This document shows positions 1 through 28,478 of a stretch of 28,478 nucleotides of DNA, in pieces (the first letter of the stretch is position 1; each line of letters opens with the position of its first letter). The DNA lies in IMG/VR virus record IMGVR_UViG_3300030376_002381, positions 1 through 28,478 of that record. One strand, 5' to 3'. The position numbers and the translations under genes are program-made. The notes under the pieces are model-generated. The model searched no databases, was not told the DNA's origin, and saw nothing but the letters and a program-made list of their open reading frames with translations. The DNA comes from a virus. Lineage: Duplodnaviria; Caudoviricetes.

Positions 1-356
1 TTAATAGTCTTTTGTATCTCAAATTGTATATGATGTATAGCTTTTTTTAAGTCCTCTATTTTTTTATCATATATATTTATACCCGCCTCTGTTTTTTTAC
101 CTGCTCTGATTAGGTATGTAGTAGCTGTAGCTATATGATACGATAGATTAAAATTATCGCATACCTCTCTAGCTGTATAATTATTATCTCCTTTGTAGTA
201 ATCAGGTATCTCTAATATCCCTAATTCCTCCTTACTTAATAACATTTTAGGATTTACTCTGTTTTTCATTTGATTAGCATTGTCTAAGTTTCTATCATAT
301 TCATAATACCATTTAGATTTACCTGCCCTGTCCTCTGTATTTTTTTTTGTATCCAT
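1..356 (-). CDS. DUF3310-like protein (possible nucleotide kinase), 5' part; spans the window junction
   Basis: Hand-translated open frame from ATG 356: MDTKKNTEDRAGKSKWYY...IPDYYKGDNNYTAREVCDNFNLSYHIATATTYLIRAGKK...IEDLKKAIHHIQFEIQKTI; P.YY, YLIRAGKK and EDLKKA motifs resemble DUF3310; absent from the ORF track because it has no stop before position 1. Confidence 0.75.
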   Translation of the reverse strand, partial: MDTKKNTEDRAGKSKWYYEYDRNLDNANQMKNRVNPKMLLSKEELGILEIPDYYKGDNNYTAREVCDNFNLSYHIATATTYLIRAGKKTEAGINIYDKKIEDLKKAIHHIQFEIQKTI

Positions 357-441
357 TTTGTGATCTGCTTGCGTTTTTACTATGTATGCCTTTGCGTTTC
401 TTACGATTTTTCTTATTATGTATTGTAATTTTTTTAGGCAT
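319..441 (-). CDS. Small basic protein, 40 aa, ending KKYRGQGR
   Basis: Hand translation MPKKITIHNKKNRKKRKGIHSKNASRSQNGYKKKYRGQGR*; start overlaps the end of the 434-838 gene; the YRGQG ending is one I recognise from small marine phage proteins. Confidence 0.7.
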   Translation of the reverse strand: MPKKITIHNKKNRKKRKGIHSKNASRSQNGYKKKYRGQGR

Positions 442-838
442 ATTTATCTATTATTTTCATTAATCCATCATGTATAGTTTTTAGGCATGTGCTGCAATTT
501 GTAGTAGCCTTATATTTTGCTCCATAAATAGTATTATATATCTCTACTACTTTCCTTTTAGTTTCATGATTTTGTAATCTTTTAGCTCTTATCTGGTCCT
601 CTAATTCTAATACCCTGTCTATTAAATCCTGAGGTAAATTTTCATTAGTTATATTTGACTTTACTGCCTCCCATTTTTTTGGAGTATCTGCACAGCTCAT
701 ATTACTGATGCTGGATTTAATTCTCATAAAACATCCACAAATTTTACAATTGCCTAATAAGGGTAGATAGTGCTCACATGATCTGCAAATACCTATCCTG
801 TAATTAAACGTATCATTATCTACAAAAAAATTACTCAT
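434..838 (-). CDS. Cys-rich putative zinc-binding protein (DUF6171-like N-terminus)
   Basis: RIGICRSC...CKICGCFMRIK...SC...KW pattern plus C-terminal CSTC. Confidence 0.6.
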   Translation of the reverse strand: MSNFFVDNDTFNYRIGICRSCEHYLPLLGNCKICGCFMRIKSSISNMSCADTPKKWEAVKSNITNENLPQDLIDRVLELEDQIRAKRLQNHETKRKVVEIYNTIYGAKYKATTNCSTCLKTIHDGLMKIIDKYA

Positions 839-1409
839 CTGATAATACTTTTTTTAGATGTTTTCTTACATTGTCTAGAGTAGTAAATAAACTATTACGA
901 CTTATTTTTGTTTTTTTAGCTAGACTATCTAATGTCTCTTTTTTCTCTACATTGTAATATAGTTTATATACATCCCTATCATACCAATACATATTATCTA
1001 GCTCCTTATCTATTTTCTCAAAATACTCCCATGTCTCTGTCTGGCTAGTTTCATATACCATATTATTAACTCTCTTTTTATTATGAGCTGATACATCATC
1101 AGACTTTACATCCTCTCTCACTATATTACCACTATCATCTATATTTTTATTATATTTTTTATATACATAATAAAATTTACTCCTAGGGCTTGTAAATGAC
1201 CTCCTAAGAGCTACAGCTCCATATCTTATTAATCCAATTTTGCCATCAGATTTATATATTTTTTGTAATGTCTCTTTATTCATATTTAGTAAATATATAT
1301 ATAATTCCTGCACAGCGTCCTCAGCTTCATACTTTTTATTAGTAAATTGTAGAGCTATACCTATGTAGGCGTCTCTCAGTGTAGCTAATATATTATATAT
1401 CTCATTCAT
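831..1409 (-). CDS. Phage sigma-70/ECF-like factor, probable late transcription activator
   Basis: Region-2-like AEDAVQELYIYL and region-4-like HTH (LDSLAKKTKISRNSLFTTLDNVRKHLK); ECF-like size of 192 aa. Confidence 0.75.
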   Translation of the reverse strand: MNEIYNILATLRDAYIGIALQFTNKKYEAEDAVQELYIYLLNMNKETLQKIYKSDGKIGLIRYGAVALRRSFTSPRSKFYYVYKKYNKNIDDSGNIVREDVKSDDVSAHNKKRVNNMVYETSQTETWEYFEKIDKELDNMYWYDRDVYKLYYNVEKKETLDSLAKKTKISRNSLFTTLDNVRKHLKKVLSDE

Positions 1410-1761
1410 TAACAGGTTTTATATTTTGTAAGTCCTCCATTACTTTTAGACTAAACTGCCCTAATATTTCTCTATGTATCCTTATTGATATTGCATTGTC
1501 TTTATTCTCTACTCCTATTAATAATCCTGTAAGCATAGCAGACATTTGCAGAGGTATTATCATTAAAAAATCATGCCAATTACCTGTATCTTTATTTTTA
1601 CTATATTCATTATGATAGTCAATAATAAAATTAGATACATCTATAAAATCCTTATACTTATCTATCTCTACTACCTCTCTTATGTTTCTACAAATAGCGT
1701 CTAAATATGCCTCTATTAATACCTCATGCTCCATAGATGCGTATATTGGCTTTGTAGTCAT
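1402..1761 (-). CDS. Hypothetical protein (start revised to ATG 1761, MTTKPIY)
   Basis: The track start at 1767 is TTG; an ATG lies two codons downstream; the 3' end overlaps the sigma-like gene start. Confidence 0.6.
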   Translation of the reverse strand: MTTKPIYASMEHEVLIEAYLDAICRNIREVVEIDKYKDFIDVSNFIIDYHNEYSKNKDTGNWHDFLMIIPLQMSAMLTGLLIGVENKDNAISIRIHREILGQFSLKVMEDLQNIKPVNE

Positions 1762-1814
1762 GCACAAATATTATAAATAATTTGTATCATTTTATGTAAT
1801 ATTGTAATTATTTA

Positions 1815-2225
1815 TTAACCGCCTTTTGTTAGCTTATTAACTTTTTTCTTATACTTCTCTATCATCTCCTCATAATCTATCCTCATCATTTTTATAGTTT
1901 GTCTAGATAGCTCCTCTAATTCTTTTGCTGTGCCCTCCCCATACTTCTCATCTAATCTGAGACTATAAATATACTGATTACCGCTTAAATGTATATTACA
2001 TCTATAACACTGCGGCATAACATTACCTCTCTCATGCCATCTAGTTGCTAGTCTAGACCTAGACATAAAATGACCTGCATGGATGCCTATTTTATAATGA
2101 CTAACCTTATCGCATGTAAAACACTTTACATATCCATTAGCTGCATCTCTGAGTCTGATATATAAGCTAAAGATTTTATCTAATTCTTTTTTTAATTGAG
2201 ATATTGTTTTTTGTTTTTTAGCCAT
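1815..2225 (-). CDS. ninG: NinG/Rap-like recombination endonuclease
   Basis: FSLYIRLRD, CFTC, HAGHFMSR, TRWHERGNVMPQCYRCN: lambda NinG-type HNH/Zn signature. Confidence 0.85.
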   Translation of the reverse strand: MAKKQKTISQLKKELDKIFSLYIRLRDAANGYVKCFTCDKVSHYKIGIHAGHFMSRSRLATRWHERGNVMPQCYRCNIHLSGNQYIYSLRLDEKYGEGTAKELEELSRQTIKMMRIDYEEMIEKYKKKVNKLTKGG

Positions 2226-2956
2226 TAAAATAATTTAGTCTGATTTAATATAGGTCTTAATCTGTTATTAGCAATATCTACATATTTTTTACTAATTTCT
2301 GAGCCTATCCAATCTCTATCTAATTTATGAGCTGCTACCGCTGTAGTGCCGCTACCCATAAAAGGATCATATATAAGGTTACCAGGCTTACTAAAGTAAT
2401 TAATAAAGTATTTAGGCATCCACTCTCCAAAAGCGTATCCATGTCCTCCATTATCTTTATTATTATTTACAGGTTTTATTATATAATTTTTTATCATATT
2501 ATCCCCAAAATTATTATATACAAATTTTTTACCTATAGAGTCATCTTCATAAGGGCATAGACAAAATATATACTCATATCCATTACAAACTACTCCTCTA
2601 CCTGTAGGATTAGGATTGTTTTTAATCCAAATAAATGTATCTTTTAGATGTTTTTTGTATTGAGACATTATATATCCTGCAATCCCTTTACATCCTGCAT
2701 ACTCTCCTACATTCCAAAATACATAATACTTACTGACTCTTAAGCACTCATCTATCCATATTTTAGTCTGATTAAAATACTCCTCTGTATCCAAATCATC
2801 AGTATAGGTATCATAATTTACATCAGGATTATTAGTATTACCTCTACTATTACCTATATTATATGGAGGGCTAGTAATTATCATATCTATAAAATCATCC
2901 TCCATCCTAGACATAGTATCTAAATTACTCTCATTATATATCTTATTTACATCCAT
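2225..2956 (-). CDS. Orphan DNA methyltransferase, beta-class N4-cytosine/N6-adenine
   Basis: Catalytic TSPPY near the N-terminus and SAM-binding DPFMGSGTT near the C-terminus (beta order); SPPY is typical of m4C enzymes; no cognate restriction gene. Confidence 0.92.
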   Translation of the reverse strand: MDVNKIYNESNLDTMSRMEDDFIDMIITSPPYNIGNSRGNTNNPDVNYDTYTDDLDTEEYFNQTKIWIDECLRVSKYYVFWNVGEYAGCKGIAGYIMSQYKKHLKDTFIWIKNNPNPTGRGVVCNGYEYIFCLCPYEDDSIGKKFVYNNFGDNMIKNYIIKPVNNNKDNGGHGYAFGEWMPKYFINYFSKPGNLIYDPFMGSGTTAVAAHKLDRDWIGSEISKKYVDIANNRLRPILNQTKLF

Positions 2957-3285
2957 TATACATATAATGTAGAGTTAGCAAATATAGGTCTGTATAGTGT
3001 ATAATAATGCTCAGGCGCTCCATAAATACCTATTTTAGTCTCATTTGTTTTAATAATCTGTCTATCATGCTGTAGATTACTCATAGCTCTCCTTATACTT
3101 GTAAGAGGTATATTTTTAGCATAATTTACAGACCATAAATTGTATATCTCAGAGGCTGTATATTTACCTCCTCCCTGAAATATTTTATATACTTTTTGCT
3201 CCTGGTTTTTGTTTTTAGTTTTTTTCTGTTTTACAAAATCCTGATCCTGATTTGTAGTGTTAAAATAGTTTTCTGATTTTTTCAT
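2956..3285 (-). CDS. Putative winged-helix DNA-binding protein
   Basis: TASEIY...PLTSIRRAMSNL...IIKT...GIYGAPEHYY helix-turn-helix plus wing pattern. Confidence 0.55.
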   Translation of the reverse strand: MKKSENYFNTTNQDQDFVKQKKTKNKNQEQKVYKIFQGGGKYTASEIYNLWSVNYAKNIPLTSIRRAMSNLQHDRQIIKTNETKIGIYGAPEHYYTLYRPIFANSTLYV

Positions 3286-3290
3286 AGTTT

Positions 3291-3680
3291 TTATTTAGTT
3301 ATATATTTAATTTGATTACCTATTAATTTTAATCCTGTGCCATTTTTAGACCTGTATTTAAGTCTTTTGTCTCTCCTCTCAGGCTCTTTACTCTCCTCTC
3401 TCCATATTAAGTCTCTATGTTTTTTAATCCAGGAGTAATAAGTCTGCACATTTAAGACAAATTTTACATCCTCTACATCTCGCACTCCATAACGAAAACT
3501 CATAATTACTGAATCCCAATCCATACTACCAAAACTCTCTAATAAGTCTGTAGCTAGACTCTTACTTAATACTACCTTAAAATCTGTATCCTTTTGCTGC
3601 CCTAATTCTACTAATGTAAGACTAATTAAATCTAAACATTTGAGGCATAAGTCTTTATATTCTATGTCTTTTATTTTCAT
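3291..3680 (-). CDS. Replication-associated hypothetical protein (possible helicase loader); start revised to ATG 3680
   Basis: Lies downstream of the initiator-like gene; ATG 3680 (MKIKDIEY) overlaps the TGA of the upstream micro-ORF as ATGA; function inferred from position only. Confidence 0.45.
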   Translation of the reverse strand: MKIKDIEYKDLCLKCLDLISLTLVELGQQKDTDFKVVLSKSLATDLLESFGSMDWDSVIMSFRYGVRDVEDVKFVLNVQTYYSWIKKHRDLIWREESKEPERRDKRLKYRSKNGTGLKLIGNQIKYITK

Positions 3681-3772
3681 ATTAAAGATACTATTATGAA
3701 TCCTAATACTATCCAAATAATTATACCTATTAACATTAATTTTACTTCTTTTTGCTCCTCTTTATTATCCAT
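3677..3772 (-). CDS. 31-aa single-pass membrane peptide
   Basis: MDNKEEQKEVKLMLIGIIIWIVLGFIIVSLI*; coupled to neighbours by TAATG (3772) and ATGA (3677-3680) overlaps. Confidence 0.7.
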   Translation of the reverse strand: MDNKEEQKEVKLMLIGIIIWIVLGFIIVSLI

Positions 3773-4431
3773 TATAATTTATTTAGTATATCTCTAGCCT
3801 CATTATGACTATCAATATGATTATTAATTGTTGATTTTTTATCCCATTTTTTTGAGTTTTTTTGCCATCTTAATAGCCTCCTGTATATATCAAAAGTCTT
3901 TTGCTTCTCAAATCTCATTTTAGTGCCGCCTACCTCACTCCAATACATATAAAAATCCTCTAATATTTCTATACTAAAATCATTTTTATAACTTAAAATT
4001 TTACTCTTAAATTTTGCATCTCTTATAGATATATTATTATTTAATTTTATTGTATTATTATTATTAGGCTTTGCTTTTTTAACTGCTTGTTGTTTAGTTT
4101 TTTTACTGCTTGTAGTCAAAAATTTTAATATCTTATCATGGTCTATCTTAAAATGTAATTTAGATGGCATCCCTGATAGTTTTGTCTTTATAAATTTCTG
4201 ATCCTGCAGTATTTTTACAGCTTCTCTTTGCTTGTATTTAGATAATGTAGTATCTTTTATTATATTATCTGATGTGTTAAAAAAGTATCCATCTACTAAT
4301 CTATCATTATCTATAAAATATCCCTCTTTTGATATAAGGTCAGCCAATAAGATAGAGGCGTCTATCCCTATCTTACTAGCTAAAAACTTATTTACTACTA
4401 GAAACGCTGTGCTACTGAGTATATTTCTCAT
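3772..4431 (-). CDS. Replication initiator / replisome organizer
   Basis: N-terminal winged helix (ILLADLI...FFNT...TTLSKYKQREAVKIL...G.P.K), low-complexity linker, C-terminal FYMYWSE...MRFEKQKTF...RRLLRW domain as in phage initiators. Confidence 0.7.
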   Translation of the reverse strand: MRNILSSTAFLVVNKFLASKIGIDASILLADLISKEGYFIDNDRLVDGYFFNTSDNIIKDTTLSKYKQREAVKILQDQKFIKTKLSGMPSKLHFKIDHDKILKFLTTSSKKTKQQAVKKAKPNNNNTIKLNNNISIRDAKFKSKILSYKNDFSIEILEDFYMYWSEVGGTKMRFEKQKTFDIYRRLLRWQKNSKKWDKKSTINNHIDSHNEARDILNKL

Positions 4432-4979
4432 AGTCTTATATCTATTTTAGCATCATACTCATTTAGACAATATTGCACTCTATTTAATGTATTACTAAAA
4501 TCTCTATAATTTGTCTGTATATCTGTATGCAAATCATCAAGCTTAATAGTAATAAATACCTTGCCTGCTTTATTTTCTACAATACTACCACTTTTTAATA
4601 TGTAGTTTTTTAACTCTGTATTGTCTTTAATATCTACATTTTTAGTCTTTTTATGATCTGATATTGCAATTACTATCTCATTAAATAAATCCCTATACTC
4701 AGACCAATATTGATAGTTTTGCTCGTGCGTTTTTTCATAATGATATACACTGCATCTATCATGGTCTAATACCTCTGCTATAGTTTCATAATGTATCCCT
4801 CTCTCATATCTAGCTATATTACTTACTACCATCCTAGGTAATAAGATATTAGTAGTCCTTACTTTCCTAGACAATGACTGAGGAGGTAGGCTACATAGCT
4901 TCTCAGCTATGATTACCATTTTTTCAACCTCATCTACATCTGTAACTCTATTTTTATCATGTCTAATGTATTTCCTCAT
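4428..4979 (-). CDS. Protein with DnaA domain IV (DnaA-C/TrpR-like) HTH
   Basis: SRKVRTTNILLPRMVVSNIAR...YETIAEVLDHDRCSVYHYEK parallels DnaA-C S..R...I..PRQIAMYL.....L..IG..F..RDHTTV.HA. Confidence 0.65.
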   Translation of the reverse strand: MRKYIRHDKNRVTDVDEVEKMVIIAEKLCSLPPQSLSRKVRTTNILLPRMVVSNIARYERGIHYETIAEVLDHDRCSVYHYEKTHEQNYQYWSEYRDLFNEIVIAISDHKKTKNVDIKDNTELKNYILKSGSIVENKAGKVFITIKLDDLHTDIQTNYRDFSNTLNRVQYCLNEYDAKIDIRL

Positions 4980-4981
4980 AA

Positions 4982-5452
4982 TTAAAATGGCATATCATTA
5001 GAGTCCTCAAATGCTGATACAGGAGTATTAGGCTCTATAGGTTTCTCTACAGGTTTCTCATCTCTTAAAATATCATTTACTAACTCATTTTTAAGTCTAA
5101 TTACATCATCTGTATTTACTTTATGCCCCTGACCTATATATGCTGCTGATATAGTAGCTGCTACTTTTAGACATGCTAGCTCTGTAATCTGTTTATTGTT
5201 TTTAGGCGCTCCTCCAAATGACTTAGTAAATCCTCCCTCAGGCTGTGCTGCCTTAGCTTTTACATATTCCTGCTGTCCTACATCTCCTACTATCTCATAG
5301 GTAATATCCCATCCCTCTATCTGATCTTTTTTCTTACCTATATTAATTTTATCTCCATTATCCATTACTAGATCATGATAGATAATAGTGCCTTTTGGTC
5401 CTTGCCATTCTTTTTTATTACTTACTTTACTGATTTTTGCTGTTTTTATCAT
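4982..5452 (-). CDS. Putative single-stranded DNA-binding protein; start revised to ATG 5452
   Basis: Beta-rich N-terminus, flexible Gly-rich linker and acidic C-terminal tail ending DSNDMPF (SSB-type); A-rich leader before ATG 5452. Confidence 0.55.
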   Translation of the reverse strand: MIKTAKISKVSNKKEWQGPKGTIIYHDLVMDNGDKINIGKKKDQIEGWDITYEIVGDVGQQEYVKAKAAQPEGGFTKSFGGAPKNNKQITELACLKVAATISAAYIGQGHKVNTDDVIRLKNELVNDILRDEKPVEKPIEPNTPVSAFEDSNDMPF

Positions 5453-5503
5453 TTTATTAATTTTAATATTTTGATACATTTAAGGCTGTATCATTAACCT
5501 ATA

Positions 5504-5854
5504 TTAGTCTAGCATACTCATCTCCTCAAAAGGTTTTTGAGTTTTATTATTATTAGGTATATATCTGTAAGTATTTATACAAATATTAGTATCCTCTAAT
5601 GCCTCCTCTGTAGCGCTAGATGCGTGGTCTAGACATGATATACATATACCTCCCTCAGTTAATATAGCCGTGCAACAATAACTATACTCCCTACCCTCCT
5701 CCAAATCATCATAGCATCCCTCACATACTGCCATATCCTCATATTTAGGCTCCATATCGCATAGTCTGCAATTGTCTGGCTCAGGTCCATCCCACTCAGT
5801 AGGATCATCCCCATAGCTATTATGTGTAGCGTCTATCCAATCTATCTCATTCAT
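5504..5854 (-). CDS. Acidic Cys-rich putative zinc-finger protein
   Basis: CRLC, CEGC, CC and CISC clusters. Confidence 0.55.
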   Translation of the reverse strand: MNEIDWIDATHNSYGDDPTEWDGPEPDNCRLCDMEPKYEDMAVCEGCYDDLEEGREYSYCCTAILTEGGICISCLDHASSATEEALEDTNICINTYRYIPNNNKTQKPFEEMSMLD

Positions 5855-6342
5855 GACTGCATCATTTTAATTATTCTATTTACCTGCTTTTGGTCTCTTA
5901 TAATAGCTGTAATAGTTTCTCTAATGTCTTTTGCTGCTGACTCATATCCCTCAGCTGCTCCTGCAAAATAACGCTCTGATGATTTGTAAAGATTTCTACT
6001 ATCTCCCTCAGTGCCATTATAATTATTACGCTCCTGTATTTCGTGCTCTCTTAATTTTTCTGCTGTATTTTCAAATATAGTTGCTGTAGAGTTTAACTTA
6101 TCATATACAATATCTACATCAAATTTACCTATAGCTTTTTGTATTTCTTTTTTAGTCTCAGCAATATCTATCATATCTGTATTACTATTGTCTATACGCT
6201 CTGTCTCTGCAATCTCTTGCATTAATTCATTAAATCTATCATCAGAAATACCTAATGATGTAGTTTGTTTATCATCAGATATACTAATATGTCTATCTCC
6301 TAACATGTTATCTAATTTGTTTTTTAATTCATTTACTTTCAT
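5851..6342 (-). CDS. First early gene, hypothetical helical protein
   Basis: 163-aa ORF immediately downstream of the host-type promoter. Confidence 0.6.
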   Translation of the reverse strand: MKVNELKNKLDNMLGDRHISISDDKQTTSLGISDDRFNELMQEIAETERIDNSNTDMIDIAETKKEIQKAIGKFDVDIVYDKLNSTATIFENTAEKLREHEIQERNNYNGTEGDSRNLYKSSERYFAGAAEGYESAAKDIRETITAIIRDQKQVNRIIKMMQS

Positions 6343-6369
6343 AGTTTTAGTTATTGATTAATAATGATA

Positions 6370-6400
6370 CAAATTTACAATATATTTTTGATTAACACAA
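6370..6400 (-). promoter_or_regulatory. Bacteroidota housekeeping-sigma (early) promoter
   Basis: Minus strand reads TTG (6400-6398), 20 nt, TAAATTTG (6377-6370), matching the -33 TTG / -7 TAnnTTTG consensus, 27 nt upstream of ATG 6342. Confidence 0.75.
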
Positions 6401-6446
6401 TTATTAACATAATTATTATCAAAGTTATTAACAAAAGTTATTAACA
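6389..6446 (+). repeat. Five direct 9-mer repeats (consensus TTATTAACA) at 12-13 bp spacing; DnaA-box/iteron-like
   Basis: tgattaaca 6389, ttattaaca 6401, ttattatca 6413, ttattaaca 6425, ttattaaca 6438. Confidence 0.75.
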
Positions 6447-6459
6447 ATATAATATTAGA

Positions 6460-6520
6460 TTTAAGATGTTTTATGTAGTAATAGACTAATTATATAGATT
6501 TATTATAAAAGTCTCTTAAA
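6460..6520. repeat. Imperfect inverted repeat in AT-rich intergenic DNA
   Basis: tttaagatgttttat (6460-6474) pairs imperfectly with ataaaagtctcttaaa (6505-6520). Confidence 0.4.
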
Positions 6521-6547
6521 AGGTCTTATTTTAAGTCTTATAGGTAT

Positions 6548-7267
6548 TTATAGAGGCATTAATACATTAAATGCAGTCCTCCCATTTTCTAGGCATAATC
6601 CTACTCCTATAGCTGGCTTTTTGCCGTATTTAGCGTAAGCCATAGCATAGCTCTCATGATCTATACCGCATCCTGTCTGTAATCCAAATACTCTATAATT
6701 TTGACCTACATAATGCTCTGTATAGCATTGAGTATGTAGATGCCCCTGTATAGTGTTTTGCATGTCTGCTCTACATTTAGTCCTAGCTGTGCCTCCCTCT
6801 CCATGGATATACTGCACATTATCCTGCACATATCTCTCAGTAAAAGTCCATCCAGGCACCTCTAATACCTCTTTATATGACTTTATCCATTTTTTAGGTA
6901 TATTAGATGTCTGAGCTTTACGCATTACCATCCTATCATGATTACCTATTATAACATGAGCATTAGGAAAGGCTTTATACCATCTAGCTATCCTTTTTAT
7001 AGCTAATTCTAGCTCATCTCCTCCTGATAGTCCATCAGGATTAGTCTCATGGTATGATGAGTAATGATTATCTATAATATCTCCAATAAAAATTACCTGA
7101 TTACATGCGTATTTATTGTATTGATTTATACAAAAATCTAAATAAGAATCTAAACAAAACGGCTCATGCAAATCTCCAATTACTAATACATTCCTAGTAT
7201 CAGACTGGCGCATTTGCATAAGCGTTTCTATTTCTTTTTGATTAAGTCTGTAGCGGTTATCCCTCAT
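6548..7267 (-). CDS. Calcineurin-like metallophosphoesterase
   Basis: GDLH, GDIID, GNHD, HG and GHLH motifs in canonical order. Confidence 0.92.
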   Translation of the reverse strand: MRDNRYRLNQKEIETLMQMRQSDTRNVLVIGDLHEPFCLDSYLDFCINQYNKYACNQVIFIGDIIDNHYSSYHETNPDGLSGGDELELAIKRIARWYKAFPNAHVIIGNHDRMVMRKAQTSNIPKKWIKSYKEVLEVPGWTFTERYVQDNVQYIHGEGGTARTKCRADMQNTIQGHLHTQCYTEHYVGQNYRVFGLQTGCGIDHESYAMAYAKYGKKPAIGVGLCLENGRTAFNVLMPL

Positions 7268-7431
7268 TAATGAGTGCCGCCCTTTTTGGTATTATTAGGT
7301 ATTATCTTATTTAATAGCCATAAAATTTTACCTAAAATAGTATTATCTTTGTCTGTAGGAGTAATCCTTACTACTACCTCAAATACTGCTACCAATGCTA
7401 AGACAATTTCTTGCCATGATACATTATCCAT
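7267..7431 (-). CDS. Putative holin / small membrane protein, 54 aa
   Basis: MDNVSWQEIVLALVAVFEVVVRITPTDKDNTILGKILWLLNKIIPNNTKKGGTH*; hydrophobic helix, TPTxKD motif, next to the endolysin; TAATG overlap with the next gene. Confidence 0.65.
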   Translation of the reverse strand: MDNVSWQEIVLALVAVFEVVVRITPTDKDNTILGKILWLLNKIIPNNTKKGGTH

Positions 7432-7462
7432 TTTTATTTAGTTTTGATTAATAATTAATTGA

Positions 7463-7849
7463 TTATCTTTTGTAGTGCCAAATTACATTCTGCTGGCGTG
7501 TTTCTGATGTGTCGGCATGCAGAAAGTTGGACGCTATGCCAATGCGCGTAAATCCTGCTAATAATAAGCTATTTATAAGCATCCATCTATCTCTGCTACT
7601 ACCTACATGTAAATCAGCTGCAATACCCTCTGTATGCGGGCTGTTTTTTGCTACTCCTGTCTTATATCTCTCTGCTAATTCCTGCTGGTATGCCTCAGAC
7701 CTATATCCTGAATTTACCTTTATAGGCTTGCCGTATATATCTCTAGCCTCATCAAGCATGTCTATAAACTCATCAGACATAAACTCCTCTCCTGATCCCT
7801 CTAATCCAGGCTGGTCAAATTCTGAGTAAGTAAAATACTTAAATTTCAT
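7463..7849 (-). CDS. Endolysin, peptidase M15A family
   Basis: YFTYSEF, NSGYRS, SPHTEGIAAD (HxxxxxxD) and FLHAD zinc-peptidase motifs. Confidence 0.9.
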   Translation of the reverse strand: MKFKYFTYSEFDQPGLEGSGEEFMSDEFIDMLDEARDIYGKPIKVNSGYRSEAYQQELAERYKTGVAKNSPHTEGIAADLHVGSSRDRWMLINSLLLAGFTRIGIASNFLHADTSETRQQNVIWHYKR

Positions 7850-7935
7850 TTTTTTTTACATTCAGGTTTGCAGTGTCCTAGGCAAATAGTTTTACCTGTT
7901 ATGTAGTAAATTAAGTTACAAATAAATTTTATCAT
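7846..7935 (-). CDS. 29-aa cationic Cys-rich peptide in the lysis cassette
   Basis: MIKFICNLIYYITGKTICLGHCKPECKKK*; ATGA overlaps at both ends. Confidence 0.6.
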   Translation of the reverse strand: MIKFICNLIYYITGKTICLGHCKPECKKK

Positions 7936-8111
7936 TTCTTTTTATTTTTTTGGTAATGTGTATGCCATCTGTATATAGTATATCCTATAGTAGCTATAAG
8001 TAAAACAATTTTTAATATCATCTCTATATCAGCTAAGGTAGTAGCTGTAATTATACTGCTATTTATTACTAATACCTCTCCTATCTCCTGCTTTACTCTT
8101 TGTATTGGCAT
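7932..8111 (-). CDS. Putative holin / membrane protein, 59 aa
   Basis: MPIQRVKQEIGEVLVINSSIITATTLADIEMILKIVLLIATIGYTIYRWHTHYQKNKKK*; hydrophobic core and basic C-terminus, upstream of the endolysin. Confidence 0.65.
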   Translation of the reverse strand: MPIQRVKQEIGEVLVINSSIITATTLADIEMILKIVLLIATIGYTIYRWHTHYQKNKKK

Positions 8112-8178
8112 TTTTTATATATTTTTTTAAGGCTAATTCATTTTTAGCTTTTGGTTTGTATGTTTTTTGTTTATTCAT
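8059..8178 (-). CDS. Small basic hypothetical protein, 39 aa
   Basis: MNKQKTYKPKAKNELALKKYIKNANTKSKAGDRRGISNK*; TAATG coupling to the upstream gene; overlaps the next ORF by 53 nt. Confidence 0.45.
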   Translation of the reverse strand: MNKQKTYKPKAKNELALKKYIKNANTKSKAGDRRGISNK

Positions 8179-8747
8179 TAATCAGTTAAATCAGGAGTTA
8201 AAAAATCATCTATAGTCAATCCTCTTTTTTTCTCAGTTTGTATCTCTAAATTTAAGCCAGAGTAATATGCCGATTTTGAAGGGCTGAGGTCTGCCCCTGA
8301 TGCTGTGCTATATTCAGGAAAGCTAGCGGTATTATGCTTTAGATACCTAATCATCCTCTCCAAATAAAACTCAGCCGTATTAATGACCTCCTGTCTTAAA
8401 TCTTTATACTCCTCATTTGTTAATGCTTGTAAATTTTCTGATGTTTTTACACCTATACCATTATTAGATATTCTTACTCTCAAAAATGGTAGGCACTGAT
8501 AAAAAGCGAAATGCACCAAAGTATCCATAATATAGTCCTCTGTAAGCGTCTTATAAGCTCCTGTAAGAGAGCCTGCGGTAATTTTGGTCTGTAGAGCCTC
8601 AAATAGGTCTGTGCCTAGCTTAGGCTCAATATAAATACGCTGGCTGGTTTTTAGGTATGGCAAGATAAAATCCATATCCACTGCTCCTCCAATTGCTGTA
8701 GAGTTTTTTAGTTTCTCCTCACTTATAAATAATACATAATTTGCCAT
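8178..8747 (-). CDS. Putative head-tail adaptor (DUF6712-like)
   Basis: Directly follows the portal; LFISEEKLK...VD...PYLKTSQRIYIEPKLGTDLF...FPEY pattern of Bacteroidota phage structural proteins. Confidence 0.6.
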   Translation of the reverse strand: MANYVLFISEEKLKNSTAIGGAVDMDFILPYLKTSQRIYIEPKLGTDLFEALQTKITAGSLTGAYKTLTEDYIMDTLVHFAFYQCLPFLRVRISNNGIGVKTSENLQALTNEEYKDLRQEVINTAEFYLERMIRYLKHNTASFPEYSTASGADLSPSKSAYYSGLNLEIQTEKKRGLTIDDFLTPDLTD

Positions 8748-8753
8748 ACTTTA

Positions 8754-10763
8754 TTAATTTTTTCTCCCCTGATTAGGCATGTTTATAGGCGCTACTGATA
8801 CCTCCTGCGCATTCCTAGGTAATGATACACCTCTACTCTTTGCCTCAGTGCTAGATATTATATCATCTAAATTACTAGGCTTATCTCCTTTTTTAGTTAC
8901 ATATACTCTCCTATACCATGCATGATAGCAATTAACTCCTCCTTTCCATTTCCATAAACTATATTTGTCGCTACCACCAGGTCCAAATCCTGGATTTACT
9001 GCCTGAGTTCCCATCCTTATTATATCCTCTTTACGATATGCTTTGTTTGCAGCTTTCATAGCTTTACAAAAGTCTCTCTCTCCTCCTGGACCTGTATATA
9101 CATATCTTACTCTGTATAAATCATCTTTATAGTCTGTCTGTTTAGATGTCTGATCTTGACCTGACCTAGCACTAGGAAACGCTCTCCCTGAGCTTGCTAA
9201 TTCAATTCTAGTTAAATCATGTAGCTCATTCTCAAAATTAAAAGTATCATCCTCATCTACTACCTCAGTCTCTGAATATAACTCCCACTCATCCTCATTT
9301 AATTCCTCTCCTAAACTTATTAACTCTTGTAAATCTTTATTTACTACAGATAGTGTAATTGCTGAGTCATGATTTTCACATGGCATATAGTAGGTTTTAC
9401 CATCTTGTTTATGCGAATGCCAACCGGAACATCCTATCCTCTCAGCTTCTGCCTCTGCCTCCTCTATTGTATCAAATAATGGTAATTCTTTGCCATCTGT
9501 TATCATACTACCTACTTTCTTTAATTCCTCATTAGAGGTATCCTCAGACTCCTCTAATTCAGGTAAGCCAAGCTCCTGTCTTATCTCATTGGTAGTCATG
9601 ACGCTCCTCATGTCCTCAATAGTAAATTTATTAGTTACTGGCTTAGCCTGCACAAAACACAAAGGCAAATCAATATCATTAATTCTAAGTATTTTAGATA
9701 ATGTCTTTAATATCTGTTTTTGGTATCCTTTTACTACACTATTTAGGTATAAATCAAATGCCTCAGTCATCTCCTGAGCATTATTCCCTAATCCTCCTCC
9801 TGTATCTCTTATGCCTACTAATAATGGGGATGTAATTCTATGGGCTGTAAGTATGTTTTTTTGTATTAAATCCTGTAGAGCTAAATATTGCTTATCTGCA
9901 TTACTCATCTGTATAGGAGTTATTTGAGGAGTCCTGGTATTATCATCTGAAAATGTTAATATTACCTTACCTGCATTATTACTACCCTGAAATTTAGAGG
10001 ATAACGCTCTCTCTATCTCTACTCTCTCCCGCTCGGATGGTATGCCATTCGCCATAGAAACGAAATAAGTCCCCGAAAAATTATTTTGAACGTTTGCGAG
10101 ATGATACTCTGCAATTTCAGACTCTATTAAACACCAATTATTGCCCGCTAAGTAATCAGGTAAATAATACGCATCCATACCAGGGCTATAACTACCTGTA
10201 TATAATATCTGACTAGGGCTAGTCCTATTATTAGGATTAAATGCTGGCACAGGCACTGGCTCATTTTCTCTAGTATTAGTCCAATCAGCAGATACCCAAT
10301 AAGTATCTATCTTACCCATCTCATTAGGTTTCCCTACTCTTACCCTCTCCATGCTTACATGATGTATCTCTGAGATGGATTGTCTATCCTGGCTATATAT
10401 AATATTTAGACAATACCCTCCCTGTAGCTTAAAATCAAATGCGCATTTTCTTATAACTTCATGTAAAGACTCATTACCATTAGCATTTTTCATAAATTGT
10501 GCTAATTTAGACTCTGCCTCTACATTATCTGTATCCTCTATTATTATATCCTCTCCTGCTATCATCTCTGATGTAGCATTAATAATAGCTGCATTGCTAG
10601 AGCTTGAATAATATAGATCAATTAAAAAATTAGGATAAGTATTTATCCATCCCTCGCCACTATACTCTATCCAATCGCTAGACATTTTCTCTTTTATAGT
10701 AGGCGCTGTCTGAGCCTTAAAGTCTATATTTAATATTTGTTTTTTTGGTTTTTTAGTAGCCAT
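8754..10763 (-). CDS. Portal protein with C-terminal extension (Cys/His domains)
   Basis: YPNFLIDLYYSSSSNAAII, GGYCLNIIY, NNFSG...NGIP, GSNNAGK, ILTAHRITSPLLVGI, TNEIRQELGLPEL portal pattern in about the first 405 aa, then ~260 extra aa. Confidence 0.85.
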   Translation of the reverse strand: MATKKPKKQILNIDFKAQTAPTIKEKMSSDWIEYSGEGWINTYPNFLIDLYYSSSSNAAIINATSEMIAGEDIIIEDTDNVEAESKLAQFMKNANGNESLHEVIRKCAFDFKLQGGYCLNIIYSQDRQSISEIHHVSMERVRVGKPNEMGKIDTYWVSADWTNTRENEPVPVPAFNPNNRTSPSQILYTGSYSPGMDAYYLPDYLAGNNWCLIESEIAEYHLANVQNNFSGTYFVSMANGIPSERERVEIERALSSKFQGSNNAGKVILTFSDDNTRTPQITPIQMSNADKQYLALQDLIQKNILTAHRITSPLLVGIRDTGGGLGNNAQEMTEAFDLYLNSVVKGYQKQILKTLSKILRINDIDLPLCFVQAKPVTNKFTIEDMRSVMTTNEIRQELGLPELEESEDTSNEELKKVGSMITDGKELPLFDTIEEAEAEAERIGCSGWHSHKQDGKTYYMPCENHDSAITLSVVNKDLQELISLGEELNEDEWELYSETEVVDEDDTFNFENELHDLTRIELASSGRAFPSARSGQDQTSKQTDYKDDLYRVRYVYTGPGGERDFCKAMKAANKAYRKEDIIRMGTQAVNPGFGPGGSDKYSLWKWKGGVNCYHAWYRRVYVTKKGDKPSNLDDIISSTEAKSRGVSLPRNAQEVSVAPINMPNQGRKN

Positions 10764-10783
10764 ATTTTTTTATCCTATTTATA

Positions 10784-11524
10784 TTATAATGCTGTAAGAT
10801 AATCTATTAATGCGTTTCTATCATCTGGAGATAAGCTATTATTACATATTACTATCTCTTTTATTCTAATAGTATTAGCTGGATCGCCTATTTTTTCAAT
10901 GTCTAAGGTATTAGTAATTACCTCTGTGCCATCTCCTGTGCCGCTTTGTGTTAATGATGTGCCATTTATAATTATAGATAATCTATCATCAGTAGTAGCT
11001 GCTGTATCATCTCTCTCATATCCTATTACATAAGGAGTATCAGCCTCTAATGCTTCTCCTATAGCAAAATCATGTCTAGCGCCTGATATTTTCATCCTAG
11101 CCTCTGTAGAGGATTGAATTTTTAGAAAATTTTGACCTGCCTCATCCTCAAATAAAAAATCTCCAAATGATGTATCATCAAATGCTACTCTCATATAAAA
11201 TGAGAAAGTGCCTAGAGATAAATGACTTGTGAAATCTAGCTGGTCTGCTCCATGGTCAAATACTACCTCTTTTGTAGTCTGATCCTGTTTAGGATGTGCT
11301 GTATTGTATGCACTTGTATTTGCTGGAGTAGTAGTATCTATTAAATGATTACTCCCCTTTTGGTCTGACCACTCAGTTACTACATGATTACCTGCGCCTG
11401 CTACAAAAAAAGTAGATATATCAGTATCATATTTATACCAATGTATTAAACTAGATATATCATTAGGAGTAAATCTAGATGATGCTACCTTACCTCTTAT
11501 TGTATTAGATAGTCCTAATTTCAT
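10784..11524 (-). CDS. Virion protein with LamG/concanavalin-A-like fold
   Basis: MKLGL start, WYKYD...VTEWSDQKGSNHL and IKEIVICNNSLS...LIDYL motifs typical of LamG-like phage proteins. Confidence 0.6.
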   Translation of the reverse strand: MKLGLSNTIRGKVASSRFTPNDISSLIHWYKYDTDISTFFVAGAGNHVVTEWSDQKGSNHLIDTTTPANTSAYNTAHPKQDQTTKEVVFDHGADQLDFTSHLSLGTFSFYMRVAFDDTSFGDFLFEDEAGQNFLKIQSSTEARMKISGARHDFAIGEALEADTPYVIGYERDDTAATTDDRLSIIINGTSLTQSGTGDGTEVITNTLDIEKIGDPANTIRIKEIVICNNSLSPDDRNALIDYLTAL

Positions 11525-11811
11525 TATAGAGTATCATTCTTATATACTAATGCTAATCCTGTGCCTGATAAGGTAATAGCCGTAAAAGACAAAAATAAAG
11601 TTGTGCCCGCCGCATAAGTTCTATGCAAATCTGCATCAGCTCCTGTAACTTGACTTGTAGTAGTAATAGCTGCTATAGTAGTCTCTACAGGAAAATGGAC
11701 CGCATAATATGTAACTCCTGTAACTGCTGCAATAGCGTCTGTATCCTCTATAATTGTAACTGCTCCCTTACCTAATTGCTCTGATAATAACTCTTGTGTT
11801 GTATCTCCCAT
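11524..11811 (-). CDS. Small beta-rich putative virion protein
   Basis: AGTTLF...FTAITLSGTG.ALVY pattern; inside the structural operon. Confidence 0.5.
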   Translation of the reverse strand: MGDTTQELLSEQLGKGAVTIIEDTDAIAAVTGVTYYAVHFPVETTIAAITTTSQVTGADADLHRTYAAGTTLFLSFTAITLSGTGLALVYKNDTL

Positions 11812-11826
11812 AATTTTTTAATTTTA

Positions 11827-12303
11827 TTAATCTGTATATAAATAATTTGTTGTTGCTGTTTCTGATGTTTCTGTATATATTACCTGCTCACTTCCTATTG
11901 TTTCCTGGATTTTCATTTTACCTCTATGCACTAATCCCTGCACTACTCCATTATTATTATTTACTGCTAATACTTCTGTCTCAGTTTCTGGCGCTGTAGA
12001 TGCTGTAAGAGTCATAGTGCCTATCCATGATACCTCATATATTTCATAGGTCCAAAATCCATAAGGCTTAAAATTTAATATACCATTATAAAGATTTTCA
12101 GTGCCACTATGAGCTATTGCAAATGTAATACTCCTATCTGTTTTTGCTGATAAATGGGGATAGCAGTATTTTATATCCTTAGTTGTATCATGTGTAAATT
12201 TAGCTAGGTATTTTATATTAGCCTGAGCTACTGCTGTATTAATTCTAGACTCCTCTACACTTATTTTAGCCTGTATAGTCTGTCCATAAATTCCATTTAT
12301 CAT
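11827..12303 (-). CDS. Putative virion structural protein
   Basis: 158-aa ORF directly after a late-promoter motif; GFWTYEIYE motif. Confidence 0.5.
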   Translation of the reverse strand: MINGIYGQTIQAKISVEESRINTAVAQANIKYLAKFTHDTTKDIKYCYPHLSAKTDRSITFAIAHSGTENLYNGILNFKPYGFWTYEIYEVSWIGTMTLTASTAPETETEVLAVNNNNGVVQGLVHRGKMKIQETIGSEQVIYTETSETATTNYLYTD

Positions 12304-12307
12304 ATAG

Positions 12308-12334
12308 TATAATAGAAATATTACCTATTTATTT
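12308..12334 (-). promoter_or_regulatory. Putative late promoter, copy 5
   Basis: AAATAA-ATAGGTAATATT-TCTATTATA, then CTAT ATG (12303). Confidence 0.75.
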
Positions 12335-12350
12335 TGGATTTTGTTAATAT

Positions 12351-12527
12351 CTAGAGCTTTCCTCCTATAATATCAGTCTTTTTAGTCTTTTTAGGCTTAG
12401 TAGATTTCTTAAAATATTTTTGTAATCCCTTTAATTCTACCTCATCTGACTTTACTAGATCAAGCCTAATTATACCTCCTTTTGTATGTAAATCTACTCC
12501 CTGATATTCTTTTTTTAATTTATACAT
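12351..12527 (-). CDS. Small basic hypothetical protein, 58 aa
   Basis: MYKLKKEYQGVDLHTKGGIIRLDLVKSDEVELKGLQKYFKKSTKPKKTKKTDIIGGKL*; A-rich leader; fills the gap between terminator and promoter. Confidence 0.6.
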   Translation of the reverse strand: MYKLKKEYQGVDLHTKGGIIRLDLVKSDEVELKGLQKYFKKSTKPKKTKKTDIIGGKL

Positions 12528-12549
12528 AATTGATATTTTTTAATGTTAT

Positions 12550-12576
12550 AAAAAAAGGAGGGCTAAATACCCTCCT
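12550..12576 (-). terminator. Intrinsic terminator after the capsid/tail-tube genes
   Basis: Minus strand AGGAGGG-TATTTAG-CCCTCCT stem-loop running into a 7-T tract. Confidence 0.85.
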
Positions 12577-12624
12577 AATTTTAACTTAAACTAAACTACG
12601 AAACACATATATAAAAATAGTATG

Positions 12625-13188
12625 TTATGATAAAACAATACTATTAAATGTAAATGCTGAGTTATCTAATACTGATGTAGTATAATCTGCTACTACTTGC
12701 ATAGGATTAGGCTCCTGAGATTCAAAAGTCCAATCGTATCCATTCATATCTCCTAATGCTACACCTGAAACATTAGTTCCCGCTGATAATTCACATCCAT
12801 TATCTAATCCGCATGCTAAAACTATATTTTTACCTGCGCTATTTAGCTCATTAAGTTCTACAAAAACGATTAATCTTTGCATACCTAATATTTTTATCTG
12901 ATTTTGGTCCTCCTTAGTGAGTTTGTGTAATTTGATATTTACTGATTGAGTATAAAAGATTGTGCCATTTTCTGAGTTTGCATTAATTGTCTCAGTAACT
13001 CCTGCCGTTCCTCTTTTTACTAAATACTTATAAATATCATCACCTGCTCCTAAGTCAAAGTCAGTCAGTTCTCCTGAGGCTGCTACATATCCTGAGAGCT
13101 CGCTATGTTGTGCAAAATATACTGCTTTTACACCTCCTACTGAGTCTCTACATCCTATGTTACGTCCTTTTGTTAATTCACATGCCAT
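12625..13188 (-). CDS. Major tail (tube) protein
   Basis: MACELTKGR..CRDSVGGVKAVYF, ENGTIFYTQ and G.ALGDMNGY..TF...E motifs; follows the capsid gene, precedes the terminator. Confidence 0.7.
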   Translation of the reverse strand: MACELTKGRNIGCRDSVGGVKAVYFAQHSELSGYVAASGELTDFDLGAGDDIYKYLVKRGTAGVTETINANSENGTIFYTQSVNIKLHKLTKEDQNQIKILGMQRLIVFVELNELNSAGKNIVLACGLDNGCELSAGTNVSGVALGDMNGYDWTFESQEPNPMQVVADYTTSVLDNSAFTFNSIVLS

Positions 13189-13238
13189 AATTGTCTGATT
13201 TTTAATTAGTTACGTTAATAATTGATTTTTTTATATTA

Positions 13239-14162
13239 TTAGTCTAATCTAACAATATCTCCACCCTGAGCGTGCTGCGTTCCTCCTGAGAATTTTGCGA
13301 CGCATCTAATATTAGAGCTTCCATCAATTTCAGACATATCTAGCAATTTCAAAGCTGGTCCATGGTCTGATACTAGATCAGTTCCAAAAAATAAATTACT
13401 CTTTTGACCTGCACACATTTTGTTATCTGGCATACCTGGACATACTGCTAATTTGATACCATTATACATAGGCACAAAAGTATCAGTCATAGAGTATAAG
13501 TTAGCATATCCTGCATTTGCCATATTTTGGATGTATAATCTATATGATGCTGTGCTCATGTAGATATATGTATCCTCTTTGCCCCATACTGCTGCTGGTA
13601 TAGCTGCTGTAATTATACCTAAATTCTCATCTATATTAGTAGATGTAAATGCAGTAGCTGCACCTCCTGAGTTATCTGCCTCTACAATTGCTGAGTCATT
13701 TTCAAAATGACCATTACCTGCATGCATAAATCCTGTAAATTCTCCTGATCCTGTGTTAGCACCTTGCCAAATTTTAGTCTCTACATGGTCTGATATTACA
13801 TCAGATAAGTAAGATACTACAAATGCTGCAAAATCATCTGCTAATCCATTATTGTGCTGTCCTGCTTTCATCTTAGCCGCCTGCCAATCAGCCAATAAGC
13901 TAACTGCACACAAATCTAAGTTAATTTGTAGCGCCTCAGGTTGTAATACTCTTTCCTCCAGGGTAAGAGTTCCTGCCTCATCAAAGTTACATGATGCATC
14001 TACAATAAGTCCGCTAGAGCTTACCTTTGTAATATTACGCTTGTATTTTACATTTTCTAGTAGTGTTAAATACTCTAATGATTTTGTAGCGTTAATTGCA
14101 CTTGATATATATTGACCTGCATGCTCCCCGCTATAATTTGAGTTAATTGTTCCAAATCCCAT
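13239..14162 (-). CDS. Major capsid protein
   Basis: YSGEHAGQYISSA, NVKYK, LEERVLQPEALQINLDLC, IWQG, SNLFFGTDL and DGSSNIR motifs; follows protease and scaffold. Confidence 0.8.
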   Translation of the reverse strand: MGFGTINSNYSGEHAGQYISSAINATKSLEYLTLLENVKYKRNITKVSSSGLIVDASCNFDEAGTLTLEERVLQPEALQINLDLCAVSLLADWQAAKMKAGQHNNGLADDFAAFVVSYLSDVISDHVETKIWQGANTGSGEFTGFMHAGNGHFENDSAIVEADNSGGAATAFTSTNIDENLGIITAAIPAAVWGKEDTYIYMSTASYRLYIQNMANAGYANLYSMTDTFVPMYNGIKLAVCPGMPDNKMCAGQKSNLFFGTDLVSDHGPALKLLDMSEIDGSSNIRCVAKFSGGTQHAQGGDIVRLD

Positions 14163-14192
14163 AATTTCTGTTATTTTATATTATTATTATTA

Positions 14193-14933
14193 TTACTTAT
14201 TTTTTCTTAAAGATAAATTATACCAATATCTACCCTTTGCATCTAATTTATGATACTCAGCTGGAGATAATTCCTGCACACCTCCTGATCTGTTATTGCT
14301 AAATTTATTTAATTCTATACCATTTGTAGCTGGAGACTCTGATAATTCTTTTACCTTATCCTCAGTCTTTTTTAATTGAGATTTTAAGCTAGTTAATTCC
14401 TTTTTTGTAGCTTCTAAAATGACTCTAATGTGTTTTGCCATTGCTACCTCCTCTACTTTCTCCTCAATAATTGCTACTGCTATCTCTGCTGCTTGCTCTG
14501 CTACCTCAGGAGTTACCTCCTCTCCTGTAGCATCATCAATTGCTGCTGCTACCTCAGCTACAGCTCCTCCTACTTCATCAATTACCTCCTCTACTACTTC
14601 CTCTGCTGGCGCTTCCTCATACTTCTTTTTATCATCCTCTTTTTTCGCTTCTACTTCCTCAGTTTCCTCCTCAGTAGTTTCTGCTGCAGATACCTCTGCT
14701 ACAATACCCTCCTCAGTAACTGAAATTGTCTCTCCATCAGCTGTAATATACTCTCCAATTGCAAGAGGCATAGTGCTACCATCCTCAGTAAGGACGCTAA
14801 TATCTACTCCCGCCTCTAATTTATCAGCTGTAGATACTATAATTGTGCCATCCTCTAATTTGTTTTGATACTCTAAATTCACTACCTCTGCAGATAGTCC
14901 TAGAGCGTGTAAAATTTGTTTTTTAATATCCAT
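14193..14933 (-). CDS. Capsid scaffolding protein
   Basis: Very acidic, LEDGT/GEY...DG...V.EEG repeats, C-terminal coiled coil; sits between protease and capsid genes. Confidence 0.7.
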   Translation of the reverse strand: MDIKKQILHALGLSAEVVNLEYQNKLEDGTIIVSTADKLEAGVDISVLTEDGSTMPLAIGEYITADGETISVTEEGIVAEVSAAETTEEETEEVEAKKEDDKKKYEEAPAEEVVEEVIDEVGGAVAEVAAAIDDATGEEVTPEVAEQAAEIAVAIIEEKVEEVAMAKHIRVILEATKKELTSLKSQLKKTEDKVKELSESPATNGIELNKFSNNRSGGVQELSPAEYHKLDAKGRYWYNLSLRKNK

Positions 14934-14956
14934 GGTCTTTAATTATTTTTATATAG

Positions 14957-14983
14957 TATAATAGATTATTTTTTTACTTATTT
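14957..14983 (-). promoter_or_regulatory. Putative late promoter, copy 4
   Basis: AAATAA-GTAAAAAAATAA-TCTATTATA, 23 nt upstream of scaffold ATG 14933. Confidence 0.75.
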
Positions 14984-15621
14984 GATTTTGGTTGTATTTT
15001 TAGTATTTCTGCTAGAGTTTCTAATACCTGCTCATCAGTGTATTTTTGCTCAGATAATTTAGACATAGCATTTACAAAAAATCCTTCAATACTTAGCCCG
15101 GTAAGTTTCCCTGATTTTAACTCAGACCAGACCTCATCATTATTAATACGCATAGTTACCATCCATGTGCCTTTAGGTAGAGAAAATCCATAAAGATTAG
15201 ATTTGTCTTTTTTAGTATCCTCTATAATCCATGACTCCATTACATATACATCATCAATATCTCTCTCATGCTCATAGGTAGCCTTATGCTGGTTTTGATA
15301 TTTTAAGAACATCTCACTAGAGCGGCGTATGGTCGCTTCCGAAAAATAGACATAAAAATCCTTATCCTCATCTGCATTGTATCTATAAATTTGCTTATTA
15401 GGGATGAGGGCTGGAGATATTAATACTCTCTCCTCTTTTGTCTCTTTTGCTAATGTTAAATTATTTTTTTGTTTATTAAAAAACACTGCAGACTCTTGAA
15501 TGGCAGGCTCAGAGACTAAACTGATCGCATCAATCGCTAACGCCTCCTCTCCTGGCTTATCTGATATTACTAACTCTACAATATCAAAATATTTTTTCTT
15601 TTTTTTCTTTTTTGGTTTCAT
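14974..15621 (-). CDS. Prohead protease (XkdF-like putative serine protease)
   Basis: AISLVSEPAIQ, PALIPNKQIYR, YVYFS..TI, ESWII, PKGTWMV and KSGKLTGLSIEG motifs. Confidence 0.8.
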   Translation of the reverse strand: MKPKKKKKKKYFDIVELVISDKPGEEALAIDAISLVSEPAIQESAVFFNKQKNNLTLAKETKEERVLISPALIPNKQIYRYNADEDKDFYVYFSEATIRRSSEMFLKYQNQHKATYEHERDIDDVYVMESWIIEDTKKDKSNLYGFSLPKGTWMVTMRINNDEVWSELKSGKLTGLSIEGFFVNAMSKLSEQKYTDEQVLETLAEILKIQPKSNK

Positions 15622-15625
15622 ATCT

Positions 15626-15652
15626 TATAATAGATTTATTTATTATTTATTT
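15626..15652 (-). promoter_or_regulatory. Putative late promoter, copy 3
   Basis: AAATAA-ATAATAAATAAA-TCTATTATA, then AGAT ATG (15621). Confidence 0.75.
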
Positions 15653-17760
15653 TATATTGTGCTCCTCCTCCTAATATCAGCTAATTGAGCTTGACTATCA
15701 GTAAGCTCATCAGTTACTACAAATGTTTTTAATGCTGGCTGAGTTCCCTGCGGTCCTCCTCCTCCCTGTAATGTAAAGTTTCCTGATCTAGTAGGCGCGC
15801 TTACGCTTTTTGGTTGATCAGGAGGGGATGCTCCACCTCCTGCTCCTAATGCAGACTTAGCCTTTTTTACAGCTCCTATTACTGCTGCTATTTGTGTAGC
15901 GTAAAATATAGGAAACGCTAAGGCTGCTCCTGGACCTGTAGCCTTTGCAGATTTTTGTGCAATATCTAATCCCTGTATAAATCCTAATCCTGTATTTATT
16001 GCTATTTCTGCTAGTGCTGCCGCTTTACTTGCTTTACTACCCTCCTCAAATAATCCACTAATCTCTCCCATTGCTCCTCCTACAGCATTTACAAAGGCAT
16101 TTTGTGCCTCTATTTTAGCGTCTCTTAATTCGTTTGTTTTTTCTAAGTCCTCAGCATCATGAGTTTCTCTTATTTCTTTTAATTTTAGTAGTTTAAGTCT
16201 CTCTAATTCCTCTGTAGCCATACCTAACTCTAGAGCTTGCTCTATTTTTTTATCAAATTCTCTCTCTGCATCTATTAACTCCATCTCTCTTACTCCTGTC
16301 TGAAAATCTAAAATCTCCTGGATTTTGTCTTGCTTCTCTTGCGCAAATCTCTCCTCTATTTTTGCTATAGCGTCCTCTCTATCTTTTACTAATTGCTCAG
16401 ACTTCATACCAAAATGCTCAGCCTCTGCTATTAAGGCATCATATTTACGCTGCACTGCTAATATTTCTTTTTGCTCTGCAGTCAAATGAGCCTCCTCCAT
16501 AGTAGTCTGCATCTCTTGTAAAAACTTCTCTAATCTTTGCTGCTCTTTTTCTCTGTTTTGAGCTGCTTGCTGAGATTTTTTATCATTAGCTGCATCATCT
16601 ATTGCTATTATTTCTAATTCAAATCCTGCCCGCTTCTCTTTTAATTTATTTAATCCCTTATCCATTTGCTCTAATTCTGCATTTATCTCTGCCTCTGTCT
16701 CTGCTGCATCAAATCCTAGCAAATTAGCTCCAAATGATGTAAAATCATCAGTTAAATTTGTAGCATCCATTACACCTACTTTTGATAATCCAAAAGTAAC
16801 TGCATCAATAGTTGCTAATAATGTAGTAATAGGTAACATTAAAAATCCTATTATTCCCTGTGCTATCATCTCGTTTCTTTGTGCTGCTTTTATTTGAGAT
16901 TTTGCTGTAGATTTTTGCCTTTCTATCTCTACCTCAGACGCTTGTATTGCGGCGTCTATATCTTTTAGCTTAATCTGTAGTATCTCTCTCTGACTTTTGC
17001 CCTGTAATTTTAATTGATTTGTGCTTCCCTCAGTTGCTTCTAAGTTCTCTATAGCGGCGTCCTTTGCTGCTGTAGCAGACTCTAGCTGTTCTCTCATCTC
17101 TGCTGATACTCCTGATGCTAGACCTTTTATATCATCCCAATAAGCTACTAGAGTGCCTATAGCTATTACAATCAATCCAATACCTGTAGAGGCTATAGCT
17201 ATTTTTAATGTTTTCATACCCTTAGCAGATACCTTAGCTGATAATCCTATAGCCCTTAAGCCGTTTCTATATAATACAGCTGCTGATGCTGCCATCTTAT
17301 GTAGTTTTATACCTGCCTTAGTTTGTGCTATTGCTACCTTTTCTAATACTATACGCTTTGCAGTAGTCAAATGTAGAGACGCCTCAGCCATCATCCTTAC
17401 TCCCATTGCTATAGCTATAGCTCCCTGCACTTTTGCCTGTAATTTTTCTAAATTTTCACTCTCTACACCTAATAGAGTCATAGCTCCCTGAGCCGCTACA
17501 AATCCTCCTGCAATTCCCTCTGCAGTTTTTAGAAAACTCTCAGCAGTCTGAGCAGAGTCTAATCCCTCCATTTGTCTTGTAAGATTTTTTATCTTACTCT
17601 CTGTCTTTTGTATGTTATCTGCTAGCCTCTTAAAATCATCTGATCCTAATGTAGCGTCCTCTATAGCATTTTTAAGGAATCCTAGACTCTCTATTAATCC
17701 TCCTAAAGTATTTTGCGCCTTTTGCGCTCTCATTTCTATCTCTACTACACTTTTTGCCAT
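15652..17760 (-). CDS. Tail tape measure protein
   Basis: 702 aa, Ala/Glu/Lys-rich coiled coil with hydrophobic stretches (STGIGLIVIAIGTLVAYW; ALAFPIFYATQIAAVIGAV). Confidence 0.8.
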   Translation of the reverse strand: MAKSVVEIEMRAQKAQNTLGGLIESLGFLKNAIEDATLGSDDFKRLADNIQKTESKIKNLTRQMEGLDSAQTAESFLKTAEGIAGGFVAAQGAMTLLGVESENLEKLQAKVQGAIAIAMGVRMMAEASLHLTTAKRIVLEKVAIAQTKAGIKLHKMAASAAVLYRNGLRAIGLSAKVSAKGMKTLKIAIASTGIGLIVIAIGTLVAYWDDIKGLASGVSAEMREQLESATAAKDAAIENLEATEGSTNQLKLQGKSQREILQIKLKDIDAAIQASEVEIERQKSTAKSQIKAAQRNEMIAQGIIGFLMLPITTLLATIDAVTFGLSKVGVMDATNLTDDFTSFGANLLGFDAAETEAEINAELEQMDKGLNKLKEKRAGFELEIIAIDDAANDKKSQQAAQNREKEQQRLEKFLQEMQTTMEEAHLTAEQKEILAVQRKYDALIAEAEHFGMKSEQLVKDREDAIAKIEERFAQEKQDKIQEILDFQTGVREMELIDAEREFDKKIEQALELGMATEELERLKLLKLKEIRETHDAEDLEKTNELRDAKIEAQNAFVNAVGGAMGEISGLFEEGSKASKAAALAEIAINTGLGFIQGLDIAQKSAKATGPGAALAFPIFYATQIAAVIGAVKKAKSALGAGGGASPPDQPKSVSAPTRSGNFTLQGGGGPQGTQPALKTFVVTDELTDSQAQLADIRRRSTI

Positions 17761-17772
17761 AATTTTTATTTA

Positions 17773-18672
17773 TTAAAAGCTTAAATCTGTTCTAAGGATA
17801 TGCATATACAAAATCGCACTCCATTTATTAATAACATTATTTCTATCAGTTACTTTTACCTGTAAAACTCTCTGAGCTATACCCTCCTCATCTGTAATAT
17901 CTGCTGCCTCTATTGTAAAACTACCATTAACACCTAGCTTTGCTATATTTTTAGTATTAAAATTTGTAAAAGTAGTAGAGGCTCTAGCTACTCTTACACA
18001 TTGCTGATTACGTCTGTATGAAAAATTGCCCGCTGTGCCACTTGTGCCACCTACCTCTAATCTAGATACATACATCTCTATCCCTATTATACTATTTAAT
18101 GGTATTGGTATATAATCTGTATATACTCCTGTAGCATCAGGCTGATTTACTAGAGCAGTCATAGTAGTCTGAGTATTATCTGTAGTCTCACAATTTAATA
18201 TAATTGTGCTTAATTGACCTGCATTCATTACTGATGTTGCTGTATCAGATATAGTATTGGTATTGCTTAAATTATGAGCATTTAATACTGCCTCTCCATG
18301 TGTTCTACTTTCTCCTCCTAATCCTGTTAATATTGCAGTGCTCTGTATATCTCTATTTACTATATGATTTACACCATTTACAAATATTAAATTATTATTA
18401 CCTTTTGTCTCATTATTATATCCCTGCACATGATGCACATTAGTATCAGGATGTAATTTATTTTTACCTTTTACAGCTGTATTTAGTTTTATACTTTCTA
18501 CATTTTCCTGAGGTTGAAACGCTACACACATACCATCTACATATCTATATCCATAGGCTTTACATGTTTTTTCATTAGCGTATAAGTCATTATTAGTGCC
18601 ATCTGTAAATAACACTCTACCATCATCTTTTACCTCATTAGGCTTAATTGTATGTCCTTTTATAAAATCCAT
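17773..18672 (-). CDS. Putative tail fibre / tail-associated protein
   Basis: CKAYGYRYVDGMC N-terminus, G.NN beta-solenoid-like repeats; follows the large tail protein. Confidence 0.5.
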   Translation of the reverse strand: MDFIKGHTIKPNEVKDDGRVLFTDGTNNDLYANEKTCKAYGYRYVDGMCVAFQPQENVESIKLNTAVKGKNKLHPDTNVHHVQGYNNETKGNNNLIFVNGVNHIVNRDIQSTAILTGLGGESRTHGEAVLNAHNLSNTNTISDTATSVMNAGQLSTIILNCETTDNTQTTMTALVNQPDATGVYTDYIPIPLNSIIGIEMYVSRLEVGGTSGTAGNFSYRRNQQCVRVARASTTFTNFNTKNIAKLGVNGSFTIEAADITDEEGIAQRVLQVKVTDRNNVINKWSAILYMHILRTDLSF

Positions 18673-21444
18673 CTATAATAATAATAATTCTACTGAGCTC
18701 ATCTCTCCTGGTTTGTAATCTATTTTATTTACTCTGTATAATCTATTTTTTATCCTAATATTATTTTGAAATTTGAAATCATGCACATCTGTAGGATATA
18801 GATTAATTCTTAATGTTAATAGTCTAGCCTCAGGGCTATTTAACTCATATATATACTGACTCCAAAACTCACTAAATAATGTATTAAAAGGAGGAGGCTG
18901 ACTACCTAAATGCTGGCAGTATCCAAAATTGTAATTTTGATCTCCCGCTTGCTCATAATGACTAATAAATCCATAGGTTTTCTGATTACTAAATTGATAT
19001 GATGCATGATTTTGCACAGGACTATCAAATCCAAATCCTCCTAAATTACTTGTCTTTGTGCCATTAAAATATCCTAGCCTTACTACATTATCAAATGCCT
19101 GATATTCATTATCTCCCTTTTTGCTAAATATAGCTGGACAATCAAATTGCATAGGCTGCCATATTGGTTTATTAATTAGAGGCGCAAAAGGTAACTCTAT
19201 TTTAAGATCTCCTGTAGCAAAGTCATTAGTTGTGTTCTCATATTCATAAGCTCCAAATAAATACTCTCCTGTAGCTACATTAGAGGTAGCCTCTGTATAT
19301 AATTTAGATACATGGTCTTTACTATCTTTTTTATATGTAAGTTTTGTAATCCTCTTATTATTAACAGGTTTTAACTTAAATTCCTGCGCATCTACTTTAT
19401 GAGTCCAATCTAATATCTCTATATCATTAGACGCTGTATAAGGCTTAAAAATATCTTTATATGTTTCTATCTTAAACTCTCCCGCCTCATCATGATTATT
19501 TATAACTACTAAATTAAATGCCTTTAATATCCCTGATACAAAATCCCATTGAGACATATTACCTCTATTACAATTAGATAATATAGAGTCAGTCATCTCA
19601 TCATCTCTCACTCTAAATATTATACCATCTATATGCCCGCTAGTAAATTGCGTTACATCTGAGCTATTATTTTGAGATACTAATTCTAATCTGACCTGAT
19701 CTCCTAATGCTAATGTAGTGTTTATAGTGTTTATAGGATTTTCTGTAGAGTTTCCTGATATAGTTAGATAATGTATTGCTAAATTTGTATTTTGCGTTAC
19801 ATTCCTAAGTCTAAGTCTTACATTTTCATCTCCTGATGCATTATTAGATAATTTTACGTTGTAATGAATTTGCACCGACTGATTATTAGTAGTAGCAGTA
19901 AAAGTAGTATCATTAGTCCAATATATAGACTTTAAGGCGTCTGAGTTTGCAGTAGAAAATTTTAGAGGAGTATATCCTGTAAAAGTAGCAGTCCAATTAT
20001 CATTAGCTGCTACTCCAGGATCATCCTCCTGCTCTAGCCATAAATTACCTCCTATAGTTTTACCTGTATTAAAATCTATAAATAAATTATCTAGCCAGTC
20101 TGAGTCTAAAAATGTGCTCACATAAGAAAATCCCGCCTCAAAAAATATCCTTTTTAATAAATACCTTACCTCTATCCATGGTCTAAATCCATCCTCTAAA
20201 TATTCCATCTCCCATCCCTGAGGTATTATACCTACTAAGTATTTTCTAATAAATGAGCCTGACCAATCGCATAGAGGATACCTTAATACTTGACTATGTG
20301 TAGCTCCTGGAGAGCCTGCAAATCCTGTATAAGCTGATGATAATGGAGTAGATAATTCTATACCTGTAGTCCATGATGAGGTAATGTTACTACTATTATA
20401 TAAATGGTCTAGCTCAGTAAAGTCTAAATCTCCTAATTTCTTATTTTCTAATAATGTTTTTAATGCTATAGTTTCTGAGTATAAATTTACATTATAAGAT
20501 ATATCCCCATCAGTCTCAGTAATGTCTATAAGTCTTAATTTACCATCAAATATAGTATATCCATTTTCTTTTAATCTTATCCTAGTATGCTTGTATGGAT
20601 TAAATGATAATAAATCATCTGCAGTGCTTCTAGTTACATCAAATATATTACTAAATACTCTATTATTTTTCTTTGTAGATGGTAGCTTAAATGCCTTACT
20701 ATAGCTGGTAGTTTTTTCGCTTGCATTCTTAAAGTTATCTACATTTAATGTAAGAGGTATAGTTTCATCCTCATATAAATCTAGGATTACCTGACCATCT
20801 GCAAAATCCTCATATACTGAGTTTGCTGCGTTTTGTGTTTCTCTTATACTTATACTATCTACTAAGGTCCTACCTGCTGTATCATCCCTATACTCTAATA
20901 GTAATAATGCTTGTGCTGCATTAGCTGTAAATGTATAGGTATATGTGCCTGCTGTAATACCTGGCTCAAAAAAAGCATTACCTCCTAAATGGTCTAATCC
21001 TACTCCTCCTACATTTGTCTGAGTGCCGTATTGATTACCTATAAATAAATCTCCTGATGCTCCTGCTGTAACGCTATCTACTACTATTACTAAGTCATAA
21101 TCTACTCCTGATGTAAGTCCTATAATTCTCTGATATACTCCCTGAGATGCTGGATTACCTGCACTATTAGAGCCAAATAGATTTAATAGACCTCCTGAAA
21201 ATGATGGCTGTAATGTAGATGCTCCAAATGTGCCGCCTGTGCTATGATACCTACCCCAATTAGGCGCGGGCGTGGTAGTCTGTATCCCTACAATAGGAGG
21301 ATTAGATGCTGTAGTAGCTACACTAGATGTAGTGCTTCCATTTAGACCTGTATCAGCAACATACTCATTTGTATTAGCCGTAACGCTGTATGTATATACA
21401 CCATTTATATTTATTTGAGGATATACTACTAATTGCACACTCAT
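18673..21444 (-). CDS. Large tail tip / baseplate hub protein
   Basis: LDLYEDETIPLT...YSKAFKLPSTKKNNRVFSNIFD and C-terminal YRVNKIDY...VELL pattern; extra ~215-aa N-terminal beta-rich domain. Confidence 0.65.
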   Translation of the reverse strand: MSVQLVVYPQININGVYTYSVTANTNEYVADTGLNGSTTSSVATTASNPPIVGIQTTTPAPNWGRYHSTGGTFGASTLQPSFSGGLLNLFGSNSAGNPASQGVYQRIIGLTSGVDYDLVIVVDSVTAGASGDLFIGNQYGTQTNVGGVGLDHLGGNAFFEPGITAGTYTYTFTANAAQALLLLEYRDDTAGRTLVDSISIRETQNAANSVYEDFADGQVILDLYEDETIPLTLNVDNFKNASEKTTSYSKAFKLPSTKKNNRVFSNIFDVTRSTADDLLSFNPYKHTRIRLKENGYTIFDGKLRLIDITETDGDISYNVNLYSETIALKTLLENKKLGDLDFTELDHLYNSSNITSSWTTGIELSTPLSSAYTGFAGSPGATHSQVLRYPLCDWSGSFIRKYLVGIIPQGWEMEYLEDGFRPWIEVRYLLKRIFFEAGFSYVSTFLDSDWLDNLFIDFNTGKTIGGNLWLEQEDDPGVAANDNWTATFTGYTPLKFSTANSDALKSIYWTNDTTFTATTNNQSVQIHYNVKLSNNASGDENVRLRLRNVTQNTNLAIHYLTISGNSTENPINTINTTLALGDQVRLELVSQNNSSDVTQFTSGHIDGIIFRVRDDEMTDSILSNCNRGNMSQWDFVSGILKAFNLVVINNHDEAGEFKIETYKDIFKPYTASNDIEILDWTHKVDAQEFKLKPVNNKRITKLTYKKDSKDHVSKLYTEATSNVATGEYLFGAYEYENTTNDFATGDLKIELPFAPLINKPIWQPMQFDCPAIFSKKGDNEYQAFDNVVRLGYFNGTKTSNLGGFGFDSPVQNHASYQFSNQKTYGFISHYEQAGDQNYNFGYCQHLGSQPPPFNTLFSEFWSQYIYELNSPEARLLTLRINLYPTDVHDFKFQNNIRIKNRLYRVNKIDYKPGEMSSVELLLL

Positions 21445-21446
21445 AA

Positions 21447-22898
21447 TTATACTCTTTGCGTTTGTCTATTTAATGTCTTTGTTATCTCAAAAGTATATTG
21501 CACTAATTTATCATTTACGCTAGATTTTCTAATATGCTCTCCTGATGATATAGTAATAGGCTCTATATACTTTCTGAGGTATCCCTGGTTACCATCATCT
21601 GCAGACCTAGGATTTATTACAAATACATCAGTGCTAATAAATAACTCCTCAAGCCATATAGCCTCATCCTCTGTAATAAAATCAGTATTTAATGTAATAT
21701 TTTCTGTAATGTTATTTTTATATGCTTTCTTACCTCCTAAATGACCATGAGGGATAAATCTCTCCTCATTCCATGATCCCTCTAATTGAGTATAAGTAAC
21801 TCTATCAGCTGCAAATGATTTTACTGACTTCTTTTGGAAATTATAATAATCCCATGCTCCATACTTATTTAGCCATGTTAATCTAGTGCTACCATACTTG
21901 CAATCTGCTGCCTGATAATATATATAATATGTATTACTAATTACCTGGTCTAAGTCATTATACGCTATAATAGTATAGTAATCCCAATTAGCTGGTAATG
22001 AGCCTCCTGCTCCTACTATGTTTCCTGGTCCGCATCCTATAAATTGCATTTTAGTATTACTATCAGTCATGTGTCCATAATGTCCTCCATTTGCTCCTGA
22101 CTTTGTTCTAGTAATTGTAGATACTTGACTACCATTATAATAAAATACTAATACTATTTTTTTAATAGATGGATGAGTGCCCGCCCCTCCTACTATATAA
22201 TCCTCCTCATATTGGTCAAAAAATGCCATAGTCATATAATCATTAACATCTGCATATTGTTTATCTATAGGCGCATTAGTTAAAAATCTACCGCTACTAT
22301 CATTCATTATCAAATTTGCATAGTCTAAGTCATATCTAATATTCCCCATTGAGCCTGAGCCTAATTTTAATATATCTGTATTGTCTAAATATCCATTATA
22401 CATAATAAACTCATCAGACTCTACATCATTACCTGTATCCTCCTGCACAGGAGATGTAATATTAGCTGCAAATTCTACCTTAAATTTAATTTTTAAGTAT
22501 CTACAGCTAGTCCTATTAGTGCTATATTTATCTACCTGATGTATATTATGAGGCGCTGTAACTGAGTATTGCACTCCATTATAAGCACTCCCATTTGTAG
22601 CGTTACTATTATGCACATCTCCTCCTAAATATTCAGGAGATACATAATTACCTATTATAGGTCCAAAATCAAATATACCTACTCCTGCATCATTAGGGCT
22701 AACTTTTAATTTACTCCTAAATGTGCCATTAGTAATAGATGTAGATATATCCCCTGATGTTTTTTCTATATATACCTCAGCTATGTATTTTACTTTTACC
22801 TTATTTGCTACAGCAAATCCATCCTTTACTACAAATATAGTCCTAGCGTTTGCTGGTATTAATCTTTTAGCTGGTTTCTGTTCTATTGTTATACTCAT
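21447..22898 (-). CDS. Tail structural protein (distal-tail-like)
   Basis: C-terminal CKY...LTWLNKYGAWDYYNF...LNTDFITE...LEELFIS...KLVQYTFE pattern. Confidence 0.6.
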   Translation of the reverse strand: MSITIEQKPAKRLIPANARTIFVVKDGFAVANKVKVKYIAEVYIEKTSGDISTSITNGTFRSKLKVSPNDAGVGIFDFGPIIGNYVSPEYLGGDVHNSNATNGSAYNGVQYSVTAPHNIHQVDKYSTNRTSCRYLKIKFKVEFAANITSPVQEDTGNDVESDEFIMYNGYLDNTDILKLGSGSMGNIRYDLDYANLIMNDSSGRFLTNAPIDKQYADVNDYMTMAFFDQYEEDYIVGGAGTHPSIKKIVLVFYYNGSQVSTITRTKSGANGGHYGHMTDSNTKMQFIGCGPGNIVGAGGSLPANWDYYTIIAYNDLDQVISNTYYIYYQAADCKYGSTRLTWLNKYGAWDYYNFQKKSVKSFAADRVTYTQLEGSWNEERFIPHGHLGGKKAYKNNITENITLNTDFITEDEAIWLEELFISTDVFVINPRSADDGNQGYLRKYIEPITISSGEHIRKSSVNDKLVQYTFEITKTLNRQTQRV

Positions 22899-22901
22899 AA
22901 A

Positions 22902-23459
22902 TTATAATTTTTGACTCAATATTACCTCTACATCCTCTGCAAAACTCTCTGCTAATTTTTGTTGAAATACCTTAAATGAGTATGATATAGGCTTACTATA
23001 AAAACTAATAGACTTTAATCCATAATTTTTAATTTTTCTAGACATTAAAAATGCTAAGGATTTTCTAGTAATAAACTGCCCTCCTTTACTATCTTTTGCT
23101 CCTTTTGGTTTCCTACCCTGTATCCCTTTTGACCTTATCCAATCTACTAATATAGGTATAGGAGGTCCTTTATCTACAAAACTATAGGGCGATCTCTTAC
23201 GCTTACCATCTATAGCATAATAATATCTCTTACCTATAGCACCTGATACTCCCTTATCTATATACTCTCCATAGCTAGCTGCAGTCCATCTGATCTCATA
23301 TCCTCCATCTCTCTCAAATATAGTAAAATCCAAAGACTTAGCTAGACTACCTGTATTAGACCTTACTGCTAACTCACTCTCAGCCTGTCTAATAATATAT
23401 CTACCATAACTCTCTAGATACCTCTCTACAGATTCAAAATTTAGACCAAATAATGCCAT
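22902..23459 (-). CDS. Putative neck / tail-completion protein (HK97 gp10-like)
   Basis: TGSLAKSL, YGEYIDKGVSG, PPIPILVDWIRSKGI and LAFLMSRKI...G motifs. Confidence 0.6.
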   Translation of the reverse strand: MALFGLNFESVERYLESYGRYIIRQAESELAVRSNTGSLAKSLDFTIFERDGGYEIRWTAASYGEYIDKGVSGAIGKRYYYAIDGKRKRSPYSFVDKGPPIPILVDWIRSKGIQGRKPKGAKDSKGGQFITRKSLAFLMSRKIKNYGLKSISFYSKPISYSFKVFQQKLAESFAEDVEVILSQKL

Positions 23460-23911
23460 TATACGCTAGCTATAAATAACTCTACCTGTATATCATTTGT
23501 GTTAATAGGTCTAATTTGTAATGATGCTAAATCTCCTGTAATAGCTGCAAAGGCTGGAGTTGTATCCTCCTCTCCTATTGCTATATCATCTCCATTAAAT
23601 AAGACATGAGATGCTCCCGCTCTTAATCTTACCTGATAATTTGACGCTCCTGTAACTACTCCTAGCATGCACTCATTTGTCTCATCTAAATTAGTAACTC
23701 TTAAATACTTTACATTATCATGGTCTATATTACTAGCTGATGCATGATTAGTAGCTCCAAACTCTGCTATAGTAGTAGTCTGACTATGCGTGCATGTAAT
23801 AGTCCTCTCAAATGTATCTACTATACTTGCTGTAGTAGTTACATTAGTGCTTCCTCTGTTACTACCATTTATGGTAATTGACTCTGTAATGGTTGTTGTT
23901 AATGTCGGCAT
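23459..23911 (-). CDS. Thr-rich beta-strand putative virion protein
   Basis: 150-aa ORF, VKYLRVTNLD motif, inside the structural operon. Confidence 0.5.
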   Translation of the reverse strand: MPTLTTTITESITINGSNRGSTNVTTTASIVDTFERTITCTHSQTTTIAEFGATNHASASNIDHDNVKYLRVTNLDETNECMLGVVTGASNYQVRLRAGASHVLFNGDDIAIGEEDTTPAFAAITGDLASLQIRPINTNDIQVELFIASV

Positions 23912-23917
23912 ATTTTT

Positions 23918-24274
23918 TTATTTTTTATTTTTATCAATTTGTTTTAATTTACTTATAGCCCAATTTATACCACTGCTACCTCCCCAGGCATCCCACATTA
24001 GACCTCCGCATCCCTCAGTATATGGCACATCTTTATTTTGCTGATGCCTCTTAAATGATGCCATGCGGGCAATCGTATCTCTTGAAATATTTTCACGCCT
24101 TGCTAACTGCCCTGCGCGCGTCCATCCTATACGACTTCCACAAGAGCTACCATTTTCTTTTTTATATTTAATAGCTCTTTTTGCATTATTAGTAGCAGAC
24201 TGAGGATAGTCATTATAAGACTCTAGACTAATACTAATCTCCTCTAATTTTTCTAATATTTCATCATAAGTCAT
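23918..24274 (-). CDS. Conserved-looking phage protein with WDAWGG motif
   Basis: SYNDYP...NAKRA...CGS..GW.RA.QLA...TIARMASF.RH...CGGLMWDAWGG..G..WA..KL. Confidence 0.6.
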   Translation of the reverse strand: MTYDEILEKLEEISISLESYNDYPQSATNNAKRAIKYKKENGSSCGSRIGWTRAGQLARRENISRDTIARMASFKRHQQNKDVPYTEGCGGLMWDAWGGSSGINWAISKLKQIDKNKK

Positions 24275-24332
24275 ATCGTATCCTAAATGGTATTAATTGT
24301 ATTGTTAATCTCCCTATCCTTATTTTATACAT
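24264..24332 (-). CDS. Possible 22-aa cationic micro-ORF bridging two genes
   Basis: MYKIRIGRLTIQLIPFRIRYDL*; overlaps the stop of the upstream gene and the start of the downstream gene. Confidence 0.4.
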   Translation of the reverse strand: MYKIRIGRLTIQLIPFRIRYDL

Positions 24333-24814
24333 ACTTTACTATCATCTATAGGCACATCGCATGAGTCTAATACAGACTCTATAATTATCCTTATATCGCA
24401 TACCCATCCTGTTAATGTATTATCAAATCTCTCTGTAAATGGCTCACATGTAAAGTCATTATCTACAAAATATCTAGGCTCCTCTCCAGGTTGTGCATTG
24501 TAAGTATATGTATTTTCTCCATGTTTTAATAATGCTATAAGATCAGACATAATATGCATAGTATCATTTAATACATATTGCTCATTATCATTATCTGATA
24601 TATCCATTATAAATACCTGAAAATTAAAAGTCTTTTGAGACATTGTAATATCTACATTACCTATATTTACATGAGCTAGAGGATATTTACTATTTTTCTC
24701 CAAATCCACATCCCATAAATCCCCTGTAGTAACTTTCTCTATTTGCTCATGACTCTCTAATAGACATACTAAGGTATCTAATGTATTGCTGTATGTTTTA
24801 TATCTAATTGCCAT
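24320..24814 (-). CDS. Putative tail terminator / completion protein
   Basis: GDLWDVDL..KYPLAHV, CEPFTERFDN.LTGW pattern; acidic; position in the tail module. Confidence 0.55.
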   Translation of the reverse strand: MAIRYKTYSNTLDTLVCLLESHEQIEKVTTGDLWDVDLEKNSKYPLAHVNIGNVDITMSQKTFNFQVFIMDISDNDNEQYVLNDTMHIMSDLIALLKHGENTYTYNAQPGEEPRYFVDNDFTCEPFTERFDNTLTGWVCDIRIIIESVLDSCDVPIDDSKVCIK

Positions 24815-24815
24815 A

Positions 24816-25591
24816 TTAATTATTTTCTCTATTTACTGACTTATCATTATTTACATCTAATTGATATGCCATATATGTAAAACATTCTAAAGCTGGTATC
24901 TTTGTAATCTCATCTAATTTATCTACCTTACCATCTGCTAGTCTGTAGATAGTTTCATACCATCCCCATTTTTTCTGAATAGCGCTAGCCTCTCCCTCAT
25001 CGTCTCTGCCTTCAAATATACTGCCATAGTTTCTAAGAGTTGCGCCCCTAAAGCGTAAAAAAAAACGCTAGCACCATTAATGTCCTCTACTTTTAGATTA
25101 TCTCTAAATAGGTTTGCCCTATCCTGGGAGGGCTGATAATCCTCTATTATATACTTATCTCCATCCTCCTCTATAATTGGTCTATATAATATAGATAATA
25201 ATGTATGTAAATTTTCATACATACCCTCCCTAATACACATCTCTATATCTACAAACTCTCCTAAACTTACATTTTTTAATTTAGGATGGAATCCATATTT
25301 TTTACCTTTTATATTTAATATATGTTTTAATTCCTGATTAGGCTCTGATTTTAACATGTCTTTCATTACCTCGTTTATTTGTGTTAAATCAGGTATAGTC
25401 ATATTCCATAAATCCTGCTCAGGTATATCTGTAAGATGATGTATCATCATTACTAATCTAGTATGGTCTGTAGTTTTTTCGTTAGTCAAATAAGTCATTA
25501 CAGACATATATTTATCTAATGGTAGCTCATTCCATGTATCAGGCATGCTATACCATTTTGAGTCCTTACCTTTTTTTAGTTTTATTTGCAT
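24816..25591 (-). CDS. -1 frameshifted long form (~258 aa) of the putative tail assembly chaperone (G-T-like)
   Basis: T9 run at 25065-25057; the -1 frame is open for ~80 codons (LRFRGATLRNYGSIFEGRDDEGEASAIQKKWGWYETIYRLADGKVDKLDEITKIPALECFTYMAYQLDVNNDKSVNRENN*) and stops 1 nt before ATG 24814. Confidence 0.7.
24938..25591 (-). CDS. Putative tail assembly chaperone, zero-frame form (217 aa)
   Basis: PDTWNEL.L..Y, YGFHPKL..VSLGEFVDIE and LSILYRPI motifs; contains the slippery GTT TTT TTT. Confidence 0.6.
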   Translation of the reverse strand: MQIKLKKGKDSKWYSMPDTWNELPLDKYMSVMTYLTNEKTTDHTRLVMMIHHLTDIPEQDLWNMTIPDLTQINEVMKDMLKSEPNQELKHILNIKGKKYGFHPKLKNVSLGEFVDIEMCIREGMYENLHTLLSILYRPIIEEDGDKYIIEDYQPSQDRANLFRDNLKVEDINGASVFFYALGAQLLETMAVYLKAETMRERLALFRKNGDGMKLSTD

Positions 25592-25597
25592 ATATAT

Positions 25598-25624
25598 TAT
25601 AATAGAAAAATTAATAATTTAGTT
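25598..25624 (-). promoter_or_regulatory. Putative late promoter, copy 2
   Basis: AACTAA-ATTATTAATTTT-TCTATTATA, then ATATAT ATG (25591). Confidence 0.75.
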
Positions 25625-25634
25625 TAGAATTGTA

Positions 25635-26954
25635 TTAATAGACATAATACCTACCATAATTAGCGTCTATAGCAAAGTAAAATCTCATCATTATTGCATC
25701 AGCATAATCTGGCGATCTACCTATAATATCCTTTATTTTAGGCTTAGGTATTATTTGTAGCTTAGCATCCTTATCTATATTGTAACTTCTGACTTGCTCT
25801 AATTCCTGTATTATGTTATTTTTTGCTTTTATATCATTTGTAGATATACCTACTTTGCCCTTATTTATATAATCAGACATATAGTAATAGCATTGAGTTT
25901 TAAGGTTTTGGTAATTTTCTTTATTTAGACATTTACTACCATTGATAAATCCCCTACATCCAGGTATCATATCTACCACGCCGCTACCGATACCATCCTC
26001 ATCAATAACTATATTTCTAGTATATACATCATTCTCTCTCTGTAATTCTTTTATAGTATTAGCTACCTCAGTCAAAGATGATTTATGTATAGTAATTATC
26101 TTATCTATATGCATGCCAGTCCATAGACAGATGATGGTCTTATCCTCTCCATATCTTGATATATCTGCTGATATATACCTATCTCCCTCCATCCCTTTAA
26201 TCTCAAATAATGATATTATATTATCATAATGTATTAGTCCATCCTTTGTAGCATCATACTCCCAATTACCATACAATAGTCTCTGCTTACTTATCTCATC
26301 TAATGACTCTAGATTAGTCTTATAATGTTTAGATATATACTCATTATCATCTACTAGACTTTGTATAAATACCCTATTAGGTTTTATTGTGCCCTCCTTT
26401 GCTGGCTTATAGTAATTAGAGTATAGCCATCCTTTACTAGGATTACAGGTAAGTAATAGAGTGGGAGTGAGTTTATTCTCATCTAGCTTATATCTAAGTC
26501 TAGACATTAATACCATCTTAGCTCTCTCTGTTATTTGATTAGCCTCATCTAAAAATGCAGAGGTTAGCTCATAACTACCCAAAGAATCAAAATTGCGGTC
26601 TGATGGATAGGCGAACATGTCTTTAAGTATTATCTCAGATTTATTAAAAAAGGTAATTACATTTGACTGAGCATTATAATTATAGTGTTTCTTACTCTCT
26701 ATACCCCATAATTTACATACCTCAAAAAATGTATTTAATGTAGTTTTTTTAAGTGAGTCTAATTTAGACCTACCCATTAGATGTCTAGTCTCAGGATATT
26801 TTAAGCACATCATCAGTAAAAATGCCGATCCTAAAAATGACTTTCCTCCCCCCGCACTTCCGCCATAGAGTATCTCATTAGTATTAGTATCAAATAAATA
26901 CTTTAATGCTTTCTTTTGTTTATGTGTAAATGATGGCTTAATATTCAATGCCAT
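25635..26954 (-). CDS. terL: Terminase large subunit
   Basis: Walker A YGGSAGGGKS, Walker B AFLDEANQ, TCNP coupling motif, RNase H-like DISRYGED and SPDYADA. Confidence 0.95.
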   Translation of the reverse strand: MALNIKPSFTHKQKKALKYLFDTNTNEILYGGSAGGGKSFLGSAFLLMMCLKYPETRHLMGRSKLDSLKKTTLNTFFEVCKLWGIESKKHYNYNAQSNVITFFNKSEIILKDMFAYPSDRNFDSLGSYELTSAFLDEANQITERAKMVLMSRLRYKLDENKLTPTLLLTCNPSKGWLYSNYYKPAKEGTIKPNRVFIQSLVDDNEYISKHYKTNLESLDEISKQRLLYGNWEYDATKDGLIHYDNIISLFEIKGMEGDRYISADISRYGEDKTIICLWTGMHIDKIITIHKSSLTEVANTIKELQRENDVYTRNIVIDEDGIGSGVVDMIPGCRGFINGSKCLNKENYQNLKTQCYYYMSDYINKGKVGISTNDIKAKNNIIQELEQVRSYNIDKDAKLQIIPKPKIKDIIGRSPDYADAIMMRFYFAIDANYGRYYVY

Positions 26955-27297
26955 CTATATTAATATCTATCTTTATAGGCTCATCCTTACTACTTATATC
27001 AAGCTCTGACCTCTCTATATACCCTCTCTGCTTACCTCTACATTTTAGATAAAATATAGTAGCTGAGGTATTACCATCTGCTATCTGTCTATGTAATGAT
27101 GTCTCTACAAAATCTAATGCTAAATTATTAATATCATCTACCTGGTCCTTAAAGTCCTTATCCTCTTTAAGCCATTTATAATATGTAGCTCTAGGTATGT
27201 CTGCTGCCTTACATGCTGCACTAACTACTCCCAGGCTATTTTCTAGAGCCGCTAACATGCTCTCCTTTTTTATGTGCCTACTTTTGTCTATACTCAT
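26938..27297 (-). CDS. terS: Terminase small subunit
   Basis: HTH (GVVSAACKAADIPRATYYKW), ATIFYLKCRGKQRGY.ER; directly upstream of terL. Confidence 0.8.
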   Translation of the reverse strand: MSIDKSRHIKKESMLAALENSLGVVSAACKAADIPRATYYKWLKEDKDFKDQVDDINNLALDFVETSLHRQIADGNTSATIFYLKCRGKQRGYIERSELDISSKDEPIKIDINIDGIEY

Positions 27298-27301
27298 ATA
27301 T

Positions 27302-27328
27302 TATAATAGAATTTTTTACGTTTTATTT
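27302..27328 (-). promoter_or_regulatory. Putative late promoter, copy 1
   Basis: AAATAA-AACGTAAAAAAT-TCTATTATA, then ATAT ATG (27297). Confidence 0.75.
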
Positions 27329-27558
27329 TTTAGGTCCTCAGGAGTTGGTAATAATATATCTAATTCTGTCTGACTCCATATCCTTATCTGCTCTATATAG
27401 TCATTAAATTCTCTCCTATCCATTGTCTTAGTATCCTCTATCATAAACTCCCTTTTTAGTAGATCATGTATTTCATGGGGATAATAGCCTAACTCACTGC
27501 TAAGGATTTTTACTATACACTTCCAATAATAATTATTTTGTTTATGGCTTCTCTGCAT
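27316..27558 (-). CDS. NinB-like protein
   Basis: RSHKQNNYYW, EIHDLLK, TKTM...EFNDYIEQI..W...LP motifs. Confidence 0.65.
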   Translation of the reverse strand: MQRSHKQNNYYWKCIVKILSSELGYYPHEIHDLLKREFMIEDTKTMDRREFNDYIEQIRIWSQTELDILLPTPEDLKNKT

Positions 27559-27781
27559 AATCGGATTTATATTTATCCCATACTTTCATAGGATTACTAT
27601 GCTGAGTATCATCTGTATCTCTATGTATATCTGGCATCCCTTTATACTCATCTGTAATTACTTGCTCCATATACTCCTCACAGCAGTAAGCGTCTTTACA
27701 AACTAACTTATTATTTACTGATGTAAATTTTACCTTATACAGATCAGTAGTATTACCGCATATATTACAAAGAAATTTCAT
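27542..27781 (-). CDS. Small putative zinc-ribbon protein
   Basis: CNICG...C...CC. Confidence 0.5.
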   Translation of the reverse strand: MKFLCNICGNTTDLYKVKFTSVNNKLVCKDAYCCEEYMEQVITDEYKGMPDIHRDTDDTQHSNPMKVWDKYKSDYAEKP

Positions 27782-27950
27782 CTAAATAATTTAATAATTG
27801 CTCAGGCGTGTATATTCTTAAATCATTTGTAGGTATATGATATAGATGTGTAAATGTTTTACTATTCTCATCAAAAGTCCAAAGAGCTCTGACTTTCTTA
27901 TTTATTTGATTTTTTAGTATTTTTTTTATGTTCTTGTATTTCATAGTCAT
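27765..27950 (-). CDS. Hypothetical protein
   Basis: 61-aa ORF overlapping its neighbours in the operon. Confidence 0.55.
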   Translation of the reverse strand: MTMKYKNIKKILKNQINKKVRALWTFDENSKTFTHLYHIPTNDLRIYTPEQLLNYLDEISL

Positions 27951-28065
27951 TAAGGTTTTTTAATAATTTATTATTATTTATACGCATACTTATCCCTCTC
28001 TCTATTTGTGTAGCTATATATATACCTATTACAATACCTACTCCCATTAATATTATACATTCCAT
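27898..28065 (-). CDS. 55-aa protein with N-terminal transmembrane helix
   Basis: MECIILMGVGIVIGIYIATQIERGISMRINNNKLLKNLNDYEIQEHKKNTKKSNK*; fills the 27951-28052 gap. Confidence 0.55.
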   Translation of the reverse strand: MECIILMGVGIVIGIYIATQIERGISMRINNNKLLKNLNDYEIQEHKKNTKKSNK

Positions 28066-28253
28066 GGCGTTCTCTTTTGTGTTAAATAACTCCTCTCTTG
28101 TATTTCATCTTTATACTGCCATCCCATTTGTAACTCCCATCCTATATCATCTCTAATTATTTCAGGCATTACTATTTTACCATCTACAATTATAGATTTT
28201 TTCTCTACCCTGCTCTTTTTTCTACCCGCTCCTTTCCAATTATTTTTATTCAT
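28053..28253 (-). CDS. Hypothetical protein
   Basis: 66-aa ORF with GAGRK motif, overlaps the upstream gene. Confidence 0.55.
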   Translation of the reverse strand: MNKNNWKGAGRKKSRVEKKSIIVDGKIVMPEIIRDDIGWELQMGWQYKDEIQERSYLTQKRTPWNV

Positions 28254-28452
28254 TATTCATCTGCTTGTCTATATATTTTATCATCTCCTCGTCTGCCATC
28301 TCCCATAAATATAGCTCAATAGTCCAATATAAAAATTCAAATGTAATCCATATAGCGCTAAGCTTAAAATTGCTAGTAATCCTCCTCCAATCTATAGATA
28401 TAGATGGTATTAGTCTTAAGCTCCTAAAGTAAGTCCATGTCTGTAATCTCAT
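28246..28452 (-). CDS. Hypothetical aromatic-rich protein
   Basis: 68-aa ORF, LIPSISI...IWITFEFLYW. Confidence 0.55.
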   Translation of the reverse strand: MRLQTWTYFRSLRLIPSISIDWRRITSNFKLSAIWITFEFLYWTIELYLWEMADEEMIKYIDKQMNNE

Positions 28453-28453
28453 A

Positions 28454-28478
28454 TTATTTATTTTTATTATTAATAGTT
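28454..28478 (-). CDS. 3' end of the DUF3310-like gene across the junction
   Basis: Joining position 1 to 28478 gives ...ACT ATT AAA ACT ATT AAT AAT AAA AAT AAA TAA, stopping 1 nt before ATG 28452. Confidence 0.65.

Follow-up and report, generated by a model that had tools for sequence, protein, structure and literature searches.

Recurrent short allele replacements at conserved protein motifs in an AT-rich phage genome and its relatives

Why should a phage genome that is poor in CG carry short blocks of rare, CG-containing codons on conserved protein motifs? The question is raised by a patch in the portal gene of the window, by which we mean the whole stretch of DNA analysed, an entire phage contig of 28.5 kb with 33% GC and a genome-wide CG observed/expected ratio of 0.33. 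Its annotated genes (portal, TerL, TerS, protease, endolysin, methyltransferase and NinG, and also NinB) all lie on the minus strand. The nearest deposited portal is that of the Nonlabens phages P12024S/L (35%), and 11 of 21 TerL relatives found in bacterial genome records carry Bacteroidota names, so the host is likely a member of the marine Bacteroidota. A sequence-only reading had singled out six patches and proposed that they were recoded synonymously during repeated escape from sequence-guided immunity, with recombined micro-tracts or translational pausing as alternatives. The patch sequence and CG counts it gave were reproduced, namely 7 CG in 10030–10100 (the focal patch), 5 in 7496–7548, 4 in 15321–15341 and 7 in 24061–24135; the two remaining patches contain 3 (26820–26865) and 2 (9410–9430).

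The comparison rests mainly on a sister genome (the contig of L002, L160 and L187), which is 92–96% (about 94%) identical to the window. The features considered are as follows, all on the minus strand.

8754–10763, minus strand: portal gene, with family-wide burst and rare-codon peaks at approximately codons 217–251 and 287–332.
10029–10100, minus strand: focal patch, portal codons 222–245; 13 codons differ from the sister synonymously and 1 non-synonymously, and it is the window that has the rare codons.
10023–10049, minus strand: 3' third of the focal patch with some adjoining sequence; all 27 nt, two rare codons among them, agree with the relative L004, whose portal is about 78% alike.
9303–9512, minus strand: DUF3721/GWHSH region of the portal, containing tracts in which amino acids change toward those of distant relatives.
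7499–7549, minus strand: endolysin (peptidase M15) patch; 9 synonymous and 3 non-synonymous differences from the sister, donor not found.
15307–15354, minus strand: head protease patch; common to the sister (15/16 codons) and partly to L082, an older event.
24038–24145, minus strand: WDAWGG-protein tract; matches the distant phage L170 at 78/93 nt (84%) and the sister at 69/93 (74%).
26814–26870, minus strand: TerL Walker A tract; 9 synonymous and 2 non-synonymous differences from the sister, mostly as in L161 (70/75 nt), with several alleles in the clade.
26577–26639, minus strand: second TerL tract; 11 synonymous and 0 non-synonymous differences, rare codons common to L164.
26698–26789, minus strand: 92-nt run identical to L163 and L164, which are 74–82% alike overall.
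11527–11763, minus strand: clearly imported stretch of the 11524–11811 gene; codons 16–95 show 82% identity with L013, compared with 62% for the sister.
1815–2225, minus strand: NinG/Rap junction endonuclease, an accessory gene of recombination.
27316–27558, minus strand: NinB/Orf recombination mediator.

The focal patch differs from the sister at 17 of 71 nt, compared with 3 mismatches in each of the adjoining 150-nt stretches, and the sister has no CG there and uses common codons. Since the outgroups mostly side with the sister in portal codons 222–238, the window's version is the derived one in that part, and 10 of the 13 synonymous codons are changed at the third position. An assembly chimera was considered as well. 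The patch is present with 0 differences in contigs of four runs (one of these contigs being 2004 nt long), and therefore is not a one-off assembly error, although the runs represent two samples of one study that may itself be the source of the window; runs X5 and X6, a small share, had no cover of the site and were left out. A further genome, L080, is 99.98% identical to the window, and other genomes show the same pattern, leaving a chimera with a negligible probability. In run X2 there is a second allele of the site with shared flanks and 30 differences, which when read by hand is sister-like in codons 234–253 and L082-like in codons 218–231 (39/42 nt). At least two events have probably been stitched together in the focal patch. 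A diversity-generating retroelement was considered and rejected, as 8 of the 17 changed bases are A on the coding strand and the longest self-match is 10–12 nt; no reverse transcriptase is found among the window's annotated genes.

The use of common codons by the sister at the same place also bears on the idea that the rare codons are functional, i.e. that they serve RNA structure, translational pausing or selection for accuracy. In keeping with it, C-ending codons are slightly more frequent in conserved windows across the family (GC3 0.220 vs 0.198), but the sister's codons refute it for the focal patch unless the two alleles differ in fitness, and folding superior to that of GC-matched synonymous controls was seen in 0/11 rare alleles (lowest P 0.073). 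We regard functional codons as very unlikely, and the pausing or RNA-structure alternative of the sequence-only reading is not upheld.

The clustering of rare codons was assessed by shuffling synonymous codons within each amino acid (1000 shuffles, 25-codon windows). The best window scores 32.5 bits of rarity against 19.2 ± 2.3 in shuffled genomes, a value reached in 0/1000 shuffles, and there are six peaks of at least 20 bits where shuffles give 0.45; the four top windows are the endolysin, portal, protease and WDAWGG patches. The claimed clustering therefore holds for rare codons but is marginal for CG alone (maximum 7, P 0.077), which we do not accept as a signal in itself; two windows contain 7 CG compared to 0.12 expected from codon shuffles. 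Neither the Walker A nor the GWHSH patch is supported as a rare-codon outlier (z 1.5 and 2.7, respectively). The rare-codon score climbs with protein conservation (rho 0.21, 479 windows), and does so too in clade lineages that have patches of their own.

Four of the six patches first named prove to be synonymous bursts relative to the sister. Besides the focal patch these are the endolysin patch (14/53 mismatches, 3 and 1 in the 150-nt flanks), the WDAWGG patch (21/75, flanks 8 and 4) and the Walker A patch (12/46, flanks 4 and 4). The protease patch has 1/21 mismatches and is thus shared with the sister, and the GWHSH patch (8/21, flanks 14 and 21) lies inside a wider divergent stretch. Genome-wide we found 54 divergent tracts between window and sister, with a median length of 45 nt and covering 1287 of 8583 aligned codons, within which 52% of codons differ compared to 7.5% outside. 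The rarer allele may be on either side, window or sister. Switches between the two serine codon boxes account for 15/30 serine changes within tracts and 2/27 outside, and multi-step synonymous changes make up 30/375 within and 8/380 outside. Burst windows in this pair are commonest in the top quartile of protein conservation (0.13 vs 0.01–0.09).

The same feature recurs across the family. Using disjoint close pairs in place of a tree-aware model, we identified 36 synonymous bursts among 24 independent portal pairs, of which six pairs have bursts at codons 220–251, the focal motif, and eight at codons 287–332; the two regions are also the family's rare-codon peaks. Conservation at portal bursts averages 0.739 compared to 0.666, which was matched in 0 of 2000 placements. 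Bursts fall on conserved windows in the capsid (P 0.0005) and tail tube (P 0.029) genes as well, and the link is below significance in the TerL, protease, phosphoesterase, 8178–8747 and WDAWGG genes; the expected coincidence of peak synonymous divergence with greatest protein conservation is thus borne out in three of eight genes. At one window 11 of 104 portals reach z ≥ 3, and among loci outside the clade 21/67 have a best window at z > 3 (median rho 0.20). The patches vary among relatives rather than being identical in nucleotide sequence, so the outcome that the sequence-only reading had named as refuting its idea did not arise. They are a real and recurrent feature, consisting of short allele replacements at conserved motifs.

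We propose, with a probability of roughly 55%, that these are recombination hot spots on conserved motifs, at which short tracts come in from diverged co-infecting phages and are filtered by protein function and restriction. Tracts of 30–100 nt would replace stretches of conserved motifs, some of them from unsampled, G+C-richer donors. Conserved motifs would be the places where diverged phages can still pair, and imports that alter important residues or carry the host's restriction words would be lost, so that the survivors would resemble silent recoding, conspicuous against the strong word bias of the clade.

Micro-tracts of this kind, mentioned only as an alternative in the sequence-only reading, are seen directly at several sites; the tracts are sharp, the same motifs are hit repeatedly and short pieces are exchanged between lineages. 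Judged by its sequence, 11527–11763 is a clear import from an L013-like phage, as codons 1–15 of the same gene are 96% identical to the sister. Within the portal, 9468–9512 matches L021 at 91% identity, the sister at 58%. Donor-like matches come from one L013/L170 contig at two tracts of the window and from L021 at one, and in L088 a portal tract agrees with the distant L095 at 91/99 nt (92%) and with its own sister at 68/99. The rare codons that the second TerL tract shares with L164 imply that a rare allele has moved between lineages. Identical runs of at least 40 nt exceed the maximum of 200 shuffles for 5/6 relatives that are 74–82% alike; the signal lies in the count of runs, the longest run exceeding the shuffle maximum for only 1/6. 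Adjoining the import from the L013-like phage, the window has a 246-aa gene at 10784–11524 where the sister has an unalignable 236-aa ORF.

The substitution spectrum resembles that of old divergence. In 29 of the 189 bursts, those with rare codons, which base is derived does not depend on the ancestral base, and the four-fold ratio (AG+CT):(AC+GT) is 34:32 = 1.06, close to that of saturated pairs (1.10, P 0.90) and below the close-pair background (1.87, P 0.034). Imports simulated at 3% of codons with the donor codon usage of loci of at least 37.5% GC reproduce the top patches. Nine words are absent from the window (GTAC, GGCC, TCGA, ACNGT, GTNNAC, TGACA, TTTAAA, GATATC and CATATG). The 3.9 kb of tracts contain 0 restriction-type words, where 11–25 would be present if they came from typical relatives, which suggests that a restriction filter acts on imported tracts. 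The window encodes the recombination functions NinB and NinG, no annealase is recognised among its genes, and some relatives carry Rad52- or ERF-like genes.

Local hypermutation, in which error-prone repair acts where DNA is frequently cut or in heteroduplex and purifying selection then eliminates residue changes, would account for the retention of residues, the lack of donors and the flattening of codon use. It would, however, require roughly ten-fold higher rates within 70 nt and sharp edges, the serine-box switches would have to pass through non-synonymous steps, and no cutting agent was identified in scans for guide arrays, inteins/introns and nucleases; we consider it unlikely. Homing elements favour conserved motifs, and the patches might accordingly be recoded targets of intein, intron or free-standing homing endonucleases. 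Against this the patches are spread over many unlinked genes, and no insertion was found at the patch sites in loci matching the portal (202), TerL (127), endolysin (101), protease (79) or WDAWGG (99) proteins, duplicates included. HNH or GIY-YIG motifs occur in 2/141 accessory proteins scanned (136 representatives, drawn from the largest among 693 clusters, together with five motif candidates, and with 512 small clusters covered by motif only), both in a distant group with 51% TerL identity. With no occupied site and no free-standing nuclease gene near the targets among the scanned proteins of the family, we rejected homing as quite unlikely.

The recombination reading leaves a gap, in that sampled relatives do not explain the rarest patches. 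The collections searched yielded no donor for the endolysin and protease patches, nor for the focal patch over its 5' two-thirds. An exact search of viral contigs with part of the focal patch gave 0 matches; a peptide search with the focal motif gave seven loci, the close ones being sister contigs only; blastn against deposited phages gave no donor match; the degenerate endolysin motif gave 16 matches, the best at 33/51 nt; and a portal search of bacterial genomes gave no match. Among 46 candidates from 5.8 billion proteins the focal motif sequence occurs only in the 90% cluster to which the window belongs. Each of the 111 distant portal alleles differs from the sister allele by more than one residue (median 11), bearing in mind that burst detection itself favours few residue changes, and diagnostic sites in rare patches show 129 clade-type residues vs 20, a figure that is too high where a lineage has its patch in common with relatives. 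Imports simulated from the sampled AT-rich family gave the third-best patch score in 0/40 runs under each of three models, and a site-by-site quilt model fails for the focal patch (P 0.0016). The rarest patches, which sampled relatives cannot account for, thus call either for tracts from a relative that is richer in G+C, was not sampled and has proteins of the clade type, or for selection of uncommon alleles; the immunity idea of the sequence-only reading belongs to the second branch.

In its developed form that idea holds that a sequence-guided defence (CRISPR or similar) targets shared motifs, that the alleles most dissimilar to the common ones gain an advantage, and that rare-codon alleles arise in place over many rounds and are spread by recombination, which we treat as a tentative possibility. 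Equally tentative is the broader picture of a whole marine phage family with recoding hot spots under lasting sequence-guided defence, its alleles persisting as deep polymorphisms and traded in 30–100 nt pieces. Such a process could explain why independent lineages are hit at the same motifs, why lineage residues are retained and why donors are not found. Further points in its favour are that the same three rare codons recur in differing residue contexts in seven IMG/VR contigs, all AT-rich portals (GC 0.32–0.35), that within 16 codons L142 and L143 have 7 third-position differences against a background of 3%, and that avoidance of GAA/CAC is kept in patches (35 vs 36 in the clade and 49–53 in outsiders). 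According to Nasko et al. 2019 (PMC6401485), conserved marine viral genes such as terminase are over-targeted by spacers, a pressure on constrained genes that resembles the pattern here; that paper, PMC11307328 and 10.64898/2026.09.22.753571 describe retained spacers on conserved viral regions, and PMC13388668 describes escape variants in protospacers.

The divergence peak at conserved motifs, which this idea predicted, was found, but other observations speak against it. The spectrum is saturated rather than single-step, which many rounds of escape would also yield; the CRISPR cases just cited involve spacers and single variants, as opposed to the saturated block here. Family-wide codon heterozygosity is not raised in conserved windows (11/17 amino acids, P 0.64), and in the window–sister pair alone synonymous divergence is unrelated to conservation genome-wide (rho −0.02). 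A better fit of uniform codon use was discarded as evidence of in-place recoding, being partly a selection artefact, since the top windows of patch-free simulated genomes prefer the uniform model too; only the excess over this control was used. Likewise, kept GAA/CAC avoidance is weakened as proof of in-place origin, as the clearly foreign tract is clade-like in density as well (21 vs 42 per kb in L013). Spacers are also fewer in surface water, according to PMC6401485.

No spacer, array or guide was found. The spacer search, a weak test, covered 401 genomes from a single Flavobacteriaceae-labelled family, to which the host may not belong, with two candidates scored in each; it gave chance-level matches only, and no repeat array was present in its 30 best loci. 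GGYNN/VIPR or TIGR guide arrays numbered 0 in 386 loci (3.64 Mb, mostly partial genomes), and the window has no Rfam match or guide array. In the VIPR RNA-guided silencing system (10.64898/2026.10.15.759431), a comparable case, phage-borne guides are directed at the conserved coding motifs of competitors; VIPR skips the wobble base, so the third-position changes that predominate in the focal patch would not escape it.

Returning to recombination, the feature is a variant of known phage micro-mosaicism, what is new being its recurrence on the same conserved motifs with the protein left intact. Kupczok et al. 2018 (PMC5913663) report for lactococcal 936 phages 809 nt replaced in 5.1 events a year with 135 changes, or about 160 nt and 17% divergence per event, which similarly amounts to many short imports from co-infecting relatives. 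In those phages imports affect chiefly the early region, the late one being conserved, whereas here it is conserved motifs of structural genes that are hit; our tracts are also shorter (median as above), keep the protein and include some codon styles absent from sampled relatives. Relaxed (homeologous) recombination of the lambda Red/Rad52-like type allows exchange at up to 22% divergence with joints in identical blocks, according to PMC2327257 and PMC3945230; orf and rap contribute there, and both genes are present in the window. The mosaics described in those papers are at least 200 nt, unlike the tracts here, and the window is without a recognised annealase. The exact pattern was not found in the literature searched, where most subscription journals were outside reach.

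Short phage imports are known, but here the same conserved motifs are hit across independent lineages with the protein intact. The most conserved motifs are usually expected to be the safest DNA markers, an expectation that the finding inverts, with a bearing on primer design, marker phylogenies, dN/dS scans and spacer-based host prediction. If guide selection drives the pattern, synonymous hot spots would provide a readout of immune pressure in uncultured phage genomes, and under lasting guided defence they would show, without any data beyond the phage sequences, where unseen immune targeting falls.

The word bias against which the patches stand out is itself structured. In the window GAA/TTC is halved and GAG makes up 74% of glutamate codons. 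A deficit in GAA, AAC, AAG and CG marks a clade of 27 loci, all with GC3 of 0.18–0.23, while wholly absent words are a narrower trait, the full set being common only to the window and the sister lineage. In the 27 clade loci and the window, GAA/TTC, CAC/GTG, [GC]AA[GC] words and CG are depleted two- to ten-fold on both strands, and GAG, CATG and GCGC are enriched, with CCGG enriched 7.8-fold in L082. GAAC/GTTC is reminiscent of phosphorothioate sites, and TTC of a type I-C PAM. A similar word shift with CG near zero is present in L060, L070 and L119. At least nine restriction-type words are missing in the window and sister (L002, L160, L187) and common in relatives about 75–80% alike (L003, L164), and L082 and L161 lack subsets of them. 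Such rapid, lineage-specific purging of restriction-type words suggests that the host is heavily defended and that hosts have changed recently.

Near window position 3299–3317, clade members differ in accessory genes that the window lacks. These are a Dam-like methylase in the sister (L002:17394–17879), a TRM-like protein in L003 (17227–17973), L082 and L166, a PAPS-reductase-like protein in L165 (3419–4291) and L248, and two further ORFs in L163 (3411–5313). From the gene content, the site looks like a swappable DNA-modification slot. Two relatives (L319:1055–1807, L331:1008–1862) carry genes for a TET/JBP oxygenase and a TET-associated glycosyltransferase, likely a base-modification pair.

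Several further features were observed. At portal codons 472–483 (window approximately 9315–9350), adjoining the DUF3721 domain, 26 relatives have repeated in-frame insertions of 111–150 nt, probably through changes in repeat copy number. Seeming gaps at 7268–7462, 7850–8177 and 12304–12624 contain short reading frames of < 60 aa, one of which is hydrophobic, holin-like and adjoins the endolysin gene. A 29.8-kb contig with 62% TerL identity (L358), found inside a MAG labelled Arcobacteraceae, is likely a mis-binned phage. Finally, an AT-rich element is repeated in the window at 12300–12343, 14947–14990, 15618–15661, 25590–25633 and 27294–27337, directly upstream of structural and packaging genes, and is likely a late promoter.
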